Assembly (NCBI GenBank): GCA_045130815.1
Contig: JBGUQG010000143.1
Span: 12,049-76,048, forward strand
Direction of reading: 5' to 3'
Length of the DNA: 64,000 bases
DNA from: Christensenellales bacterium
Lineage (GTDB): Bacteria; Bacillota; Clostridia; Christensenellales; Aristaeellaceae
Within the stretch, counting starts at the first letter, position 1. The number at the start of each line of letters is the position of its first letter. This document shows positions 1 through 64,000 of this stretch, one piece after another. Below the pieces are notes generated by a model that ran no database searches, was not told the DNA's origin, and saw only the letters and a program-made list of their open reading frames with translations. A program made the position numbers and the translations under genes.

Positions 1-28
1 AAAACCCATGGAAACTATTTCCGGTATA

Positions 29-37
29 TGCTATAAT
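29..37 (+). promoter_or_regulatory. Extended -10 promoter box TGCTATAAT upstream of the ABC ATPase gene
   Basis: TGCTATAAT lies 40 nt upstream of the ATG at 77. The identical 9-mer recurs at four other intergenic sites in this window. The -35 region sits at the window edge and is weak. Confidence 0.4.
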
Positions 38-76
38 ACCATCATCAACCCCATACACCGCAGGGAGGAGAGGCCG

Positions 77-1180
<1,104 letters not shown>

Positions 1181-1181
1181 C

Positions 1182-2084
1182 ATGGCGGGCAAGAAGGACA
1201 ACAACAACCTGAAGGGCTGGCTGTACCTGCTGCCGGCGCTGCTGTTCCTGGGCGTGTTCATGGTGTACCCGCTGGTGGACGTGTTCGTGTACTCCTTCGA
1301 GGAGGGCTACAATTCCGCCAGCCAGAGCTACTTCGGCGTGGGCCTGTACAACTATTCCCGGGTGCTGCACGACCCCTATTTCCTGCAGGCGCTGAAGAAC
1401 ACCTTCATACTGGTGATCATCACGGTGCCGCTGTCCACGCTGATCGCCCTTTTGATCTCGGTGGGACTCAACAGCATCACCCCGCTGAAGAAGCTGTACC
1501 AGACGGTCTACTTCCTGCCCTACGTGACCAACACGCTGGCGGTGGGCCTGGTGTTCATGATACTGTTCAAGAAGACGGCCTACACCGACGGCCTGGCCAA
1601 CCTGATGCTGGCCTGGTTCGGCAAGGGGCCCATCGACTTCATCGACGGGCCGTACTGGGCCAAGATGTTCGTGCTGTGCTTCTACACGATCTGGGTGGTC
1701 ATGCCCTTCAAGGTGCTGATCCTCACCAGCGCGCTGGCCAGCGTGAACCAGGACTACTACAACGCCGCCCGGGTGGACGGCACCTCCTCCTTCCGCATCT
1801 TCCGCAAGATCACGCTGCCGATGATCTCGCCGATGATATTCTACCTGGTGATCACCGGCTTCATCGGCGCGTTCAAGGCCTACAGCGACGCGGTGGCCCT
1901 GTTCGGCACGAACCTGAACGCCGCGGAGATGAACACCATCGTGGGCTATGTGTACGACAAGCTGTACGGCGACGGCGGCGGCTATCCCTCCTACGCCTCG
2001 GCGGCGGCGATCATACTGTTCGCCGTGGTGTTCACGATCACGCTGATCAACCTGTCCATCAGCAAGAAGAACGTGCACTATTGA
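1182..2084 (+). CDS. Sugar ABC transporter permease (MalF/UgpA type)
   Basis: Multi-pass hydrophobic protein with the EAA-loop motif YYNAARVDGTSSFRIFRKITLPMISP. It starts 1 nt after the ATPase stop. Confidence 0.9.
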   Translation: MAGKKDNNNLKGWLYLLPALLFLGVFMVYPLVDVFVYSFEEGYNSASQSYFGVGLYNYSRVLHDPYFLQALKNTFILVIITVPLSTLIALLISVGLNSITPLKKLYQTVYFLPYVTNTLAVGLVFMILFKKTAYTDGLANLMLAWFGKGPIDFIDGPYWAKMFVLCFYTIWVVMPFKVLILTSALASVNQDYYNAARVDGTSSFRIFRKITLPMISPMIFYLVITGFIGAFKAYSDAVALFGTNLNAAEMNTIVGYVYDKLYGDGGGYPSYASAAAIILFAVVFTITLINLSISKKNVHY

Positions 2085-2096
2085 GGAGGCGCCTGC

Positions 2097-2969
2097 ATGA
2101 GCAATACGGATTATACCAAAATCGAGCGCGCCTCCCGCAACCGGAGGCTCGCGGTGCGCACGATCACCTACATCCTGCTGACCTTCTGGGCGGTGATGGT
2201 GCTGTTCCCCTATTACTGGATGCTGCTGACCTCCGTCAAGGGCTACGGGGCCTACAACGCGGAGTACGTGCCCGCGTTCTTCACCACCGCGCCCACGCTG
2301 GAGAACTATGTCAGCGCCTTCAGGGAGGTGCCGCTGGCCCGGTACTTCCTGAACACCGTGGTGTTCACGGTGGTCACCACCGCGCTGATGATGGCCGTGA
2401 TCATCCCGGCGGCCTTCGCCTTCGCGCGGCTGGAGTTCAAGGGGCGGGACCTGGTGTTTTCGCTGTTCCTGGCGCTGATGATGATCCCCAACGAGCTGGT
2501 GATCATCACCAACTACCAGACCATCACCGGCTGGGGCCTGCGCAACAGCTTTCCCGGCCTGATATTGCCGTCGGTGACCAGCGTGTTCTACATCTACCTG
2601 CTGCGTGAAAACTTCGCCCAGATCCCGGACGAGCTGTACAACGCCGCCAAGGTGGACGGCACCACCGACTTCAAGTACCTGACCCGCGTGATGATGCCCA
2701 TCTGCAAGCCCACGATCATCACCATCGTGATCCTGAAGGTCATCGAATGCTGGAACAGCTACGTCTGGCCCCGGCTGGTGACCGACGACCCGAACTACTT
2801 CCTGGTGTCCGGCGGCATCCAGGAGATCCGCGAAAACGGCTTTGGCCGCGAGAACATCCCCGCCATGATGGCCGCCGTGGTGGTCATCTCCGTGCCGCTG
2901 ATCGTGCTGTTTCTCGCCTTCCGCAACAAGGTGATGGCCGGCGTGTCGAGAGGAGGGATCAAGGGATGA
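2097..2969 (+). CDS. Sugar ABC transporter permease (MalG/UgpE type)
   Basis: EAA loop LYNAAKVDGTTDFKYLTRVMMPICKP. GAGGAGG RBS upstream of the ATG at 2097. Confidence 0.9.
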   Translation: MSNTDYTKIERASRNRRLAVRTITYILLTFWAVMVLFPYYWMLLTSVKGYGAYNAEYVPAFFTTAPTLENYVSAFREVPLARYFLNTVVFTVVTTALMMAVIIPAAFAFARLEFKGRDLVFSLFLALMMIPNELVIITNYQTITGWGLRNSFPGLILPSVTSVFYIYLLRENFAQIPDELYNAAKVDGTTDFKYLTRVMMPICKPTIITIVILKVIECWNSYVWPRLVTDDPNYFLVSGGIQEIRENGFGRENIPAMMAAVVVISVPLIVLFLAFRNKVMAGVSRGGIKG

Positions 2970-3088
2970 GAGGCAAGCGTGAAGCGTGGAACGTGAAGCG
3001 TGGAGCGTGTGACGTTAAGAAGCGCCCGGGAAGCCGCGCCCCAAAAGCCTTCCCCCTTGGGGAAGGTGGCCGAGCGAAGCGAGGTCGG
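2970..3088. repeat. Structured intergenic repeat element (REP/MITE-like, GGGGAAGG hairpin family)
   Basis: Two direct copies of GTGAAGCGTGGA (2979-2990 and 2993-3004). An 8-bp GC hairpin CCTTCCCC-ctt-GGGGAAGG follows at 3048-3066. The reverse strand would read ...LIRPRFARPPSPRGKAF, a pseudo-peptide I recall being repeated in many gut Clostridia genomes (recall, unverified). Confidence 0.55.
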
Positions 3089-4669
3089 ATGAGGTCTCTG
3101 TCGCTCCTCGCCCTCGTCATTCTCCTCGTCCTGCCGCTGTCAGGCTGCCACGGCAACCGGGGGCGGGTGGGGTTCGCGGTGCCGGAGGCGTTCGATACCT
3201 CGCGGCAGTTTGAGATCACCTTCTGGGCCAAGAACGACACCAACAAGACCCAGACCGCCATCTACAAGAAGGCCATCGAGGACTTCCAGGCCCTGTATCC
3301 GAACATCACCGTCAGCATGAAGCTGTACACCGACTACGGCCGCATCTACAACGACGTGATCACCAACATCTCCACCGACACCACGCCCAACGTGTGCGTG
3401 ACCTACCCGGACCACATCGCCACCTACATGACGGGCAGCAACGTGGTGGTGCCGCTGGACGCGCTGATGGCGGACGGGCGCTACGGCCTGGCGGGCAGCG
3501 AGCTGCGCTTCGACGGCCCGTCGAAGGACGAGGTCATCCCCCAGTTCCTTTCCGAGTGTGCCATCGGCGACAGCACCTACGCCCTGCCCTACATGCGCTC
3601 CACCGAGGCGCTGTATGTGAACAAGACCTATGTGGAGGCCCTGGGCTACCAGCTCCCCGACGTGGTGACCTGGGATTTCGTGTGGGAGGTTTCAGAGGCC
3701 GCCACGAAGAAGGACGCGGAGGGCACCTTCGCCGTAAACGGCCAGAAGGTGATGATCCCCTTCATCTACAAGAGCACCGACAACATGATGATCCAGATGC
3801 TCAAACAGCTGGGGGCGGACTACTCCACCGCCGCGGGGGACATACTGCTTCTGAACGACACCACGAAGGGCCTGCTGCTTGAGATCGCGGGCCACGCGAA
3901 GAGCGGCGCGTTCTCCACCTTCAAGATCAGCAGCTATCCGGCCAACTTCCTGAACGCGGGCCAGTGCATCTTCGCGGTGGACAGCACCGCCGGGGCCACC
4001 TGGATGGGCAGCGACGCGCCGCTGCTGGACATCAGCGAGGATGCCATCGTGCAGTTCGAGACCGCCGTCAAGCCCGTTCCCCAGTTCGACCCGGAGCACC
4101 CGGCGATGATCTCCCAGGGCCCCAGCGTGTGCGTGTTCAACAAAAAGGACCCCCAGGAGGTGCTGGCCAGCTGGCTGTTCATGCAGTACCTGCTGACCAA
4201 TGACGTGCAGATCGCCTACGCCCAGACCGAGGGCTACGTGCCCGTGACCATCAAGGCCCAGGGCGATCCGGCCTACCGGGAGTACCTGGACAGCGACGCG
4301 GGCGACGCGCTGCACTACCCGGTGAAGCTGCAGGCGGCAAGGCTGCTGCTGGAGAACACCGAAAACACCTTCACCACCCCGGTATTCAACGGCTCGGCCA
4401 GCCTGCGCGACGCGGCGGGCACGCTGATCGAGAACGTCGCCAAGGGCGTGCGCCGCAAGCAGACCGTGGACGACGCCTTCATCGCCAAGCTGTACAGCGA
4501 CGTGACCGACATGTACGAGCTGAACCAGCCCCGCGCCGGCAGCGAGGCGCCCTCCGACCTGGGCCCCCTGCCCGGGGGCGCAAAGGCGCTGCTGGGCAGC
4601 CTGCTGGCCGTGTGGGTGCTGCTGGGAGCCTGGGCGATCGCCGGATGGACGAAGAAGCGGAAGGGATAA
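3089..4669 (+). CDS. ABC transporter extracellular solute-binding lipoprotein with an additional C-terminal hydrophobic anchor
   Basis: Signal peptide plus lipobox MRSLSLLALVILLVLPLSGC. The body resembles a family-1 solute-binding protein. The C-terminus is ...LPGGAKALLGSLLAVWVLLGAWAIAGWTKKRKG. An alternative start at 2966 (ATGA overlap with the permease, good AGGAGGG RBS) would add a 41-aa basic extension encoded by the repeat element. Confidence 0.8.
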   Translation: MRSLSLLALVILLVLPLSGCHGNRGRVGFAVPEAFDTSRQFEITFWAKNDTNKTQTAIYKKAIEDFQALYPNITVSMKLYTDYGRIYNDVITNISTDTTPNVCVTYPDHIATYMTGSNVVVPLDALMADGRYGLAGSELRFDGPSKDEVIPQFLSECAIGDSTYALPYMRSTEALYVNKTYVEALGYQLPDVVTWDFVWEVSEAATKKDAEGTFAVNGQKVMIPFIYKSTDNMMIQMLKQLGADYSTAAGDILLLNDTTKGLLLEIAGHAKSGAFSTFKISSYPANFLNAGQCIFAVDSTAGATWMGSDAPLLDISEDAIVQFETAVKPVPQFDPEHPAMISQGPSVCVFNKKDPQEVLASWLFMQYLLTNDVQIAYAQTEGYVPVTIKAQGDPAYREYLDSDAGDALHYPVKLQAARLLLENTENTFTTPVFNGSASLRDAAGTLIENVAKGVRRKQTVDDAFIAKLYSDVTDMYELNQPRAGSEAPSDLGPLPGGAKALLGSLLAVWVLLGAWAIAGWTKKRKG

Positions 4670-4704
4670 ATTCCGAAATTCCTGTTAAAACCCCATCCGC
4701 TTCA

Positions 4705-4732
4705 TTGAATTATCGGCGATTGTGTGTATAAT
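4705..4732 (+). promoter_or_regulatory. Sigma-A type promoter (TTGAAT, 16-nt spacer, TATAAT)
   Basis: -35 TTGAAT at 4705-4710 and -10 TATAAT at 4727-4732, about 70 nt upstream of the ATG at 4800. Confidence 0.45.
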
Positions 4733-4799
4733 GAAAGTGTCTTTCAGGCCGGCTGCGCAACCCCGCGCGGCCGCCACCACAACGAAGGAGGAAGAAACC

Positions 4800-5504
4800 A
4801 TGAAGAAGATTCTGTCTGCCGTTCTGGTCCTGACCCTGACGCTGGCCCTGTGCGCGTTCGCCGTGGCCGAGGGCGCCATGTCCTATGCCGACTACGCCGC
4901 CGCCGATCTGGACACCGAGGTGACCATCGACGCGTATGTGCAGGCCCATCAGTCCTGGTGGGACGGCAAGGTGACCATCTACGCCGCCGACGCGGACGGC
5001 GCGTACTTCCTGTATGAGGTTCCCATGAGCGAGGAAGACGCCGCGAAGCTGGTTCCCGGCGCGCACTTCACCGCCACCGGCTTCAAGAGCGAGTGGTCCG
5101 GCGAGGTCGAGATCATCGACGTTTCCAACTTTGAGTTCCTCGAGGGCGACGCCTTCGTGGCCGAGCCCGTGGACGTGACCGAGCTGCTGGGCACCGACGC
5201 CCTGGCCGAGAAGATCAACCAGCTGGTTTCCTTCAAGGGCATGACCGTCGAGGCTTACGACGAGAGCGGCGCGGCCTTCGCCTACAAGAACGCCGAGGAG
5301 AAGACCGACGACCTGTACTTCAAGGTCTCCAAGGACGGCCAGACCTACGAGTTCACCGTGGAATTCTACCTCTGCGGCCAGGACACCGAGGTCTACAAGG
5401 CGGTCGAGGCCCTGAACGTGGGCGACGTGATCGACCTGCAGGGCTTCCTGTACTGGTACAACGGCGCGAACCCGCACATCACCGCGGTGACCCCCGCCGC
5501 CTGA
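4800..5504 (+). CDS. Secreted hypothetical protein (signal peptide, acidic, two similar halves)
   Basis: GAAGGAGGAAG RBS. N-terminus MKKILSAVLVLTLTLALCAFAVAEG is a typical signal peptide. I recognise no family motif. Confidence 0.7.
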   Translation: MKKILSAVLVLTLTLALCAFAVAEGAMSYADYAAADLDTEVTIDAYVQAHQSWWDGKVTIYAADADGAYFLYEVPMSEEDAAKLVPGAHFTATGFKSEWSGEVEIIDVSNFEFLEGDAFVAEPVDVTELLGTDALAEKINQLVSFKGMTVEAYDESGAAFAYKNAEEKTDDLYFKVSKDGQTYEFTVEFYLCGQDTEVYKAVEALNVGDVIDLQGFLYWYNGANPHITAVTPAA

Positions 5505-5515
5505 ACCACCCACGC

Positions 5516-5546
5516 AAAAGCGCCGCACGGCATGTGCGGCGCTTTT
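5516..5546. terminator. Bidirectional rho-independent terminator
   Basis: Stem GCGCCGCAC (5520-5528), 5-nt loop, stem GTGCGGCGC (5534-5542), flanked by AAAA and TTTT. It lies between two convergent genes. Confidence 0.8.
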
Positions 5547-5574
5547 GTATTGGGGGACTATTTCCCAATCCCTA

Positions 5575-6726
5575 TTATCTGTTCCCCAGGAACCCCTCCG
5601 CCACCGCGGCGTGCACGGCGGCGGCGATCACGGGGGCCTGCTCGTCGGGGAGGAAGGCGTTGTTGTGCAGCGGCAGCGGGCAGCCCGCGCCGATGTGGTA
5701 GTACGCGCCGGGGCGCGCCTCCAGGAAATAGCCGAAATCCTCGGTGGTCATGGTGGGCTCATCGATCACGTGCACGCGGCCTTCGCCCAGCAGCGCCCCG
5801 GCGGCCTTTTCCACGAGGGCGGTCATGCCGTCATGGTTGACCACACCGGGATAGCTTTCCCGCAGGTCCGCCTCCGCCGTCGCGCCCCATTGGGCCGTCA
5901 CCTCGTCCACGGCGCGGGCGAAGCCTTGCTTCAGCGCCGCGCGGGCGACGGGGCCCAGGCTGCGCAGGATGCCGCGCAGCTCCGCCCGGTCGGCCAGTAT
6001 GTTCTCCGCCGTGCCGGCATTCAGCGTGCCCACGGTCAGCACGGCCCGCTCGCCGTCCAGCGTGTCCGGCAGGCCGATCAGCCGGCCCGCCAGCGCCGCC
6101 GCCGCGCCCAGGGCGTCCACGCCCTTTTCCCGGGTCGCGCCGTGGGCGCTGACGCCGTGCACCACCACGCGAAAGGTGTCCGAGGCCGCGTAGAACTTGC
6201 CGTAGCGCACGCCCACGTGGCCCAGGGGCAGCTCCGGCGACACGTGGGCCCCGAACACGGCTTCCACGCCGTCCAGGGCCCCGGCGTCGATCATCCGCTT
6301 CGCCCCGCCCCGGCCCTCCTCGTCCGGCTGGAACAGGAACACCACGCTGCCGGGCAGCGATCCCCGCCGGTCAGACAGCAGCTTCGCCGCGCCCAGCGCG
6401 GCGGAGAGGTGCACGTCATGGCCGCAGGCGTGCATCACGCCCGGGCTTTGGGAGGCGAAGTCCGCGCCGGTGGCCTCCGTCAGCGGCAGGGCGTCCATGT
6501 CCGCGCGCAGCGCCACCGTCCTGCCGGGCAGCGCGCCGTCCAGCCGGGCCACCACCGCCGTGTCCAGCAGCCGCCGGGTGGGGATCCCCCAGCCGTTCAG
6601 GCAGGCCTCGATCCGCTTCGCGGTCTCAAACTCATGGTTCCCTAGCTCCGGATGCATGTGAAATTCCCGCCGCAGCGCGATGATCTGCGGCGCGACGGCC
6701 CGGGCCAACGAAAGGTAGTCAGTCAT
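5575..6726 (-). CDS. M20D-family amidohydrolase; candidate N-acetyl-diaminopimelate deacetylase (DapL-like)
   Basis: Peptidase M20/amidohydrolase motifs (HMHPELGNHE, HACGHDVH). It is the last gene downstream of dapA-dapB-dapH on the same strand. Start ATG at 6726 (MTDYLSL...). Confidence 0.8.
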   Translation of the reverse strand: MTDYLSLARAVAPQIIALRREFHMHPELGNHEFETAKRIEACLNGWGIPTRRLLDTAVVARLDGALPGRTVALRADMDALPLTEATGADFASQSPGVMHACGHDVHLSAALGAAKLLSDRRGSLPGSVVFLFQPDEEGRGGAKRMIDAGALDGVEAVFGAHVSPELPLGHVGVRYGKFYAASDTFRVVVHGVSAHGATREKGVDALGAAAALAGRLIGLPDTLDGERAVLTVGTLNAGTAENILADRAELRGILRSLGPVARAALKQGFARAVDEVTAQWGATAEADLRESYPGVVNHDGMTALVEKAAGALLGEGRVHVIDEPTMTTEDFGYFLEARPGAYYHIGAGCPLPLHNNAFLPDEQAPVIAAAVHAAVAEGFLGNR

Positions 6727-6964
6727 GGTGTCACCTGTCCTTGACTTGGATTCAATCAACAAATCACGGCAATCCTGCCGGGGGATCGGGGGCGGCAGCG
6801 CGCCGATCATCAATCGGCCCCGGCGACATGCGCGGCGGGGCCGTAAGGTTTTCACAGAAAACCGACCTCGCTGATTTGACGGCCGGAGATTCTCGGCTGT
6901 TCATTCTTTGGCTTATTGTTTCGGAACAGTCGAAAATCTCAAGTCAAATCCGGAGGGGGCGTAA

Positions 6965-6990
6965 TGGAGGGGGAGCAAGCTCCCCCTCCA
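6965..6990 (-). terminator. GC-rich hairpin immediately after the dapH stop (terminator or processing/stability element)
   Basis: Stem TGGAGGGGGA (6965-6974), 6-nt loop, stem TCCCCCTCCA (6981-6990). There is no clear U-tract, so termination may be partial. A 264-nt spacer follows before the M20 gene. Confidence 0.35.
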
Positions 6991-7683
6991 TCAAAGATTC
7001 CTCAGCGAATCCTGCAGCGCGGTCTTCTGGCTGGTGCCGGCGTCCACCTGCTTGATCACCCGGGCGGGGCAGCCGGCCACCACGCAGCCGGCGGGCACGT
7101 CCTCGATCACCACGGCGCCGGCGGCGACCACCGCGCCCTTGCCCACGCGCACGCCCTCGATCACCACGGCGTTCGCGCCGATCAGCACGTCGTCCTCGAT
7201 CACCACGGGGGTGGCGGAGGCGGGCTCGATCACCCCGGCCAGCACCGCGCCGGCGCCCACGTGGCAGTGCTTGCCCACGATGGCCCGGCCGCCCAGCACC
7301 GCGCCCATGTCGATCATGGTACCCTCGCCGATCACCGCGCCGATGTTGATGACCGCGCCCATCATGATCACGGCGTTGTCGCCGATGGTCACGTTGTCGC
7401 GGATCAGCGCGCCGGGCTCGATGCGGGCGCGGACATTTTTCATGTCCAGCAGCGGCACCGCGCTGTTGCGCCGGTCGTTCTCGATCACGATGTCCTCGAT
7501 GTCATCCCTGTGCTTTTCCAGGATGGGGGCGAGCTTGCCCCACTCCCCGAACACGACCTTGTCCCCCGCGCCGAAGACCTTCGCGTCCTCATAGTCGATG
7601 GGGGCTCTTTCCTTCACGTACAGCTTCACCGGCGTCTTTTTTTCAGCGGTGGCGATATAGTGGATCAGTTCCTGCGCGTTCAT
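6991..7683 (-). CDS. dapH: 2,3,4,5-tetrahydropyridine-2,6-dicarboxylate N-acetyltransferase
   Basis: N-terminus [25 protein letters not shown] followed by hexapeptide-repeat (LbH) region. Size and order match Bacillus DapH (YkuQ). Confidence 0.88.
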
Positions 7684-7694
7684 GTATATTTCTC

Positions 7695-8426
7695 CTATTC
7701 GACGATGTTCCGCATGTCGTACAGCCCCGGCCCCACGCCCATCAGAAATTCGGCGGCGGCCAGCGCGCCGTTGCCGAACAGCTCGCGGCTCTCGGCCTCG
7801 TGCTTCAGGGTGATGGTCTCGCTGCCATTGGCGATGATGATCTCGTGGGTGCCCACCTCGTTGCCGTAGCGCAGCGAGTGGATGCCGATCTCGCGCTGGG
7901 TGCGCTTGCCGTTCTCGTGGCGGCCCACCACCAGCGTCGCGTCCCCGCGGACCTCCTGCAGCCTGTGGGCCAGCAGCAGCGCCGTGCCGCTGGGCACGTC
8001 CAGCTTCTGGTTGTGGTGGCGCTCGATGATCTCGATCTCCGCCTCCGGGAACAGGGCGGCGGCCTTCTTCGCCAGCTCGGCCAGCAGCGCCACCCCGATG
8101 GACATGTTCGCCGACAGGAACACCGGCACGTGCCGGGCCGCCTCGCGGATCAGCGCGAGCTCCTCCTCCGTCTGGCCCGTGGTGGCGATCACCACCGGCA
8201 GGCCGCGTTCCACGCAGTATTCCGTCACCTGCGCGGTGGCGCTGTGGTTGGTAAAATCGATGACCATGTCCGCGGGGCCCTGATACTCGCTGAGCGCGGA
8301 CAGTCCGCCGGAGGCGGCGTTGCTCCAGTCCACCCGGGCGGCCACGCTGTGCGCGCCGCCCCGCTGGATCAGCTCGTCCACGATGCGCCCCATGCGCCCG
8401 CTGGCGCCGTTGATGATGATATTCAT
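7695..8426 (-). CDS. dapB: 4-hydroxy-tetrahydrodipicolinate reductase
   Basis: [13 protein letters not shown] nucleotide-binding N-terminus and the [15 protein letters not shown] motif. Confidence 0.92.
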
Positions 8427-8441
8427 AGTATCCTCCGTGTA

Positions 8442-9329
8442 TCAGATCAGCCCATGTCCCTTCATAATCGCTTCAAGCTTCTCCCAGTGCGCCTCCTCCA
8501 TGGGCGTCAGGGGCAGGCGCAGGTAGTTTTCGCACCAGCCCATGGCCGCCATGGCCGCCTTCACGGGGATGGGGTTGACCTCGCTGAACAGCGCGTTGAT
8601 CAGGGGCAGCAGCCGGGTCTGCTCGCGGGCCGCGCCGGCCACGTCGCCCTCGAAGAAGCGGCGGCACATCTGCGCGGTCTGCGCGGGCATCACGTTGGAC
8701 AGCACCGAGATCACGCCCTTGCCGCCCATGGACAGTATCGGCACCACCTGGTCGTCGTTGCCAGAGTAGATGTCCAGCCTGTCGCCCACCAGCATGGCCG
8801 TCTCCACGATCTTGGAGATATTGCCGTTGGCCTCCTTGATGCCCACGATGTTGGGGTGGTCCGCCAGGGCCAGGTAGGTGGCCGGCTCGATGTTCACGCC
8901 CGTGCGGGAGGGCACGTTGTACAGTATGATGGGCCGATCCACCGCGTCGGCGATGGCGGTGTACATGGCGATCAGGCCCTTCTGGGTGGCCTTGTTGTAG
9001 TAGGGGGTGACCACCAGCAGCGCGTCCGCCCCGGCGTCGCAGGAAAAGCGGGACAGCGTGATGGCGCGGTTGGTGTCGTTGGAGCCGCTGCCCGCAATGA
9101 TCGGCACGCGGCCCGCCGCCCGCTGCACGGCGTAGCGGATGACCTCCTGGTGCTCGTCATAGGTCAGCGTGGAGCCCTCGCCGGTGGTCCCGGCGATCAC
9201 CAGCGCGTCGATGCCCTGCTCGATCTGCCAGTCCACCAGCCTGCCCAGCGCCTCGTAATCCACGCCCGCGGGAGTCAGGGGCGTGATCAGCGCGGTGGCC
9301 GCGCCGCGGAAAACTGTGTTCTTGCTCAT
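8442..9329 (-). CDS. dapA: 4-hydroxy-tetrahydrodipicolinate synthase
   Basis: DHDPS-family pattern ([18 protein letters not shown]), 295 aa. Confidence 0.93.
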
Positions 9330-9366
9330 GATTCTGTCTCCTCGTATTCATAGTAGGATGCCGCGT

Positions 9367-9437
9367 ATAAAAAACAGCCAATGCGCATTGCATTCGCCGT
9401 GTTCTCATTGACATCGACCCCTCGCCAGGGCGAATGC
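9367..9437 (-). promoter_or_regulatory. Putative expression platform of the lysine riboswitch
   Basis: On the minus strand, GCAUUCGCC (9437-9429) is complementary to GGCGAAUGC (9398-9390). The latter overlaps a short palindrome CAAUGCGCAUUG, which is followed 4 nt later by U6 (9374-9369). The terminator stem is weak, so the mechanism is uncertain. Confidence 0.3.
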
Positions 9438-9463
9438 CATGCCGGGGGAATCGCACAATTAAT

Positions 9464-9625
9464 CCATAGCGCTCCACACAATGCGGCAGTCAAACGGATG
9501 TTGTCCGTTTGCCCAGACGGGGCTCGCCCTCCCCATCTTCGGCAGCGGCCCCTTTCAGCCCCGGCAACGGCTTTGCGATGCCTTGCACCGGCCCTACTGA
9601 TGACAACTGCGCCTCTATCCTTTAA
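9464..9625 (-). promoter_or_regulatory. Lysine (L-box) riboswitch in the dapA leader
   Basis: The minus strand carries the conserved L-box blocks in order: GGAUAGAGGCGC, CAGUAGG, GGGGCUGAAAGGGGCCGCUGCCGAAG, UGACUGCCGC and GUGGAGCGCUAUGG. This matches my memory of the B. subtilis lysC and T. maritima L-box cores. Confidence 0.8.
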
Positions 9626-9648
9626 TTGCGGTATTCGGTTGTGGGACC

Positions 9649-9677
9649 ATGCTACCACAAAAAAAAGGCGCTGTCAA
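9649..9677 (-). promoter_or_regulatory. Promoter of the L-box/dap operon (TTGACA, 17-nt spacer, TGgTAGCAT)
   Basis: Minus strand: TTGACA (9677-9672), 17-nt spacer, extended -10 TGGTAGCAT (-10 hexamer at 9654-9649). It lies about 20 nt upstream of the riboswitch 5' end. Confidence 0.6.
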
Positions 9678-9740
9678 TCAGCGTGGGTTAAATCTTGGAC
9701 AAGCCGCCGCATAAAAGCTGCATATTCAAGCCGATCATCG

Positions 9741-9776
9741 CATGAATATACAACATCAGCGAATAATAATGCACAT
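9741..9776. promoter_or_regulatory. Putative tandem ArgR/AhrC boxes
   Basis: AT-rich patch CATGAATATACAACATCA followed by GCGAATAATAATGCACAT, just upstream of the arg operon -35. It partially resembles the ARG-box consensus TNTGAATWWWWATTCANW. Confidence 0.35.
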
Positions 9777-9781
9777 TTAAC

Positions 9782-9810
9782 TTGCGCAAACCGGTCCCTG
9801 CGCGTATAAT
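9782..9810 (+). promoter_or_regulatory. arg operon promoter (TTGCGC, 17-nt spacer, TATAAT)
   Basis: -35 at 9782-9787 and -10 at 9805-9810, 36 nt upstream of the argC ATG. Confidence 0.5.
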
Positions 9811-9845
9811 CAGTGTATATTTATTACAATGCTCGGAGGATGGAC

Positions 9846-10766
9846 ATGAAGCGTGTATTCATCGACGGCAGCGCGGGCACCACGGGGCTGCGCATACGCG
9901 AACGGCTGGCCGCGCGGCGGGACATCGAACTGATCGCCCTGCCGGAGGCGCTGCGCAAGGACGTGAGCGCCCGCAGGGACGCGCTGAACGGGGCGGATAT
10001 CGCCTTTCTGTGCCTGCCGGACGCGGCGGCCGTCGAGGCGGCGGGCCTGATCGAAAACCCCAACACCGCCGTGATCGACACCTCCACCGCCCACCGCACC
10101 GCCGAGGGCTGGGTGTATGGCTTTGCCGAGCTGCCCGGCCAGCGGGATCTGATCGCGGCCTCAAAGCGCATCGCCAACCCCGGCTGCCACGCCAGCGGCT
10201 TCGTGGCGCTGGTCGCCCCGCTGACCCACGCGGGCCTGGTGGATGGGGGCGCGCTGCTGAGCTGCGCGTCGCTGACCGGCTATTCCGGCGGCGGCAAGAA
10301 GATGATCGCCGATTACGAGGCCGAGGGCCGCAGCCCCCTGCTGGACGCACCGCGGCAGTACGGCCTTTCCCAGGCCCACAAGCACCTGCCGGAGATGGCG
10401 GCGATGTGCGGGCTCGCCCACGCCCCGGCGTTCATGCCCATCGTGGCGGACTACTACAGCGGCATGGAGGTGACCGTGCCCCTGTTCGCGTCACAGCTGA
10501 AGGGCGATATCGAGGACGTGAAGGCCGCCTACCGCAGCCTGTACGCCGGGCCGGTGGTGCGCTATGAAGAAGCGGACGAGGGCGGCTTCCTGTCCGCCGG
10601 GGCACTTTCCGGGCGGGACGACATGGCGGTCTCCGTATACGGCAACGCCGAGCGCGTGCTGCTGGTGGCCCGCTTCGACAACCTGGGCAAGGGCGCTTCC
10701 GGCGCGGCCATACAGAATATGAACATCCTGCTGGGCGCGGACGAGACCGAGGGACTGGTGATCTGA
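9846..10766 (+). CDS. argC: N-acetyl-gamma-glutamyl-phosphate reductase (short/type-2 form)
   Basis: MKRVFIDGSAGTTGLRI N-terminus and catalytic-Cys motif NPGCHASG. GGAGGA RBS 5 nt upstream of the ATG at 9846. Confidence 0.9.
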   Translation: MKRVFIDGSAGTTGLRIRERLAARRDIELIALPEALRKDVSARRDALNGADIAFLCLPDAAAVEAAGLIENPNTAVIDTSTAHRTAEGWVYGFAELPGQRDLIAASKRIANPGCHASGFVALVAPLTHAGLVDGGALLSCASLTGYSGGGKKMIADYEAEGRSPLLDAPRQYGLSQAHKHLPEMAAMCGLAHAPAFMPIVADYYSGMEVTVPLFASQLKGDIEDVKAAYRSLYAGPVVRYEEADEGGFLSAGALSGRDDMAVSVYGNAERVLLVARFDNLGKGASGAAIQNMNILLGADETEGLVI

Positions 10767-11230
10767 TGGAACAGATTCAGATACTGCCCATGCGCGAGGA
10801 AGATTACGACGACGTGCGCGCGCTGTGGATGACCATCCGCGGCTTCGGCATCCGGGCGCTGGACGATTCCCGGGAGGACGTGGCCCGCTTCATCCGCCGC
10901 AACCCCACCACCAGCGTGGTGGCCCGGACGGGCTCGGGCAGGATCGTCGGCTCGATACTGTGCGGCTCGGACGGGCGGCAGGGCGCGCTGTATCACGTGT
11001 GCGTGGCCCGGGAATACCGCCGGCAGGGCATCGGCACCCGCATGGTGGGCCATTGCATGGAGCGCCTGCGGGAAATGGGCATCAACAAGGTGGCCCTGAT
11101 CGCCTTTGCCAGCAACGACGTGGGTAACGCCTTCTGGCGGCAGATCGGCTGGAAGCAGACCGACGTGAATTATTATGAGTTCGTGCTGAACAAGGACAAC
11201 ATCACGCGATTTATAGGAGAGGACCAATGA
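10766..11230 (+). CDS. GNAT-family N-acetyltransferase embedded in the arg operon
   Basis: GNAT acetyl-CoA motif YRRQGIGTRMV. TGATG overlap with argC and ATGA overlap with argJ. Confidence 0.8.
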   Translation: MEQIQILPMREEDYDDVRALWMTIRGFGIRALDDSREDVARFIRRNPTTSVVARTGSGRIVGSILCGSDGRQGALYHVCVAREYRRQGIGTRMVGHCMERLREMGINKVALIAFASNDVGNAFWRQIGWKQTDVNYYEFVLNKDNITRFIGEDQ

Positions 11231-12474
11231 ACATCGAACGCATCGTGGGCGGCGTGACGGCGGCGAAGGGCTTCAGGGCCGCCTGCTGCGCCGCGGGCAT
11301 CAAGTACAAGGGGCGCACGGACATGGCCATGATCGCCAGCGACGCGCCCTGCAGCGTGGCCGGCACCTTCACCAGCAACGTGGTCAAGGCCGCGCCGGTG
11401 ATCTGGGACCGGGATATCGTGAACAGCACCGGCGTCGCCCGGGCGGTGGTGGTCAACGCCGGCATCGCCAACGCGGCCACCGGACAGGCGGGGCTTGAGA
11501 CCTGCCGGAAAACCGCGGAGCGCGCCGCCGAGGCGCTGGGCATTCCCGCGAATGAGGTGCTGCTGGGCTCCACCGGCGTGATCGGTCCGAACCTGCCCAT
11601 GGACCGCATCGCCGCGGGCGTCGACGCCCTGGCGAAGTCGCTTTCAGGCGCCCTGGAGGCCGGCACCGCCGCCAGCCGGGCCATCATGACCACCGACACC
11701 GTGAACAAGGAGTGCGCCGTGGCCTTCGACCTGCCCGCCGCCAGCGGACAGGGCTCTGTCCGGGTCCATTTGGGCGGCATGAGCAAGGGCTCCGGCATGA
11801 TCCACCCCAACATGTGCACGATGCTGGGCTACGTGACCACCGATTGCGCCATCGACCGGAAGCTGCTGCAGAAGGCGCTGAGCGCCGTGGTGCCGGACAC
11901 CTTCAACATGATCTCGGTGGACGGCGACACCAGCACCAACGACACGCTGCTTCTGCTGGCCAACGGCGCGGCGGGCAACGCGCCCATCACAGGCGAGGGC
12001 GAGGCCTATGAAGCCTTCGCGGCGGCGCTGCTTGCCGTGTGCCGCGACCTGGCCATAAAGATGGCCGGCGACGGCGAGGGGGCCACCCACCTGATGGAGA
12101 TGCGCGTCACCGGCGCGGACACGAAGGCGCACGCCCGCGCGCTGGCCCGCTCGGTGGTGGGCTCCAGCCTGGTGAAGGCCATGGTGTTCGGCAAGGACGC
12201 CAACTGCGGCCGCGTCCTCTGCGCGCTGGGCTACGCCGGGGTGGAATTCGACCCCGCCGTGATCGAGCTGTACCTCGTCGGCGAAAAGGAAGACCTGTGC
12301 TTCTATAAGGACGGCCGCGTGCAGGACTTCGACGAGGAAAAGGCCCTTCAGATCCTGTCCGAAAAAGCGGTGCGCTTTGTGTGCGACATGGCCATGGGCG
12401 ATGCGGAGGCCACCGCCTGGGGCTGCGATCTGACCTACGACTACGTGAAGATCAACGGAGATTACAGATCATAA
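11227..12474 (+). CDS. argJ: Bifunctional glutamate N-acetyltransferase / amino-acid acetyltransferase
   Basis: ArgJ family: KGSGMIHPNMCTMLGY self-cleavage region and a C-terminus ending ...VKINGDYRS. Confidence 0.93.
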   Translation: MNIERIVGGVTAAKGFRAACCAAGIKYKGRTDMAMIASDAPCSVAGTFTSNVVKAAPVIWDRDIVNSTGVARAVVVNAGIANAATGQAGLETCRKTAERAAEALGIPANEVLLGSTGVIGPNLPMDRIAAGVDALAKSLSGALEAGTAASRAIMTTDTVNKECAVAFDLPAASGQGSVRVHLGGMSKGSGMIHPNMCTMLGYVTTDCAIDRKLLQKALSAVVPDTFNMISVDGDTSTNDTLLLLANGAAGNAPITGEGEAYEAFAAALLAVCRDLAIKMAGDGEGATHLMEMRVTGADTKAHARALARSVVGSSLVKAMVFGKDANCGRVLCALGYAGVEFDPAVIELYLVGEKEDLCFYKDGRVQDFDEEKALQILSEKAVRFVCDMAMGDAEATAWGCDLTYDYVKINGDYRS

Positions 12475-13343
12475 TGGATAAGACATTCTCAAATGCCGAT
12501 CGCGCCCAGGTGCTGGTGCAGGCGCTGCCCTACATCCGGCGGTACGCGGGCAAGATCGTGGTGGTAAAGTACGGCGGCAACGCCATGGTGAACGAGCAGC
12601 TGAAGCAGCAGGTCATGGAGGACGTGGTGCTGCTGTGGCTGATCGGCGTGAAGGTGGTGCTGGTGCACGGCGGCGGCCCGGAGATCAGCGAGGTCATGGG
12701 CAAGCTGGGCAAGCAGGCCGTGTTCGTGGACGGCCTGCGGGTCACCGACAAGGAGACCGTGGACATCGTGCAGATGGTGCTGGCGGGCAAGATCAACAAG
12801 ACGCTGGTGAACCTGCTGGAGATGAAGGGCGGACAGGCCATGGGCATCTCCGGCATGGACGGACGCCTGATCGAGGCCGAGATGCGCGACGAGCGCCTGG
12901 GCTACGTGGGCGAGGTCACGAAGGTGAACATCCGGCCCGTCACCGACCTGCTGGAGAAGGGCTACATTCCCGTGATCTCCACGCTGGGGTGCGACCGGGA
13001 GGGCAACGCCTACAACATCAACGGCGACACCGCCGCGGCCCACGTGGCCGGGGCGCTGGGAGCCGAGCGCCTGATCATGCTGTCCGACATCCCCGGCCTG
13101 CTGCGGGACAAGGACGACCCCGCCACCCTGATCCCGGAGCTGACCATTTCCGAGGCCCACACCCTGCGGGAGCAGGGCGTGATCTCCGGCGGCATGATCC
13201 CCAAGATCGAATGCTGCATACAGGCCATCCGCGAGGGCGTGAAGAAGGTCATCATCATGGACGGCCGGGTCCCCCACTCCATACTGATGGAGCTGCTGAC
13301 CGACGAGGGCGCCGGCACGATGGTGAGGGGCGCGAAGGAATAG
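12474..13343 (+). CDS. argB: Acetylglutamate kinase
   Basis: VVVKYGGNAM and LVHGGGP motifs. TAATG overlap with argJ. The track ORF start at 12381 is an out-of-context extension. Confidence 0.92.
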   Translation: MDKTFSNADRAQVLVQALPYIRRYAGKIVVVKYGGNAMVNEQLKQQVMEDVVLLWLIGVKVVLVHGGGPEISEVMGKLGKQAVFVDGLRVTDKETVDIVQMVLAGKINKTLVNLLEMKGGQAMGISGMDGRLIEAEMRDERLGYVGEVTKVNIRPVTDLLEKGYIPVISTLGCDREGNAYNINGDTAAAHVAGALGAERLIMLSDIPGLLRDKDDPATLIPELTISEAHTLREQGVISGGMIPKIECCIQAIREGVKKVIIMDGRVPHSILMELLTDEGAGTMVRGAKE

Positions 13344-13365
13344 CTGTATAACAGGAGGCATCGCT

Positions 13366-14532
13366 ATGAGCAACATCATGTCCACGGACAAGACCTATGT
13401 CGCCAACACCTATGCCCGCTTTCCGGTGGAGCTGGTGTCGGGCAAGGGCTCGCTGCTGACCGGCGCGGACGGCAAACAGTACATCGACCTGGGCTCCGGC
13501 ATCGCGGTGAACGGCTTCGGCGCGGCGGACGACATCTGGCTGCGGGCCGTGACCGAGCAGCTGGGCAGGATCCCCCACACCTCGAACCTGTACTACACCG
13601 AGCCCTGCGCGAAGCTGGCGGAGCTGCTGTGCGCGCGCACGGGCATGAAAAAGGTTTTCTTCGGCAATTCCGGCGCGGAGGCCAACGAGTGCGCCATCAA
13701 GGTGGCCCGCAAGTATTCCGCCGAAAAGAAGGGCGCGGACTGCTACACCGTCGTCACGCTGAAGAACAGCTTCCACGGCCGCACGCTGGCCACGCTGTCC
13801 GCCACCGGGCAGGACCACTATCACGAGCTGTACCGGCCGCTGGTGCCGGGCTTTGAGCACATCGCCCCCGGCGACGTGGCGGCGCTGAAGGCCATCGACG
13901 AAAAGACCCCCGTGGCCGGCATCATGATCGAATGCGTGCAGGGCGAGGGCGGCGTGGTGCCGCTTCAGGCCGACTTCGTGAAGGCGCTTTCGGACTACGC
14001 GCAAGAGCACGACATCCCCCTGATCGTGGACGAGGTGCAGACCGGCAACGGCCGCTCCGGCGCGCTGTACGCCTACATGAACTTCGGCATACGGCCCGAC
14101 ATCGTGTCCACCGCCAAGGGCCTGGGCGGCGGCCTGCCCATCGGCGCGTGCCTGATGGGCGAGAAGGTGAAGGACGTGCTGGGCCCCGGCGACCACGGCT
14201 CCACCTTCGGCGGCAACCCCGCCGTGTGCGCCGGCGCGATCAGCATCCTCAGCCGCATCGACGACGCGCTTCTTCAGGGCGTGCGCGAGCGCAGCGCCTA
14301 TGTCTTCGACCAGCTCACCGGCGCGCCCGGGGTCGAGTCCGTGTCCGGCATGGGCCTGATGATCGGCATCAAGACCGTCAAGCCCGCCCGCGAGGTGGTG
14401 GCCAGGTGCATCGAAAAAGGCGTGCTCGCCCTCACCGCCAAGGATCGCGTGCGCCTGCTGCCCGCCCTGAACATCCCCATGGACCTGCTCGAAAAGGCCG
14501 TGGCCGTGCTGAAGGCGGCCTGCGGGGAATAG
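13366..14532 (+). CDS. argD: Acetylornithine aminotransferase (class III PLP)
   Basis: DEVQTGNGRSG and STAKGLGGG (PLP lysine) motifs. AGGAGG RBS. Confidence 0.9.
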   Translation: MSNIMSTDKTYVANTYARFPVELVSGKGSLLTGADGKQYIDLGSGIAVNGFGAADDIWLRAVTEQLGRIPHTSNLYYTEPCAKLAELLCARTGMKKVFFGNSGAEANECAIKVARKYSAEKKGADCYTVVTLKNSFHGRTLATLSATGQDHYHELYRPLVPGFEHIAPGDVAALKAIDEKTPVAGIMIECVQGEGGVVPLQADFVKALSDYAQEHDIPLIVDEVQTGNGRSGALYAYMNFGIRPDIVSTAKGLGGGLPIGACLMGEKVKDVLGPGDHGSTFGGNPAVCAGAISILSRIDDALLQGVRERSAYVFDQLTGAPGVESVSGMGLMIGIKTVKPAREVVARCIEKGVLALTAKDRVRLLPALNIPMDLLEKAVAVLKAACGE

Positions 14533-14545
14533 GAAATGCGTAATG

Positions 14546-14583
14546 AAAAACGAGCCGCCCGACGCTTCGGGTGGCTCGTTTTT
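14546..14583. terminator. Bidirectional rho-independent terminator between argD and hsdR
   Basis: AAAAA, stem CGAGCCGCCC, 8-nt loop, stem GGGTGGCTCG, TTTTT. Confidence 0.8.
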
Positions 14584-14585
14584 GC

Positions 14586-17500
14586 TTACGCCCTCGGCCT
14601 CGGGCCGTTCCGCATGTCCCGATATACAATTGCCCCCACAGCCCGCATGATGGCGTTATACTTGGCCTTGTCCTCGAACAGGGACTTATAGGCATTCTGC
14701 ATTTCGGTGTGTTGGGTTTCCGCGTCCATGTAGCTGTCCATGGCGATATCGCTGAACAGCTTGGGCAGCACGCTGTCCATGAAGATCTTAGGGTCGGAGG
14801 ATCGCGCAAGCTTGCCGGCCTTCTCGTCGGCCATCATCGTGCGCACGATGGTTTCGGTTACAACCCGGTCGGCCTCGGTGAAGATGCCCTTGAATTGCTC
14901 GTTGATCTTCTCGATGATCTCATCCAGCGGTTGCTTTTCCTCCTGGCCCAAGGCGCTCCTGGCCCCGGCGGGCTCGTAGACGCCGGGCGTCTGTTCCAAT
15001 TCTATCGCGCCCTCGAAGGTCTTTTGCAGCTTGTAGTATTCCAGCTGCAGCTTACCTTCAAGGTCCAGATCCGTCTTTACGTCCTGAGGCAGCAGACTGA
15101 TCAGGTAGCTGAGGAAGATGTATTCCCTGTGCAGACCAGCGTCGAACATCCGCGCCACCTGGGAGATGTACCCGTACCACTTGATCAGGCTCCGGCACAG
15201 CCTGCGGAACTGATACCGGTCGTCGGGCTTCATCAGGTTGTAGCGGTCCGCCACAGGCTTGAGCGCGCTTCCCATGCGGCCCATGGCCCTTCCATCCTGC
15301 CCGTCGCCCCGTGTGTATTCCCGGATGCACGCCTCGATGTCGTTGTCGGAATAGATGCTGTAGCCGCGCAGCTCCTTCTGTACCTTATACAGCAGGTCGG
15401 CGTTGACCTCCTGGCTGAGCAGGGTCTCCTGATAGAAGGGCTGGAAGGCCTCCTGGATGTCCTCGGCGCTGTTGATGAAATCCAGCACGAAGGTGTCGGT
15501 CTTGCCGGGACAGGTTCGGTTCAGGCGGGACAGCGTCTGCACGGCCTTCACGCCCCGCAGCTTCTTGTCCACGATCATGGTGTGCAAAAGCGGCTCGTCG
15601 AAGCCGGTCTGGTACTTTTCCGCCACGATCAGCACGTGGAAATTGTCATGGAATTCCGCCTTGGTCTGGCTCTCGGCGATGTGGCTGCCATCCCTGCGCA
15701 CGTTCAGCTTCGGCTCGGTGTATTCCTCGCCGCCGTCGACGACGCTGCCGGAGAACGCCACCAGCACGCCCACGTCCCGATAGCCCTTATCCTCGATGTA
15801 TTGCCTGCATGCCTGGCAATAGCGCACCGCCGCCAGGCGCGAGGACGTGATCACCATCATCTTGCCCTGCCCGCCGATCTTGTGCCGGGTGGTGCTCATG
15901 TAGGTCTCCACGATGATCTGCGCCTTCTGGCTGATGTTCCAGGGGTGCAGCGCCTCGAACCGGCGGATCACCTTCGCGGCGCGGCTGCCGGGCACGTCGG
16001 GGTTGTCCTCGATGGTCTTGGCGATCTTGAAGCAGGTGTCATAGGTCATGTAATTCTGCAGCACGTCCAGTATGAACCCTTCCTCGATGGCCTGGCGCAT
16101 GGAATAGACGTGGAACGGGCGGAAGCTGCCGTCCGGCTGCTCCGTGCCGAACAGCTCCAGCGTGGTGCCCTTGGGCGTGGCGGTGAAGGCGAAGAACGAC
16201 AGATTATTGTGCCGTCCGTGCACCAGCATCTCCCGGAGCAGCTTGTCCTCCGGGTCGACCTCGGCCTCCGCCTCCAGCTCCGCGTATTCCCGCAGCGCGT
16301 CCCCGGTGTCGGCCAGCGCGGCCTTCAGCTTCAGCGCGGAAGCGCCGGTCTGGGAGGAGTGGGCCTCGTCCACGATCACGGCGTAGTTTTTCCCCTTTGC
16401 GGCGTCCACCTCCTGATAGATCACCGGGAACTTTTGCAGCGTGGTGACGATGATGCGCACGCCGGCGTTGATGGCGTCCCGCAGGTCGCGGCTGCTCTTG
16501 TCGTCGTCGATGGTCTCCAGCACGCCGTTCATGTGCTCGAACTGGGAAAGCGTGCCCTGCAGCTGCTGGTCCAGCACCCGCCGGTCCGTGACGATGATGA
16601 CGCTGGAGAATATGGCGTTGTTGTCCACATCGTGCAGCGAGGCCAGCCGATAGGCCGTCCAGGCGATGGAGTTGGACTTGCCCGACCCGGCGCTGTGCTG
16701 AATGAGATAGTTATGCCCCGCGCCGTTTGCGCTCACATCGGCCACCAACCTGCGCACCACGTCCAGCTGGTGAAAGCGCGGGAAGATCAGCCGCTTTTTG
16801 CGCGTCACCGTGTCGCCCCGCTTCTCCTCGGTCACCTGCACATGGATGAACTTCTGCAACAGGTCCATCATGCTGTCCTTCTGGAACACGTTTTCCCACA
16901 GGTAGGCGGTGGGATAGCCGTCCGGGTTGGGCGGGTTGCCCTTGCCGCCGTCCCGGCCCGCGCCGGCGCTGCCCTGGTTGAAGGGCAGGAAGAAGGTGTC
17001 CTTCCCCTCAAGCCGGGTGGTCATCCACACGTCGAAGTGGTCCACGGCGAAATAGCCCAGTATGCGCTTGTTGAACTGGAAGCACAGCTCCCGCGGGTCG
17101 CGGTCGAACATCCACTGGCGCTTGGCGTCGTCGGCGTTCTGGCCGGTGTACTGGTTTTTCAGCTCGAAGGCGAACACCGGGATGCCATTCACCGACAGCA
17201 CCACGTCCACGCTCTTGTGGCACTGGGCGCTGTAGAACCACTGGCGGTTGCAGCAGATTTCGTTCGCCGCGTACAGCGCCGCTGCCGTATCGTTCAGCCC
17301 CGATTCCGGCTTGAAATAACACACCCGGAAGGCGATGCCCCGGTGCTTGAAGCCGTGGCGCAGCACCGACACCAGGCCGTCCATGTCGATGGCGTTGTTC
17401 AGCGCCAGCACGAACTTGCCCACGGGGTCGACCGCGTTCGCACCTTCGAACCGCGCCCAGGCCTTGGGCTGGGTGCGCTGAATGAAGCGGATCAGCGTGT

Positions 17501-17624
17501 CCGTGAACACCGCCGCCCGCGGGTCGTAGACGTCCTGGTTGTGGGTATATCCGCCCTCCGGGGAGAGCAGGAAGGCGGTAAGGTCGTCTTCAAAGCGTTT
17601 TTCGGTGGTATCGGTGATGGGCAT
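14586..17624 (-). CDS. hsdR: Type I restriction enzyme R subunit
   Basis: 1012 aa. SF2 helicase motifs (HSAGSGKSNSIAW Walker A, VIVDEAHSSQ DEAH box), an N-terminal nuclease region and a C-terminal domain typical of HsdR. AAGGAG RBS. Confidence 0.93.
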   Translation of the reverse strand: MPITDTTEKRFEDDLTAFLLSPEGGYTHNQDVYDPRAAVFTDTLIRFIQRTQPKAWARFEGANAVDPVGKFVLALNNAIDMDGLVSVLRHGFKHRGIAFRVCYFKPESGLNDTAAALYAANEICCNRQWFYSAQCHKSVDVVLSVNGIPVFAFELKNQYTGQNADDAKRQWMFDRDPRELCFQFNKRILGYFAVDHFDVWMTTRLEGKDTFFLPFNQGSAGAGRDGGKGNPPNPDGYPTAYLWENVFQKDSMMDLLQKFIHVQVTEEKRGDTVTRKKRLIFPRFHQLDVVRRLVADVSANGAGHNYLIQHSAGSGKSNSIAWTAYRLASLHDVDNNAIFSSVIIVTDRRVLDQQLQGTLSQFEHMNGVLETIDDDKSSRDLRDAINAGVRIIVTTLQKFPVIYQEVDAAKGKNYAVIVDEAHSSQTGASALKLKAALADTGDALREYAELEAEAEVDPEDKLLREMLVHGRHNNLSFFAFTATPKGTTLELFGTEQPDGSFRPFHVYSMRQAIEEGFILDVLQNYMTYDTCFKIAKTIEDNPDVPGSRAAKVIRRFEALHPWNISQKAQIIVETYMSTTRHKIGGQGKMMVITSSRLAAVRYCQACRQYIEDKGYRDVGVLVAFSGSVVDGGEEYTEPKLNVRRDGSHIAESQTKAEFHDNFHVLIVAEKYQTGFDEPLLHTMIVDKKLRGVKAVQTLSRLNRTCPGKTDTFVLDFINSAEDIQEAFQPFYQETLLSQEVNADLLYKVQKELRGYSIYSDNDIEACIREYTRGDGQDGRAMGRMGSALKPVADRYNLMKPDDRYQFRRLCRSLIKWYGYISQVARMFDAGLHREYIFLSYLISLLPQDVKTDLDLEGKLQLEYYKLQKTFEGAIELEQTPGVYEPAGARSALGQEEKQPLDEIIEKINEQFKGIFTEADRVVTETIVRTMMADEKAGKLARSSDPKIFMDSVLPKLFSDIAMDSYMDAETQHTEMQNAYKSLFEDKAKYNAIMRAVGAIVYRDMRNGPRPRA

Positions 17625-17636
17625 ATGTTTTCTCCT

Positions 17637-18254
17637 TTATGAATTGCTTTTTTCTGTTAATGAAACGAATTCTTTTTGAGCCATTAGTCCTCTCTGTTCC
17701 CAATCTCCAATAATATCAACAAACTTACAGGTATGGCGTATATTCCTTTCATCATAATATTTTAGGTGAATGCGATCGAAAGTTTTATCAGAGTGTTCTA
17801 TTTGGCATTTATGGAGTATAAACTCCATTCTAAACCTTTGTGCGCTTTTCTCAGGAATGACAAGTGTATACGACTCGTTGTTTGCAAGTTTGTCCTCTTC
17901 TGTCTTGCTTTTAGTGCTTTGAATCTGGGTGAACTTACCAATTTCGAATTCTTTTCTATAAGCATATAGATTAACATCTCGCACAATACGAGGTATTCCA
18001 CAGGTATTTACTACTTCGAGCCATACAGGGATGATAAGAATCGTATCATTGATGTCTAATGTATCATCCTTATAAAATCCCCAGTTTTTTCCGGTAGAAC
18101 GCTCATGTACTATTTTTGCATAAAGGCTTACTTTTCCTTTTGATTGTAATCTTTTTGAATACCATACTGAAAATATGGTTGAGCCGGCACCAATTATAGC
18201 ACCGAGCAATGCGGATGCCGAAGAAATAAATGCAATTGTCAATTGGCTACCCAT
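17637..18254 (-). CDS. Hypothetical membrane-anchored protein (ORF-X) inside the type I R-M operon
   Basis: 205 aa with one N-terminal TM helix (LTIAFISSASALLGAIIGAGSTIFSVW) followed by a soluble domain. Strongly AT-rich. Its own AAGGAG lies within the hsdS 3' end. It starts 1 nt after the hsdS stop and ends 12 nt before the hsdR start. No family motif recognised. Confidence 0.75.
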   Translation of the reverse strand: MGSQLTIAFISSASALLGAIIGAGSTIFSVWYSKRLQSKGKVSLYAKIVHERSTGKNWGFYKDDTLDINDTILIIPVWLEVVNTCGIPRIVRDVNLYAYRKEFEIGKFTQIQSTKSKTEEDKLANNESYTLVIPEKSAQRFRMEFILHKCQIEHSDKTFDRIHLKYYDERNIRHTCKFVDIIGDWEQRGLMAQKEFVSLTEKSNS

Positions 18255-18255
18255 A

Positions 18256-19539
18256 CTATATTGACTCCTTTTTTCCAGTTACATACTCAAATATCAGCGA
18301 CTTTTTATAGGTATCAAGGTCGGTCAAGAGTCTCTGCTTCTTCGCCGTAATTGTATCAATATCCTCTGCCTTTTGATTCAGGTATGCCACGATTTCCCTT
18401 TGTTCGTCCACTGGTGGATAAGGCATTGTGAAATTCAGAATTGTCGTGGAGTTTGTGCTTGCGAGGTGGACGCTTTGGTTGGCAGTTACGTCGAAGTAGT
18501 CCCTACCTACCGTTGAATCCGAAAGATAGCTGACATATTCAGCCAGCAATTTTTCATTGGTTCGCAGGGCAAACACATGGTTTTGATGGAGGCATGGGTT
18601 GATTTCCGCGTGCCATACCGTGCCGCGTCCGAGCTTATCCCGGTCACCGCCTTCGGTCATCAGCAATTCGCCTTCATGCAAGCGATACTTCTCGGCTTCC
18701 TCCTCGGTCACGGCGATTGTGGCAACATCCCGAAGATCGGTATAGAAACCCTGAACATTGGCAACCCGTAAATAAGGATATTCTACCAGCTTTGTGCCAA
18801 CCGGATATACCTTTCCCAGCGTTATACCTGATCTGATCGTCGCAAAGTATTTTAGCTTTGTCACTTGCCAATCACATGGGACCTCACCTATCCAATCAAC
18901 CCTGCTGTCCTTCATGGGGCGATTGGGGCGGATGCCTTTGGTGACAGCCTGCGTGATGACAGCCTGTTTCAGCTTCTTGTATTCCTCTATCGAAGCCCGA
19001 GTCTGCTCAATCACAGCATCAATGCGGGCACATTCAGCGTCAAGAAAATTCGCAATTCTTTCCTGCTCTCTATAGTCAGGAATAGGAACAGCAATACGTT
19101 TCATATCCTGCCAATTTGTTGTCCAAAGATCATCGACTATTCCATGACCCCACTTATAGAATTCATCCGAAAACATAGTGGAATGAAAAAGCCAATTATA
19201 ATACACAGGGTGCATTTCCCGGCGAGGGATCAGGATTGTATTTATCAGCGAAACTGAACCGTCATATTGCGATATGCCACAAGAACCGCGACGGTCTGAA
19301 CGGCTGTTTATGGCAAAATCACCTATACGCACCAACTTTCTATCGTCGTGCGCATCTGTCTTTGCAGCTGTGCTAAGCTGCGGTAGTATGCCTTTCATGG
19401 TTACAGACAATGGAGGGAAATCTCTGTCGCTGACCTTTTCTTTGCGTTCGGTGTACAGGTTTCCAATCCTGCCCACTTCCCACTCCTCCGGTATCTCTCC
19501 AATCCACGCGATCCCGGAATCCTTCATCGCTCGTGCCAT
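18256..19539 (-). CDS. hsdS: Type I restriction-modification specificity subunit
   Basis: 427 aa with two target-recognition halves separated by conserved helical spacers (...RIDAVIEQTRASIEEYKKLKQAVITQAVTKG... and ...TAKKQRLLTDLDTYKKSLIFEYVTGKK). AT-rich. Starts 3 nt after the hsdM stop. Confidence 0.9.
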   Translation of the reverse strand: MARAMKDSGIAWIGEIPEEWEVGRIGNLYTERKEKVSDRDFPPLSVTMKGILPQLSTAAKTDAHDDRKLVRIGDFAINSRSDRRGSCGISQYDGSVSLINTILIPRREMHPVYYNWLFHSTMFSDEFYKWGHGIVDDLWTTNWQDMKRIAVPIPDYREQERIANFLDAECARIDAVIEQTRASIEEYKKLKQAVITQAVTKGIRPNRPMKDSRVDWIGEVPCDWQVTKLKYFATIRSGITLGKVYPVGTKLVEYPYLRVANVQGFYTDLRDVATIAVTEEEAEKYRLHEGELLMTEGGDRDKLGRGTVWHAEINPCLHQNHVFALRTNEKLLAEYVSYLSDSTVGRDYFDVTANQSVHLASTNSTTILNFTMPYPPVDEQREIVAYLNQKAEDIDTITAKKQRLLTDLDTYKKSLIFEYVTGKKESI

Positions 19540-19542
19540 GGT

Positions 19543-21303
19543 TCAGCCCTCCTTATGGAACAGCGCCCGCAGGCTGCCGGAAATCTCCTGCTCCAGCGCC
19601 GTGATGCGCGCCATGATGTCCTCCACCGGCTCCGGGGCCTGATACTCGTAGAAGTAGCGCGTCATGGGGATTTCGTAGCCCACGGTGTCCTTCTTGTGGT
19701 CGATCCAGGCGTCCGGCGCGTAGGGCAGCACCTCCCGGGCAAAGTAGGCCTCCACGTCCTCCGATAGGGGCACGTTCTCGGTATCCCGCAGCTTGCTGTC
19801 CGCCACGGGCTTGCCCTTCTTCAGAACGGGCTTTCCATCCTCGCCCAGCAGCGGGCGCTCCACCGTGATCTTCGTGTAGCCGAAGGCCTGGGTGTCAAAG
19901 ATTTTGCTCTGGCAGTAGACTTTGTCCTTTTCTCCGTATATCGCGCCGTCCTCGAACGCGCCGTAGGCCTGGACGATCAGGCGGCGGCACAGGTCGGTGA
20001 TGTCGTTGCGCTTGGTGCCGATCGACTTGCGCCGGGGCTCATAGCAATGGCTGGCGTCGATCAGCTGCACCTTGCCGGCGCGGTGGGCGGGCTTGTCCTT
20101 GCACAGCACCCAGATATAGGTGGATATGCCGGTGTTCATAAACTGGTCGGTGGACAGCTGCACGATGGCGTCCAGCCAGTCGTTTTCCAGGATGTAGCGG
20201 CGGATCTCGCTGGGGCCGCTGCCCGCGTCGCCGGAGAACAGCGGCGAGCCGTTCTGAATGATCGCCATCCTGCCCTTCGGCGCCAGCTTCGCAAGGCCGT
20301 TCAGCACGAACAGCTGCTGGCCGTCGGAAATCTTCGGCAGGCCCGGCGAGAACCGGCCCAGCTCGCCCTTCGCGGCCTCCGCCTCCACCGCCTTCTGCTC
20401 CCGCTTCCAGTCGATGCCAAAGGGTGGGTTGCTGATGCAGTATTGGAAGGTGTAGCCAGGGAACTGGTCGTCAGACAGGGTGTCGCCGAACCGCATGTTG
20501 TTCGGGTCGCCGCCGCGAATCATCATGTCCGCCTTGGCGATGGCGAAGGTGGAGGGGTTGAACTCCTGGCCGAAGCAGCTGACGGTCATGTCGGCGTTCA
20601 GCTCGTGGATGCGCTCCTCCATGCAGGAGAGCATCTGGCTGGTGCCCATGGTCATGTCGTAGACGGTGACGTTGCCCGCGTGGGTCAGGTCCGCGTCGGA
20701 GAGCAGCAGATCGGTCATCAGATAGATGATGTCCCGGCTGGTGAAGTGGGCCCCGGCTTCCTCGCCGAAGGACTCGGAAAAGCGCCGAACCAGGTCCTCG
20801 AAGATATAGCCGCAGTCCACCGCGCTGATCTTCTCCGGGCCCAGATAGCCCTTGGGAGTGTTGAACTCCTTGATAACCAGGTACAGCGTGTTGCTCTCCA
20901 CCATGCGGCGGATCACCGTGTCGAAGTCGAACTTGGCAAGCACGTCCTGGACGTTGGACGAAAAGCCCGCCAGGTAGTCGCGGAAGTTGGCCTCGATGTT
21001 GTCCGGGTCGGCGAGCAGCCTGTCAAAGGTATATTTGCTGGTGTTGTAGAACTGGTAGCCGGAGGCGCGGGCCAAAAAGCCGTCCACCACCGCCAGGTGC
21101 TTCACCTTCGCGAAGGTGTCCTGCACCGCCTGCCACGTGGGCAACAGGCAGTCGTGAAAGCGCTTCACCACTGTCATCGGCAGGATCACCAGCCCGTATT
21201 CATGGGGCTTGAACGGACCGCGCAGCATGTCCGCCACATTCCAGATCATCGTCGCCTTCTCAGCGATATTCGTGCCGACCGCGCTGATTTTGTCGTTCGC
21301 CAT
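19543..21303 (-). CDS. hsdM: Type I restriction-modification N6-adenine DNA methyltransferase
   Basis: HsdM N-terminal domain (IWNVADMLRGPFKPHEYGLVILP) and catalytic NPPFG motif (ISNPPFGIDW). Start ATG at 21303 with a GGGGAG RBS. The longer track ORF start at 21405 runs into the promoter. Confidence 0.92.
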   Translation of the reverse strand: MANDKISAVGTNIAEKATMIWNVADMLRGPFKPHEYGLVILPMTVVKRFHDCLLPTWQAVQDTFAKVKHLAVVDGFLARASGYQFYNTSKYTFDRLLADPDNIEANFRDYLAGFSSNVQDVLAKFDFDTVIRRMVESNTLYLVIKEFNTPKGYLGPEKISAVDCGYIFEDLVRRFSESFGEEAGAHFTSRDIIYLMTDLLLSDADLTHAGNVTVYDMTMGTSQMLSCMEERIHELNADMTVSCFGQEFNPSTFAIAKADMMIRGGDPNNMRFGDTLSDDQFPGYTFQYCISNPPFGIDWKREQKAVEAEAAKGELGRFSPGLPKISDGQQLFVLNGLAKLAPKGRMAIIQNGSPLFSGDAGSGPSEIRRYILENDWLDAIVQLSTDQFMNTGISTYIWVLCKDKPAHRAGKVQLIDASHCYEPRRKSIGTKRNDITDLCRRLIVQAYGAFEDGAIYGEKDKVYCQSKIFDTQAFGYTKITVERPLLGEDGKPVLKKGKPVADSKLRDTENVPLSEDVEAYFAREVLPYAPDAWIDHKKDTVGYEIPMTRYFYEYQAPEPVEDIMARITALEQEISGSLRALFHKEG

Positions 21304-21340
21304 GTTCAGTCGCTCCCCCGTCTGTACTGTCATTAACAGT

Positions 21341-21369
21341 ATTATAACGGATCGGGCATACCCGGTCAA
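21341..21369 (-). promoter_or_regulatory. Near-consensus sigma-A promoter of the R-M operon (TTGACC, 17-nt spacer, TATAAT)
   Basis: Minus strand: TTGACC (21369-21364), 17-nt spacer, TATAAT (21346-21341), about 38 nt upstream of the hsdM ATG. Confidence 0.65.
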
Positions 21370-21452
21370 GGCCAGCGAGCCGCGGACAGGCGCGTCTGCG
21401 CACATAATATCTGCATCTCCGCAATCTTATGGTAGTCATCCGCGCCAGACTG

Positions 21453-21461
21453 TGCTATAAT
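21453..21461 (+). promoter_or_regulatory. Extended -10 promoter box TGCTATAAT
   Basis: TGTGCTATAAT lies 31 nt upstream of the ATG at 21492. Confidence 0.5.
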
Positions 21462-21491
21462 ACGGTAGCAAAAGCATGGGAGGACTGTACA

Positions 21492-21803
21492 ATGATCAAG
21501 ATCTACGGCATGCCCACCTGTCCCTATTGCGACTTCGTGCACGCGCAGGTCGCCGGGCGGGAGGACGAATTCCAGTACATCAACATCGGCGAGAACATCC
21601 GCAACTTGAGCGCGTTTATCCGGCTGAGGGACAGCGATCCCGTGTTCGATCACCTGAAGGCCGTCGGGGACGTGGGCGTTCCCGCCTTCGTGTTCGAGGA
21701 CGGCAGGGTGTCCGTGGACCCGGCGGACGCGGGGCTGGTGGAGTACGGCAGCGCGAACGCCTGCTCCGTCCAGGACCACAGGAGCGGCCGGAAGGGCTGC
21801 TGA
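21492..21803 (+). CDS. Glutaredoxin/NrdH-like thioredoxin-fold protein
   Basis: MIKIYGMPTCPYCDF with a CPYC redox motif. 103 aa with a Cys-containing C-terminal tail. Confidence 0.75.
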   Translation: MIKIYGMPTCPYCDFVHAQVAGREDEFQYINIGENIRNLSAFIRLRDSDPVFDHLKAVGDVGVPAFVFEDGRVSVDPADAGLVEYGSANACSVQDHRSGRKGC

Positions 21804-21828
21804 ACACATTCAACCAGGAGGAATGATC

Positions 21829-22200
21829 ATGCAGAAGATCCATACCGACAAGGCCCCCGCGGCAGTGGGGCCCTATTCCCAGGCGATGGCCACGGGCGGG
21901 CTGGTGTACACCTCCGGCCAGATCGCCCTGGACCCCGCCACCGGCGCGCTGGTGGGAACGACCATCGAGGAGCAGGCAGAGCAGGTGATGAAGAACCTGA
22001 CGGCCGTGCTGCAGGCCGCCGGCACCGGCCCGGAGAACGCGGTCAAGACGCTGTGCTTCCTGACGGACATGAACGACTTCGCGGCCTTCAACGCGGTGTA
22101 CGCCCGCTATTTTACCGGCAAGCCCGCCCGCTCCTGCGTGGAGGTCAGCGCGCTGCCCAAGGGCGCGATCTGCGAGGTGGAGGTCGTCGCGACGGTGTGA
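21829..22200 (+). CDS. ridA: RidA family reactive-intermediate deaminase (YjgF/L-PSP)
   Basis: KAPAAVGPYSQA and CVEVSALPKGAICEVE motifs. AGGAGG lies 8 nt upstream of the ATG at 21829. The track start at 21823 is too close to the RBS. Confidence 0.88.
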   Translation: MQKIHTDKAPAAVGPYSQAMATGGLVYTSGQIALDPATGALVGTTIEEQAEQVMKNLTAVLQAAGTGPENAVKTLCFLTDMNDFAAFNAVYARYFTGKPARSCVEVSALPKGAICEVEVVATV

Positions 22201-22235
22201 GCGATGGAAAACCGATACCGGCGGGAGGCATTGAA

Positions 22236-23120
22236 GTGAAGGCCTTTTACCACCTGCCGGGGCTGTTTGAGTTCCACGAATTGTACCGCGCCTTCCTGCC
22301 GCTGTTCTATGCGCACCGGGACTGGTTCTACGATTGGTGCGACATCGGCTCGATCTACGGATCCCCCGCCGACTGCCTTTGGGGCGGGGGCCGGGTGGGC
22401 TTCGGCGAGGCCCGGCCACAGGACGCGGCGGCGCTGACGAGGGAATACGGCATCTCCGCCCGGCTGACCTTCAGCAATTCCCTGCTGCGCCCGGAGCACC
22501 TGGCCGACCGGCGGTGCAACGCCCTGTGCGCGCTGTTCGAGCGCAACGGCCCGGTCAGAAGCGGCGTGATCCTCCACTCGGACCTGCTGCTGGACTATCT
22601 GAAAAAGCGCTATCCGGGGCTGTACTTCGTCTCCTCGACCACGAAGGTGCTCACGGACTTCCGCGCCTTCGAGGCCGAGCTGGACCGCCCCGAGTTCGCC
22701 TTTGTGGTGCCGGACTTCCGGCTGAACGCGGCCCGGGACAAAATGCTCTCCCTCGCCGCCGACAAAAGGCGCAGGGTGGAATTCCTGTGCAACGAGTGCT
22801 GCCGGTTCGACTGCGCCCGGCGCCGGGCCTGCTATGAGAACGTGAGCCGCAAGAACCTGGGCGAGGACTGCCCGGACCACGTGTGCCCGTCGAAGCGGGG
22901 CTACCGCTTCTCCGACGCCATGGAGAACCCGGGCTTCATCGGCATCGGCGACATACAGGGCTTCTGGCTGCCCGGCGGCTTTTCCCACTTCAAGCTGGAG
23001 GGCCGCAGCCTGGGCAGCGCCGTGGTGCTGGAAATGCTGCTGTACTACATGGCCAAACCGGAGTACCAGCTGAAGGTCCGGGAGGAAATCTACCTGGACA
23101 GCGCGCTGGATCTGTTTTGA
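22236..23120 (+). CDS. Hypothetical Cys-rich protein
   Basis: GTG start with GGGAGG about 8 nt upstream. 294 aa with a Cys cluster EFLCNECCRFDCARRRACYENVSRKNLGEDCPDHVCP that suggests a metal/Fe-S site. Family not recognised. Confidence 0.6.
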   Translation: MKAFYHLPGLFEFHELYRAFLPLFYAHRDWFYDWCDIGSIYGSPADCLWGGGRVGFGEARPQDAAALTREYGISARLTFSNSLLRPEHLADRRCNALCALFERNGPVRSGVILHSDLLLDYLKKRYPGLYFVSSTTKVLTDFRAFEAELDRPEFAFVVPDFRLNAARDKMLSLAADKRRRVEFLCNECCRFDCARRRACYENVSRKNLGEDCPDHVCPSKRGYRFSDAMENPGFIGIGDIQGFWLPGGFSHFKLEGRSLGSAVVLEMLLYYMAKPEYQLKVREEIYLDSALDLF

Positions 23121-23143
23121 ATGTCACATCGGGAGGACACGCT

Positions 23144-23944
23144 ATGAAGCTGACCATGCTGGGCACCGGCAACGCGCTGGTGACGGAGTGCTACAACACC
23201 TGCTTTCTGATGGAGGACGCGGGCCGGCTGCTGCTGGTGGACGGCGGCGGCGGAAACGCCATACTGCATCAGATCCGCCACGCAGGCTATGACTGGATGG
23301 ACATCCACCACATCTTCGTGACCCACAAGCACATCGACCACCTGCTGGGCGTGCTGTGGATGGTGCGCATGATCTGCCAGTTCATGGAGCACGGCGAATA
23401 TCAGGGCGAGGCCTGGATCTATTCCCACGCCGATATCCTGGCGCTGATCCGGGACCTGGCGGGCAAGCTGATCCAGAAAAAGGCCGCCGCGATGCTGGAT
23501 CAGCGGCTGCACCTGGTGGAGGTGAAGGACGGGGAAGCCATGCGGATCATCGGCCACGAATTCACGTTCTTCGACATACTGTCCACCAAGGCCAGGCAGT
23601 TCGGCTTCCGCATGGCGCTGGACGGCGACAGGACATTGACCTGCTGCGGCGACGAGCCGCTGAGCCCTGACCGGGAGGACTATGCCCGGGGCAGCGATTG
23701 GATGCTGCACGAGGCCTTCTGCCTGTATTCCCAGGCGGACGTGTTCGATCCCTACGAAAAGCACCACTCCACCGTGAAGGACGCCTGCGAGCTGGCCCAG
23801 CGGCTGGGGGTCAAAAACCTGCTGCTGTACCACACCGAGGACAGCAACCTTTCAAACCGGAGCGCGCTGTACCGGGCGGAGGGCGAGCGATACTACCACG
23901 GGAACCTGTGGATCCCGGACGACCTGGAGGTGATAGAGCTGTGA
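23144..23944 (+). CDS. MBL-fold metallo-hydrolase
   Basis: MKLTMLGTGNA start and HxHxDH motif (THKHIDHLLG). GGGAGGA RBS. Confidence 0.85.
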   Translation: MKLTMLGTGNALVTECYNTCFLMEDAGRLLLVDGGGGNAILHQIRHAGYDWMDIHHIFVTHKHIDHLLGVLWMVRMICQFMEHGEYQGEAWIYSHADILALIRDLAGKLIQKKAAAMLDQRLHLVEVKDGEAMRIIGHEFTFFDILSTKARQFGFRMALDGDRTLTCCGDEPLSPDREDYARGSDWMLHEAFCLYSQADVFDPYEKHHSTVKDACELAQRLGVKNLLLYHTEDSNLSNRSALYRAEGERYYHGNLWIPDDLEVIEL

Positions 23945-24624
23945 CGACGCAAGGGGATGTTCCCAAAATCTACCGGGTGATCGACCGGGAAAGCTATTAC
24001 CGCAGGGGCGTGTACCGCCACTTCACCGAGGACTGCAAGTGCTCCACCTCCATGACGGCGCGCGTCGACGTGACGGCGCTGGCGGCCCGCTCGAAGCGCA
24101 CCGGCACGAAGTTCTATATCAACTTCCTGTACCTGCTGGCGAAGGCGCTCAATTCCCGGGAGGACTACCGGATGGGCTATCTGTGGCAGACGGACGAGCT
24201 GATCTGCTACGACGTGATCCACCCCACCCAGTACGTGTTCCACGAGGACACCGAGACCTGCACCCCCGTCTACACCGCCTACTGCCCGGACTACGATGTC
24301 TTCTATACCGGCGCGGCCACGGACATCGAGCGCGCCAAATCGACCCGGGAGTACGGCCTGGATTCAGCCAACCACCCGAACTGGTTCGACGCCTCCTACA
24401 TCCCCTGGGTGTCCTACGACGCGATGAACCTCGAGCTGCCGGACGGCTACCTGTACTTCGCGCCCATCGTGAACTGGGGCCGCTACCGGGAGGAGGGCGA
24501 CCGGCTGATGATGCCGGTGAGCGTGCGCCTGAACCACGCCGTCGCCGACGGCTACCTGGTGGCCAACGTGTTCCGGCTGCTGCAGCGGGAAATCGATGCT
24601 TTCGCACGGGAGGCGGGGGCATGA
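23941..24624 (+). CDS. Chloramphenicol-acetyltransferase-family (type A CAT-like) protein
   Basis: GTG start overlapping the MBL stop (GTGA). About 227 aa. CAT-like features: YRRGVYRHF, TKFYINFLYLLAKAL and the catalytic-His region VSVRLNHAVADGY. Confidence 0.75.
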   Translation: MTTQGDVPKIYRVIDRESYYRRGVYRHFTEDCKCSTSMTARVDVTALAARSKRTGTKFYINFLYLLAKALNSREDYRMGYLWQTDELICYDVIHPTQYVFHEDTETCTPVYTAYCPDYDVFYTGAATDIERAKSTREYGLDSANHPNWFDASYIPWVSYDAMNLELPDGYLYFAPIVNWGRYREEGDRLMMPVSVRLNHAVADGYLVANVFRLLQREIDAFAREAGA

Positions 24625-25958
24625 GTCAAAAGGGCGTATTCGACACCGACCGGCTGGCGCCCGCCTATTTCAGGCTGGCGTTGCCGGTGGTGTTCAGCAT
24701 GGTGGTCACGCTGATCTACAACCTGGCGGACACCTACTTCATCGCCAGGACCGGCGACGCGATGCTGGTGGCGGGCGTATCGCTGTGCGCGCCGCTGTTC
24801 ACGGCACTGATGGCCCTGGGCAACATCTACGGCCAGGGCGGCAATTCGCTGATCTCCCGGCTGCTGGGCGGCGGCGACAGGGACAGCGTGCGGCGGGTCA
24901 GCGCGTTCTGCTTCTACGTGGCGATACTCACGGGCATCGTGATCGCGGTTCCGCTGCTGCTGCTGCGCCGCCCGGTGCTTGGCCTGTTGGGGGCCAGCGA
25001 AAACACCCTGGGCCACGCCGGGGCCTATTACACCGTGATCGTGGCCGGCGCGCCGCTGGTGATCCTCAGCTTCATCCACACCAACCTGATCCGCAGCGAG
25101 GGCCTGTCCACGCTGTCAATGGTCGCGACGGTGTCCGGATCGCTTTTGAACATCGCGCTGGACCCGATCTTCATCAGCGCCCTGGGCTGGGGCGCGCGTG
25201 GCGCGGCCCTGGCCACGGTGCTGGGCTACGCGCTGACGGACGCGCTGGGCATACTGTTCGTGCGGACAAAGTCCTCGGCGCTGTCGGTGGATGTGCGCAG
25301 GGCCCGCGTGCGCCGGGGCGAGCTGGGGCAGATCCTCAGCGTGGGCATTACGGCGGCCATCACCAACATCGCCACCAGCGTGTGCCTGGTATTCATGAAC
25401 CAGTTCCTGCTGGCTTACGGCGACGAGAAGATCGCCGCGCTGGGCATCGTGCTGAAGGTGACAATGGTCGTGCAGCTGATCCTGGTGGGCTTCTCCTTCG
25501 GCGGCGTGCCGCTGTTCGGCTACCTGTACGGCGCGGGCGAAAAGGAGAAGCTCAAAAAGCTGCTGCGCTTCTGCACGGTGTTTTTGTGCGGCCTGGCGTT
25601 GGCGGAATCGCTGATCGTGTTTTTGCTGGCGGGCCCGCTGATCCGCGGGTTCATCACCGATGCCGCCATCATAACAGGCGGCACGGTCATGCTGCGCTGG
25701 CAGATCTGCGGTATGGCGTTCTGCGCCGTGGTGCTGCTGTACACCTGCCTTTTCCAGGCCAGCGGCCAGGCGCTGCAGGCACTGGCCCTGTCCCTCAGCC
25801 GCCAGGGGCTGATCTTCCTGGCGGTGTTCGCCGTGGCGACGCTGATCTGGAGGTACGAAGGCTTCCTGGTCAGCCAGCCCGTCTCCGACGCCCTCAGTGC
25901 GGCGCTGGCGCTGTTGCTCTATCATAAAACATTCAAAAAAACGATGAATCGAGCGTGA
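24621..25958 (+). CDS. MATE family efflux transporter
   Basis: ATGA overlap with the CAT-like gene. 12-TM hydrophobic profile. N-terminus ...YFRLALPVVFSMVVTLIYNLADTYFI is typical of MATE/NorM. Confidence 0.85.
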   Translation: MSQKGVFDTDRLAPAYFRLALPVVFSMVVTLIYNLADTYFIARTGDAMLVAGVSLCAPLFTALMALGNIYGQGGNSLISRLLGGGDRDSVRRVSAFCFYVAILTGIVIAVPLLLLRRPVLGLLGASENTLGHAGAYYTVIVAGAPLVILSFIHTNLIRSEGLSTLSMVATVSGSLLNIALDPIFISALGWGARGAALATVLGYALTDALGILFVRTKSSALSVDVRRARVRRGELGQILSVGITAAITNIATSVCLVFMNQFLLAYGDEKIAALGIVLKVTMVVQLILVGFSFGGVPLFGYLYGAGEKEKLKKLLRFCTVFLCGLALAESLIVFLLAGPLIRGFITDAAIITGGTVMLRWQICGMAFCAVVLLYTCLFQASGQALQALALSLSRQGLIFLAVFAVATLIWRYEGFLVSQPVSDALSAALALLLYHKTFKKTMNRA

Positions 25959-25965
25959 TGACATC

Positions 25966-28602
25966 ATGAAGCCCTATCTCAAGACCTGTGAAGAGACGCT
26001 GAAGGCGCTGGAATCGACCCCCTCCGGCATCAGCCCCGCAGAGGCGGCGAAGCGGCTGGAGAAGGTCGGCCCCAACAAGCTGCGCGAGGCCCAGAAGGTC
26101 AGCCTGCTGTCCCGGTTCCTGGGCCAGCTGAAGGACCCGATGACGCTGGTGCTGATCGCCGCGGCCATCGTCAGCGCCGTGACGGCGATCTACGCCGGGG
26201 AGAGCCTGGCGGACACGATCATTATACTGGCGGTGGTGCTGATCAACGCCTGCCTGGGCGTTTACCAGGAGAACAAGGCCGAGGCGGCCATCGAGGCGCT
26301 GCAGCAAATCGCCGCGGCCACGGCCAAGGTGGTGCGCGACGGCCACCAGCTGACCGTGAAGGCCGAGGAGCTGGTGCCCGGCGACGTGATCGTGCTGGAG
26401 GCCGGCGACGCCGTGCCCGCCGACGCCCGCATCATCGAGTGCGCCTCCATGAAGGTGGAGGAGGCGGCGCTGACCGGCGAATCGGTGGACGTGGACAAGC
26501 AGTCGGACGCGCTCGCCGCCGCGGACAACGGCGACGTTCCCCTGGGCGACCGCACCAACATGGTGTACATGGGCTCCACCGTCACCTACGGCCGCGGGCG
26601 CGCCGTGGTCACCGACACCGGCATGCAGACCCAGATGGGCGGCATTGCCGACGCGCTGCACAGCGCCGGGGACGAGCAGACGCCGCTGCAGAAGCGGCTG
26701 AACGAGCTGAGCCGCAAGCTGTCGGTGATGATACTGATCATCTGCGCCTTCGTGTTCGCGGTGAACCTGATCCGCAACGGCGGCCAGGCGGTGCTGGACA
26801 CCTTCATGATCGCCGTGTCGCTGGCGGTGGCCGCCATCCCCGAGGGCCTGAGCGCGGTGGTGACGATACTGCTGTCCATCGGCGTGACGAAGATGTCGAA
26901 GAACCACGCCATCATCCGCAAGCTGACCGCTGTGGAGACCCTGGGCTGCACCCAGATCATCTGCTCGGACAAGACCGGCACGCTGACCCAGAACCGCATG
27001 ACGGTGATGCGCCGGGTGACCGGGGACGAGCGGCTGCTGATGACGGCCATGGCGCTGTGCTCCGACGCGAAGCTGGAGAACGGCGAAGCCGTGGGCGAGG
27101 CCACCGAGTGCGCCCTGGTGAACGACGCCGCGAAGGCGGGGCTCGTCAAGGACGAGCTGGAGGCCGACCTGCCCCGGGTGGACGAGGCTCCCTTCGATTC
27201 CATCCGCAAGATGATGACCACGCTGCACCGGGCCAGGGCCGGCGCGGGCTTCGTGCAGTACACCAAGGGCGCGCCGGACGAGGTGCTGCGCCGCTGCACG
27301 AAGGCCTGGGTGGACGGCCAGGCCGTGCCCATGACCGAGGCCATGCGCGATGAGATCAACCGGGAGAACAAGGCCATGGCCGACCAGGCGCTGCGCGTGC
27401 TGGCGGCGGCCCAGCGGGTGTATGACGCGCGCCCGGGCACCAACGCCCCCGACGCGCTGGAGCAGGAGCTGACCTGGATCGGCATGTCCGGCATGATCGA
27501 CCCCATCCGCCCGGAGGTGAAGGACGCCATCGGCCAGTGCCGCGAGGCGGGCATCCGGCCCATCATGATCACCGGCGACCACAAGGACACCGCCGTGGCC
27601 ATCGCCCGGGAGCTGGGCATACTGGACCCCGGCCAGCAGGCCATCACCGGCGCGGAGCTGGACGCCATCGACGACGAAACCTTCGCCCACGACGTGCGCC
27701 GCTATTCCGTGTACGCCAGGGTACAGCCGGAGAACAAGGTGCGCATCGTGAAGGCCTGGCAGGCGCTGGGCCGGGTCACCGCCATGACCGGCGACGGCGT
27801 GAACGACGCGCCCTCCATCAAGCAGGCGGACATCGGCGTGGGCATGGGCATCACCGGCACGGATGTGACCAAGTCCGTGGCGGACATGATCCTCACCGAC
27901 GACAACTTCGCCACCATCGTGTCCGCCGTGGCCGAGGGCCGGCGCATCTACGACAACATCCGCAAGGCCATACAGTACCTGCTGTCGGCGAACCTGGCCG
28001 AGGTGCTGGCGGTGTTCGCGGCCACGCTGATGGGCTTCACGATCTTCAAGCCCGTGCACATCCTGTGGATCAACCTGATCACCGACACCTTCCCCGCCAT
28101 CGCCCTGGGCATGGAGGCCGCCGAGCCGGACACCATGCGCCGCCCGCCCCGCCGCCCGGAGGAGGGGATCTTTGCCGGGGGCATGGGCTTTGACATGTGC
28201 CTGCAGGGCTTTGTGATCGCGGCGCTGACGCTGCTCAGCTACTTCACCGCCCACCGCATGAGCGCCGGGACCTGGGCCGTCGCCCAGTCGGCGGAGGGCA
28301 TGACCATGGCCTTCCTCACCCTCAGCATGACGGAGATCTTCCACGCCTTCAACATGCGCTCCCGCCACGGCTCGCTGTTTTCGGAGAAGACCCAGAACCG
28401 CTGGCTGTGGCTGACGCTGGTCTTCTCGCTGCTGATGACCGCCGCGGTGGTGTTCATCCCCTTCCTGCGCGACGCCTTCTCCTTCGCACGCATCACGCTG
28501 CAGGAGTACGTCGCGTCCATGGGCATCGCGCTGTGCATCCTCCCCATCGTGGAGCTGGTCAAGCTGATCGAGCGCCGCGCCGCGAAGAAGAAGGACGCCT
28601 GA
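25966..28602 (+). CDS. P-type cation-transporting ATPase (Ca2+-ATPase-like, P2 type)
   Basis: 878 aa with DKTGTLT phosphorylation motif, TGES, TGDGVNDAP and PEGL. Confidence 0.92.
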   Translation: MKPYLKTCEETLKALESTPSGISPAEAAKRLEKVGPNKLREAQKVSLLSRFLGQLKDPMTLVLIAAAIVSAVTAIYAGESLADTIIILAVVLINACLGVYQENKAEAAIEALQQIAAATAKVVRDGHQLTVKAEELVPGDVIVLEAGDAVPADARIIECASMKVEEAALTGESVDVDKQSDALAAADNGDVPLGDRTNMVYMGSTVTYGRGRAVVTDTGMQTQMGGIADALHSAGDEQTPLQKRLNELSRKLSVMILIICAFVFAVNLIRNGGQAVLDTFMIAVSLAVAAIPEGLSAVVTILLSIGVTKMSKNHAIIRKLTAVETLGCTQIICSDKTGTLTQNRMTVMRRVTGDERLLMTAMALCSDAKLENGEAVGEATECALVNDAAKAGLVKDELEADLPRVDEAPFDSIRKMMTTLHRARAGAGFVQYTKGAPDEVLRRCTKAWVDGQAVPMTEAMRDEINRENKAMADQALRVLAAAQRVYDARPGTNAPDALEQELTWIGMSGMIDPIRPEVKDAIGQCREAGIRPIMITGDHKDTAVAIARELGILDPGQQAITGAELDAIDDETFAHDVRRYSVYARVQPENKVRIVKAWQALGRVTAMTGDGVNDAPSIKQADIGVGMGITGTDVTKSVADMILTDDNFATIVSAVAEGRRIYDNIRKAIQYLLSANLAEVLAVFAATLMGFTIFKPVHILWINLITDTFPAIALGMEAAEPDTMRRPPRRPEEGIFAGGMGFDMCLQGFVIAALTLLSYFTAHRMSAGTWAVAQSAEGMTMAFLTLSMTEIFHAFNMRSRHGSLFSEKTQNRWLWLTLVFSLLMTAAVVFIPFLRDAFSFARITLQEYVASMGIALCILPIVELVKLIERRAAKKKDA

Positions 28603-28606
28603 CGCC

Positions 28607-30532
28607 ATGCGCAACATCGGCATATTCGCCCACGTGGACGCGGGCAAGACCACCCTTTCCGAGCAGCTGCTGCTGAAGGCCGGCGCGATCCGAAGCGCCG
28701 GCAGCGTGGACAGCGGCACCGCCCACACCGACACGCTGGAGGTGGAGCGCCGCCGGGGCATCTCGGTGCGCTCCAGCTGCGTGCGGCTGACGTGGCGGGG
28801 CGAGGCCGTCAACCTGATCGACACCCCCGGCCACGCGGATTTCTCCGCGGAGATCGAGCGCGCGCTGTGGGCGCTGGACGGCGCGGTGATCGTGGTCTGC
28901 GGCGTGGAGGGCGTGCAGCCCCAGACGGAGCTGCTGTTCGAGGCGCTGAGGGCGCAAGGTCTGCCGGTGCTGTTCTTCATCAACAAACTGGACCGGGACA
29001 CCGCCGACGCAGGCCGCGCGATGACGCAGCTGCGCCGGCGGCTGTCGCCCAGGGCGGCCCTTCCCGGGGACCGGGACGGCCTGATCGAGGCGCTCTGCGA
29101 CGCGGACGACGCGCTGATGGAGCGCTTTCTGGAGGAGGGCGACCTCCCCGACGACGCGCTGCGGCCGGCGCTGGCGGCCCTCGCCCGCAAGGGAGAGGTC
29201 TACCCCGTGCTGACCGGATCGGCGCTCCGCGGGCAGGGCGTCGAAGCGCTGCTGGACGGCATACTGGACTTCCTGCCCCCGCCGGACACGACCATGGACA
29301 AACTGTGCGGCGTGGCCTTCGCGGCGACCGCAGACCGGCTGCTGGGCCGGGGGCTGTGGGTGCGGCTGTACGGCGGAAGGCTTTCAAACCGGGAGGCCGT
29401 GACGCTGCCGGGCCGCATCGACCCGCTGACCGGCGAGACGAGCGCGGTGCAGAGCAAGATTACCCAGATCCGCGGCGTGGACGGCGCGGACGCGGGCGGC
29501 CTTGCCGCGGGCGAGATCGGCGTGGTGTACGGCCTCGGCGCGATGCGCGTGGGCCAGGTGCTGGGCGGCGCGGCGCTGCTGCCCCGCAAGGTGCGCCCGG
29601 GCACGCTGCGCGCGCCACTGACCACCATGCGCGTGGAGGCTGAGGACCCGGCCCGGGCCAGGGCGCTGGCGGAGGCCTGCCGGGCGCTCTCGGACGAGGA
29701 CCCGCTGCTCGAGGCCCGCTATGTGCCCGCCACCGGCGAAATGCACATGGACGCCATGGGCGCGATCCAGCTGGAGATATTGCAGGAGGCGCTCAGGACC
29801 CGCTTCGGCCTGGGCGCCCGCTTCACCAACCCCACCGTGATCTACCGGGAGACCATCGCCCGCGAGGCCGTGGGCTACGCGGAGTACACCTGGCCCAAGC
29901 CCTGCTGGGCGATCCTGAAGTTCATCCTCAAACCCGCGCCCCGGGGCGGCGGCGTGACGTTCCGCTCCGAAGTGCCGGCCCGGGAGATCCTGCCCCGCTA
30001 TCAGCACCAGGTGGAGCAGGCGCTGCCGCTGGCCCTTGCCCAGGGGCGGCTGGGCTGGCCCGTGACGGACGTGGAGATCACGCTGGCAGGCGGCAGCCAT
30101 CACCAGTTCCACACCCACCCGCTGGATTTCATCGTCGCCACGCCCTGGGGCATCCAGGACGGCCTGCGCGCGGGCGGCAGCGTGCTGCTGGAGCCGGTGC
30201 TGGAGCTCCGGCTGCGGGTGCCGCCGGAGTACACGGGCCGGATCATCAGCGACGTGAACGCCATGCGCGGCGAGGTGATCCATGTGGAGACCGCGGACGA
30301 CTTCGCCTCCATGACCGCGCTGGCGCCGGTGTCGGAGAGCCTGGACTACCCCACCCGCCTGGCTCAGGCCACCGCGGGCCGGGGCGGCATGAGCACCCGG
30401 CTGCACGGCTACCGGGAATGCCCCATGGCGCTGGGGGCCACCGCGGCCCGGCGCGGCGTCGACCCGCTGGACACCAGCCGCTACATCCTCGCGGCCCGCA
30501 GCGCCCTGGAGGGCGGCATATTCGACATCTGA
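28607..30532 (+). CDS. Translation-factor GTPase of the TetM/TetO/EF-G family
   Basis: 641 aa. G1 AHVDAGKTT, G3 DTPGH, G4 NKLD. Length and domain order resemble ribosomal-protection proteins. Starts 4 nt after the ATPase stop. Confidence 0.8.
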   Translation: MRNIGIFAHVDAGKTTLSEQLLLKAGAIRSAGSVDSGTAHTDTLEVERRRGISVRSSCVRLTWRGEAVNLIDTPGHADFSAEIERALWALDGAVIVVCGVEGVQPQTELLFEALRAQGLPVLFFINKLDRDTADAGRAMTQLRRRLSPRAALPGDRDGLIEALCDADDALMERFLEEGDLPDDALRPALAALARKGEVYPVLTGSALRGQGVEALLDGILDFLPPPDTTMDKLCGVAFAATADRLLGRGLWVRLYGGRLSNREAVTLPGRIDPLTGETSAVQSKITQIRGVDGADAGGLAAGEIGVVYGLGAMRVGQVLGGAALLPRKVRPGTLRAPLTTMRVEAEDPARARALAEACRALSDEDPLLEARYVPATGEMHMDAMGAIQLEILQEALRTRFGLGARFTNPTVIYRETIAREAVGYAEYTWPKPCWAILKFILKPAPRGGGVTFRSEVPAREILPRYQHQVEQALPLALAQGRLGWPVTDVEITLAGGSHHQFHTHPLDFIVATPWGIQDGLRAGGSVLLEPVLELRLRVPPEYTGRIISDVNAMRGEVIHVETADDFASMTALAPVSESLDYPTRLAQATAGRGGMSTRLHGYRECPMALGATAARRGVDPLDTSRYILAARSALEGGIFDI

Positions 30533-30533
30533 C

Positions 30534-30577
30534 AGGGAAAACCCCATGCCATAATCACAACGGCCATGGGGTTTTCC
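30534..30577. terminator. Bidirectional terminator hairpin
   Basis: 14-bp stem GGGAAAACCCCATG (30534-30547) pairing with CATGGGGTTTTCCC (30564-30577). It overlaps the last codons of the convergent MATE gene. Confidence 0.7.
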
Positions 30578-31955
30578 CTTCAATAATCCGATCCGACGCG
30601 GGCAAGCCCTGCATCCGGCCCATCCGCTCCCGCCAGCAGCGCAGGAAGTAGAAAAGCTCGGCCACGCCGGTGATGGTCCAGCTGAATATGTACAGCAGGT
30701 ACAGCGACAGGAGCGTGTGGAAGCGGGCGAACACGGTCAGCACCCAGACCACCCGGAACACGCAGGAGCCCAGTATGACGATGACCGTGGGCACGAAGCT
30801 CTTGCCCAGGCCCCGGGAGGCCGCGATGGTGCAGTCCATCAGCGCGGAGAAGGCATAGGAGCAGCCCATCACCCGCAGCCGGATCAATCCGGCTTCGGCC
30901 ACCGCCGCGTCCTTCGTGAACAGCGACAGGAACGGGCGGCCCAGCAGCACCAGCGCCGCGCTCATCACCGCGGCGACGCCGAAGGACAGGGCCAGCCAGA
31001 TCACATAGCTGCGGCGCACCCGCTCCCGCTTGCGCGCGCCATAGTTCCGGCTCATGAAGCTGGAGCAGGCGGTGTACACGGCGGCCATCACATCGTAGAC
31101 CAGCCCGTCGGCGTTGGCGGCGGCGGCGTTGCCCTCCACCGTCACGGCGTCGAAGCTGTTCACGCCCGCCTGGATGAACAGATTGGCGATGGCGAATATG
31201 GCGTTTTGAAGCCCGGAGGGCACGGAGATGCCCAGCACCTGGCGGCACTTGTCCGGGTGGAGCCTCAACAGCCGCCGATGCAGGCCGAAGGCCTCGTGCC
31301 GGTGCGTCAGCGACAACACGATCAGCCCCGCGGACGCGTACTGGGAGATCGCCGAGGCCAGCGCCACGCCCGCCTCGGCCATGTGAAAGCCGATCACCAG
31401 CAGCAGGTTCAGCGCCACGTTCATGACGCCCGCGATCGACAAAAATAGCAGCGGGCGGCGGGTGTCCCCCGCGGCGGAGAGCACGCCGTTGCCGAAGTTG
31501 AACAGCGCCAGCGCGGGCATGCCGGCAAGGTAGATGCGCAGATAGCGTATCGCGCCTTCGAGCAGCACGTCCTTCGTGCCCAGGAGCCTCAGCAGCGCGG
31601 GCGTGAACGCGAAGCCCAGCGCGAACAGCGCGACGCCCGTGATCAGCAGCAGCAGCGCCGAGGTGTGCACCGTCTCGCTCACGTCCCGGTGCTTCTCCGC
31701 GCCCAAGTAGCGGGCCACGGTCACGTTCACGCCGCTGCCCATGCCGATCATGAAGCCGGTGAACAGCGTGACCAGTATCGCGGTGGAGCCCACCGCGCCC
31801 AGGGCCTCCGGCCCGGCGAAGCGCCCGACCACGGCGATGTCGGACATGTTGAACAGCACCTGCAGCACGTTGGACAGCATCAGCGGCAGGCTGAAGCGCA
31901 CGATGGATGAAAACAGCGGCCCTTCGGTCAGGGACAGGCTGCGGCGATTGAACAT
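30555..31955 (-). CDS. MATE family efflux transporter
   Basis: 466 aa. LPLMLSNVLQVLFNMSDIAVVGRFAG N-terminal MATE signature and a 12-TM profile. Confidence 0.88.
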   Translation of the reverse strand: MFNRRSLSLTEGPLFSSIVRFSLPLMLSNVLQVLFNMSDIAVVGRFAGPEALGAVGSTAILVTLFTGFMIGMGSGVNVTVARYLGAEKHRDVSETVHTSALLLLITGVALFALGFAFTPALLRLLGTKDVLLEGAIRYLRIYLAGMPALALFNFGNGVLSAAGDTRRPLLFLSIAGVMNVALNLLLVIGFHMAEAGVALASAISQYASAGLIVLSLTHRHEAFGLHRRLLRLHPDKCRQVLGISVPSGLQNAIFAIANLFIQAGVNSFDAVTVEGNAAAANADGLVYDVMAAVYTACSSFMSRNYGARKRERVRRSYVIWLALSFGVAAVMSAALVLLGRPFLSLFTKDAAVAEAGLIRLRVMGCSYAFSALMDCTIAASRGLGKSFVPTVIVILGSCVFRVVWVLTVFARFHTLLSLYLLYIFSWTITGVAELFYFLRCWRERMGRMQGLPASDRIIEGKTPWPL

Positions 31956-32073
31956 TGAGACCTTCCTCTCCTTCCAGGGCTATTATTATACACGCTGAAC
32001 GCGGCGGCGCAACCCGCCGCGCATTAAATATGTCTGACATATGCCGATGAAGGTAGCCATCGCCGCCCGGCTG

Positions 32074-32082
32074 TGCTATAAT
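32074..32082 (+). promoter_or_regulatory. Extended -10 promoter box TGCTATAAT
   Basis: TGTGCTATAAT lies 32 nt upstream of the ATG at 32114. Confidence 0.5.
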
Positions 32083-32113
32083 GCTTTCAATGATAGTTTG
32101 GGGAGGCAGGGCC

Positions 32114-32548
32114 ATGACCTTCCGCCACACGAACCACCCCGGCTTCCTGCTGGGTGCGATCGACTTTTGCACCGCGGGGCTGTTCTTTCTGGCCTACATG
32201 CCCCTGGGCGGCCTGCAGGACGAGCTGGACGCCATCCTTGGCCACAGGACCCAGCGGTACTGGGTGGCCTATCTGCTGGGCATACCCACGCTGTTCATCT
32301 ATCCGCTGGTCTGGATGGCGCGCATCGCCGAAGAGCTGAAGGCCGTCGCCCTGGCGCTGGGCGTGGAGGGGCCCCACACCTCGTGGTGGCACATGTTCGG
32401 CTGGAACACCTTCGGGCTGCCGCTGTTTGGCCCCGCCGTGGCCACCCACCGGTTCTTCCGCACGCTGAACGGCATCGAGGCCGCGCTGAACCGGGCGTCC
32501 TCCCCGGCCGGACAGGCCGTTACTTTCACCTACGGAGGTCATTCATGA
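32114..32548 (+). CDS. Small integral membrane protein (hypothetical)
   Basis: GGGAGG RBS, 144 aa, about three hydrophobic segments. Its stop overlaps the GH13 start (ATGA). Confidence 0.65.
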   Translation: MTFRHTNHPGFLLGAIDFCTAGLFFLAYMPLGGLQDELDAILGHRTQRYWVAYLLGIPTLFIYPLVWMARIAEELKAVALALGVEGPHTSWWHMFGWNTFGLPLFGPAVATHRFFRTLNGIEAALNRASSPAGQAVTFTYGGHS

Positions 32549-34629
32549 ATCAACCCTACAACGAACAGGACCGACTTCTCTCATCCATATTCAGCGACGG
32601 CACGGCGCTGTTCCGCCAGCCCGCCGAGCCCGAGCCGGGCGACTACGTCGCCATCCGCCTGCGCATCCAAAGGGACGCGGAGGTGGAGGTCGCGCTGCTC
32701 AAGGGCTTTCCGGCGGTGATGGCCCGCATGTCCAGGTTCAAGAGCGACGACGCCTTCGATTGGTACGAGGCCAAGATCTACTGCCGCGAGCGGCCGGTGT
32801 TCTACTCCTTCCTGATCCGGTGGGAGGGCCGCTACATCCACTTCAACCGGCGCGGGCCGCGCTGGGTGGAGGCCGAGCCCTCGGCGGACCCCACGGGCGC
32901 GTTCCGGGTGGTCCCGGGCTTCCACGTGCCCGGGTGGGCCAAGGGCGCGGTGCAATACCAGATCCTGCCGGACCGGTTCAGAAATGGCAACCCCAACAGC
33001 GACGTGACGGACCGGGAATACTGGTACGCCGGGGATTACATACGCCACGCCCCCTGCTGGGAGACCCCGCCGGCGGTGGACGACTATCGCTGCCACTACG
33101 GCGGCGACCTGCCGGGCGTGCTGGAAAAGCTGGACTACCTGCAATCGCTGGGCGTGGAGGCCATCTACTTCAACCCCATATTCATCTCCCCCTCGCCCCA
33201 CCGCTACGACACCCAGGACTATTTCGCCGTGGACCCGCACCTGACCGTGATCCCCCGGGACGAGGGCGACGCGCTGGCCCCGGGCGACACCGACAACGCC
33301 CATGCCACGCGCTACATCGCCCGCACCACCGACCCGGAGAACCTGGCCGCCAGCAACGCCTGGTTCGCCGGCTTCTGCCGTGAGGTGCATCGCCGGGGCA
33401 TGAAGATCATACTGGACGGCGTGTTCAACCACTGCGGCTCCTTCTCCCGCTGGATGAACCGGGAGGGCGTCTACGGCGAGACGGAAGGCGCGTTCCGGGA
33501 CCCCAAGAGCCCGTACCGGGGGTACTTTGACTTCAAAGACGAGAGGGATTACCACTGCTGGTGGAACATCGAGACGCTGCCCAAGCTGGCCTACGAGCGC
33601 TCCAACCGGCTGTGCGAGGAGATCTTCCGCGCAGCGGAGCAATGGGTTTCCCCGCCCTACAGCGTGGACGGCTGGCGGCTGGACGTAGCCGCCGACCTGG
33701 GCCAGACGCCGGAGTTCAACCACCTGTTCTGGAAGGAATTCCGCCGCCGGGTGAAGGCCGCGAACCCCGACGCGCTGATCATCGCGGAGCACTACGGCAA
33801 CCCCGAGCCCTGGCTGGGCGGGGACGAGTGGGACTCCGTGATGAACTACGACGCCTTCATGGACCCGCTGTCCTACTTCCTGACGGGCATGGAGAAGCAT
33901 TCGGACTATCGCCGGGACGACCTATACCAGAACGGCATGGCCTTCTTCGACACGATCTTCGAGGCCATGTCCCGCATGCCCGAGCCTTCGGTGCTGTGCG
34001 CCATGGACGAGCTGGACAACCACGACCACAGCCGCTTCCTGACCCGCACCAGCGGCCGCATCGGGCGGCTGAACACCGTGGGCGGCGAGGCCGCCGGCGA
34101 GGGCGTGCGGCCCGAGGTGTTCCGGGAGGCGACGGTCATTCAGATGACCTGGCCCGGCGCGCCCACGATCTACTACGGCGACGAGGCCGGCCTGGTGGGC
34201 TGGACCGACCCGGACAACCGGCGCCCCTATCCCTGGGGCCGCGAGGACAGGGACATGCTCGGCTTCTTCCTGGCGCTGGCGCAGCTGCGCGCAAAGCTGC
34301 CGGTGCTGCGCGAGGGCAGCGTGAAGCCCCTGTGCGCGGGCTACGGCTACATCGCCTACGCCCGCTTCGACGCCGCGGACGCCGTGGCCGTCGCCTGCAA
34401 CAACACCGAGCGCCCCATGCAGCTGGACCTGCCGCTGCGCGACCTCGGCATCCCGGACGGCACGGCGATCGTGGCCCGGTTCACCACGACGCAGCAGGGC
34501 TACGAGGCCGCCGCCGCGCCCGCGGGCACGGTGGCGGAGGGCCTGCTGCGCCTGAGCGTGCCGGCCTGCTGCGCGATGATCCTCACCCCCCGAGGGCACG
34601 TGACGCGCGTCGGCGACATCAAGCGTTGA
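32545..34629 (+). CDS. GH13 alpha-amylase-family glycosidase (neopullulanase/cyclomaltodextrinase-like)
   Basis: GH13 conserved regions: DGVFNHCG, GWRLDVAADL, IIAEHYG, LDNHDHSRF, plus an N-terminal beta-sandwich domain. Confidence 0.88.
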   Translation: MNQPYNEQDRLLSSIFSDGTALFRQPAEPEPGDYVAIRLRIQRDAEVEVALLKGFPAVMARMSRFKSDDAFDWYEAKIYCRERPVFYSFLIRWEGRYIHFNRRGPRWVEAEPSADPTGAFRVVPGFHVPGWAKGAVQYQILPDRFRNGNPNSDVTDREYWYAGDYIRHAPCWETPPAVDDYRCHYGGDLPGVLEKLDYLQSLGVEAIYFNPIFISPSPHRYDTQDYFAVDPHLTVIPRDEGDALAPGDTDNAHATRYIARTTDPENLAASNAWFAGFCREVHRRGMKIILDGVFNHCGSFSRWMNREGVYGETEGAFRDPKSPYRGYFDFKDERDYHCWWNIETLPKLAYERSNRLCEEIFRAAEQWVSPPYSVDGWRLDVAADLGQTPEFNHLFWKEFRRRVKAANPDALIIAEHYGNPEPWLGGDEWDSVMNYDAFMDPLSYFLTGMEKHSDYRRDDLYQNGMAFFDTIFEAMSRMPEPSVLCAMDELDNHDHSRFLTRTSGRIGRLNTVGGEAAGEGVRPEVFREATVIQMTWPGAPTIYYGDEAGLVGWTDPDNRRPYPWGREDRDMLGFFLALAQLRAKLPVLREGSVKPLCAGYGYIAYARFDAADAVAVACNNTERPMQLDLPLRDLGIPDGTAIVARFTTTQQGYEAAAAPAGTVAEGLLRLSVPACCAMILTPRGHVTRVGDIKR

Positions 34630-34643
34630 AGGAGGCGCGAGAC

Positions 34644-35156
34644 ATGGGCTGGAAGATGAAGACGCTGATCGCCCTGGGGCTGGCGATGGCACTGGCGGGC
34701 GGCGCGTGGATGGGCTTCTCCATCCGGGCCCGCTACCAGGGCAACGATTATGTGATGCAGATGACCACCGCCTTCAACGCCGCCGCGCTGGTCAACGGCG
34801 AGGAGACCTACACCGACGAGGCCCGGGCGGTGATCTCCGCCTACGGGGGGCGGCGCTACGTGATCATTCCCGAAAACTACAAGGCCGTGGTGTCGCTGCT
34901 GCGCAAGGACTATGTCATGCCGCCGTTCAGGCGCGTCTCGAAGGACGCGCCCCTTGAGATCACCGTCTGCGGCGGCGCGCGGCTTCAGGCGGAGCCCGAC
35001 CCGGACGGCGTGGATGGGGCCCTGATCCGCTTCACCGCCGACAACGGGCGGCGCTTCGACATGCACGTGCGCGGCGGGAACATCTGGAAGCAGATCGTGG
35101 AATACGCGACGGTGGGCCACGGCGACCGACTGAACCTTGCGCTGGGGGAGGAATGA
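34644..35156 (+). CDS. Hypothetical membrane-anchored protein
   Basis: GGAGG RBS, N-terminal TM helix (TLIALGLAMALAGGAWMGF), 170 aa. Confidence 0.6.
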   Translation: MGWKMKTLIALGLAMALAGGAWMGFSIRARYQGNDYVMQMTTAFNAAALVNGEETYTDEARAVISAYGGRRYVIIPENYKAVVSLLRKDYVMPPFRRVSKDAPLEITVCGGARLQAEPDPDGVDGALIRFTADNGRRFDMHVRGGNIWKQIVEYATVGHGDRLNLALGEE

Positions 35157-36013
35157 ATATGGCCGACGGCATCATTCGCTACGACGCCGAATTCATGCGG
35201 CTCTTCGACGATCTGGGCGCGGCGCTGGAGGCCGGGGACCGGCCCGCGCTGCAGCGGCTTCTGATCGATCGGTTCGGCTTCCTGTTCCGGGCCTGCCAGG
35301 ATTACTGGAAGCGCGCCGCCGCCGGCGACCCCGGCGATCTCGGGGACGCCGACGAACAGACGCGACGCGAGCTGCTGCGACCCCTGTCCCACCGGCAATA
35401 CCGGTTGATCCAGAGGGCCTGCCAGCCGGACGACGACGAGGACGTGCTGTGTTCGCTGTGGGACTTCCTGCACGACGAGGAGCGCATCTACGATAAAAAG
35501 GCGATGAGCCCCGCGGAGGTCGGCGGCTTTTCGCTGATCCTGGAGCAGGCCTATTGCTGCCTGGCGAGGCGTGAAGGGGAGGAAAAGGATATGTACAATT
35601 TCTACGGCTGGCAAACCGCCGACATCACCGACGCCCGCGGCCTGACGCCCCGGGACTACTACGACCTGCTCACCGGCATCTGGGCCGCGGACACCTGCGC
35701 GCCGCGCATGCGCGAGAACTGGAGCGAGGACAATCCCACCCTGGGCCAGTGCTCGATCACGGCCTTTCTGATGCAGGACATCTACGGCGGAGACGTGCTG
35801 GGCGTGCCCCTGGGCGATGGGAACTACCACTGCTTCAACGCGGTGGGCGACTGCGTGTTCGACCTGACCAGCGAGCAATTCGGCGACCGGGCGCTGGACT
35901 ACGCCCACAACCGCAAGCAGCGGCGGGAGGACCACTTTGCCAGGGACGAAAAGCGGGCCCGGTACGCGCTGCTGAAGGCTCGGCTGGAGAAGGCGCTGGA
36001 GGAAGAAGGCTGA
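35153..36013 (+). CDS. Hypothetical protein (C-terminal half possibly YunG-like)
   Basis: ATGA overlap with the upstream gene. An alternative ATG at 35159 has better RBS spacing. The C-terminal region DNPTLGQCSITAFLMQDIYGGDVL vaguely recalls YunG-type proteins (low-confidence recall). Confidence 0.55.
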   Translation: MNMADGIIRYDAEFMRLFDDLGAALEAGDRPALQRLLIDRFGFLFRACQDYWKRAAAGDPGDLGDADEQTRRELLRPLSHRQYRLIQRACQPDDDEDVLCSLWDFLHDEERIYDKKAMSPAEVGGFSLILEQAYCCLARREGEEKDMYNFYGWQTADITDARGLTPRDYYDLLTGIWAADTCAPRMRENWSEDNPTLGQCSITAFLMQDIYGGDVLGVPLGDGNYHCFNAVGDCVFDLTSEQFGDRALDYAHNRKQRREDHFARDEKRARYALLKARLEKALEEEG

Positions 36014-36014
36014 T

Positions 36015-36686
36015 ATGAACAAAAGGCTGTTTGGCCAGGCGGTCTCCAGGTTCGCCGCCGGCGTCGTTCTGCTGGGGCTTTTGCTGTTCCTGCCCGCGGG
36101 CACGCTGCGCTGGCGACAGGGCTGGCTCCTGATGGGCATATTGTTCATCCCGATGTTCGCCGCCGGACTGGTGATGCTGAAGAGGTCGCCGGCGCTGCTC
36201 AGAAAGCGCCTGAACGCCAAAGAGGAGCAGGGCGAGCAGAAGCGGGTGATCCTGCTGAGCGGGCTCATGTTCCTCGCCGCCTTCGCGGTGGCGGGGCTGA
36301 ACTTCCGCTTCCGCTGGATCGTGCTGCCGGAGGCGGTTTCCTGGATCGCCGCCGCCGTATTCCTGCTGGCCTATGCTCTGTACGCGGAGGTATTGCGTGA
36401 AAACGTCTGGCTGTCCCGCACCGTGGAGGTCCAGGAGAACCAACAGGTGGTGGACACCGGCCTGTACGGCGTCGTCCGCCACCCGATGTACATGAGCACG
36501 CTGCTGCTGTTTTTGTCCATGCCCCTGGTGCTGGGTTCCCCCATCTCCTTTGCGATCACCCTGGCCTACGTCCCCATCATCGCCCGCCGCATAAAAAACG
36601 AGGAGGCGGTGCTGGAGGCGGGGCTTAATGGGTACACTGAGTATAAGAAAAAGGTCAGGTGGAAGGTCATACCGTTTGTGTGGTAG
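36015..36686 (+). CDS. Isoprenylcysteine carboxyl methyltransferase (ICMT)/phospholipid methyltransferase-family membrane protein
   Basis: Multi-TM protein with the signature VVDTGLYGVVRHPMYMSTLLLF. Confidence 0.8.
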   Translation: MNKRLFGQAVSRFAAGVVLLGLLLFLPAGTLRWRQGWLLMGILFIPMFAAGLVMLKRSPALLRKRLNAKEEQGEQKRVILLSGLMFLAAFAVAGLNFRFRWIVLPEAVSWIAAAVFLLAYALYAEVLRENVWLSRTVEVQENQQVVDTGLYGVVRHPMYMSTLLLFLSMPLVLGSPISFAITLAYVPIIARRIKNEEAVLEAGLNGYTEYKKKVRWKVIPFVW

Positions 36687-36738
36687 AGGGTCGAAATACA
36701 GCGTCTTGCCCCCCCAAGGCGATCAAGCCGTTCTCCCC

Positions 36739-36799
36739 GCTGCGCCCTGTACCGGAAATGAAAAGTAAGCACGGGGACGGATACGCAAGAACCGTCCCC
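36739..36799. repeat. Left arm of imperfect inverted repeat flanking the radical-SAM gene (contains an 8-bp-stem hairpin)
   Basis: 36773-36799 is GGGGACGGATACGCAAGAACCGTCCCC. The reverse complement of 38017-38043 matches it at 26 of 27 positions. The adjoining 34 nt match at 26 of 34 positions without gaps. Confidence 0.8.
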
Positions 36800-36836
36800 G
36801 ATGGGTTTGGTTCTCTTTCGCTTTGCCGTTCTATCA

Positions 36837-37901
36837 TCATTTGGCTACAGCGTCAAGTATTATTGTTGGTATTCCAAGCATGGTCAATGCCCTGTAAAGA
36901 GCACTTGCCCTATCGCTGTATAGCAGGTCCTGCGGCAACTGATCAATAGCATGAACCAGTACTTCCTGGCGAGGCAGCAGATCCACCTCATAGAACGCAC
37001 CATAGTCCCGGTTCCCAGGCAATTCTGAAATACGTTTGGCTGTTTCCTGAATATCCAGTGTCCGCAGATTTCCGAGATGCTCTGTTTCCACGCCCGTGTT
37101 GCCAACAAAAAGGTCTCCGTTCTGGTGAACCGCCATATATAGCTCATCCTGTGGGCATTTGAATAATGGAACTATATCAAATCCTTGTTGGAGTTGATCC
37201 TTGAGCATACCGATCGTACAGATTTCCTTTGTCAATTCGTCTTCCTGTTGATGCCAACGAGCAAGCCAAGGACGAATCCGGTGAAGGGTATTCAGTGAAC
37301 CACGATAAGGTTCATAATCCGTCATATGGGCATGCGGTGTAAAGTTAGGGACTGCAAAATAGATATATGCGGGCTGTAGCTGTTGCAGCATCCCGTCGAT
37401 TTCTTCGGCATCCTCAGCAAAAAAACGGTTGAACATCAGAGATACTCCAACCTCCGCACCGCAGGATTTCATAAACTCAGCCGCTTCAATTGCAATTCTA
37501 AAAGCGCCTTCTCGCCGGACGATCTCATCGTGATGAGCAGCATTTCCGTGAATGGTTATACCGAAGTCACGGTATCCACAATCAAGATAAGCCTGCATCA
37601 CGCCATGACGGTCTTTCCTGCACATCAGTGCAATACCGCTCGTCATTCCGTGATGATAGTTTTTAATATATCTCGTGGTTTTGGCCTTACGAATAATGGA
37701 TGCAATATTCGGGTGATTCATCGGTTCATTATCCAGTGTAAAGCTGGCTTCAAACGGCAGAAGCTCCGCCAACGCGTCCAGCTTTTCTATGAACAAAAAA
37801 GCGTCCTCCAATTTCATCATGCTTCCAGGTCCACCATTGACATAGCAATGCTTGCAACGCGTGTTGCATCCGGAAACCAATATATCAAAATTGACAGTCA
37901 T
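36837..37901 (-). CDS. Radical SAM protein (no SPASM-type C-terminal Cys cluster), function unknown
   Basis: CX3CX2C motif GCNTRCKHC near the N-terminus. GGAGGT RBS 5-6 nt upstream of the ATG at 37901. GC is noticeably lower than in flanking genes. Confidence 0.8.
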   Translation of the reverse strand: MTVNFDILVSGCNTRCKHCYVNGGPGSMMKLEDAFLFIEKLDALAELLPFEASFTLDNEPMNHPNIASIIRKAKTTRYIKNYHHGMTSGIALMCRKDRHGVMQAYLDCGYRDFGITIHGNAAHHDEIVRREGAFRIAIEAAEFMKSCGAEVGVSLMFNRFFAEDAEEIDGMLQQLQPAYIYFAVPNFTPHAHMTDYEPYRGSLNTLHRIRPWLARWHQQEDELTKEICTIGMLKDQLQQGFDIVPLFKCPQDELYMAVHQNGDLFVGNTGVETEHLGNLRTLDIQETAKRISELPGNRDYGAFYEVDLLPRQEVLVHAIDQLPQDLLYSDRASALYRALTMLGIPTIILDAVAK

Positions 37902-38016
37902 CTGAAACCTCCGCAAATTCCGAGTTATCGAGCCGAAGCTCCTAACCAGTATTCTACCATCTTTCCTTAATCTCCTGCAATCAAAGAGAGGTGAACTTGT
38001 GAACATGGGAGAACAT

Positions 38017-38077
38017 GGGGACGGTTCTTGTGTATCCGTCCCCATGTATACTTTTCCTGTCTGGCACAGGGCACAGC
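38017..38077. repeat. Right arm of imperfect inverted repeat flanking the radical-SAM gene
   Basis: See the left arm. In total 52 of 61 positions are identical in inverted orientation. Confidence 0.8.
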
Positions 38078-38119
38078 GGCACAAATCCCTTGAAAGTGAT
38101 TTCATTCCACGCGCGAGTA

Positions 38120-38128
38120 TGCTATAAT
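38120..38128 (+). promoter_or_regulatory. Extended -10 promoter box TGCTATAAT
   Basis: TATGCTATAAT lies 27 nt upstream of the ATG at 38155. Confidence 0.5.
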
Positions 38129-38154
38129 ATCGGACGAATGGAGGTCGATCACTG

Positions 38155-38721
38155 ATGAACATCACGGTATATCTCGGGGCCAGCGAGGGCCGCGATCCGG
38201 CGTTGAAGGCGGCCGTGCGGGCGCTGGGGGCCTGGATCGGCGGGGCGGGACACGCGCTGGTGTACGGCGGGTCGAAGTCCGGGCTGATGGGCGAGCTGGC
38301 CGAAAGCGTGCTGGCGGCGGGCGGCGAGGTGACGGGCGTGGAACCGCGCTTCTTCGTGGAGGCGGGTCTGGTCTACGACGCCATCACCCGGCTGATCGTG
38401 ACCGGGGATATGTCCGAGCGCAAGGCGAAGATGATCGGGCTGGGCGACGCCTTCATCGCCTTTCCCGGCGGCACCGGCACGCTGGAGGAGATCGCCGAGG
38501 TGATGAGCCAGATGTCCCTGGGACACCTGGACGCGCCCTGCGTGCTGTACAACCTGAACGGGTATTACGACCCGCTGAAGGCGCTGCTGGACCGCATGAT
38601 CGAAACGGGGCTTTCGACCCCGGAGAAGCAGGCGGGCATACGCTTCGCGGACAGCCTGGATGAGATCCGGGCGATCATAGAGCAAAGGGAGGCGGCAAGT
38701 CATGGCCACACACATCCTTGA
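38155..38721 (+). CDS. LOG-family (TIGR00730) nucleotide phosphoribohydrolase
   Basis: LVYGGSKSGLMG and PGGTGTLEEI motifs, 188 aa. Confidence 0.88.
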   Translation: MNITVYLGASEGRDPALKAAVRALGAWIGGAGHALVYGGSKSGLMGELAESVLAAGGEVTGVEPRFFVEAGLVYDAITRLIVTGDMSERKAKMIGLGDAFIAFPGGTGTLEEIAEVMSQMSLGHLDAPCVLYNLNGYYDPLKALLDRMIETGLSTPEKQAGIRFADSLDEIRAIIEQREAASHGHTHP

Positions 38722-39568
38722 AAACGAATTCCTCCGGGCAACCGTCGCCGACGCCGGCGCGGAGCTGGTCAGCGTGATCGACAAAACGCGGGACGCGGAG
38801 CGCATATGGACCGGCGACCCCGCCGTCTGGAACCGCCACGCGCCGATACTGTTCCCCTTCGTGGGGAAGGTCGTGGACGGGCGGTACCGGATCGGGGACA
38901 GCACCTATCCGATGCCCACCCAGCACGGCTTCGCCCGGGACATGGATTTCATCTGCACAGGCGCGACGGCGACCTCCGTCACCCACGCGCTGGAGGCCAC
39001 CGAGTGGACCCGGGAGCGCTATCCCTGGGACTTCCGGCTGACCGTGGCCCACCGGCTGGAGGGGCGGCGGCTGCACGTGACGTGGACGGTGGAGAACCGG
39101 GGCGACGGGCGGATGTTCTTTTCCATCGGCGGACACCCGGGCTTTTTGCTGCCGGAGGGCGTTCGGAAGGAGGACTGCTTCCTGCTGTTCCCCGGCGCGG
39201 AAGCGCTTTCCTACATCAGCGCCAGCCCCGCGGGCTACGCGCGGACGACGCCCAGGGTCCTGCCGCTTGCGGAGGGCCGGGCCCGCTATCAGGCGGACGT
39301 GCCGGACACCTGGATCTTCGAGGACGGCCAGGTGAAGTCGGTGGGCATCGCCACGCCCGACGGGCGGCCCTGGGTGCGCATGGACTGCGGGCAGTTCCCG
39401 ATGCTGGCGGTGTGGGCCAACCCGAAGGGGCCGTTCATCTGCCTGGAGCCCTGGTTCGGCCGGACCGACGACGAGGGCTTCGCCGGCGCCATCGACCAAA
39501 AGAAGGGCGTCCAGGTCCTGGAGGCCGGCGCGGCGCGGGAGATCGCCTATTCCATCGAATTCTGCTGA
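38702..39568 (+). CDS. Aldose 1-epimerase-family protein
   Basis: NRHAPILFPFVGKVVDGRY...PTQHGFARD pattern typical of LacX/YihR-like mutarotases. 20-nt overlap with the LOG gene. Confidence 0.8.
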   Translation: MATHILENEFLRATVADAGAELVSVIDKTRDAERIWTGDPAVWNRHAPILFPFVGKVVDGRYRIGDSTYPMPTQHGFARDMDFICTGATATSVTHALEATEWTRERYPWDFRLTVAHRLEGRRLHVTWTVENRGDGRMFFSIGGHPGFLLPEGVRKEDCFLLFPGAEALSYISASPAGYARTTPRVLPLAEGRARYQADVPDTWIFEDGQVKSVGIATPDGRPWVRMDCGQFPMLAVWANPKGPFICLEPWFGRTDDEGFAGAIDQKKGVQVLEAGAAREIAYSIEFC

Positions 39569-39582
39569 CGGAGGGCACGGCC

Positions 39583-41574
39583 ATGGACAAGCTGGTGTTT
39601 ACGGTCCGCGGGGCGGAGGGCGACTACCGGCCCGCCGGCGAAGCGGGGCTGCGCGCCGGGGTGTCGGCAGTCTCCGGCAGCGGCGCGGCGGACGACCCCC
39701 GGATGCTTCAGATTCACATTGAAAATGTGGGCGGCGCGCACTGGTCGGGCGTGCTGCGGCTGGGCTTGGCCTTTCAGGCGGACGACCCCCGCTTCTTCCT
39801 GCCGGGGTTCATCTACGGCACAAACCGGGGCGACGCGCCGCTGGTGGCGGACAGCCAAACGCCCCGGCTGCGGCCCGCCCCCACCGAATTCCCGGCCTCG
39901 CCCTGGTGGCTGACCCGGGCCGACCGGCTGTCCCACCCCGTGGCGCTGGCCTTCACCGGCAGCCGGGTGACGGGGCTGTGCGCCGCGCCTTACTTCGTGA
40001 AGCGGAACGGCGTCCGGCAGGCCTGGGCCCCCGGTGCGGCGGGCGAATTCGACCAGTACGCCGGCTTCGGCTGCGACCTGGACGCGCGGGAGGTCTATTA
40101 CACCCTGGGCTACGAGAACGCGCCCTGGTTCTTCTTGGATTCCCACCACGTCCGGCCCCGGGCGGCGCTGGGCGACAACGCCTTCCGGCTGGAGGCCGAA
40201 GAGGCCGCCAGCTTTGACGTGGCGGTGTTCGACTATCCCGCCGAAGACGCCCGGGCCATCGACGGCGCGATCCGCTGGGTATACCGCCGCTTCCACGAAG
40301 CGCCCCGGCGGGGCCTGCCCGCGTCGGCGGCGGTGGCCGACATCGCCCGGGCGGTGTCCGGCGATGCCTGGCTGGAGGAAAAACGCGCCTACGCCGGGTT
40401 CGTATTCGACCGGCAGCACGACAACGAGGTGCGGCTGCTGCCCTCGATCTCCTGGACCAACGGGCTGGCCGTGGCCGTGCCAATGCTGCAGGCCGCCCAC
40501 CGGCTGGGCGACGAAGCCATGCGAAGCCAGGCCCTGGCCTGCGTCGAGCACATCGTGCAGACCTCGACCAACCCGAAAAACGGGCTGCCCTTCACCGCCG
40601 AGGTGGACGGCGTCTGGGGCAACCGGGGCTGGTGGTACGACAAGCAGCCCACCCCCGGCCACGCGGCCTACCTGGTGGGCCAGGCGCTTTACTACGTGCT
40701 GAAGGCCTGGGACCTGGAAGGCAGGCGCGGTGCGGACCACCCGGGGTGGCTTTCCTGGGCGGAGGGGACGCTTCAGGTCACGGAGCGCTCCCGCAACGGC
40801 GACGGGGAATACCCCTACGTCTTCTCCGAGGAGACCGGCGCGGGGCTGTGCTACGACGCCATGTCCGGCGCGTGGTGCCTGGCCGCGGCGGCGTATCACG
40901 CGGCGCTGACCGGCAGGCGGGACGGCCTTGAAGCGCTGCTTGAAAGCGAGGCGCGCTATCACGCCGCCTACGTGGTCCCCATGGTCTGCTACGGCGGACC
41001 GCTGGACATCGACAAGCAGGTGGATTCCGAGGGCGTGCTGGCCTATATCCGCGCGGTGCGGTGGCTGCACGGGATCACCGGCGACGCGCGGCTGCTTTCC
41101 CACATGGGCGACGCGCTGGAATACGAGTTCACCTTCAAGTTCTGCTACAATTCCCCCATCCGGGTGCCGCCGCTGAGCCGGGTGGGCTGGAGCAGCTGCG
41201 GCGGCAGCATCACCTCGGTGACCAACCCCCACATCCACCCGATGTCCTCCGCCATCGTGGACGAGCTGTACTACTATGTGAAGAAGACCGGCGACGCCTA
41301 TGCGCGCGGCCGCCTGGAGGACACGCTGGCCTGGAGCCGCCAGGTATCCAGCCGGTTTGACGGCGAGTACGACTACGGCAAGCGGGGCTGGATGAGCGAG
41401 CGCTTCTGCCACTGCGAGGGCCTGCTGACCGAACATTACCCGGACGGCGCGCCCGCCAGCACCTGGTTCGCGCTGATGCCCTGGGCCTGCGGCTGCATAC
41501 TGGAGGGCCTGTGCGGTTCGGCCTGGGATGCCTGTCACGATACAACGACCAATCACAAGGAGGATGCGCCATGA
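39583..41574 (+). CDS. Hypothetical 663-aa protein, probably a carbohydrate-active (alpha/alpha-barrel-like) enzyme
   Basis: GGAGGG RBS. Trp/Tyr/Gly-rich soluble protein. Translationally coupled (ATGA) to the GH127 gene. No family motif recognised. Confidence 0.6.
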   Translation: MDKLVFTVRGAEGDYRPAGEAGLRAGVSAVSGSGAADDPRMLQIHIENVGGAHWSGVLRLGLAFQADDPRFFLPGFIYGTNRGDAPLVADSQTPRLRPAPTEFPASPWWLTRADRLSHPVALAFTGSRVTGLCAAPYFVKRNGVRQAWAPGAAGEFDQYAGFGCDLDAREVYYTLGYENAPWFFLDSHHVRPRAALGDNAFRLEAEEAASFDVAVFDYPAEDARAIDGAIRWVYRRFHEAPRRGLPASAAVADIARAVSGDAWLEEKRAYAGFVFDRQHDNEVRLLPSISWTNGLAVAVPMLQAAHRLGDEAMRSQALACVEHIVQTSTNPKNGLPFTAEVDGVWGNRGWWYDKQPTPGHAAYLVGQALYYVLKAWDLEGRRGADHPGWLSWAEGTLQVTERSRNGDGEYPYVFSEETGAGLCYDAMSGAWCLAAAAYHAALTGRRDGLEALLESEARYHAAYVVPMVCYGGPLDIDKQVDSEGVLAYIRAVRWLHGITGDARLLSHMGDALEYEFTFKFCYNSPIRVPPLSRVGWSSCGGSITSVTNPHIHPMSSAIVDELYYYVKKTGDAYARGRLEDTLAWSRQVSSRFDGEYDYGKRGWMSERFCHCEGLLTEHYPDGAPASTWFALMPWACGCILEGLCGSAWDACHDTTTNHKEDAP

Positions 41575-43415
41575 TCGGATTGAAGGGCACGCAGGTGAGG
41601 CTCCTGGACGACGAGCTGCTGCGCCGGGAGCGGGACAACCGCGGCTACATGCTGCGCCTGACCCGGGAAAACCTGATGCGGAACTACCTGCTGGAGGCCG
41701 GCCTGTACAACGACACGGACCTGGACACCACCATCCACGGCGGCTGGGAGTCGCCCACCTGCGCGCTGCGGGGCCACTTCACCGGCCACTACCTGAGCGC
41801 CTGCGCCATGATCTGGGAGGAGACCGGCGACCCGGAGATCCTGGGCAGGGCGCTGGCCATGGTGGACGATTTGGCCCGCTGCCAGCGGGAGCACGGAGAC
41901 GGCTGGGCCGGTTCGATCCCGGAGAAGTACCTGCACTGGATCGCCCGGGGCAAGGCGGTGTGGGCTCCCCACTACACGCTGCACAAGACGCTGATGGGCC
42001 TTGTGGACATGGCGAAGCTGGCCCACTGCCAGAAGGCGCTGGAGGTGGCGGACGCCTGGGGCGGGTGGTTCGACCAATGGACCGCCCAATTCTCCCGGGA
42101 GCAGATGGACGACATACTGGACGTGGAGACCGGCGGCATGCTGGAGATCTGGGCGGACATGCTGGAGCTGACGGGCAAGGAGCGCTACAGGCGGCTCATC
42201 GAGCGCTACACCCGCAACCGCCTGTTCGACGAGCTGCTGGCCGGGCGGGACCCGCTGACCAACATGCACGCCAACACCACCATTCCGGAGGTGCTGGGCT
42301 GCGCCCGGGCCTACGAGGTGACAGGCGAGGCGCGCTGGGCCGACATCGTAAAGGCCTACTGGAAGTGCGCCGTGACGGACCGGGGCAGCTTCGCCACCGG
42401 CGGGCAGACCAGCGGCGAGATCTGGACGCCCAAGGGCGACGTGTCCGCCCGGCTGGGCCGCAAGGACCAGGAGCACTGCACCGTGTACAACATGATCCGG
42501 CTGGCGGACGTGCTGCTGCGCTGGACCGGCGAGGCCCAATACGCAGACTACATCGAAAGGAACCTGTTCAACGGCATCATGGCCCAGGGCTACTGGCGCC
42601 ACCGCCCCACCAACGGCTTCTTCCCCACCCACCCCCTGACGGGCCTGGTGTCCTATTTCATGCCGCTGAAGGGCGGCGACACTAAGGGCTGGGGCACCGA
42701 GACCACCAACTTCTACTGCTGCCACGGCACGCTGGTGCAGGCCAACGCGGCCCACAACCGCTACATCTTCTACCAGGACGGCGAGGACATCTACGTGTGC
42801 CAGTTCTTCGACAGCGACGCCGATTTCACCGTGAACGGCCAGAAGGTGACCCTGCGGCTGCGCGTCGACCAGCAGAACGGAAGCTTCATGATGGGCAGCA
42901 GCTCCACCGCCCGCCAGCGCATCGGCGAGGTGACCTCGAAGGTGATCCACAACCCGGAGGACCTGCGGGTGGTGCTGGAGGTCAAGACGGACGGCCCCGC
43001 GAGATTCCGGCTGCACGTGCGCGTGCCGGAGTGGGCCGGGAAGGGCCCCGCCCACTTCATGGACGTGGAAAGGGACACCTGGAACGACGGCGACAGCTTC
43101 GTCCACGTGCTGCCCCGCCGCCTGCGCAGCGAAAAGATGGCCGGGGACCCCAGCCGCGTGGCCTTCCTGTACGGCCCGATCCTGCTGGCGGGCCTGACCG
43201 ACGCGGAGCAGGCCCTGCACGCGGACCCGGCCCGTCCCGAGAGCGCCCTCGCGCGGGTGAACGAGCGGGAATGGGGCTTCTGGACCCAGGAGTTCCTGAC
43301 TGTCACCGAGGAAAAGGAGATCCCCTTCATCCCACTGTACGACGTGGGCTACGAGCGCTACAGCGTCTACTTCCGCGTGCGCGCGGACGCCCCCGGGGAG
43401 GAGGCCTGGCTGTGA
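41571..43415 (+). CDS. GH127-family (DUF1680) beta-L-arabinofuranosidase-like glycoside hydrolase
   Basis: N-terminal LLDDELLRRERDNRGYMLRL...HGGWESPTCALRGHFTGHYLSA and later FYCCHGTL, characteristic of the DUF1680/GH127 family. Confidence 0.8.
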   Translation: MIGLKGTQVRLLDDELLRRERDNRGYMLRLTRENLMRNYLLEAGLYNDTDLDTTIHGGWESPTCALRGHFTGHYLSACAMIWEETGDPEILGRALAMVDDLARCQREHGDGWAGSIPEKYLHWIARGKAVWAPHYTLHKTLMGLVDMAKLAHCQKALEVADAWGGWFDQWTAQFSREQMDDILDVETGGMLEIWADMLELTGKERYRRLIERYTRNRLFDELLAGRDPLTNMHANTTIPEVLGCARAYEVTGEARWADIVKAYWKCAVTDRGSFATGGQTSGEIWTPKGDVSARLGRKDQEHCTVYNMIRLADVLLRWTGEAQYADYIERNLFNGIMAQGYWRHRPTNGFFPTHPLTGLVSYFMPLKGGDTKGWGTETTNFYCCHGTLVQANAAHNRYIFYQDGEDIYVCQFFDSDADFTVNGQKVTLRLRVDQQNGSFMMGSSSTARQRIGEVTSKVIHNPEDLRVVLEVKTDGPARFRLHVRVPEWAGKGPAHFMDVERDTWNDGDSFVHVLPRRLRSEKMAGDPSRVAFLYGPILLAGLTDAEQALHADPARPESALARVNEREWGFWTQEFLTVTEEKEIPFIPLYDVGYERYSVYFRVRADAPGEEAWL

Positions 43416-44314
43416 AAAGGCTGCTTTGCTGGCTGCTGGCGCTCATGCTGTGCGCGGCCCCCGCGCTGGCCTCGGACCAGACGCTGGCCCCGGACCGGGC
43501 GCTTTCCCGGCTCGGGCTGTACCGCCACGGCGAAATCATGTACGACAGCTACGACGTCGCCACGCACCGGGGCCGGCTCCGGCTGTCGGTGAACGGCGGG
43601 GATTTCCGGCCCGTCGACGACGGCGTGGGCGAGGCGCTGCTGGAGGTCATCGACAGGTATGACATGACCGCCTGGGACGGCTTCAGCGAATCCAACCCCT
43701 ACGTGCTGGACGGCGAGGGCTTCCGGGTGGAATTCGAGCTGACCGACGGCACCTCGGTGCTGGCCATCGGCGACAACGCCTTCCCGGACGGCTACTTTGA
43801 CGCCGTCGCCGAGCTCACGGACATACTGGAGACGGCGGCGAAGCCCGCCGGGGCGTCTTTGGGCGGCCTGCTGGACCTCCTCGCCGGCCTGTTCTCCGGC
43901 AGCCGGGAGCGGGTGGTGGGCACGGACATCGCCGATGGCGACATCCACGACTTCTACTACACCCGCGCCTCCTCCACCTTCCCGCCGGAGTACCAGCGCT
44001 ACCGCTTCTACGCGGAGGACGGGAAATACCTGTTCTTCCACGAGAAGCGGGAGGGCGAGGTCTTCCCGCTGACGGAGGAGCACGCCACCGTCACCGGCAC
44101 GGTGGAATTGACCGACGACCAGTGGGCCCGCTTCCTGGAAGGCATCGCCGGCGGCACGGTGAAGGCCCGGGAGGAGAACCTGGATGCCGGCGACGACGGC
44201 CCGTGGACGTACCTGTACTACGAGGGCGACCAGGGCGTGTACCAGGAATACCACTTCCCGGACTACGGCGCGCGGCTGGACTTCGAGGCCATGTGCGAAG
44301 CGCTGATCGAATGA
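43412..44314 (+). CDS. Secreted hypothetical protein
   Basis: GTG start overlapping the GH127 stop (GTGA). Signal peptide VKRLLCWLLALMLCAAPALASD. Confidence 0.6.
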   Translation: MKRLLCWLLALMLCAAPALASDQTLAPDRALSRLGLYRHGEIMYDSYDVATHRGRLRLSVNGGDFRPVDDGVGEALLEVIDRYDMTAWDGFSESNPYVLDGEGFRVEFELTDGTSVLAIGDNAFPDGYFDAVAELTDILETAAKPAGASLGGLLDLLAGLFSGSRERVVGTDIADGDIHDFYYTRASSTFPPEYQRYRFYAEDGKYLFFHEKREGEVFPLTEEHATVTGTVELTDDQWARFLEGIAGGTVKAREENLDAGDDGPWTYLYYEGDQGVYQEYHFPDYGARLDFEAMCEALIE

Positions 44315-44330
44315 AAAGGAAAATGAAGCG

Positions 44331-44506
44331 ATGAGGAAGGCTATGGTCCTGGCCCTGCTGCTGGCCCTGCTGGGCGCGGCCCTGGCCGAGGAGGCGGGCA
44401 GCGTCAGCGGGGACTACGGCTGCTGTACCCCTACGCCGAGGTCTGCGGCTAGATCAAGACCAGCTTCGACGCCATGTACCGCGCCCTCGAGGCCGCGGGG
44501 CAGTGA
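44331..44506 (+). pseudogene. Possible decayed remnant of a secreted-protein gene
   Basis: The signal-peptide-like start MRKAMVLALLLALLGAALAEEAG degenerates after about 30 codons. A different frame ends with a plausible C-terminus IKTSFDAMYRALEAAGQ* directly before a strong terminator. Confidence 0.3.
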
Positions 44507-44552
44507 AAAATGGCGGAAGCCGCGCTGGAACAAGCGCGGCTTCCGCCGTTTT
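44506..44552. terminator. Bidirectional rho-independent terminator
   Basis: AAAAA, 14-bp stem GGCGGAAGCCGCGC (44512-44525), 8-nt loop, stem GCGCGGCTTCCGCC (44534-44547), GTTTT. Confidence 0.85.
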
Positions 44553-44564
44553 GGGGTCTGTCCC

Positions 44565-45416
44565 CTATCCCTTCACGCTGCCCGCGGTCAGGCCCTGGAC
44601 GAAGAACTTCTGGCAGAATATGAAGATCAGCACTACGGGAATCAATGTCAGCACCGACATGGCGAACACATAGCCCCACTGGGTAAACTGGTGCTGGCCG
44701 AAGAAGCCGGCGATGGCGATGGGCAGCGTGCGCAGGTTTGTGTCGTTGATGACGGTGTTTGCCCAGGGGTATTCCTCCCAGGCGGTGAGGAAGTTGAAGA
44801 TGCTGACGGAGGCCAGCGCCGGGGAGGCCAGCGGCAGGGCCACGCGGGTGTAGACGGTCCACACGTCCGCGCCGTCGATCCAGCAGGCCTCCATGATCTC
44901 GTTCGGGATGTTCTCCATGAACCCCTTGATCATGAAGGTGGAGAAGGGGATCACCCACGCCACATAGAAGGGGATCAGTCCCCACAGCCTGTTCACCAGC
45001 CCCAGCTTCGTCGCCAGCTCGAACTGGGGCACGATCATCGTGGTGCCGGGAATGATCATCGTGATGATGATGAAGGCGAACAGAGTCTTTGTACCCCGGT
45101 TCTTGAACCTGCCGATCACGAAGGCCATGGCCGAGGCCACCGCCGCCGCGATGAGTATGGTGGACACGGAGACAAACACTGAGTTCAGGAAGTTCAGATA
45201 GAACTTGCTCTGGCGCAGGATATAATCGTAGTTCTCCAGCGTCAGCGCCTCCGGACGCGGGAAAAAGCGGGGCGGGTATTCGTACAGCGCGCCGTTGGGC
45301 CGCAGGGACGTGGAGATCATGTAGAGCATCGGCAGCGTGAACACCACCGTGCCGATGGCCAGCAGCACGTACCGAACGATGGCCGAGCGCAGTTTGGCCG
45401 CGTTGATTTTCTTCAT
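44565..45416 (-). CDS. Sugar ABC transporter permease (MalG type)
   Basis: EAA loop IMEACWIDGADVWTVYTRVALPLASP. ATG at 45416 is preferred over GTG at 45425 on RBS spacing. Confidence 0.88.
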   Translation of the reverse strand: MKKINAAKLRSAIVRYVLLAIGTVVFTLPMLYMISTSLRPNGALYEYPPRFFPRPEALTLENYDYILRQSKFYLNFLNSVFVSVSTILIAAAVASAMAFVIGRFKNRGTKTLFAFIIITMIIPGTTMIVPQFELATKLGLVNRLWGLIPFYVAWVIPFSTFMIKGFMENIPNEIMEACWIDGADVWTVYTRVALPLASPALASVSIFNFLTAWEEYPWANTVINDTNLRTLPIAIAGFFGQHQFTQWGYVFAMSVLTLIPVVLIFIFCQKFFVQGLTAGSVKG

Positions 45417-45428
45417 TTCCCTCACCCC

Positions 45429-46313
45429 TTATGCGTCGCGGCTGCGCATCATGCGGAACTGCACGATGGCCAACAGTCCCAGCGACAGCGCCATCACGAA
45501 GCTCAGCGCCGCCGCGTAGCCGAACTGGCCCGTGCTGAACGCCTTGTAGTACATCCAGGTCAGCAGCGTGTCCGTCTGGTGGGCGGGCTTGCCGCCGGTG
45601 ATCATCTTGATGGACGTAAATACGTTGAAGCCGCCGATGGTCAGCTCGATCAGGGCGAACAGTATCGTGCCCCTGATGCCCGGCAGCGTCACGTAGACAA
45701 ACTTCTTCCACGCGCCGCAGCCGTCGATGTCCGCCGCCTCGTACAGGTCCTTCGGCACCTGCTGGAGCGCCGCCAGGAAGATCACCATGTTCCAGCCGAT
45801 GCCCTTCCAGATGCCCAGGATCATGGCCACGGTCAGACCGCTCCAGCGGGTGTCCAGCCAGCGGATGTTGCCGGAGGTGACGCCCAGCACCTTCCACAGG
45901 AAATAGTTGAGCAGGCCTTCGGTGTTGAAGATGTAGCGGAACACCAGCGAGGCGATGACCCAGGAGGTCACCACTGGAAGGTAGTTGATGACCCGGAAGG
46001 TGACGGAAAAGCGCTTGATGCCGTTCAGCAGCACGGCGACGAACAGCCCGATGGCCATCTGCCCCGGCACGGTGACGAGGGTGTAGACCACGCTGTTGAC
46101 GAACACCGTCCAAAAGGTGCCGTCGGCAAAGACCTCCCGGTAGTTCGTCAGCCCCGCGAAGGGCTGGGTGAGCATGGAGGAAAAGCCCATGTCGCACAGG
46201 CTCATCCAGAACAGGCGCACGATGGGGTACACCGTGAACAGGCCGAACACGATGAGCCCCGGCAGCAGCAGCGCGATGAGCTGCGCCCGGTTGAGGCGGG
46301 ACTTTTGGATCAT
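45429..46313 (-). CDS. Sugar ABC transporter permease (MalF type)
   Basis: EAA loop LYEAADIDGCGAWKKFVYVTLPGIRG. AAGGAGG RBS upstream of the ATG at 46313. Confidence 0.88.
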   Translation of the reverse strand: MIQKSRLNRAQLIALLLPGLIVFGLFTVYPIVRLFWMSLCDMGFSSMLTQPFAGLTNYREVFADGTFWTVFVNSVVYTLVTVPGQMAIGLFVAVLLNGIKRFSVTFRVINYLPVVTSWVIASLVFRYIFNTEGLLNYFLWKVLGVTSGNIRWLDTRWSGLTVAMILGIWKGIGWNMVIFLAALQQVPKDLYEAADIDGCGAWKKFVYVTLPGIRGTILFALIELTIGGFNVFTSIKMITGGKPAHQTDTLLTWMYYKAFSTGQFGYAAALSFVMALSLGLLAIVQFRMMRSRDA

Positions 46314-46363
46314 GATGGTTTCCTCCTTTGCCTTATGACGGGGGCAGTTCATGGACAGGGGAC

Positions 46364-46477
46364 CAGATTGCCACGTCGTCCCCTTTGGGGACTCCTCGCA
46401 ATGACGTATCGTGAAACGGAGCGTATTCTGTCATTGCGAGGAGGCTGAGGCACAGCCGAAGCCGACGTGGCAATCTG
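46364..46477. repeat. Nested palindromic intergenic element (REP/MITE-like, GTCATTGCGAGG family)
   Basis: Outer arms CAGATTGCCACGTCG (46364-46378) and CGACGTGGCAATCTG (46463-46477) are perfectly complementary. Inner arms CCTCGCAATGAC (46394-46405) and GTCATTGCGAGG (46430-46441) are also perfect. It lies between the binding-protein and permease genes of one operon. Confidence 0.75.
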
Positions 46478-46488
46478 GGAATCTCAGG

Positions 46489-47733
46489 TTATTTCAGCAG
46501 CGCGTCCCATTCGGCGGCCAGCGCGTCCAGGGCCTCCTGGGCAGTCTTTTCGCCGCTGACCACGGCGGTCAGGGCCACCTGCAGGCCGTTGTCCATCTCG
46601 CTCCAGGCGGCGACGGTGGGCCGGGCCTTCGCGGTCTGTATGGCCTCGATGAAGGGCGCGTAATCGGCGCTCTTCACGGTGTCGCTCTCCAGCGCCGCCA
46701 CGTTTACCGGAATCTGGCCGCACTTGGCCATCTCCGTCTCGGCAAATTCGCCGGTCATGAACTGCATGAACTTCCAGGCTGCTTCCTGGTTGGCGGTGTT
46801 GAACATGGCGATGTCCTCGCCGCCCAGCACGGAGACGCTGCCGCCTTCGCCGGCGGGAATGGGCGCGGTGCCATAGGCCACGTCGGGATAGGCGCCGGCC
46901 AGCTCCGCGGACTTCCAGGGACCCTCCAGCATCATGGCGTAGCGCCCGGTGCCGAAGCCGTCGGTCATGGGGATGTCGCCGGCGTTGAAGCCGGTGATCG
47001 CGCCGGACTGTACCAGTTCCGCGAAGGTTTCCACGGCCTTCACGGTGGCGGGGCCGTTGACGTAGCCGGTGGCCACGGTCTGGTCCTCGTCGGTCAGCGC
47101 GCCGCCGAAGCTCCAGATGAAGGGGCAGATGTTCCAGCCGGCCAGGGCGGGCTCGTTCCAGCCCCAAACCTGCTGGCCGTTCCCGTTCTCGCCGGAGAGG
47201 GCCTTCACGGCCTCCACCCACTCGTCCATCGTGGTGGGAACGGCGACGTTCGCGGCCTCCAGCATGGCGGTGTTGTAGAACACGATCTTGCTGTTGGTGT
47301 TCAGGGCAAGGCCATAGTAGTGGCCGCCGATCCGGGCGGTGGACATGGCGCTGTCCAGCAGTTGTCCGCTGACCACGTCAAAATCGGGCATCTCCTCGTC
47401 CAGGGCCACCAGGATGCCCATCTGCTGGAACTCCGGCAGCCAGGCGATGTCGCAGCGCGCCACGTCCGGCAGGGCGTTGGAATTGGCGCTGACCAGCACC
47501 TTGTCGTGCAGCTCGGCCCATTCGTGGGACACGGCGTTGACCTTGATGCCGGGGTTCTCCGCCTCGAAGGCGGGGATCAGCACGTTCATCAGCGTCTCGT
47601 TCTCGGCGGACTGGGCGCTGTAGTGGTGCCAGAAGTTGATGGTCACGGTCTCGCCTTCAGCCAGTGCCGCGCAGGCTGAAAACAGCAGCGTGCAGGCCAG
47701 TACCACGGCGAGAAGCTTCCTAAGGGTACTCAT
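46489..47733 (-). CDS. Sugar (maltodextrin-type) ABC transporter substrate-binding lipoprotein
   Basis: Signal/lipobox MSTLRKLLAVVLACTLLFSAC. Family-1 solute-binding-protein features. AGGAGG RBS. The track ORF extension to 48126 is rejected. Confidence 0.88.
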   Translation of the reverse strand: MSTLRKLLAVVLACTLLFSACAALAEGETVTINFWHHYSAQSAENETLMNVLIPAFEAENPGIKVNAVSHEWAELHDKVLVSANSNALPDVARCDIAWLPEFQQMGILVALDEEMPDFDVVSGQLLDSAMSTARIGGHYYGLALNTNSKIVFYNTAMLEAANVAVPTTMDEWVEAVKALSGENGNGQQVWGWNEPALAGWNICPFIWSFGGALTDEDQTVATGYVNGPATVKAVETFAELVQSGAITGFNAGDIPMTDGFGTGRYAMMLEGPWKSAELAGAYPDVAYGTAPIPAGEGGSVSVLGGEDIAMFNTANQEAAWKFMQFMTGEFAETEMAKCGQIPVNVAALESDTVKSADYAPFIEAIQTAKARPTVAAWSEMDNGLQVALTAVVSGEKTAQEALDALAAEWDALLK

Positions 47734-47747
47734 GTCTATTCCTCCTG

Positions 47748-49409
47748 TTATACTTCTATGATCTTTACGGAGCGCGGCGGAATGTGCACGGTTTCCCCCG
47801 TCTCCGCGAAGTCCAAATGTTCGGGTGTGCCCGAGGCATTGAAGAATGCCGCCACGCGATCGTCGCCCAGCTTCCGCTCGAAGGCGAACAGCCCACCCTT
47901 CGCTGCCAGCGCACGATAGCTTCCCAACCGCAGCGCCGGATGCCGCTTGCGCAGCCATATCATGTCCTTTTGCCATTGGAGCAGCTCTGTATCCTGATGA
48001 CCCCAGGCCATGCCGCCCCTGCAGCCGGGGTCGTTCTCGCCCGTCATGCCGATCTCGTCGCCGTAGTAGACGGCAGGCGCGCCGGGAAACAGCATCTGGA
48101 AGGCCATCGCCAGCCTCAGCCGCCACCTTTCGCCCCTGGCCTCCGTCAGGAAGCGTGCGGTGTCGTGGCTGCCGATCAGGTTGTACTGGGCGTGGTTGAT
48201 CTCCTTCGGATAGCGCATCAGCATGCCGTCGAGGCGCGTTTTCAGGGCTACGGCGTCGATTGAGTCATGGGCAAAGAAGTCCACCATCGCGTCCCGGAAC
48301 AGGTAGTTCATGGCGCTGTCGAAGCCGTCCGGCCCCAACAGCCGCGAGGCGTCGCCCCAGGTTTCCACGAGCAGCAGCGCGTCCGGATAAGTCCGCTTGA
48401 TTGCCTCGCGCCAGCGCGTCACCGCGTGGCGGTCCAGCTCGTCGGCCACGTCGAAGCGCCAGCCGTCGATGTGAGCGCGCTCCAGCCAGTACAGCAGCAC
48501 CTTCTCCACATAGTCCCGCACCGCCGGGTTCGCGCCGTTCAGCCGGGGCATGTAGGGATAGTCGCCCACGCACTCGTAGCATTTTGCGTCGATTTCGATG
48601 GGATACTTTTTGGGATAGAACCAATCCCGGAAGCGGCTTGCTTCGCCGTTTTCCAGCAGATCCACAAACGGCGGGAAGTGGCTGCCGCAGTGGTTGAACA
48701 CGCCGTCCAGGATCACCCGGATGCCCAGTGAATGAGCCTTCTCAACCAATTCGATCAGGTCGGCTTCCGTGCCAAACGTGGGGTCGACCTTGAAGTAGTC
48801 CGTGGTGGCGTATTTGTGGTTGAAGTCCCCCTCGAAGATCGGGTTCAGGTAGAGGCACTCCACCCCCAATTCCGAGAGGTAAGGGAGCTTTTCGAGGATG
48901 CCCCGCAGGTTCCCGCCGAGGAAGTTCTCCCGGGTCGGCTCGGCGTCCCAGGGGTCAAGGCCATCACAGGCCGGGCCGGTCTTATGGAATCGCTCCGGAA
49001 AGATCTGGTAGAAGATACAGCCCTTCGCCCAGTCCGGCACGGACAGCACGTCCGTCGCGTTGACCTGCAGCAGCTCGAAGCTGCCGGACGAGCTGAACCC
49101 GACCTCTATGCCATATGAATTGAGCCATGTCTGTTTCCCATCGCTGTCCGTCAGGCAAAAGGCATATTTGATGTAGTGGATCTCCTCCGAAAAGGACACC
49201 TCCGCCTGCCACTGCTCCACCGCGCCGTCGTTCAGGCCCCTCGACAGGCTGGCGCGGCGCTTTTCCTCCGGCCGGGAGCGCTTCCACCAGACCAGTTCGC
49301 AGGCAAGGAGATCGCCCGCGGCCGCCTCCAGCATAAACCGCGCTTCATCACGTGCAAGCGGTTGCACAAAGGGGTAAAAAGAAAGGTGCCTCACGGCAGA
49401 TGCGTTCAT
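47748..49409 (-). CDS. GH13 alpha-glycosidase (neopullulanase/cyclomaltodextrinase-like)
   Basis: GH13 regions DGVFNHCG, GWRFDVADEL, LLVETWG and IGSHDTARF, plus the N-terminal domain typical of this subfamily. Confidence 0.9.
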   Translation of the reverse strand: MNASAVRHLSFYPFVQPLARDEARFMLEAAAGDLLACELVWWKRSRPEEKRRASLSRGLNDGAVEQWQAEVSFSEEIHYIKYAFCLTDSDGKQTWLNSYGIEVGFSSSGSFELLQVNATDVLSVPDWAKGCIFYQIFPERFHKTGPACDGLDPWDAEPTRENFLGGNLRGILEKLPYLSELGVECLYLNPIFEGDFNHKYATTDYFKVDPTFGTEADLIELVEKAHSLGIRVILDGVFNHCGSHFPPFVDLLENGEASRFRDWFYPKKYPIEIDAKCYECVGDYPYMPRLNGANPAVRDYVEKVLLYWLERAHIDGWRFDVADELDRHAVTRWREAIKRTYPDALLLVETWGDASRLLGPDGFDSAMNYLFRDAMVDFFAHDSIDAVALKTRLDGMLMRYPKEINHAQYNLIGSHDTARFLTEARGERWRLRLAMAFQMLFPGAPAVYYGDEIGMTGENDPGCRGGMAWGHQDTELLQWQKDMIWLRKRHPALRLGSYRALAAKGGLFAFERKLGDDRVAAFFNASGTPEHLDFAETGETVHIPPRSVKIIEV

Positions 49410-50402
49410 TTATCTCGCCTTCCTCTCCGTAGAAGCTCGCTTCACCAGGGTCGTGGACAGCATGATCTGCTGGTTGCCCGCCTTGTTTTCGATTCGGCGG
49501 AACAGCAGCTGGGCGGTCTGCTCGCCCAGCATGGCGGTGTCGATGTCGATGATCGTCAGCTGCGGGTCGGTATACTCCGCCAGCGGGTAATTGTCGAACG
49601 CCACGATGCCCACGTCATTGGGCACATCGAGCTTCAATGCCCTGCAGGCCTTCAGCAGCCCGAAGGCGGCCAGGTTGTCGTTGCACACGAAGGCGTCCGG
49701 ACGCTCCGGCTGTCTGAGGGCCTCCATGGCGACGGCATATGCGTTTTCCGAGGTGCCATCGGTGGCGAGGATCGTCTCCCGCCCGGCGTTCGCCCGCTGG
49801 TAGCCCTTCACGCGGCGCTTGGTAAAGCCCCGCTTCTGGTAGCCGCCCAGATAGGCGATATTGCTGTATGCCATCTCCTGCAGGTGCCTGACGGCCATCT
49901 CCGCGCCCTGCTCGTTGTTGTTGTCCACCCAGCTGGTGTCCCCGCGCAGGGTGTCCGGCGTGCCCAGCACCACATAGGGAAAGTCCCCGATGGCCTCCAT
50001 CAGGGCGGGCTTGACCGTAGTGGGGGGCAGAATCAGTCCGTCTACCTTGTGCTCCTTCATCAGGGTTTCGATGTTGCCGCCCTTGCTCTGGGCGCCGTTG
50101 GCGATGATGACTTGATAGCCCCTGGCCTGGGCCACCTTCTCGATGGCGAACAGGCTGCGGCTAAAGAACCAGTTGCTGAACGCCTCGGCGTCCCGGGCGT
50201 CCACCACCACGCCGATGACCCCGCTCAGGCCGCTGGCCAGGCTGCGTGCCAGGGAATTTGGATGGTAGTCCAATTCCCGCATGGCGGCGTAGACCCGCTC
50301 CTTCGTGTCGGGCGTGATGGTCGCCTTGCCGTTGATCACGCGGGAGACCGTGGAGGAATTGACGCCGGCCAGCTTCGCCACGTCATGGATCGTCACCGCC
50401 AT
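49410..50402 (-). CDS. LacI-family transcriptional regulator
   Basis: HTH VTIHDVAKLAGVNSSTVSRVINGK plus a periplasmic-binding-protein-like sugar-binding core. Its stop abuts the GH13 start. Confidence 0.9.
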   Translation of the reverse strand: MAVTIHDVAKLAGVNSSTVSRVINGKATITPDTKERVYAAMRELDYHPNSLARSLASGLSGVIGVVVDARDAEAFSNWFFSRSLFAIEKVAQARGYQVIIANGAQSKGGNIETLMKEHKVDGLILPPTTVKPALMEAIGDFPYVVLGTPDTLRGDTSWVDNNNEQGAEMAVRHLQEMAYSNIAYLGGYQKRGFTKRRVKGYQRANAGRETILATDGTSENAYAVAMEALRQPERPDAFVCNDNLAAFGLLKACRALKLDVPNDVGIVAFDNYPLAEYTDPQLTIIDIDTAMLGEQTAQLLFRRIENKAGNQQIMLSTTLVKRASTERKAR

Positions 50403-50427
50403 GCGCCCACCTCCCTGCCAGGAATCA

Positions 50428-50441
50428 TGCAACCGTTTGCA
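50428..50441. promoter_or_regulatory. LacI/CcpA-type operator (cre-like palindrome TGCAACCGTTTGCA)
   Basis: It fits TGNAANCGNTTNCA and lies between the -10 box and the lacI-family start codon. Confidence 0.6.
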
Positions 50442-50446
50442 TATTC

Positions 50447-50475
50447 ATTATAATGCCAAAGATCCCGTTTGTCAA
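50447..50475 (-). promoter_or_regulatory. Consensus sigma-A promoter (TTGACA, 17-nt spacer, TATAAT) of the LacI-GH13-ABC operon
   Basis: Minus strand: TTGACA (50475-50470), 17-nt spacer, TATAAT (50452-50447). Confidence 0.7.
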
Positions 50476-50538
50476 CTCCTTTTTCTGCGATTTATCCGGT
50501 CAAATTAATCCACTCACATTGCAATTTCAGCGCGCTTC

Positions 50539-50547
50539 TGCTATAAT
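50539..50547 (+). promoter_or_regulatory. Extended -10 promoter box TGCTATAAT
   Basis: TCTGCTATAAT lies 47 nt upstream of the ATG at 50594. Confidence 0.5.
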
Positions 50548-50593
50548 TGATATTTGGTGAAAAACGGAAATACGCTCGATTCAGGTGAACGCC

Positions 50594-53410
50594 ATGAAGA
50601 AGACTGTCCTCCTATTGATACTGCTCCTGGGCCTTGCCTGCGCCGCGGCGGCAGCGGACGGCAAGGACCTCTATATCGACGGGAACGTGCAAAAGCTGTT
50701 CACCTCGGAGGACGGGCTGCTGTCCACCAGCACCCAGGCCGTGGCCCAGACCAGCGAGGGCTTCATCTGGATCGGCGGTTACGGCGGTCTGGTGCGCTAT
50801 GACGGCAAGAGGTGCGAAACGCCGGCAGGCACCTACAAGCGCATCACCCGCGTGTCGGACCTGCAGGCCGGGCAGGACGGCGAGCTGTGGATTGCCACGT
50901 CGGACAAGGGCCTGTTCCACTATCGGGACGGAGAGTTCAGCTCCGTGCCCACGCTCGAGGGCGAGCCGGTGCTGGACGCCGTGTGCCTGGACGCCGCGCC
51001 GGACGGAACACTGTACATGGGCACCGGCTCCGGCCTGTGCGCGGTGACGGAGGCGGGCATCCGGCGGCTGGACATCCCGGAGCTGAATGGCCTGTATATA
51101 CACCGGCTGGTGTGCGCGAAGGCGGGGGCGGTGCTGTGCGTCACCCGCGAGGGCGGGCTGTGCGCCTGGGACGGCAAGGCGCTGCGCCAGGCGGACCTGC
51201 GTAACTGGTCGCTGCGCTGCGTGTGCGAAAACCCCGCGGGCGGCTACCTGGCCGGGACCACCGGCGACGAGGTGCTCGCCCTGGATGATAGCCTGAACGT
51301 CACCGGCACGACGGTGATGGAGGGTCTCAACAACATCAACGACCTGCACTGCGAGGAAAGCGGCGCGCTGTGGCTGTGCGCCGACAACGGCGTCGCCATC
51401 CACTCGGCGGGCGGTCTGCGGATGCAAAACCTGAGGATGGACAATTCCGTGGACGAGATGCTGGTGGACGTGGAGGGAAACTACTGGTTCGTGTCCTCCC
51501 GCCAGGGCGTGCTCAAGGTGTCCCGCAGCCAGTTCGTGGATGTCAGCCGCTGCGCCGGGCTGGATTCGATGGTGGTCAACGCCATCCAGCGCCTGGGCGA
51601 CACGCTGTACATCGGCCACGACACCGGCCTGGCGGCGCTGAGCGCCACCGACTACAAGCAGCTGGAGATCTCGCCGATCACCGCGGCGCTGAAGGGCGTG
51701 CGCGTGCGCGCGCTGCTGTCCGGCGACGACGGCAGCCTGTGGGTGGGCACCATGAAGCGGGGCCTGCTGCGCTATGGGCCCGACGGCGAAATCACCCGCT
51801 ATACCACCGCGGATTATCCCCAGCTGCGCTCCGACAACTTCCGCACCATCACCCCGGTGCCGGGCGGCGTGCTGACGGGCACCGACAACGGGGCCTACTT
51901 CGTAAACGAAGACGGGGTCCGAAGCGTGTCGAACGACCCCGGAGCCCTGGCCTTCCGCATACTCAGCGCCGTGCAGTTCGGCGACACCGTGTACCTGGGC
52001 TCCGACGGCAACGGGCTGTACCTGTTGAAGGATGGCGAGATCGTCAGCCACATCACCACCGAGGACGGCCTGAGCTCCAACGTGATCATGAAGGAATACC
52101 GGAGCGACGCCTTTGACGGCCTGTGGCTGGTCACCGGCAACGACATCGACTTCCTGGCCCAAAGCGGCGACATCACCTCCATCTCCGGCTTCCCCTCCAC
52201 CAACAATTTGGATCTTTGGGTGCTGGACAACGGCGACGCCTGGGTTTTCACCGGCAGCGGCGTCTACCAGACCACCGAGGCCTCGCTTTTGAAGGACGAA
52301 GCCCCCCGCTACCAGCAGTACCGGCGCATGGACGGCCTGCCCTACGAGGTGACGCCCAACTCCTACGCCTGCCTGACGGATGGCGCGCTGATGGTGTGCG
52401 GCTCCGGCGGCGTGTTCAGCCTGGAGACCGACTTCGCCGAGGCGAACGCCGGCGCTTACCCGCTGGTGGTGGACAGCCTGCAGGCCGACGGCGTCACCGT
52501 CCGCCCGGACGGCGAGGGCCGCTGCGTGATCGACGGCAAGGTCAAGCGCGTGGACATCAACGCCTATGTGCTGACCTACCGCACGGGCAACCCCTATGTG
52601 TTCTACTATCTGGAGGGCTTTGACGACGACCGGACCGTCACCCGGCTGAACAGCCTGGGCGGCATCCGCTACACCAACCTGAACGGCGGCAGCTATACCT
52701 TCCACTTCGGCGTACAGGACGGCAAGACCGGCGACGTGCTGGAGGAGATCACCCTGCCCATCGTCAAGCAGCACCCCTGGTACGAAAGGCCCGCGGTCCA
52801 GCTGGCCGGCCTCTGCCTGGCGCTGGCGCTGCTGGCGCTGATCACGCTGCTGGTGATCCGCGTGCGCTCCGGCCGCATCAAGCGGGCCCTGGAGCAGGAG
52901 TATGAGCGCAAGGAAAAGCTGCACCTGACCAACATCGCCTATCGGGACTACCTGACCGGCCTGTACAACCGCAACTATCTGGACGTGTGGAACGCCCGGC
53001 AGGCCGAGGAGGGCCCGGCGAGCATCACCTTCGTGTCCGTCGACATCAACAACCTGAAGGTCATCAACGACCGCTTCAGCCACAAGGACGGCGACCAGCT
53101 GCTGTGCGAGATGGCCGGGCTGCTGAAAAAGCGCTTTGAGGGCGGGCCGTATACGGTGTTCCGCACAGGCGGCGACGAGTTTTTGATCCTGGCCCGGGGT
53201 GTGAACGGCGACGAAATGACCGCGGCCATGGAGCGCCTGGCCGAAGAGGCCGCCGCCGTGTCCGTCTGCGGCATGCCGATCACCTTCGGCTACGGCATGT
53301 GCACCCAGGCGCCGGGCGCCTTTGACTTCGAGGAGGGGCTGCACCGGTCCGATCTGCAGCTGCTGGAAAAAAAGGACCTGTTCCACGGGCGGGACAGGGG
53401 ACATGAGTAA
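50594..53410 (+). CDS. Sensor diguanylate cyclase: signal peptide, large extracytoplasmic beta-propeller (two-component regulator propeller/Y_Y_Y-like) domain, TM helix, GGDEF domain
   Basis: Signal peptide MKKTVLLLILLLGLACAAAAADG. Repeated ...LWIGT/ATxxGL... propeller-like motifs. TM segment AVQLAGLCLALALLALITLLVI. GGDEF active site RTGGDEFLIL. Confidence 0.88.
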   Translation: MKKTVLLLILLLGLACAAAAADGKDLYIDGNVQKLFTSEDGLLSTSTQAVAQTSEGFIWIGGYGGLVRYDGKRCETPAGTYKRITRVSDLQAGQDGELWIATSDKGLFHYRDGEFSSVPTLEGEPVLDAVCLDAAPDGTLYMGTGSGLCAVTEAGIRRLDIPELNGLYIHRLVCAKAGAVLCVTREGGLCAWDGKALRQADLRNWSLRCVCENPAGGYLAGTTGDEVLALDDSLNVTGTTVMEGLNNINDLHCEESGALWLCADNGVAIHSAGGLRMQNLRMDNSVDEMLVDVEGNYWFVSSRQGVLKVSRSQFVDVSRCAGLDSMVVNAIQRLGDTLYIGHDTGLAALSATDYKQLEISPITAALKGVRVRALLSGDDGSLWVGTMKRGLLRYGPDGEITRYTTADYPQLRSDNFRTITPVPGGVLTGTDNGAYFVNEDGVRSVSNDPGALAFRILSAVQFGDTVYLGSDGNGLYLLKDGEIVSHITTEDGLSSNVIMKEYRSDAFDGLWLVTGNDIDFLAQSGDITSISGFPSTNNLDLWVLDNGDAWVFTGSGVYQTTEASLLKDEAPRYQQYRRMDGLPYEVTPNSYACLTDGALMVCGSGGVFSLETDFAEANAGAYPLVVDSLQADGVTVRPDGEGRCVIDGKVKRVDINAYVLTYRTGNPYVFYYLEGFDDDRTVTRLNSLGGIRYTNLNGGSYTFHFGVQDGKTGDVLEEITLPIVKQHPWYERPAVQLAGLCLALALLALITLLVIRVRSGRIKRALEQEYERKEKLHLTNIAYRDYLTGLYNRNYLDVWNARQAEEGPASITFVSVDINNLKVINDRFSHKDGDQLLCEMAGLLKKRFEGGPYTVFRTGGDEFLILARGVNGDEMTAAMERLAEEAAAVSVCGMPITFGYGMCTQAPGAFDFEEGLHRSDLQLLEKKDLFHGRDRGHE

Positions 53411-53416
53411 TGCGCC

Positions 53417-54256
53417 ATGAAGATCACCTACTTCGGCACCACCACGCTGCTGTTTGACGACGGGCAGGACCAGGTGCTGTTCGACGCCCACTTCACCCGG
53501 CCCTCGCTGGGCAGGTACATCTTCGGCCGGGGCGAAACCGACAGGGCGCTGGCGGACGCGCTGCTGGAGCGCCACCGCGTGAACCGGCTGCGGGCGATAT
53601 TCGCATCCCATGCCCATCACGACCACGTGATGGACGCGCCTTATGTGGCAATCCGCACCGGGGCCGGGATCTTCGGATCGATGTCGGCGCTAAACGTGGC
53701 CCGGGGCGGCGGCGTGCCGGAGGAGCGGCTCACCGAATTCCACGGCGGCGAGACCTGCGAAGTGGGCGGCTTCCGGGTGAAGGTGATCCCCTCGCTGCAC
53801 TCCAAGCCCACGCTGATCAACAACGACCTGGGCGTGACCATCGACCGGCCCCTCAGGCAGCCGGCGCGGCTGCGGGACTACCACGAGGGCGGCTCCTTTG
53901 ACTTCCTGGTGGAGCACGACGAAAGGCGATACCTGATTCGCCCCAGCTTCAACTACATCGAGGGCCAGCTGGACGGCATCCGGGCCGACGTGCTGTTCCT
54001 GGGCACCGCCGGCCTGGCCAAGGCCGACAAAGAGACCGAGGCCCGGTTCTTCGCCGAGACGGTGGACAAGGTAAAGCCAAAGCTGGTGATTCCGCTGCAC
54101 TGGGACAACTTCTTCTCCCCGCTGGACAAGCCCGCCAAAGGCATGATCCCACTGGTGGAGCGCACCGAGGTCGCCTTCTTCAGGCTGGTACAAAACTGCG
54201 AGGCCCGGGGCGTGAACTGCCTGGTGCAGCTGCCCCGGACCTCGATAGAGATTTGA
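53417..54256 (+). CDS. MBL-fold metallo-hydrolase
   Basis: HxHxDH motif SHAHHDHVMD. Starts 6 nt after the cyclase stop. Confidence 0.82.
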   Translation: MKITYFGTTTLLFDDGQDQVLFDAHFTRPSLGRYIFGRGETDRALADALLERHRVNRLRAIFASHAHHDHVMDAPYVAIRTGAGIFGSMSALNVARGGGVPEERLTEFHGGETCEVGGFRVKVIPSLHSKPTLINNDLGVTIDRPLRQPARLRDYHEGGSFDFLVEHDERRYLIRPSFNYIEGQLDGIRADVLFLGTAGLAKADKETEARFFAETVDKVKPKLVIPLHWDNFFSPLDKPAKGMIPLVERTEVAFFRLVQNCEARGVNCLVQLPRTSIEI

Positions 54257-54269
54257 TTATGTGATTTGC

Positions 54270-55241
54270 CTATTGAAACAACTGGCGCTCCAGGCTGAAC
54301 GTCGGCAGCCCGCCCTCGAAGCCCACCTTCATGATATAGCAGTGACGGTTGGGATCGTACAGCGGGTCGCCGACGATTTCGTCATACTGCCGGGCGTGAT
54401 AGGAGGTATAGACCTCCCCCGCCGCGTCGGTGAAGAAGGTGTTGTGGCCCGGACCGTACAGGCCGCGACTCGCGTCGGTGGTCAATACGGGGCGGTTCAG
54501 CTTGTGCCAGCAGGCGATATCCATCAGATCGGCGTCCGCGTCGGCCCAGAGCAGCCCCATGCAGTAGGCGGGGCTGGTGTCGCTGGCCGAGAAGGCCAGG
54601 TACACCTTATCGCCATGGGCGACAAAGGCAGGGCCCTCGTTCACCCAGAATTCGTGGCGTTCCCAGGCGTAGGAGGGTGAGGACAAAAGCATCTGAGGGG
54701 TTTTAAGGGTCAGGGGGTCGGACATTTCGGCGATGTACAGGTTGGAGATCTTGCGCCCCACGCTGACCTTCTCGGCCCAGACACAGAAGCGACGGCCGCG
54801 GTGCTCAAATACCGTCATGTCCAGCGAAAAATCGGTGAAGCTGAACGCGTCCCCGTCGGCCCGCTTCAGCATGCCGCACTCCGTCCAGGGTCCCGCCAGG
54901 GGATCGTCGCCCTCGCAGCGCAGCACCCAGGGGCGCAGCGCCCAGATGTCGTCCCTGCGGCTGGCGGCAAAATAGATGTACCACGCGCCGTCCATAAAGT
55001 GCAGCTCCGGGGCCCAGATATGCTGGCTCATATCGCCGGATCCGTGGGCGCGCCACACGACGGTCTCCTCCGCTTTGCGCAGGCCCTCCAGCGAATCCGC
55101 GCGGCGCAGCGCGATGCGGTCATACTCCGGCACGGAGGCGGTAAAATACCACCTGTCGCCGTGGCGCAGCACATAGGGGTCGGCCCGCTGAGCGATGAAG
55201 GGCGCGTTGAAGGCGGTGCGTCTGAAATTTCCTCTGTTCAT
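54270..55241 (-). CDS. GH43-family glycoside hydrolase (arabinofuranosidase/xylosidase-like)
   Basis: ADPYVLRHGDRWYFTAS, WAPELHFMDGAWYIYF and GPGHNTFF motifs typical of the GH43 five-bladed propeller. Confidence 0.88.
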   Translation of the reverse strand: MNRGNFRRTAFNAPFIAQRADPYVLRHGDRWYFTASVPEYDRIALRRADSLEGLRKAEETVVWRAHGSGDMSQHIWAPELHFMDGAWYIYFAASRRDDIWALRPWVLRCEGDDPLAGPWTECGMLKRADGDAFSFTDFSLDMTVFEHRGRRFCVWAEKVSVGRKISNLYIAEMSDPLTLKTPQMLLSSPSYAWERHEFWVNEGPAFVAHGDKVYLAFSASDTSPAYCMGLLWADADADLMDIACWHKLNRPVLTTDASRGLYGPGHNTFFTDAAGEVYTSYHARQYDEIVGDPLYDPNRHCYIMKVGFEGGLPTFSLERQLFQ

Positions 55242-55256
55242 ATCGTTCGCATCTTC

Positions 55257-57143
55257 CTATTCTACAATGATAGTCATTTCAACGATATCTCCTTCTGGAG
55301 GCAAATCGCGTTCAGGCGTCATCTCCAGATAGGGCAATCCAGTCGAAGCCCAATGGACACGGCGGATTCCGGGCTGTCGATTCAGGCTGCGATCCTGGGC
55401 ATCGTGGGGAACCGCGTGATAGACCATCAGGTCGTCCCCGGTATCCGGATCCTTGACAAAGCTGTTGTGGCCGGGACCATACTGGCCGGGGACGCTCTCC
55501 TTGGTCAGCAGAGGATAGGGCCACCATTCCCAGCTCGTGGGATCCAATAGATCTGTCCCAGTCTTGGCGCGAAGCAGACCCACGTTGTACAGGTCGGTCA
55601 TGCCTGTGGATGAACCGGAAACGGTCACAAAAAGATCGTCGCCGTGGCGCAGAAGGTAGGGCCCTTCATCTACTTCCGTTTCATAGCGGTCCCAGCCGTA
55701 CATGGGTCGGATCACGCGCACCGGCGCGCTGGTCAACCGCCAGGGCTCAGAGGGATTTACGGTAGCGATGTAAATATCTGCCGGCTCCGCCAGCTGTGTT
55801 CCGCTTTTCCGTTGAATTCTGCGGTTTGACCACATCACATAATCCCTGCTGTCGTCCCTAAACCATGTCATATCCAGGGAAATGCCGTCCTCGGTCAAAG
55901 GACTGCCATCCTCCTTTGCGCACATATGAGGCGCTTCCCACGCAGTCGGGTCCAGCGGATCGCCGTGGCATCGCAGCACACAGGCCTGAACCCTCGTCCA
56001 GTCGCCGCCAGGACAGAGCGCGGTGAACATATACAGCTTGCCGTCTATCTCGTGCAGCTCCGCAGCCCATGTACCTGTGAAGGGCTCATCTTGCTTCAAA
56101 GGAATGCGATACACGACCACCGGTTCAGCGGCAAACGTGTCCTCCGGCCGGTCCGCGCAGCGCAGTACGATGTTCTGATTCCCGGTCGAGGAGAGATAGT
56201 ATCGGCCCTTATAGGCTGTCACGCACGGATCGGACATTCCAAAGCGCATATTCGGGTCATTGATGTCATCCGGGGCGTATTCGCCAAAATTGAGGCGCAT
56301 CGGGAAGGGCCATTGCTTGACTTCCAGCCTGCCGCGGACGGTATAAGTGCCCGGCGTTGTCGTGTCCACCTTGGAAAGCGCGTCTGCGTCCCACTTTACC
56401 GGCTTGCTGTGCGTTGATCCGTCGTTGTACAGGCACACAGCGCCGGGCAGACTGGAGGCGTCAAGACTCTTTCCTGCGGGGATATGTAGATTCACTGGAA
56501 CGGTGCCAACGCAACGGATCTCGTCGAGGTAAGCCCGCAGGGTCTCTGCCTCGGTATCGGAAACGGGAATCACATTGCCAGGCACACAGCCCTCGATGCC
56601 GTAATCGGCGTGTTGCACGTCGGGCTCCGGGCAGAGCTCCATTGCTTCGAGGTTCACAAAGTCATGGGTCTGACCGCGCCAACACCCGTTTTCGTCCTTC
56701 CAAAGCACCTTGTAGACCTGGGCCTCCGGGTCCCATTCACAGCGGGGCGTGTGGATTTCGCTGTTTGATACCTGGAACAGCCCCAAATCCTGGAATTGCA
56801 CCAGATCCACCAAGGCGTACAGCTGCATCGCGCCGCAGCTGCGCGTATCCGGCGCATTTTGATTGCGTCGGATCGCGCAAAGCATGAAGCTGCCATTGCT
56901 GTCACGGAAGAGCCACGGCTCCGCCAACGTTTTGGTCGTTCCCCTTGGATTACCCTCGTCAAAGGCTGCCCGTGCGAACAGCACGCCGGTATTGTTGCGC
57001 AATGGCTTGAAATGGATGCCGTCTTCGCTGATGGCGAAGTGTACGGCGTGCTCCCAATCACAATTCATTGCCACGTGTCCGGGATAGTTATGGTCGGGAT
57101 AGGTTCCCACGCCTGATTTGGTATAGCAGAGAACGTATGCCAT
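55257..57143 (-). CDS. Multidomain GH43-like glycoside hydrolase (N-terminal propeller-like domain, Ig-like domain, C-terminal GH43 domain)
   Basis: C-terminal half has MSDPCVTAYKGRYYLSSTG, WAAELHEIDGKLYMF and GPGHNSFV. The central segment VKWDADALSKVDTTTPGTYTVRG resembles a bacterial Ig-like domain. GGAGG RBS before the ATG at 57143. Confidence 0.8.
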   Translation of the reverse strand: MAYVLCYTKSGVGTYPDHNYPGHVAMNCDWEHAVHFAISEDGIHFKPLRNNTGVLFARAAFDEGNPRGTTKTLAEPWLFRDSNGSFMLCAIRRNQNAPDTRSCGAMQLYALVDLVQFQDLGLFQVSNSEIHTPRCEWDPEAQVYKVLWKDENGCWRGQTHDFVNLEAMELCPEPDVQHADYGIEGCVPGNVIPVSDTEAETLRAYLDEIRCVGTVPVNLHIPAGKSLDASSLPGAVCLYNDGSTHSKPVKWDADALSKVDTTTPGTYTVRGRLEVKQWPFPMRLNFGEYAPDDINDPNMRFGMSDPCVTAYKGRYYLSSTGNQNIVLRCADRPEDTFAAEPVVVYRIPLKQDEPFTGTWAAELHEIDGKLYMFTALCPGGDWTRVQACVLRCHGDPLDPTAWEAPHMCAKEDGSPLTEDGISLDMTWFRDDSRDYVMWSNRRIQRKSGTQLAEPADIYIATVNPSEPWRLTSAPVRVIRPMYGWDRYETEVDEGPYLLRHGDDLFVTVSGSSTGMTDLYNVGLLRAKTGTDLLDPTSWEWWPYPLLTKESVPGQYGPGHNSFVKDPDTGDDLMVYHAVPHDAQDRSLNRQPGIRRVHWASTGLPYLEMTPERDLPPEGDIVEMTIIVE

Positions 57144-57177
57144 ATCAAACCTCCACAAAGTGTAATACTCGACAGAA

Positions 57178-58047
57178 TCATCCCTTGATGCCGGAGGTTG
57201 CCTGACCCGCGACAAAATATTTCTGGCCAAAGATGTACAGCACCAGCATGGGCAGCATCGATACCGCGGCGGCGGTGAAGGCGAGGCTGTACTCGGAGGT
57301 CCTGTTTCCAATGAACATCGCCAGGCCGTTGGACAACGTGCGCATCTTGGTCGAGCTGGCGACGATCAAAGGCCAGAGCAGATCGTTCCAGCAGTTGTTG
57401 ACGCTCAGCAGAACCACGGTAATCAGTGTGGGCTTGATCAAGGGCATCATGATTTGCAGGAATATCCTGAATTCACCGAGGCCGTCGATTCTCGCCGCGT
57501 CCTCCAGCTCCTTGGGGAGGCCCTGGAAGGCTGAACGATACAGGAAGATCCAATAAGCGCTGGCAATCTTGGGCACGATGAGACCCAAAAAGGTGTTCAG
57601 CCAGCCCATGTAATAGATCTCCAGATACAGCGGCACCATGATGACCTGGAAGGGAATCATCATCGTTGCCAGGAAAATGAGGAAGATCACGTTCTTGCCA
57701 CGGAACTTGAAGCGGGCGAACGCGTAGCCCGCCATGGCGTTGACCAAAAGCCCAGGGATCGTCGTTCCAACGGCGTAGATCAGCGTATTCCGCGTGAGGC
57801 TGAGCATATCTACCCGCGCCACCACATTTCGCCAGTTTTCCACAAGATGGTTCGCCGTGGGGAAGAACCTGGGCGGATAGCTGAGGATTTCCGCGTCGTT
57901 TTTAAACATGCCCAGGCACATCCAAACCAGGGGCGCCAGCAGCAGAAAGGCGAACAGCACCAATACCAGGAATATGGGCAGGTATTTCAAGGCGCGCTTG
58001 ATCTGATAATTCACGGGCTCCTTCGCCCGCTGAACGGAAGATGTCAT
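57178..58047 (-). CDS. Sugar ABC transporter permease (MalG type)
   Basis: EAA loop LEDAARIDGLGEFRIFLQIMMPLIKP. ATG at 58047 has a 9-nt spacing to GGAGG. The track start at 58053 is a TTG too close to the RBS. Confidence 0.88.
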   Translation of the reverse strand: MTSSVQRAKEPVNYQIKRALKYLPIFLVLVLFAFLLLAPLVWMCLGMFKNDAEILSYPPRFFPTANHLVENWRNVVARVDMLSLTRNTLIYAVGTTIPGLLVNAMAGYAFARFKFRGKNVIFLIFLATMMIPFQVIMVPLYLEIYYMGWLNTFLGLIVPKIASAYWIFLYRSAFQGLPKELEDAARIDGLGEFRIFLQIMMPLIKPTLITVVLLSVNNCWNDLLWPLIVASSTKMRTLSNGLAMFIGNRTSEYSLAFTAAAVSMLPMLVLYIFGQKYFVAGQATSGIKG

Positions 58048-58062
58048 GTTCAAACGCCTCCT

Positions 58063-58965
58063 TTATTCCGAAGTTTTGTTCATGATACTGTACATGATGA
58101 TCGTAATGATCATGATGAAGCCAAACAACAGCTCGCTCATGGCTGTGGCATAACCCATCTTGTTCAGGCTGTTGAAGGCAGTATCATAGATGTACACCAC
58201 CATCGTGGTGGTCGCCCTGCTCGGTCCGCCTCCTGTCATGGTGTAGACGATGTCAAACATCTGGAGAGAACCGATGATGCGGGTCATCAGCAAAAACCAA
58301 AATGACGGCATGATGCCCGGCAGCGTGACATGGAAGAACTGGGCCGCTTTGCCAGCGCCGTCGATGGCGGAGGCCTCATACAGCGATTCGGGAATGTTCT
58401 GGATCGCGGAAACCAGTATGATGGCTGAAATGCCAAACGTCTTCCAGATCGCCACAAATATGACCACATAGATCGCGGTCGATGTGTTGTTCAGCAGGTT
58501 TGCGTCCGGGATGCCCAGCAGCTTCAGCCAGTAGGTGAATATGCCGATGTTGGAGTGCATGACCAGTTGGAATGTGACGCCGACCGTCACCGCAGAGGTG
58601 ACGACGGGAAGGAAGTAGATGCTGCGAAACAGCTTGTTGATGACGGAGTTGCGCGTCAAAAGCGCGGAGAGCAGTACGCCGATGATCATTTGCAGCGGCA
58701 CCTCTATACCCGTGTATCGCAGCGTGATGCCGATACTCTGCAAAAAACGGCGATCCGAAAAGGACTTGACAAAGTTCTTCAGGCCCACAAACTCCGCTCT
58801 TGAAAGATCAACGCCCATATCCTGGGTGCTGACGTAGAACGAGGCGATCAGCGGAATGATGCAAAAGAGGAGAAGCAATATAGCGGCAGGCGCGAGGAAG
58901 AGGTAGGCCGTTCGCTCCAGCCGCCGCTCATAGGAAATCTGTCTTGTGCGTCCCGTCGCAACCAT
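58063..58965 (-). CDS. Sugar ABC transporter permease (MalF type)
   Basis: EAA loop LYEASAIDGAGKAAQFFHVTLPGIMP. GGAGGG RBS before the ATG at 58965. Confidence 0.88.
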   Translation of the reverse strand: MVATGRTRQISYERRLERTAYLFLAPAAILLLLFCIIPLIASFYVSTQDMGVDLSRAEFVGLKNFVKSFSDRRFLQSIGITLRYTGIEVPLQMIIGVLLSALLTRNSVINKLFRSIYFLPVVTSAVTVGVTFQLVMHSNIGIFTYWLKLLGIPDANLLNNTSTAIYVVIFVAIWKTFGISAIILVSAIQNIPESLYEASAIDGAGKAAQFFHVTLPGIMPSFWFLLMTRIIGSLQMFDIVYTMTGGGPSRATTTMVVYIYDTAFNSLNKMGYATAMSELLFGFIMIITIIMYSIMNKTSE

Positions 58966-59045
58966 GTGAATCCCTCCAGAATGATGCGGTAAAGGGGACG
59001 CCGGAACGCGCCGGCATCCCCTTGGAATCATGTGTCGTAACCCTA

Positions 59046-60374
59046 TCAGCCGTAATAATCGGCAATGTAGCCCTCCAGGTCATCCTGGTACGGAGCGAAG
59101 AAGGACTGCACGTCGTCATAGGTGGGATCGGTGGGGCCGTTGAACACCCAATCCTCGACGTAATCGGCGTTGCAGGCAGCAACATCGCTCCAGAACAGGG
59201 TGCCGGGCGCGGAGAACATTTGAACCTGGGCTGTCTCGGTGGGAGTCAGGCCGACCAGGATCTCCTCGGCCTGGTATTCGGGGCTGTTGACCGTGGGCAG
59301 ATAGGCGTTCAGGTAGCACATGGAGATGGACCACTCTGCGTTGGGAGTAATGCCGCTGTAGTCGGTGTTCTGAGTGACCTCCTGGGCCTCCAGGCCGGAG
59401 CCTGTGAACCACCACTCGATGAACTTGTAGGCCGCGGCGGCGGTCTCGTCGGAAGCGGAGGTGGTCAGCATGAAGCAGTTCAGATCACCCAACGCATACT
59501 CATCCAGGCCTTCGCCGGTAGCTGTGGGCAGGCGGGTGATGCCGTAATTGATACCGGAAGCGTCCAGCGTGCCCTTGAGCCAGCCGCCGTTGGTCATCAG
59601 GCCAATCTGACCGGCAGCCATCATGCTGTCGATGTCGCGCTCCTTGGGGTTGTCGCCGTTGTCATACAGATTCTTCATCCAAATCATGGCATCCGCAAAA
59701 GCCTGATTGTTCAGCAGGTTGGCCTTGAAACCGCTCTCTTCGTCGCCGATGATCATGTAGTCGGTGCCAAAGCGCTGGATGACGGACTGGTTCTGGCCGT
59801 TGTAGCAGTAGAACAGACCGGAGCCATAGACCGGATTCTCTTCAGTGGACAGAGCGGTAATCTTCGCGGCAGCCTCGGTCCAGCCGTCGAAGCTGGTGGG
59901 AACCTCGTCAATGCCGGCGGCTTCCAGCAGGTCCTTGTTGTAGTACATCATAAAGGTGCTGATCTGGAAGGGGATGCCGTACAGGGCGCCGTCTTTGTGG
60001 GCCATGTCCATGTATGCAGTGGAAAAATCAGCTTCCTCGAGAGCGGTAGCATCCCAAATGTCGTCAATGGGGCGCAGATAGCCGTCGTACTTGTTCATGT
60101 CGTTGCAGTTCAGCAGCACCAGGTCCGCCGCCTCGCCGGTGGGCAGGGAGGTCTGGAGCATGTCGCCGAAGGAAGTGGTGCGGGTCATGTCCACAAACAC
60201 CTCATTCTGGCTTTCGTTGAACTTGGTGACGAGGGCCTGCAGCGCGTCGCCGTCGCCGCCGGTCCAGCTGTTCCAGAACACCACGGTGGTCTTTTCCCCC
60301 TCCGCCAGGGCAGCCGGGAGACCCAGCGCCAGCAGCAACGCAAGCGCAAGAGACAATGCAATCAGTTTCTTCAT
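59046..60374 (-). CDS. Sugar ABC transporter substrate-binding protein
   Basis: Signal peptide MKKLIALSLALALLLALGLPAALAEG. Family-1 solute-binding-protein features. AAGGAGG RBS. Confidence 0.88.
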   Translation of the reverse strand: MKKLIALSLALALLLALGLPAALAEGEKTTVVFWNSWTGGDGDALQALVTKFNESQNEVFVDMTRTTSFGDMLQTSLPTGEAADLVLLNCNDMNKYDGYLRPIDDIWDATALEEADFSTAYMDMAHKDGALYGIPFQISTFMMYYNKDLLEAAGIDEVPTSFDGWTEAAAKITALSTEENPVYGSGLFYCYNGQNQSVIQRFGTDYMIIGDEESGFKANLLNNQAFADAMIWMKNLYDNGDNPKERDIDSMMAAGQIGLMTNGGWLKGTLDASGINYGITRLPTATGEGLDEYALGDLNCFMLTTSASDETAAAAYKFIEWWFTGSGLEAQEVTQNTDYSGITPNAEWSISMCYLNAYLPTVNSPEYQAEEILVGLTPTETAQVQMFSAPGTLFWSDVAACNADYVEDWVFNGPTDPTYDDVQSFFAPYQDDLEGYIADYYG

Positions 60375-60430
60375 GGGATATACCTCCTTATTATTTGAAT
60401 AGCGTTCTGCGCTAATCAATTCAAGATAAG

Positions 60431-60446
60431 CACTTTAACGTTGCAG
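60431..60446. promoter_or_regulatory. LacI-type operator copy 1 (CACTTTAACGTTGCAG)
   Basis: One of three near-identical AACGTT-centred pseudo-palindromes in the divergent intergenic region. It lies 57 nt upstream of the binding-protein ATG. Confidence 0.6.
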
Positions 60447-60503
60447 TAAACCCGAAAAAGAAAAGCCCATTACTCGGTTATTGATTCATTCGGTCGTCAT
60501 GAA

Positions 60504-60519
60504 TACTTTAACGTTGAAG
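60504..60519. promoter_or_regulatory. LacI-type operator copy 2 (TACTTTAACGTTGAAG)
   Basis: CTTTAACGTTGAAG is a 14-bp imperfect palindrome, symmetric at 12 of 14 positions. Confidence 0.6.
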
Positions 60520-60554
60520 GACAGGGACAAAAATAATAGAGACTGTATTCATTG

Positions 60555-60570
60555 CACTTTAACGTTGTAG
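60555..60570. promoter_or_regulatory. LacI-type operator copy 3 (CACTTTAACGTTGTAG within GCACTTTAACGTTGTAGTGC)
   Basis: 20-bp imperfect palindrome immediately upstream of the -10 boxes of the divergent LacI gene. Confidence 0.6.
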
Positions 60571-60575
60571 TGCTT

Positions 60576-60602
60576 TGTATAATTAGAATATCATGTTATA
60601 AT
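60576..60602 (+). promoter_or_regulatory. Candidate -10 boxes for the LacI-family gene (TGTATAAT and TGTTATAAT)
   Basis: TATAAT at 60578-60583 and at 60597-60602, 60-80 nt upstream of the ATG at 60661. Confidence 0.45.
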
Positions 60603-60660
60603 AGAGTTGTCAAGAGTAAATTTTCCTTTTTGGAAATTATCTGTGGGAGAAAGTGATTGC

Positions 60661-61716
60661 ATGAATGGAAACAGAGGCTCCAAGCGAGTTACCCTGCATG
60701 ACATCGCGCAACGGACGGGATATTCCATGACAGCAGTTTCCCGCGCATTGCGAGGAAAAAGCGATATCGGGCCGGAAGCAACCGCTCAAATCCGAGAAGC
60801 GGCCCAAGAGATGGGGTATGTCGCCAATCAGACCGCCGTTTCGCTGCGCTACGGTCGAAGCAATATCATTACACTGATCCTGGCGCACATGGCCAACCCT
60901 TTCTTCAGCGTAATTACCGATCTGCTGCAAATCGCCGCGCAGGAGGCAGGTTACTCCCTGATGGTATTCTGCTCGCGGGGAGATGCTGAATTGGAGCTGC
61001 AGCAGGTGAGGGAAGCGATCGGACGCCGTGTCGATGGTGTACTGCTGTTCCCCACAAATCAAAGCGGCCCTTCCATCGAGTTATTGCGGGCGGCGGGAAT
61101 GCCCCATGTTCTGCTGTCCGCCAATCTGGAACCCGGCAAAACCGATTGTGTGACCTCCGATGATGAAAAAGGCGCTTACCTTGCGGCAATGCACCTCTTG
61201 GAAAAGGGCTGTCATCGCCTGGCGTTCCTTTCTGTCAATGACGATCTTCCATCCTATGCGCCCCGACGAGAAGGCTTTATTCGCGCGTGTGATGAAGCCG
61301 GCCTCTCTGGAACAGATCGAACTTGTTTATGTCTGCCAGAGCTTGCTGAATGCTCCTCTTCTGAAGCTTCTTTTGATTGGCGTTCGGCAATCGAAAAGAA
61401 GATTCTGCCCCTCAAGCAAGCGGGCTATGACGGATTGTTCATCTACTGCGATTATGACGCCTGGCACATTGTCAATGTACTGAAAAGCTCTCGCGTTTTA
61501 TGCCCGGAGGATTTCAGCATCGTTGGCTTTGACAATATTGACGGCGCTCTCGCCTCCCCCACAACACTCTGCAGCGTGGACACCAGCCTCGGCAAAATAG
61601 CGAAGCAAAGCATTTCGTTGCTGCAAACGCGCATCAACGGCAGCGACGAACCGCCACAGACGGTCGTGTGTCCCGTCCGCCTGGTCTGCCGGGACAGCTG
61701 CCGGCCGAAGGGCTGA
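60661..61716 (+). CDS. LacI-family transcriptional regulator
   Basis: HTH VTLHDIAQRTGYSMTAVSRALRGK plus a sugar-binding core. It is divergent from the GH43/ABC operon. Confidence 0.9.
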   Translation: MNGNRGSKRVTLHDIAQRTGYSMTAVSRALRGKSDIGPEATAQIREAAQEMGYVANQTAVSLRYGRSNIITLILAHMANPFFSVITDLLQIAAQEAGYSLMVFCSRGDAELELQQVREAIGRRVDGVLLFPTNQSGPSIELLRAAGMPHVLLSANLEPGKTDCVTSDDEKGAYLAAMHLLEKGCHRLAFLSVNDDLPSYAPRREGFIRACDEAGLSGTDRTCLCLPELAECSSSEASFDWRSAIEKKILPLKQAGYDGLFIYCDYDAWHIVNVLKSSRVLCPEDFSIVGFDNIDGALASPTTLCSVDTSLGKIAKQSISLLQTRINGSDEPPQTVVCPVRLVCRDSCRPKG

Positions 61717-61872
61717 TCACAGCCCCATCAGCGCGTCCAGCGAGAAGGGCTTTTTCCGAAGCCGCCTCCAGCTTTCCCGGTCGGCGTGGGCCACCCGCAG
61801 CTTGAAGCCCCGGTAGGGCAGGCCGAAGGGGCCCCGGCGATGGATCCTTTGAAGGTAGAAAATGGTCTTCAT
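61717..61872 (-). CDS. Small hypothetical ORF (51 aa), possibly a gene fragment
   Basis: AGGAGG RBS 8 nt upstream of the ATG at 61872. Basic peptide MKTIFYLQRIHRRGPFGLPYRGFKL.... It lies between the LacI stop and a plus-strand terminator, so coding status is doubtful. Confidence 0.3.
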   Translation of the reverse strand: MKTIFYLQRIHRRGPFGLPYRGFKLRVAHADRESWRRLRKKPFSLDALMGL

Positions 61873-61936
61873 GTACGTGTCCTCCTGTGCTTGATGGGCC
61901 CAGTATAGCGGCCCGCGCGTACCATAAAACGCACTC

Positions 61937-61971
61937 GACGCCCCGGCGGCCGCCCGGGGCGTCCGTTTTTT
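61937..61971 (+). terminator. Rho-independent terminator (plus strand)
   Basis: Stem GACGCCCCGG (61937-61946), 6-nt loop, stem CCGGGGCGTC (61953-61962), then CGTTTTTT. Confidence 0.7.
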
Positions 61972-62046
61972 CCCGCGCAAAGCGCATTATTTTTGTCACA
62001 TTTCCCAGAAAGGGCCCGGGCGGCTTATTTTGTCATGTTTAGAACA

Positions 62047-62075
62047 TTTACAAACCTATTTTTCTATGATAGAAT
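62047..62075 (+). promoter_or_regulatory. rnf operon promoter (TTTACA, 17-nt spacer, TGaTAGAAT)
   Basis: -35 TTTACA at 62047-62052 and extended -10 TGATAGAAT at 62067-62075, about 70 nt upstream of rnfC. Confidence 0.5.
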
Positions 62076-62144
62076 AAAAGAGGCATAATATGCGCTCCGG
62101 GCTCGGTCCCGGGGCGAAGGCCATATACAAAAAGGGGGTCGAGG

Positions 62145-63497
62145 ATGGTGAAGGACACCTTTCGCGGCGGCGTACATCCGGACGGTCACAAAGAGCTGAG
62201 CCGGGACGTGCCGCTGCGCGAATTCCTGCCCGCGGGAGAAATGGTATTCCCGCTTTCCATGCACATCGGCAAGCCGGCCAAACCCATCGTGAAGAAGGGC
62301 GACGCGGTGCTGATGGGCCAGCGCATCGCGGAGGCGGACGGTTTTGTCTCCGCCCACGTGATCTCATCCTGCTCCGGCACGGTGAAGGCCATCGAAAAGC
62401 GCCGGATCCTGACGGGGACCATGGCGGAGTGCATCGTGATCGACAACGACGGCCAGTTCACCCCGGCGGCGGATTACACCGCCCGGCAGGATCCCTCGAA
62501 GCTGTCGAACGACGAGCTGATCCAGCGGGTGCAGGACGCGGGGATCGTGGGCCTGGGCGGCGCGGGCTTCCCCACCCATGTGAAGCTGAAGCCCAAGGAC
62601 CCGGACGCCATACGCTTCGTGATCGCCAACGGCGCGGAGTGCGAGCCCTACCTGACCTGCAACGACCAGCTGATGCGCACCCAGGCCGAAGCCATCGTCG
62701 AGGGCCTGGAGCTGACGCTGCGCCTGTTCAAAAACGCCGAGGGCGTGATCGCCATAGAGCGCAACAAGCCCGAGGCCATCGCGGCCATGGAGAAGGCCGC
62801 GGCGGGCAAGGCGAAGATCAGGGTGATGGACATGGTCACCAAGTACCCCCAGGGCGGCGAGCGCAGCCTGATCCAGGCCATCGCCGACGTGGACTTCCCC
62901 ATCTCCATGCTGCCGGCGGACGTGGGCTGCATCGTGGACAACGTGGGCACGCTCTACGCCATACAACGCGCCGCCGCCTACGGCGAGCCGCTGTTTACCC
63001 ACACGCTGACGCTGACCGGCGAGGCCGTGGCCAACCCGGGCAACTGGATCGTGCACGACGGCACGCTGTTTTCAGAGCTGCTGGCACACGCCGGCGGCGT
63101 GAAGAGCGGCGTGACGCTGAAGAAGGCCATGTGCGGCGGCCCGATGATGGGCATCGCCATGGGCAGCCTGGACGTGCCCATCCAGAAGCAGAACAACGGC
63201 CTGACGCTGCTGGCGGAGGATCCGAACGAGATCGCCGAGGCAAAGATGACGGCCTGCCTGCGCTGCGGGCGCTGCGCCACCGTATGTCCCATGGGGCTGC
63301 TGCCCCAGCCGATGTCGGAGGCCGCCGCCGACGGCGACTACGAGCGCTTTGAAAAGCGGTTGTACGGCCTGGAGTGCATCCAGTGCGGCAGCTGTACCTA
63401 CGCCTGCCCGGCCAAGCGGCCCCTGATGCAGCTGTTCAAGCAGGCAAAATCCGAAATACAGGCGCGCAAGCGCGCAGCGGCGGGAGGTCAAAAATGA
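62145..63497 (+). CDS. rnfC: Rnf electron-transport complex subunit C
   Basis: N-terminus FRGGVHP...K, NADH/FMN-binding GLGGAGFPTHVK and two 4Fe-4S motifs CLRCGRCATVCP and CIQCGSCTYACP. Confidence 0.92.
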   Translation: MVKDTFRGGVHPDGHKELSRDVPLREFLPAGEMVFPLSMHIGKPAKPIVKKGDAVLMGQRIAEADGFVSAHVISSCSGTVKAIEKRRILTGTMAECIVIDNDGQFTPAADYTARQDPSKLSNDELIQRVQDAGIVGLGGAGFPTHVKLKPKDPDAIRFVIANGAECEPYLTCNDQLMRTQAEAIVEGLELTLRLFKNAEGVIAIERNKPEAIAAMEKAAAGKAKIRVMDMVTKYPQGGERSLIQAIADVDFPISMLPADVGCIVDNVGTLYAIQRAAAYGEPLFTHTLTLTGEAVANPGNWIVHDGTLFSELLAHAGGVKSGVTLKKAMCGGPMMGIAMGSLDVPIQKQNNGLTLLAEDPNEIAEAKMTACLRCGRCATVCPMGLLPQPMSEAAADGDYERFEKRLYGLECIQCGSCTYACPAKRPLMQLFKQAKSEIQARKRAAAGGQK

Positions 63498-64000
63498 ATA
63501 CGGCGTTGAATATTTCCTCCAGCCCCCACGCAAGGGACAAGTGGACCACCGCGTTCATCATGCGGGCGGTGCTGGTGGCGCTGCTGCCGGCCACAGTGGT
63601 CGGGATCATCAACTATGGGCTGCACGCGCTGCTGGTGGTGCTGCTGAGCGTCGTCAGCGCGGTGCTGTGCGAATTTGTGTTTGACAAGCTGTGCCACAAG
63701 CCGGATACCTGGAAGGACGGCAGCGCGGCGGTCACCGGCCTGCTGCTGGCCCTGTGCCTGTCGCCCCGGGTGCCGCTGGCCCTGCCCGTGCTGGGCAGCA
63801 TGTTCGCCATACTGGTGGTGAAGTGCTGCTTCGGCGGCCTGGGCAAGAACTTCATCAACCCGGCGCTGGCCGCGCGCTGCTTCCTGCTGATCTCCTTCGG
63901 CAGCGCCATGTCCTCCTTCGCGGTGGTGGACGGCGTGACCGCCGCCACCCCGGTGGCCAACCTGATGGCGGGCCAGCCGGTGGACGTGACCAGGATGTTC
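63494..64000 (+). CDS. rnfD: Rnf electron-transport complex subunit D (5' partial, runs off the window)
   Basis: ATGA overlap with rnfC. The frame is open to the window end. It translates MNTALNISSSPHARDKWTTAFIMRAVLVALLPA...GKNFINPALAARCFLLISF, typical of RnfD/NqrB. Confidence 0.85.
   Translation, partial: MNTALNISSSPHARDKWTTAFIMRAVLVALLPATVVGIINYGLHALLVVLLSVVSAVLCEFVFDKLCHKPDTWKDGSAAVTGLLLALCLSPRVPLALPVLGSMFAILVVKCCFGGLGKNFINPALAARCFLLISFGSAMSSFAVVDGVTAATPVANLMAGQPVDVTRMF

Follow-up and report, generated by a model that had tools for sequence, protein, structure and literature searches.

What is a small, membrane-anchored gene doing between the specificity and restriction genes of a type I restriction-modification (R-M) operon? 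Type I R-M operons hide second-line defence genes, few of which have been characterised (PrrC, RloC and TgvAB); the anticodon nuclease gene prrC occupies the hsdS-hsdR slot of the EcoprrI type IC locus. We analysed a 64,000-nt stretch of DNA from a Christensenellales bacterium (the window), in which an open reading frame, ORF-X (hereafter X), sits like prrC between hsdS and hsdR. An earlier note had described X as an orphan gene and a candidate R-M-coupled defence effector. The features of the operon are as follows.

21341-21369, minus strand: promoter-like site of the sigma-70 type (TTGACC-17-TATAAT) upstream of hsdM, matching at 11 of 12 positions.
19543-21303, minus strand: hsdM, type I methyltransferase subunit, 586 aa (Pfam N6_Mtase 2.9e-49, HsdM_N 4e-20; PADLOC MTase_I 1.5e-221; GC3 0.905).
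18256-19539, minus strand: hsdS, specificity subunit, 427 aa (Pfam Methylase_S 3.4e-13; PADLOC Specificity_I 1.2e-110; GC3 0.505).
18265-18270, minus strand: Shine-Dalgarno sequence AAGGAG for X, within the 3' end of hsdS, with a 10-nt spacer to the ATG at 18254.
17637-18254, minus strand: ORF-X, 205 aa, member of an unnamed family with a single-pass membrane anchor and a predicted cytoplasmic beta-sandwich (from homologues, profile search, dN/dS and AlphaFold2 (AF2) modelling).
17632-17637, minus strand: Shine-Dalgarno sequence AAGGAG of hsdR, whose first base is also the last of the X stop codon, with a 7-nt spacer to the ATG at 17624.
14586-17624, minus strand: hsdR, restriction/translocase subunit, 1012 aa (Pfam SWI2_SNF2 3.1e-24, ResIII, T1R_D3-like and HSDR_N; TIGR00348 3.7e-51; GC3 0.887).

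The series hsdM (21303-19543), hsdS (19539-18256), X (18254-17637) and hsdR (17624-14586) has the IC-like order hsdM-hsdS-X-hsdR and encodes the components of a type I system together: an HsdM with N6_Mtase and HsdM_N domains, an HsdS with two Methylase_S target-recognition domains (TRDs), and an HsdR with an HSDR_N nuclease and an SF2 motor. The closest solved relative of hsdR was EcoR124I HsdR, by a weak local match (1.4e-10 over 53 residues). For hsdM, we chose the ATG that matches the 586-aa homologue in L001, a locus carrying a 90%-identical relative of X; a longer ORF from 21405 is also present. The gene order, the gene coordinates and the gaps of 3 nt (hsdM/hsdS), 1 nt (hsdS/X) and 12 nt (X/hsdR) were found exactly as the earlier note had given them; the AAGGAG sites that it describes lie at 18270-18265 and 17637-17632, and the near-consensus promoter was confirmed. 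X ends with a TAA codon (17639-17637), and no convincing intergenic terminator was found within the operon from hsdM to hsdR. Given the tight gaps, the placement of the Shine-Dalgarno sites, the shared promoter and the lack of a credible terminator, co-transcription and coupled translation of hsdM-hsdS-X-hsdR would be the natural reading. The flanking ORFs, recognised by eye, were housekeeping-like (ArgB- and ArgD-like on one side, RidA-like on the other), so the 6.8-kb operon appears to be an insertion. The operon site also differs between loci, with arg genes (by eye) in the window and the spoIIIA operon in L001, and the whole hsd operon appears to be mobile.

A homologue of X, in L001, was 90% identical (E 9e-119), and the dN/dS calculated against it was 0.16 for X and 0.12 for hsdM. 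This homologue and this ratio mark X as a real coding gene, which, as judged from the substitutions, is under purifying selection. X matched nothing in Pfam, PADLOC (E ≤ 1; the v2 set of 5027 models, PDC models included), NCBIfam or PHROGs, with NCBIfam giving only a sub-threshold 15-bit match. Similarly, Pfam found no family in common among 112 sampled members of the X family, and a sequence-profile search of the PDB returned 0 matches; the assignment of X to a known family was rejected on these empty searches. The description of X as a 205-aa protein with one N-terminal transmembrane (TM) helix and no family signature therefore held. The term orphan did not: a profile built from X and 21 close homologues, run against 1.84 billion representative proteins, retrieved 246 clusters (formed at 50% identity) with E ≤ 1e-3, of which 161 reached E ≤ 1e-10; almost all matches were 180-215 aa long. 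A follow-up word-indexed homologue search with the broad profile added two proteins and no others.

Members of the family are defined by a length of ~190-215 aa, an N-terminal TM helix with the motif G-x3-[GS]-x3-[ST], and a sandwich with invariant N83 and Y129 and the conserved residues G40, P76, R92, Q110, F159, Y166 and W185, all of which are found in X; these seven are nearly invariant, as is W196, which is F in X. Where sampled members carry a name at all, it is 'hypothetical protein'. The close subfamily occurred in 8 of ~185,000 species representatives, all of them Clostridia (Lacrimispora, Dorea, Oscillospiraceae); the metagenome scan covered the close subfamily only, and the broad alignments A2 and A3 have no conserved stretch of 7-10 columns. 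More distant members were found on Enterococcus faecium megaplasmids. No homologue was detected in IMG/VR viral contigs or GenBank phages, so the phage side gave no clue to X; the BFVD search returned only uncharacterised phage proteins with TM-scores < 0.4, and a phage origin of X was rejected. None of the papers in the library searched describes the X family or links AbiTii to a TM partner. The X family is undescribed, and it lies within a known type of genomic niche, that of defence genes embedded in type I R-M operons.

We modelled X with AF2 using 112 family sequences and obtained a confident structure (pLDDT 95.5, pTM 0.85), consisting of a continuous helix (residues 2-38) followed by a 13-strand beta-sandwich. 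Two parts of the gene are distinguished below.

18159-18242, minus strand: TM helix of X, residues ~5-32, with the motif G18-x3-G22-x3-S/T26 (hydropathy, charge pattern, conservation and AF2 helix residues 2-38).
17655-18137, minus strand: all-beta sandwich of X, residues ~40-200, predicted cytoplasmic (AF2 pLDDT 95.5, 13 strands).

The modelling and Foldseek check proposed in the earlier note thus delivered a confident fold; the Foldseek half of it gave no PDB match at E ≤ 1e-3. The best matches were generic Ig-like sandwiches, namely TRAP-beta, a FixG-related protein, PCuAC, ApaG, the TMEM106B luminal domain and archaeal pilins, with TM-scores of ~0.3-0.65. A first AF2 model (22 sequences, pLDDT 70) had given Foldseek E-values of 2e-4, which the pLDDT-95 model did not reproduce (best 6.6e-3); ApaG and TRAP-beta were therefore taken as fold-class resemblances only. 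With generic matches only, the fold class predicted by the model is clear, yet no function is transferable from it. The sandwich showed neither a catalytic nor a ligand-binding signature, and its structural neighbours were uninformative.

The best 19-mer of the helix had a mean hydropathy of 1.96, and the 15 residues after the hydrophobic segment held more K/R than the stretch before it in 101 of 105 members (means 3.3 vs 0.44), with a short N-tail that is acidic or neutral. This positive-inside pattern predicts an N-out/C-in topology with a cytoplasmic sandwich. The architectures of two relatives agree with that placement: in P0116, the cytosolic domain DUF4062 (1.4e-28) stands in place of the TM helix, and in P0117 a signal/TM segment, an ecto segment and a TM segment precede the sandwich. 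P0107 carries extra C-terminal hydrophobic segments that resemble TM helices when read by eye. A type IV pilin- or archaellin-like reading was rejected on the acidic or neutral N-tail and the K/R residues after the helix, the pilin-like Foldseek resemblance being weak (8fk7 and 9eq7, E 7e-3 to 8e-2). A signal peptide was likewise rejected, the helix being long and conserved and lacking a basic N-region.

Among 112 members only 19-46% identical to X, the helix retained G18 in 100, A/G19 in 86, I21 in 87, G/S22 in 94 and S/T26 in 93. Mean column entropy was 2.66 in the helix and 2.51 in the globular domain; by this alignment measure, conservation in the TM helix equals that in the globular domain, and the helix is more than a generic anchor. 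TM helices pack through glycine-zipper and GxxxG motifs, and a GxxxGxxxS face is a classic signature of specific helix-helix packing. The sandwich stays constant while the N-terminal module varies (TM helix or DUF4062), and a conserved helix face of the oligomerisation type is combined with a cytoplasm-facing sandwich; these observations suggest that the sandwich would act as the sensing or partner-binding module and the N-terminal module as the output. We tentatively read X as a defence-island or embedded accessory gene, here co-expressed with the type I R-M operon. It would probably be a membrane effector of the abortive-infection type whose cytoplasmic domain acts as a sensor, a reading to which we give a probability of about 0.45.

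We then compared the genomic contexts of X homologues. The sample was small, with ~24 distinct informative loci and only six or seven members from outside the close subfamily. In 10 or 11 of the ~24 contexts, X lay in a type I R-M operon, where it immediately followed hsdS, immediately preceded hsdR, or both; beyond the window, at least nine independent loci showed this placement, down to 26% identity. The loci of this kind are listed here, with a fusion protein.

L001-6: the 90% relative of X, beside spoIIIA, with an extra AbiJ-like gene (PADLOC PDC-S32) between hsdM and hsdS.
L015: X in a type I R-M operon.
L018/L026, L024/L025, L028, L036 and L032: X in type I R-M operons.
L050-52: a member 26% identical to X, in the order Fic-hsdM-hsdS-X-hsdR, the same hsdS-hsdR slot.
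L042: a 23%-identical member in the order hsdR-hsdM-hsdS-AbiTii-X-like, beside an LlaJI-type nuclease, in an unrelated EcoEI-type R-M operon.
P0146: an HsdS TRD fragment fused to an X-type sandwich.

The junction with hsdS was an overlap or a gap of ≤ 5 nt in L015, L018, L025, L028, L036 and L050. The chance of a random gene abutting an hsd gene is, as a rough estimate, ~0.1%, and against it the enrichment of X homologues at hsd genes is extreme. Between loci, the identities (%) of hsdM/hsdR/X were 97/84/90, 59/56/45, 71/65/68 and 42/31/26 (the 97% being hsdM against that of L001), so that X identity, in these comparisons, tracks that of hsdM and hsdR. In the family tree, R-M-embedded copies were scattered, with a solo clade nested among them. 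Tracking and scatter together indicate that the link of X to this R-M lineage is old or recurrent rather than a single accident. The target-recognition halves of hsdS were mosaic relative to those of its relatives, and the idea that X belongs to an hsdS cassette was discarded, as hsdS alleles (64-87% identity to the window hsdS, by half) are mosaic independently of X.

The placement of X follows the same general logic as PrrC and RloC, in which a type I enzyme is co-expressed with an additional gene that is not a restriction gene; PrrC is listed as almost exclusively embedded in type I R-M operons (bioRxiv 10.1101/2024.01.29.577857). The proteins differ: X has no PADLOC, Pfam or NCBIfam match and no ABC-ATPase or nuclease domain, consisting instead of one helix and a sandwich. 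It also has a membrane anchor, is half as large, and frequently occurs away from R-M loci. The absence of a PADLOC match and the different fold are consistent with the earlier view that X does not resemble PrrC or RloC. Many close homologues were solo genes outside any R-M locus, so that obligatory R-M coupling on the PrrC logic is not general for the X family. Of the proposed R-M-coupled defence effector, genomic context bears out the association with defence, and coupling to the R-M complex is putative.

X is also immediately upstream of, and coupled to, hsdR, in an operon that is apparently mobile and has different chromosomal neighbourhoods in the window and in L001. This would suit a restriction regulator, an alleviation or establishment factor that sequesters or delays HsdR and so protects the chromosome when the operon enters a new cell. 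We consider such a role very unlikely: it would leave the AbiTii pairing described below, the DUF4062 fusion and the solo copies unexplained, and X carries no DNA-binding or protease-adaptor signature.

The base composition of X set it apart from the operon. X has 36% GC and a GC3 of 0.30 in a window of 63% GC, compared with a GC3 of 0.905 for hsdM, 0.887 for hsdR and 0.505 for hsdS. Of 15 loci measured, 14 had an X gene with 31-42% GC, host GC ranging from 32 to 63%; the exception was L025 at 49%. Low GC and GC3 irrespective of host GC mark X, on composition, as horizontally mobile DNA of low-GC origin, foreign in this host. The contrast (GC3 0.30 vs 0.89-0.91 for hsdM/hsdR, with low X GC in 14/15 loci) would fit an independent passenger at a cargo hot spot formed by the hsdS-hsdR junction, a passenger whose own function, whether in defence (e.g., DNA-entry exclusion) or elsewhere, would be independent of the restriction enzyme. 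The slot is indeed variable, with three extra genes including ThsB in L025 and ThsB plus a DUF3990 gene in L032; L001 has its AbiJ-like PDC-S32 gene at the hsdM-hsdS junction, and solo copies occur on elements bearing an integrase and a serine recombinase (L011/12/16/17). However, X is a near-constant occupant of the slot over HsdR identities from 84% to 31%, and its junctions are tight, unlike those of a cassette that brings its own promoter and terminator; we regard a mere passenger as improbable in comparison with an embedded defence accessory.

Apart from the hsd genes, other defence genes recurred next to members of the family. An X-like gene lay directly after a ~207-aa AbiTii-only gene (PADLOC AbiTii 1e-23 to 8e-27) in three distant lineages: L042; L046-49, beside a reverse transcriptase and an AAA ATPase; and L039, on an E. 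faecium plasmid, beside an EcoRI-family methylase, DUF262 and a type ISP fragment. The AbiTii-X-like pair was present in nine E. faecium plasmid records. A Dorea locus had the order GajA-GajB-478aa-X (Gabija; 8e-238, 4e-240), and a ThsB TIR gene shared the hsdS-hsdR slot with X in L025 (1e-55) and L032 (1e-52). Additionally, RhuM/PDC-S05 lay downstream of X in L022; SieB, Fic, IS110 and an MmeI-like enzyme lay near X in L013; and the DUF4062::sandwich fusion (P0116) was flanked by a SEFIR/TIR_2 protein and a SNIPE nuclease. No recognisable defence neighbour was found in five or six contexts (L007, L009, L019, L021, L027, L031). In the window, an HMM built from three AbiTii proteins found no AbiTii-like ORF, and the 10-kb stretch around the hsd operon held no ThsB-sized candidate ORF. 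The X family therefore has a recurrent defence context; the enrichment near R-M or defence genes on which the earlier note had staked its proposal was found, in the recurring R-M slot and in the AbiTii, Gabija, ThsB, RhuM and SieB neighbours.

The AbiTii pairs bear on a further alternative, in which X is a membrane tether or adaptor whose sandwich would bind HsdS/HsdR in the window or AbiTii in other loci and keep this partner at the inner membrane face where phage DNA enters, aiding or regulating it with no toxicity of its own. The soluble AbiTii protein that X-like genes pair with has no effector domain; the predicted translational coupling of X to both neighbours suggests that they are made in stoichiometric amounts, X divergence tracks that of hsdM/hsdR, the fold class is a typical protein-binding Ig-like sandwich, and type I enzymes have been reported as membrane-associated. 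We nevertheless find a tether doubtful, as partnerless solo copies are common in the close subfamily, the DUF4062 fusion lacks a TM helix altogether, and a passive anchor would need no family-wide GxxxGxxxS face.

The effector reading of X can also be set against known systems. Genes nested in type I R-M operons often prove to be defence genes and have been treated as candidates through guilt-by-embedding, giving 145 PDC candidates; over half of such nested genes remain unexplained (Payne et al. 2024, bioRxiv 10.1101/2024.01.29.577857). Likewise, TgvAB of Vibrio cholerae VPI-2 are defence genes nested in a type I R-M operon (PMC11411939). X resembles the PDC/HEC candidates and TgvAB in being an uncharacterised gene nested in type I R-M, a kind of gene that in those cases proved, or is predicted, to be an independent defence system, and such candidates (PDC-S32, PDC-S05) are among the neighbours of X homologues. 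However, TgvAB are GmrSD-like nucleases unrelated to X, and no PADLOC v2 model matched X (E ≤ 1), P0033 or P0111 (E ≤ 0.01), which places the X family outside the PDC/HEC catalogue. Lactococcal AbiT (AbiTi + AbiTii) is similar in that distant X-family members form a tight two-gene module with the ~207-aa AbiTii-only protein. AbiTii is a sensor-type N-terminal domain normally fused to HEPN effectors (PMC3710099), and AbiTi is a 127-aa, RNase-like protein (PMC13064643). The modules differ in that the AbiTii partner here is a downstream TM-plus-sandwich protein instead of AbiTi, and the window has no AbiTii gene.

In CBASS and Thoeris, effectors of the Cap15/ThsA type respond to ligand binding by oligomerisation and membrane disruption. 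CBASS Cap15 (TM helices + beta-barrel) and type II Thoeris ThsA (TM + Macro) share with X an N-terminal TM region and a small cytoplasmic beta-rich domain, and in L025 and L032 the slot that holds X also holds a ThsB gene. In contrast, X has one TM helix rather than two or more and no SIR2/SLOG or Macro domain, the surroundings of X in the window contain neither a CD-NTase nor a TIR gene, and none of these effectors was among the top Foldseek matches of X. By analogy, X would resemble the minimal TM effectors of CBASS and Thoeris together with the abortive-infection logic of PrrC.

In the proposed mechanism, the cytoplasmic sandwich would be the sensing or partner-binding module, which could be triggered by a product of the phage or by an altered partner, for instance AbiTii or the R-M complex. 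Triggered helices would self-associate via their small-residue face and damage the membrane, providing an abortive-infection-type second line of defence behind restriction. From the architecture of X only, we infer a membrane-acting effector; defence activity, the split of roles between sandwich and helix, membrane damage and coupling to HsdMSR are likewise what we infer. Operon embedding, recurrence of the slot, defence partners, the domain swap, the helix face, topology, dN/dS and precedent count for this tentative effector reading. Counting against it, a lone TM helix makes a weak case for a pore, the sandwich has no functional signature, several close homologues are solo, and the window has no AbiTii or TIR partner. 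A bolder extension, which we think unlikely as it stands, is that the X family forms a new modular class of abortive-infection effectors, in which a glycine-zipper helix is driven by a cytoplasmic Ig-like sensor and is guarded by, or guards, varied front-line partners. The window copy would then fire when phage anti-restriction proteins disable HsdMSR, following the PrrC logic with the membrane rather than tRNA as the target, and elsewhere AbiTii- or TIR-type proteins would act as triggers.

One gene embedded in a type I R-M operon now has a family (at least 246 clusters), a confident fold, a predicted topology and conserved motifs that can be mutated, and its family recurs with partners of three types: the type I slot, AbiTii and TIR-like modules. 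Its genomic context makes X a good candidate for a new component of phage defence. An active X would represent a minimal effector or adaptor, tethered to the membrane, from gut Clostridia, and would allow a tractable test of whether restriction enzymes are wired to abortive infection outside the E. coli prr paradigm.

The restriction-modification lineage carrying X, the 205-aa ORF at the hsdS-hsdR junction of the window operon, accepts cargo at the hsdM-hsdS junction as well. At the hsdM-hsdS junction of L001, a 90%-related operon that carries a 90%-identical X homologue, we found an additional AbiJ_NTD4/Abi_C gene (310 aa, L001:5771-6703), which matched PADLOC PDC-S32 at 7.5e-88, and the same was true of L002-L004. 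The corresponding gap in the window is just 3 nt, so both internal junctions of this lineage take cargo. A 1381-aa gene without a Pfam match was also detected immediately downstream of hsdR in L001 (11869-16014); it is missing from the window, where argD follows hsdR.

Base composition breaks sharply within the single window operon, with 17637-19539 set against 14586-17624 and 19543-21303. Third-position GC was 0.30 in X and 0.505 in hsdS, compared with 0.887 in hsdR and 0.905 in hsdM. Despite the AT-richness of X in a 63% GC host, its identity across loci followed that of hsdM and hsdR. X is AT-rich though co-inherited, with recent cassette replacement or selection as possible causes. Two very long ORFs lie opposite the GC-rich genes:

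14571-17642, plus strand, antisense ORF of 1023 aa opposite hsdR
20047-21336, plus strand, antisense ORF of 429 aa opposite hsdM

These were rejected as genes, being the artefacts expected of high-GC, stop-codon-poor coding sequence.

Broken or decayed loci were also observed. In L002, from one metagenome, the hsdR beside a 90% X homologue is broken into ORFs of 235 and 762 aa (L002:8632-11673), likely by a frameshift or as a pseudogene, and X is intact despite this split. The decayed locus L040 (1-1097) encodes P0146, in which an X-type sandwich without a TM helix is joined to an HsdS TRD fragment; its gene lies 3' of an ORF whose C-terminal end appeared HsdM-like by eye, and the TRD fragment matched the HsdS of L050 (blastp, 1.5e-7). 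Another family member, P0107 (344 aa), bears a C-terminal extension (residues about 200-344) that matches nothing in Pfam and in which two or three extra TM helices are predicted; this extension may be an added membrane-effector module.

On the Enterococcus faecium plasmid NZ_CP142416.1 (L039:6286-7483), genes for AbiTii (208 aa) and an X-like protein (192 aa), both annotated "hypothetical", overlap. This pair, flanked by an EcoRI-family methylase/DUF262 on one side and a type ISP fragment/integrase on the other, was also present on 8 other plasmid records and recurred in L042 and L046-49. In Dorea amylophila (L020:2133-8597), the Gabija pair GajA and GajB comes first, then a 478-aa gene that lacks annotation and whose product had no match in Pfam or PADLOC, and then an X homologue; L030 and L033 share this arrangement.

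ThsB-type TIR genes share the hsdS-hsdR slot with X at L025:8048-8623 (PADLOC 1.4e-55) and L032:6376-6960 (PADLOC 1.5e-52), with no recognisable ThsA at either locus. Additionally, P0116, a DUF4062::X-sandwich fusion, adjoins a SEFIR/TIR_2 protein. TIR-type proteins and the X family may be recurrently linked.

What the first reader, a model, noticed from the sequence alone, without database searches (positions are those of the whole stretch)
36739..38077. Low-GC radical-SAM gene carried as a single-gene cassette bounded by about 61-bp imperfect inverted repeats
Seen in the sequence: 36773-36799 (GGGGACGGATACGCAAGAACCGTCCCC, itself an 8-bp-stem hairpin) matches the reverse complement of 38017-38043 at 26 of 27 positions. 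The outward-adjacent 34 nt match at 26 of 34 positions without gaps. Weaker similarity continues about 20 nt further out. The 1.2-kb interior contains only one gene, a radical SAM protein (CX3CX2C, no SPASM Cys cluster). Its G+C is visibly lower than that of the flanking ICMT and LOG genes. There is no transposase, integrase or obvious target-site duplication. Inference: this looks like a non-autonomous, TIR-bounded mobile cassette, or a passenger gene captured between two copies of a hairpin repeat. It would deliver an orphan rSAM enzyme of unknown chemistry with no partner gene or obvious precursor peptide nearby.
Basis: partly seen in the sequence, partly recalled or inferred. Interest (0 to 1): 0.62.

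Follow-up and report, generated by a model that had tools for sequence, protein, structure and literature searches.

The report
Phage gene trapped between hairpin repeats
A foreign radical-SAM gene, taken from a slot for add-on genes in gut phages, sits in this rumen bacterium between two inverted copies of the host's own hairpin repeat. The same spot holds different foreign genes in sister lineages, so the repeats mark a gene-swapping hotspot rather than the ends of a travelling transposon.

Summary
The arms are 36737-36799 and 38017-38079: 26/27 in the hairpin, 26/34 in the next 34 nt. They enclose one radical-SAM gene with 46% G+C; the flanking genes have 62% (ICMT) and 67% (LOG).

The arms are not the ends of a travelling cassette.
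- The 27-nt hairpin is a low-copy REP-like repeat found in several rumen Clostridia.
- In two loci, inverted copies flank a RAYT-like Y1 (HUH) transposase gene. One of these loci comes from the window's own sample.
- The left arm is 100% identical at the same site in a sister lineage, where the arms enclose a different 3.4-kb cargo with 40% G+C.
- A third lineage has hairpin copies around a low-GC MFS gene at this site.

The radical-SAM core (36811-37926) recurs at 93-99% identity in at least 8 other contexts, never with the arms. Donors are an ICE-like element and a variable slot upstream of a phage tape-measure gene. The window also carries 92 nt of that phage spacer (37907-37998).

Best reading: a phage add-on gene (moron) was captured between two resident REP-like units at an insertion hotspot. 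The joining mechanism is inferred, not shown. The enzyme's chemistry remains unknown.

The parts
36015..36686 (+). Host ICMT/PEMT-family methyltransferase gene. It is the left flank and the last gene of a GH13-YunG-ICMT string.
   Evidence: ORF. Pfam PEMT/ICMT. G+C 62%, GC3 0.87. Orthologues of 79-91% identity in many Clostridia contigs.
36737..36805 (-). Left arm, one REP-like unit. Read on the minus strand it is: foot CCCATC (36800-36805), 27-nt hairpin (36773-36799), then a tail GTGCTTACTTTTCATTTCCGGTACAGGGCGCAGCGG (36737-36772) that points outward to ICMT.
   Evidence: It is 100% identical over 36737-36805 to L015 1305-1373 at the same site, whereas ICMT is only 89% identical.
36806..36810 (.). 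Left junction: 5 nt (TTTGG) found neither in the resident arm nor in the donor sequence.
   Evidence: Similarity to L015 ends at about 36805-36808. Similarity to every other rSAM context starts at 36811.
36811..37926 (-). Radical-SAM core segment shared with other genomic contexts. It comprises about 22 nt of 5' leader with the ribosome-binding site, the ORF, and 26 nt after the stop.
   Evidence: 99.1% to L003, 93% to L034 and 100% to L001/L002. The same end points appear in runs X25, X27-X29, X45, X46, X48 and X57.
36837..37901 (-). Radical-SAM protein gene, 354 aa (P0001). It has C12xxxC16xxC19 and no auxiliary Cys cluster.
   Evidence: 51 homologues, mean column identity 58%, invariant C12/C16/C19 and many His. 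AF2 model with pLDDT 94. Foldseek best hits are SkfB, anSME, SuiB, MoaA and viperin at TM about 0.5.
37907..37998 (.). Phage-derived spacer. In IMG/VR phages this stretch lies between a variable minus-strand accessory gene and the tape-measure gene. In the window it supplies the rSAM leader and a likely promoter on the minus strand, and it stops 3 nt before the tape-measure ATG would start.
   Evidence: 91-92% identity over 88-93 nt to L029-L033. The downstream ORF there is a TP901-type tape measure protein. In many metagenomes contigs run on from 37998 into TTATGGCTGAAACC..., at 3-15 times the depth of the rSAM gene.
37999..38016 (.). Right junction: 18 nt of stuttered filler (GTGAACATGGGAGAACAT) that repeats bits of both neighbours (GTGAAC, GAACATGGG).
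   Evidence: Read directly from the sequence. In conspecific strains of runs X5 and X7, three deletions (4, 6 and 6 nt, 16 nt in all) fall at 37989-38005, within and just left of this filler (table 4).
38017..38079 (+). Right arm, a second REP-like unit: 27-nt hairpin (38017-38043), then a tail ATGTATACTTTTCCTGTCTGGCACAGGGCACAGCGG that points outward to LOG.
   Evidence: The hairpin is identical to copies in L011, L012, L013, L014 and L023.
38155..38721 (+). Host LOG/Lysine_decarbox-family gene, the right flank. It is absent from the sister lineage L015.
   Evidence: G+C 67%. L015 goes from its right arm straight to the aldose epimerase gene.

Best explanation
The two arms are resident copies of a REP-like repeat of rumen Clostridia. 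Each unit has a 27-nt hairpin, GGGGACGG-TTCTTGTGTAT-CCGTCCCC. The stem is extended by a covarying foot/tail pair (ACAY...RTGT). A tail of 35-50 nt follows.

Elsewhere this repeat flanks a RAYT-like Y1 (HUH) transposase gene. In the window the two units lie foot to foot with their tails pointing outward, downstream of the ICMT gene. The DNA between them is a swappable slot:
- this species holds a 1.19-kb fragment of phage DNA;
- a sister lineage holds a different 3.4-kb low-GC gene set between the same kind of arms;
- a third lineage holds a low-GC MFS gene among hairpin copies.

The window's cargo is a phage 'moron' (an add-on gene carried by a phage). It is a lone radical-SAM gene that in ruminant-gut phages occupies a variable slot just upstream of the tape-measure gene, and it also rides in an ICE-like element. 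The fragment was cut 26 nt past the rSAM stop and 3 nt before the tape-measure start codon. It brought the phage spacer that serves as the gene's leader and probably its promoter.

Shown: the repeat family and its link to the RAYT-like gene, the residency of the arms, the foreign phage/ICE origin of the cargo, and the junctions to within 5 nt (left) and 18 nt (right).

Inferred: joining happened by illegitimate, microhomology- or slippage-type recombination at the hairpin feet. It was promoted either by RAYT nicking or by stalling of replication at the palindrome. The hairpins now also shield the neighbouring genes.

The enzyme's chemistry is unknown. From the company it keeps in the phage slot (MazG-like, GNAT and AAC(6')-like genes), I guess it modifies a nucleotide or another small molecule.
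For: Repeat family
- The hairpin is found in 4 MAGs of different families with flanking G+C of 41-57%.
- It occurs 2 and 5 times in sister-lineage contigs L015 and L016.
- It lies in 10-12 contigs of the window's sample at host-like depth.

RAYT link
- Inverted copies flank a 271-272-aa Y1_Tnp protein in L013 and L023: Pfam E = 3.5e-11, NCBIfam REP_Tyr_transpos 56 bits over the whole profile, invariant HxH and RYIHRNP motifs.
- L023 comes from the same sample as the window's proteins. It has a 65-67% G+C neighbour and a depth that tracks the host in 4 runs.

Residency and the slot
- The left arm plus foot is 100% identical in L015 at the same site, with a different cargo of 40% G+C.
- L016 has an MFS gene of 43-47% G+C among hairpins at the same site.

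The cargo is foreign and travels without the arms
-.

Phage origin
-.
- The loose end at 36813 in X5/X8 equals the phage's left constant region.
- The rSAM-to-phage-spacer junction exists in run X27, which lacks the host.

Junction
- The junction shows stutter and strain-to-strain length variation.
Against: - No empty site (two units foot to foot with nothing between) was found.
- All conspecific strains sampled keep the cassette.
- RAYT activity on these hairpins is untested.
- The right arms of the window and L015 are only 78% alike, and their outer flanks differ (LOG present or absent). Only the left arm is demonstrably orthologous.
- In L016 the hairpins around the cargo are in direct, not inverted, orientation.
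- Copy number is low (about 10 or fewer), unlike classical REPs.
- The scan of JGI metagenome contigs found only two further true copies.
Confidence: 0.6

Rival explanations
1. The hairpin units and the cargo are unrelated in mechanism. The ICMT 3' region is simply a permissive intergenic hotspot. Cargo is exchanged among relatives by ordinary homologous recombination in the flanking genes. REP-like units accumulated there independently, or were kept because they act as terminators or insulators.
For: - Three lineages have three different arrangements of hairpins and cargo.
- In L016 the hairpins are direct repeats.
- The left hairpin in L015 is followed by a good U-run and could terminate the ICMT string.
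- Solo hairpins sit in ordinary intergenic regions in L011, L012 and L014.
Against: - The only two copies in 64 kb lie within 5 nt and 18 nt of the cargo's ends.
- Foreign low-GC DNA abuts hairpins in all three lineages.
- The hairpins are poor intrinsic terminators: the loop is 11 nt, the U-run starts 8-9 nt after the stem, and the scan does not flag them.
- The right copy sits in a divergent promoter region, where no transcript needs ending.
Confidence: 0.22
2. This is a non-autonomous transposon: arms plus rSAM move as one unit, mobilised in trans by the RAYT-like transposase whose gene carries the same hairpins.
For: - The 63-nt inverted ends are real.
- The same hairpin flanks a Y1 transposase gene.
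- Earlier notes of this scan describe RAYT-linked cassettes with exchangeable passengers in gut Clostridia.
Against: - Arms are absent from every other copy of the gene.
- The left arm is orthologous in L015, which has a different cargo.
- The hairpin loops are arranged A...T around the cargo but T...A around the transposase gene, a difference that strand choice cannot remove.
- There is no target-site duplication.
- The cargo itself is a ragged phage fragment.
Confidence: 0.06
3. This is a decayed prophage. A whole phage once lay between ICMT and LOG. Deletions removed everything but the accessory gene, and REP-like units later settled at the scars.
For: - The cargo is phage sequence that includes non-coding phage spacer.
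- Part of L015's cargo matches PHROG families of unknown function.
Against: - Only 1.19 kb remains, and it ends within about 20-75 nt of the accessory-gene slot's own boundaries on both sides.
- The left arm predates the split from L015, whose cargo is unrelated.
- No integrase, att site or other phage gene is in the neighbourhood.
Confidence: 0.07

Closest known systems
REP / RAYT systems (REPtrons; E. coli TnpA-REP; REPINs of Pseudomonas). Sources: Nunvar 2010 PMC2817692, Bertels & Rainey 2011 PMC3116915, Di Nocera 2013 PMC3733652, Bertels 2017 PMC5581495.
   Same: - A short extragenic palindrome is dispersed in the genome.
- A single Y1/HUH transposase gene is flanked by inverted copies of it.
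- Units occur singly, in direct clusters and in inverted pairs.
[quoted passage not shown]
- Bertels 2017 reports Group 1 RAYTs in Clostridia with low-copy flanking words (about 12).
   Different: - There is no terminal GTAG or CGTC tag.
- The loop is 11 nt.
- Copy number is about 10 or fewer, not hundreds.
- The identical 27-mer sits in genomes of 41-65% G+C from different families, so the repeat is horizontally mobile rather than strictly vertical.
- The transposase has a C-terminal HTH and scores below the NCBIfam RAYT cut-off.
- Kilobase-sized foreign genes lie between the paired units.
REPs as targets for insertion sequences (Tobes & Pareja 2006, PMC1525189)
   Same: Foreign DNA lands at REP palindromes, and REP-rich intergenic regions are hotspots.
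   Different: The insert here is not an IS and has no transposase. It lies between two intact units rather than inside one. Different cargos occupy the same place in sister lineages.
Phage morons (accessory genes with their own promoter between conserved phage genes). The concept is cited from my own knowledge.
   Same: In L029-L033 a 334-544-nt slot between conserved tail genes and the tape-measure gene holds alternative minus-strand genes. The rSAM gene occupies that slot in ruminant metagenomes.
   Different: The window's copy is chromosomal and detached from any phage. The slot is flanked by a short inverted motif (GGAATTTG / CAAATTCC), and the rSAM unit carries this motif into non-phage contexts.
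pdif modules of Acinetobacter plasmids and integron cassettes (cited from my own knowledge)
   Same: Single accessory genes are bracketed by short palindromic sites, and cargo is exchangeable at a fixed place.
   Different: The hairpin has no XerC/D-type site architecture. There is no attC or IntI. The sites are inverted and are linked to an HUH enzyme, not a tyrosine recombinase.
SPASM/twitch-type radical-SAM enzymes (SkfB, anSME, SuiB, MoaA) and viperin
   Same: N-terminal CX3CX2C, a partial TIM-barrel core and a C-terminal beta-rich extension. Foldseek gives E = 1e-10 to 1e-6 and TM about 0.5.
   Different: There are no auxiliary-cluster cysteines. No curated family comes near its cut-off. 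The set of invariant His/Asp residues is distinctive (H63, H83, H84, H118, H124, D125, H190). The gene stands alone.

Membership tests
REP/RAYT system | A short palindromic repeat dispersed in extragenic DNA in several copies | tested here: met
   Copies occur in L011-L016, L023, L025 and L026, plus the two in the window. The window's sample has 10-12 contigs carrying it. Copy number is low.
REP/RAYT system | A Y1 (HUH) transposase gene flanked by inverted copies of the same repeat | tested here: met
   In L013 the hairpins are at 6201-6227 and 7125-7151 around the gene at 6238-7056. In L023 they are at 1-26 and 925-951 around the gene at 98-913. Pfam Y1_Tnp scores 43.7 bits against a cut-off of 23. 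HxH and Y138 are invariant in 27 homologues.
REP/RAYT system | The protein reaches the curated RAYT model (NCBIfam NF047646) | tested here: not met
   56 bits against a cut-off of 80, although positions 4-144 of the 146-position profile are matched. JGI names an 84% relative 'REP element-mobilizing transposase RayT'. No PDB relative was found by sequence.
REP/RAYT system | The transposase gene and the repeats lie in the same genome as the window | tested here: inconclusive
   L023 is from SRR25030104, the sample that also yields the window's exact proteins. Its neighbour has 65-67% G+C and its depth tracks the host in 4 runs. No RAYT lies in the 64-kb window.
REP/RAYT system | A GTAG or CGTC tag at one end, and high copy number (more than 100) | tested here: not met
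   No terminal GTAG is present, and CGTC lies inside the stem only. The copy estimate is about 10 or fewer.
MITE / TIR-bounded non-autonomous transposon | Terminal inverted repeats | tested here: met
   63 nt, 86% complementary.
MITE / TIR-bounded non-autonomous transposon | Target-site duplication | tested here: not met
   The outer flanks GCCGTTCTCC and CACAAATCCC are unrelated.
MITE / TIR-bounded non-autonomous transposon | The same bounded unit occurs at several unrelated sites | tested here: not met
   The gene recurs in at least 8 contexts without the arms. Arms with this cargo are seen only in this species.
Phage moron / accessory-gene slot | Alternative unrelated genes occupy one position between conserved phage genes | tested here: met
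   In L029-L033 the conserved flanks are 91-99% identical and the variable insert of 334-544 nt holds three different genes. The rSAM gene is joined to both constant flanks in metagenome contigs.
Radical SAM superfamily | CX3CX2C motif and the PF04055 core | tested here: met
   C12/C16/C19 are invariant. PF04055 scores 36.3 bits against a cut-off of 29.5. The AF2 core matches rSAM structures.
SPASM/twitch subfamily | C-terminal cysteines for auxiliary Fe-S clusters | tested here: not met
   No conserved Cys lies beyond residue 19 in 51 homologues. NCBIfam hits cover the N-terminal half only and fall far below their cut-offs.
Prokaryotic viperin (pVip) | Match to the pVip model over its full length | tested here: not met
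   PADLOC pVip gives E = 0.011 over residues 3-74 only. Viperin structures are not the best fold matches.
Integron cassette | An attC site after the gene, and an IntI integrase or an array of direct cassettes | tested here: not met
   The sites are inverted copies of one hairpin. No integrase is nearby and there is no array. Rfam finds nothing.

The most novel reading that the evidence does not exclude
REP-like hairpin pairs together with their RAYT-type HUH enzyme form a chromosomal gene-capture device. The enzyme nicks single-stranded DNA at the hairpin feet and joins in foreign single-stranded DNA, such as phage or conjugative DNA. A foot-to-foot pair thereby becomes a reusable slot whose content is swapped between lineages. 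This would be an HUH-based functional analogue of an integron. The identical hairpin in unrelated rumen Clostridia would then mean that the whole system spreads horizontally.
Probability: 0.15. Interest if true: 0.85.

Novelty: new variant of a known kind. Interest (0 to 1): 0.55.

Why it matters
REP/RAYT systems are known mainly from Proteobacteria. There they are treated as vertically inherited, high-copy elements that do not carry genes. This locus differs in three ways:
- a low-copy REP-like family has an identical core in distantly related rumen Clostridia;
- it is linked to a RAYT-like gene;
- its paired units bracket a site where three sister lineages hold three different foreign cargos.

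This makes one question directly testable: do HUH nucleases or their hairpins promote gene capture?

The work also traces a widespread, uncharacterised radical-SAM family (295 proteins with E <= 0.001 in the search, present in RNA-labelled runs) to a phage accessory-gene slot. That slot alternately carries MazG-like, GNAT and AAC(6')-like genes, which marks the enzyme as a candidate phage-host or small-molecule factor.

Tried and rejected
I could therefore not count arm copies or find the RAYT gene in the window's own genome.
- Exact-protein look-ups of ICMT and LOG returned only contigs of the same study. Those contigs break at the arms, so they show no empty site.
- Laying contigs of four other ruminant studies on the locus gave no joint that skips the cassette.
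- The hairpin scan of JGI metagenome contigs gave only 2 true copies, and the scan of IMG/VR gave none.
- The rSAM protein gave nothing useful against plasmids, phage GenBank records, PDB sequences, PHROGs or PADLOC.
- Foldseek against PDB and viral models gave only generic radical-SAM matches.
- The 101-nt phage-spacer query found nothing in the plasmid or phage record collections. An exact-pattern scan of IMG/VR did find it.
- Reading the arms as intrinsic terminators is rejected: they are not flagged, the loop is 11 nt, and the U-run is displaced.
- Rfam finds nothing.
- A dif/Xer-site reading is rejected on architecture.
- The 114-bp palindrome at 46364-46477, noted by another reader, is unrelated in sequence.
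- The RAYT profile found no PDB relative by sequence.
Full report
**Observation**

The claimed inverted repeat is real and exactly as described.
- The repeat finder reports arms 36737-36799 and 38017-38079, 63 nt, 86% complementary.
- My recount gives 26/27 in the hairpin, 26/34 in the adjoining 34 nt and 10/20 further out.
- The 27-mer occurs nowhere else in the 64-kb window, and it occurred in none of 100 shuffles.
- As single-stranded DNA each arm forms a stem of 9 base pairs (left arm) or 12 base pairs (right arm) with an 11-nt loop.
- The interior holds one gene on the minus strand, 36837-37901, 354 aa, with C12xxxC16xxC19. It matches Pfam Radical_SAM only.
- The interior G+C is 46%. ICMT has 62% and LOG 67%. 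GC3 is 0.46 against 0.87.

**What the arms are**

A scan of one genome per prokaryote species for the hairpin core found it in four rumen MAGs: two Lachnospiraceae, one Candidatus Limivicinus and one unclassified Clostridiales. Flanking G+C in those loci ranges from 41% to 57%. Several carry more than one copy.

In L013 two inverted copies flank a 272-aa gene.
- The protein matches Pfam Y1_Tnp, the IS200-like HUH transposases (E = 3.5e-11).
- It also matches the NCBIfam REP-associated tyrosine transposase model over its whole length. The score is below the curated cut-off, 56 against 80 bits.
- An alignment of 27 homologues keeps the HxH motif and the Tyr of RYIHRNP invariant.

An 83%-identical homologue (P0244) lies on a 2.9-kb contig, L023, from SRR25030104. 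This is the sample that also yields the window's exact ICMT, LOG and rSAM proteins. It is again flanked by the hairpins and sits next to a gene of 65-67% G+C. The depth of that contig tracks the host's depth in four runs. The window's sample has 10-12 contigs that carry the hairpin, all at host-like depth.

I conclude that this is a low-copy REP-like family with a RAYT-like partner. The partner is very probably in this genome.

**Anatomy of the repeat unit**

An alignment of 19 copies shows the parts of the unit:
- an invariant 27-nt hairpin;
- a foot and tail that extend the stem with compensatory changes (ACAT/ATGT, ACAC/GTGT);
- a GTATAC-like motif;
- in the host lineage, a further tail of 35-50 nt shared by the window's two arms and by copies in L015 and L016.

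The two 63-nt arms are therefore two diverged members of one family.

Orientation matters. Around the transposase gene the loops read T-form then A-form, with tails pointing inward. Around the rSAM gene they read A-form then T-form, with tails pointing outward. Reverse-complementing cannot convert one arrangement into the other. The cassette is therefore not a transposase-deleted copy of the RAYT unit.

**The arms are resident and the interior is swappable**

- A sister lineage (L015, ICMT 89% identical) has the left arm plus foot at the same place, 100% identical over 69 nt. Similarity to the window ends at about 36805-36808.
- L015 also has a right arm in the same orientation. Between its arms lie 3.4 kb of 40% G+C DNA with an LRR_5 protein, a DUF6941 protein and two unknown proteins. 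LOG is absent.
- A third lineage (L016, ICMT 88%) has five hairpin copies downstream of ICMT, around an MFS gene of 43-47% G+C.
- More distant relatives (79%) have no hairpins and different neighbours.
- Conspecific strains in four other sheep and goat studies all keep the arms and the rSAM gene, and no read skips the cassette.

**The cargo travels without the arms and comes from phage**

The rSAM core is 99.1% identical to L003, 93% to L034 and 98% between L034 and L024. In runs without the host (X25, X27-X29) and in RNA-labelled runs (X45, X46, X48, X57), similarity to the window always ends at 36811 and at about 37923. The arms are never covered.

L034 is an ICE-like IMG/VR contig. It carries ArdA, a ParB-like protein, a GNAT, the rSAM gene, HTH regulators and a serine recombinase.

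Window 37907-37998 is 91-92% identical to the spacer upstream of a TP901-type tape-measure gene in five IMG/VR phages. In those phages a slot of 334-544 nt lies between conserved flanks. It holds one of three alternative genes, all on the minus strand:
- a MazG-like gene;
- a GNAT gene;
- an AAC(6')-Ie-like GNAT gene, whose score is below that family's cut-off.

In ruminant metagenomes the rSAM gene is joined to both constant flanks of that slot. The loose end at 36813 equals the phage's left flank. The contigs at 37834-37957 in X27 and the continuation into the tape-measure start at 37998 give the right flank.

In its other contexts the rSAM unit is bounded by a short inverted motif, TCGGAATTTG ... 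CAAATTCC. The same pair flanks the phage slot. The window's copy lacks the 3' motif and carries 75 extra nt of phage spacer. It is therefore a ragged phage fragment, not a cleanly moved cassette.

**Junctions**

- Left: 5 nt (36806-36810) belong to neither partner.
- Right: 18 nt (37999-38016) are a stutter of neighbouring words (GTGAAC, GAACATGGG). In conspecific strains, three deletions totalling 16 nt fall at 37989-38005, overlapping this filler.
- Similar partial duplications of foot plus half-stem occur at other copies, in L013 and in loose ends of X4/X5.

This pattern fits slippage or template switching at a hairpin. It is the basis for my inferred mechanism, and it is not proof.

**The enzyme**

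The search returned 295 homologues with E <= 0.001. The 120 best listed share 53-99% identity and none carries an informative name. Fifty-one of them align with 58% mean column identity. They have invariant Cys only in the CX3CX2C motif, plus a set of invariant His, Asp and Glu residues.

The AF2 model is confident, with pLDDT 94. It matches only the general SPASM/twitch-like and viperin-like radical-SAM folds, at TM about 0.5. NCBIfam, PADLOC and PHROGs give nothing near a cut-off. Neighbours differ in every context, although a GNAT gene lies directly upstream in two of them.

The gene is present in RNA-labelled runs. DNA carry-over in those runs cannot be excluded.

Its chemistry is unknown. 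Modification of a nucleotide or other small molecule, serving phage-host conflict or detoxification, is a guess based on what else occupies the slot.

**Comparison with what is known**

The repeat and its enzyme work like a REP/RAYT system. They meet the two structural criteria: a dispersed palindrome, and a Y1 gene flanked by inverted copies. They fail three others: the GTAG/CGTC tag, the high copy number and the curated protein cut-off.
- Bertels et al. 2017 (PMC5581495) report Group 1 RAYTs in Clostridia with low-copy flanking words.
- Di Nocera et al. 2013 (PMC3733652) mention DNA inserted between REP dimer partners, and RAYT genes flanked by long TIRs.
- Tobes & Pareja 2006 (PMC1525189) show REPs as targets for insertion sequences.

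I did not find a description of a pair of such units bracketing a site where sister lineages hold different kilobase-sized foreign cargos, one of them a phage accessory gene.

Earlier notes of this scan describe RAYT-linked cargo cassettes and swappable palindromic repeats in gut Clostridia. They are unverified leads on the same theme. This locus differs in that the cargo lies on the opposite side of the hairpins from the transposase gene.

**Verdict**

Noticed in passing
L029-L033 (IMG/VR phages); window 37907-37998 is the matching stretch: A slot of 334-544 nt between conserved tail genes and a TP901-type tape-measure gene holds one of three alternative minus-strand genes: MazG-like (108 aa), GNAT (154 aa), or an AAC(6')-Ie-like acetyltransferase (158 aa, 213 bits, below the family cut-off of 340). 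The slot is flanked by the inverted motif CTGGAATTT... / ...CACAAATTCCGA. The rSAM unit carries this motif pair into non-phage contexts.
   Followed up: partly
L013 3641-6227; L015 1514-2692; L023 1058-2839: BspA-type LRR_5 surface-protein genes lie next to the hairpin repeats three times. In L013 a foot-to-foot pair encloses a 748-aa LRR_5 gene right beside the RAYT unit. In L023 a 593-aa LRR_5 gene follows the RAYT unit. In L015 one is part of the cargo.
   Followed up: no
L013 6160-6200; window 37988-38016; loose ends at 38017 in runs X4/X5/X7: Just 5' of several hairpin copies, the foot plus the first half of the stem is partly duplicated in tandem (for example cactGGGGACGGTTacactggttacactGGGGACGG). 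This is a recurring stutter at the hairpin foot.
   Followed up: partly
L016 5773-5900, 8110-8230, 8334-8450: There is a second, longer unit type. The hairpin is followed by about 75 nt that end in another half-hairpin (AACCGTCCCC). Three copies are present, so the family has composite forms.
   Followed up: no
L034 (IMG/VR contig, 33.6 kb): This contig is filed as viral but looks like an integrative conjugative or mobilisable element. It has ArdA, a ParB-like protein, a fragment of an AlwI-type restriction enzyme, GNAT plus rSAM, an HTH-receiver protein and a large serine recombinase.
   Followed up: partly
window 36646-36805 versus L015: The last 40 nt of ICMT, the spacer and the left arm are 97-100% identical between the two lineages, whereas the rest of ICMT is about 89% identical. 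This hints at recent recombination or conversion reaching exactly to the hairpin foot.
   Followed up: no
window 46364-46477: The 114-bp nested palindrome flagged by another first-stage note is unrelated in sequence to the arms studied here.
   Followed up: partly
window 38155-38721 versus L015 4822-5021: The LOG gene, which has native-like G+C, is present in the window. In the sister lineage about 200 nt of unrelated sequence takes its place. The variable region may therefore extend beyond the right arm.
   Followed up: no
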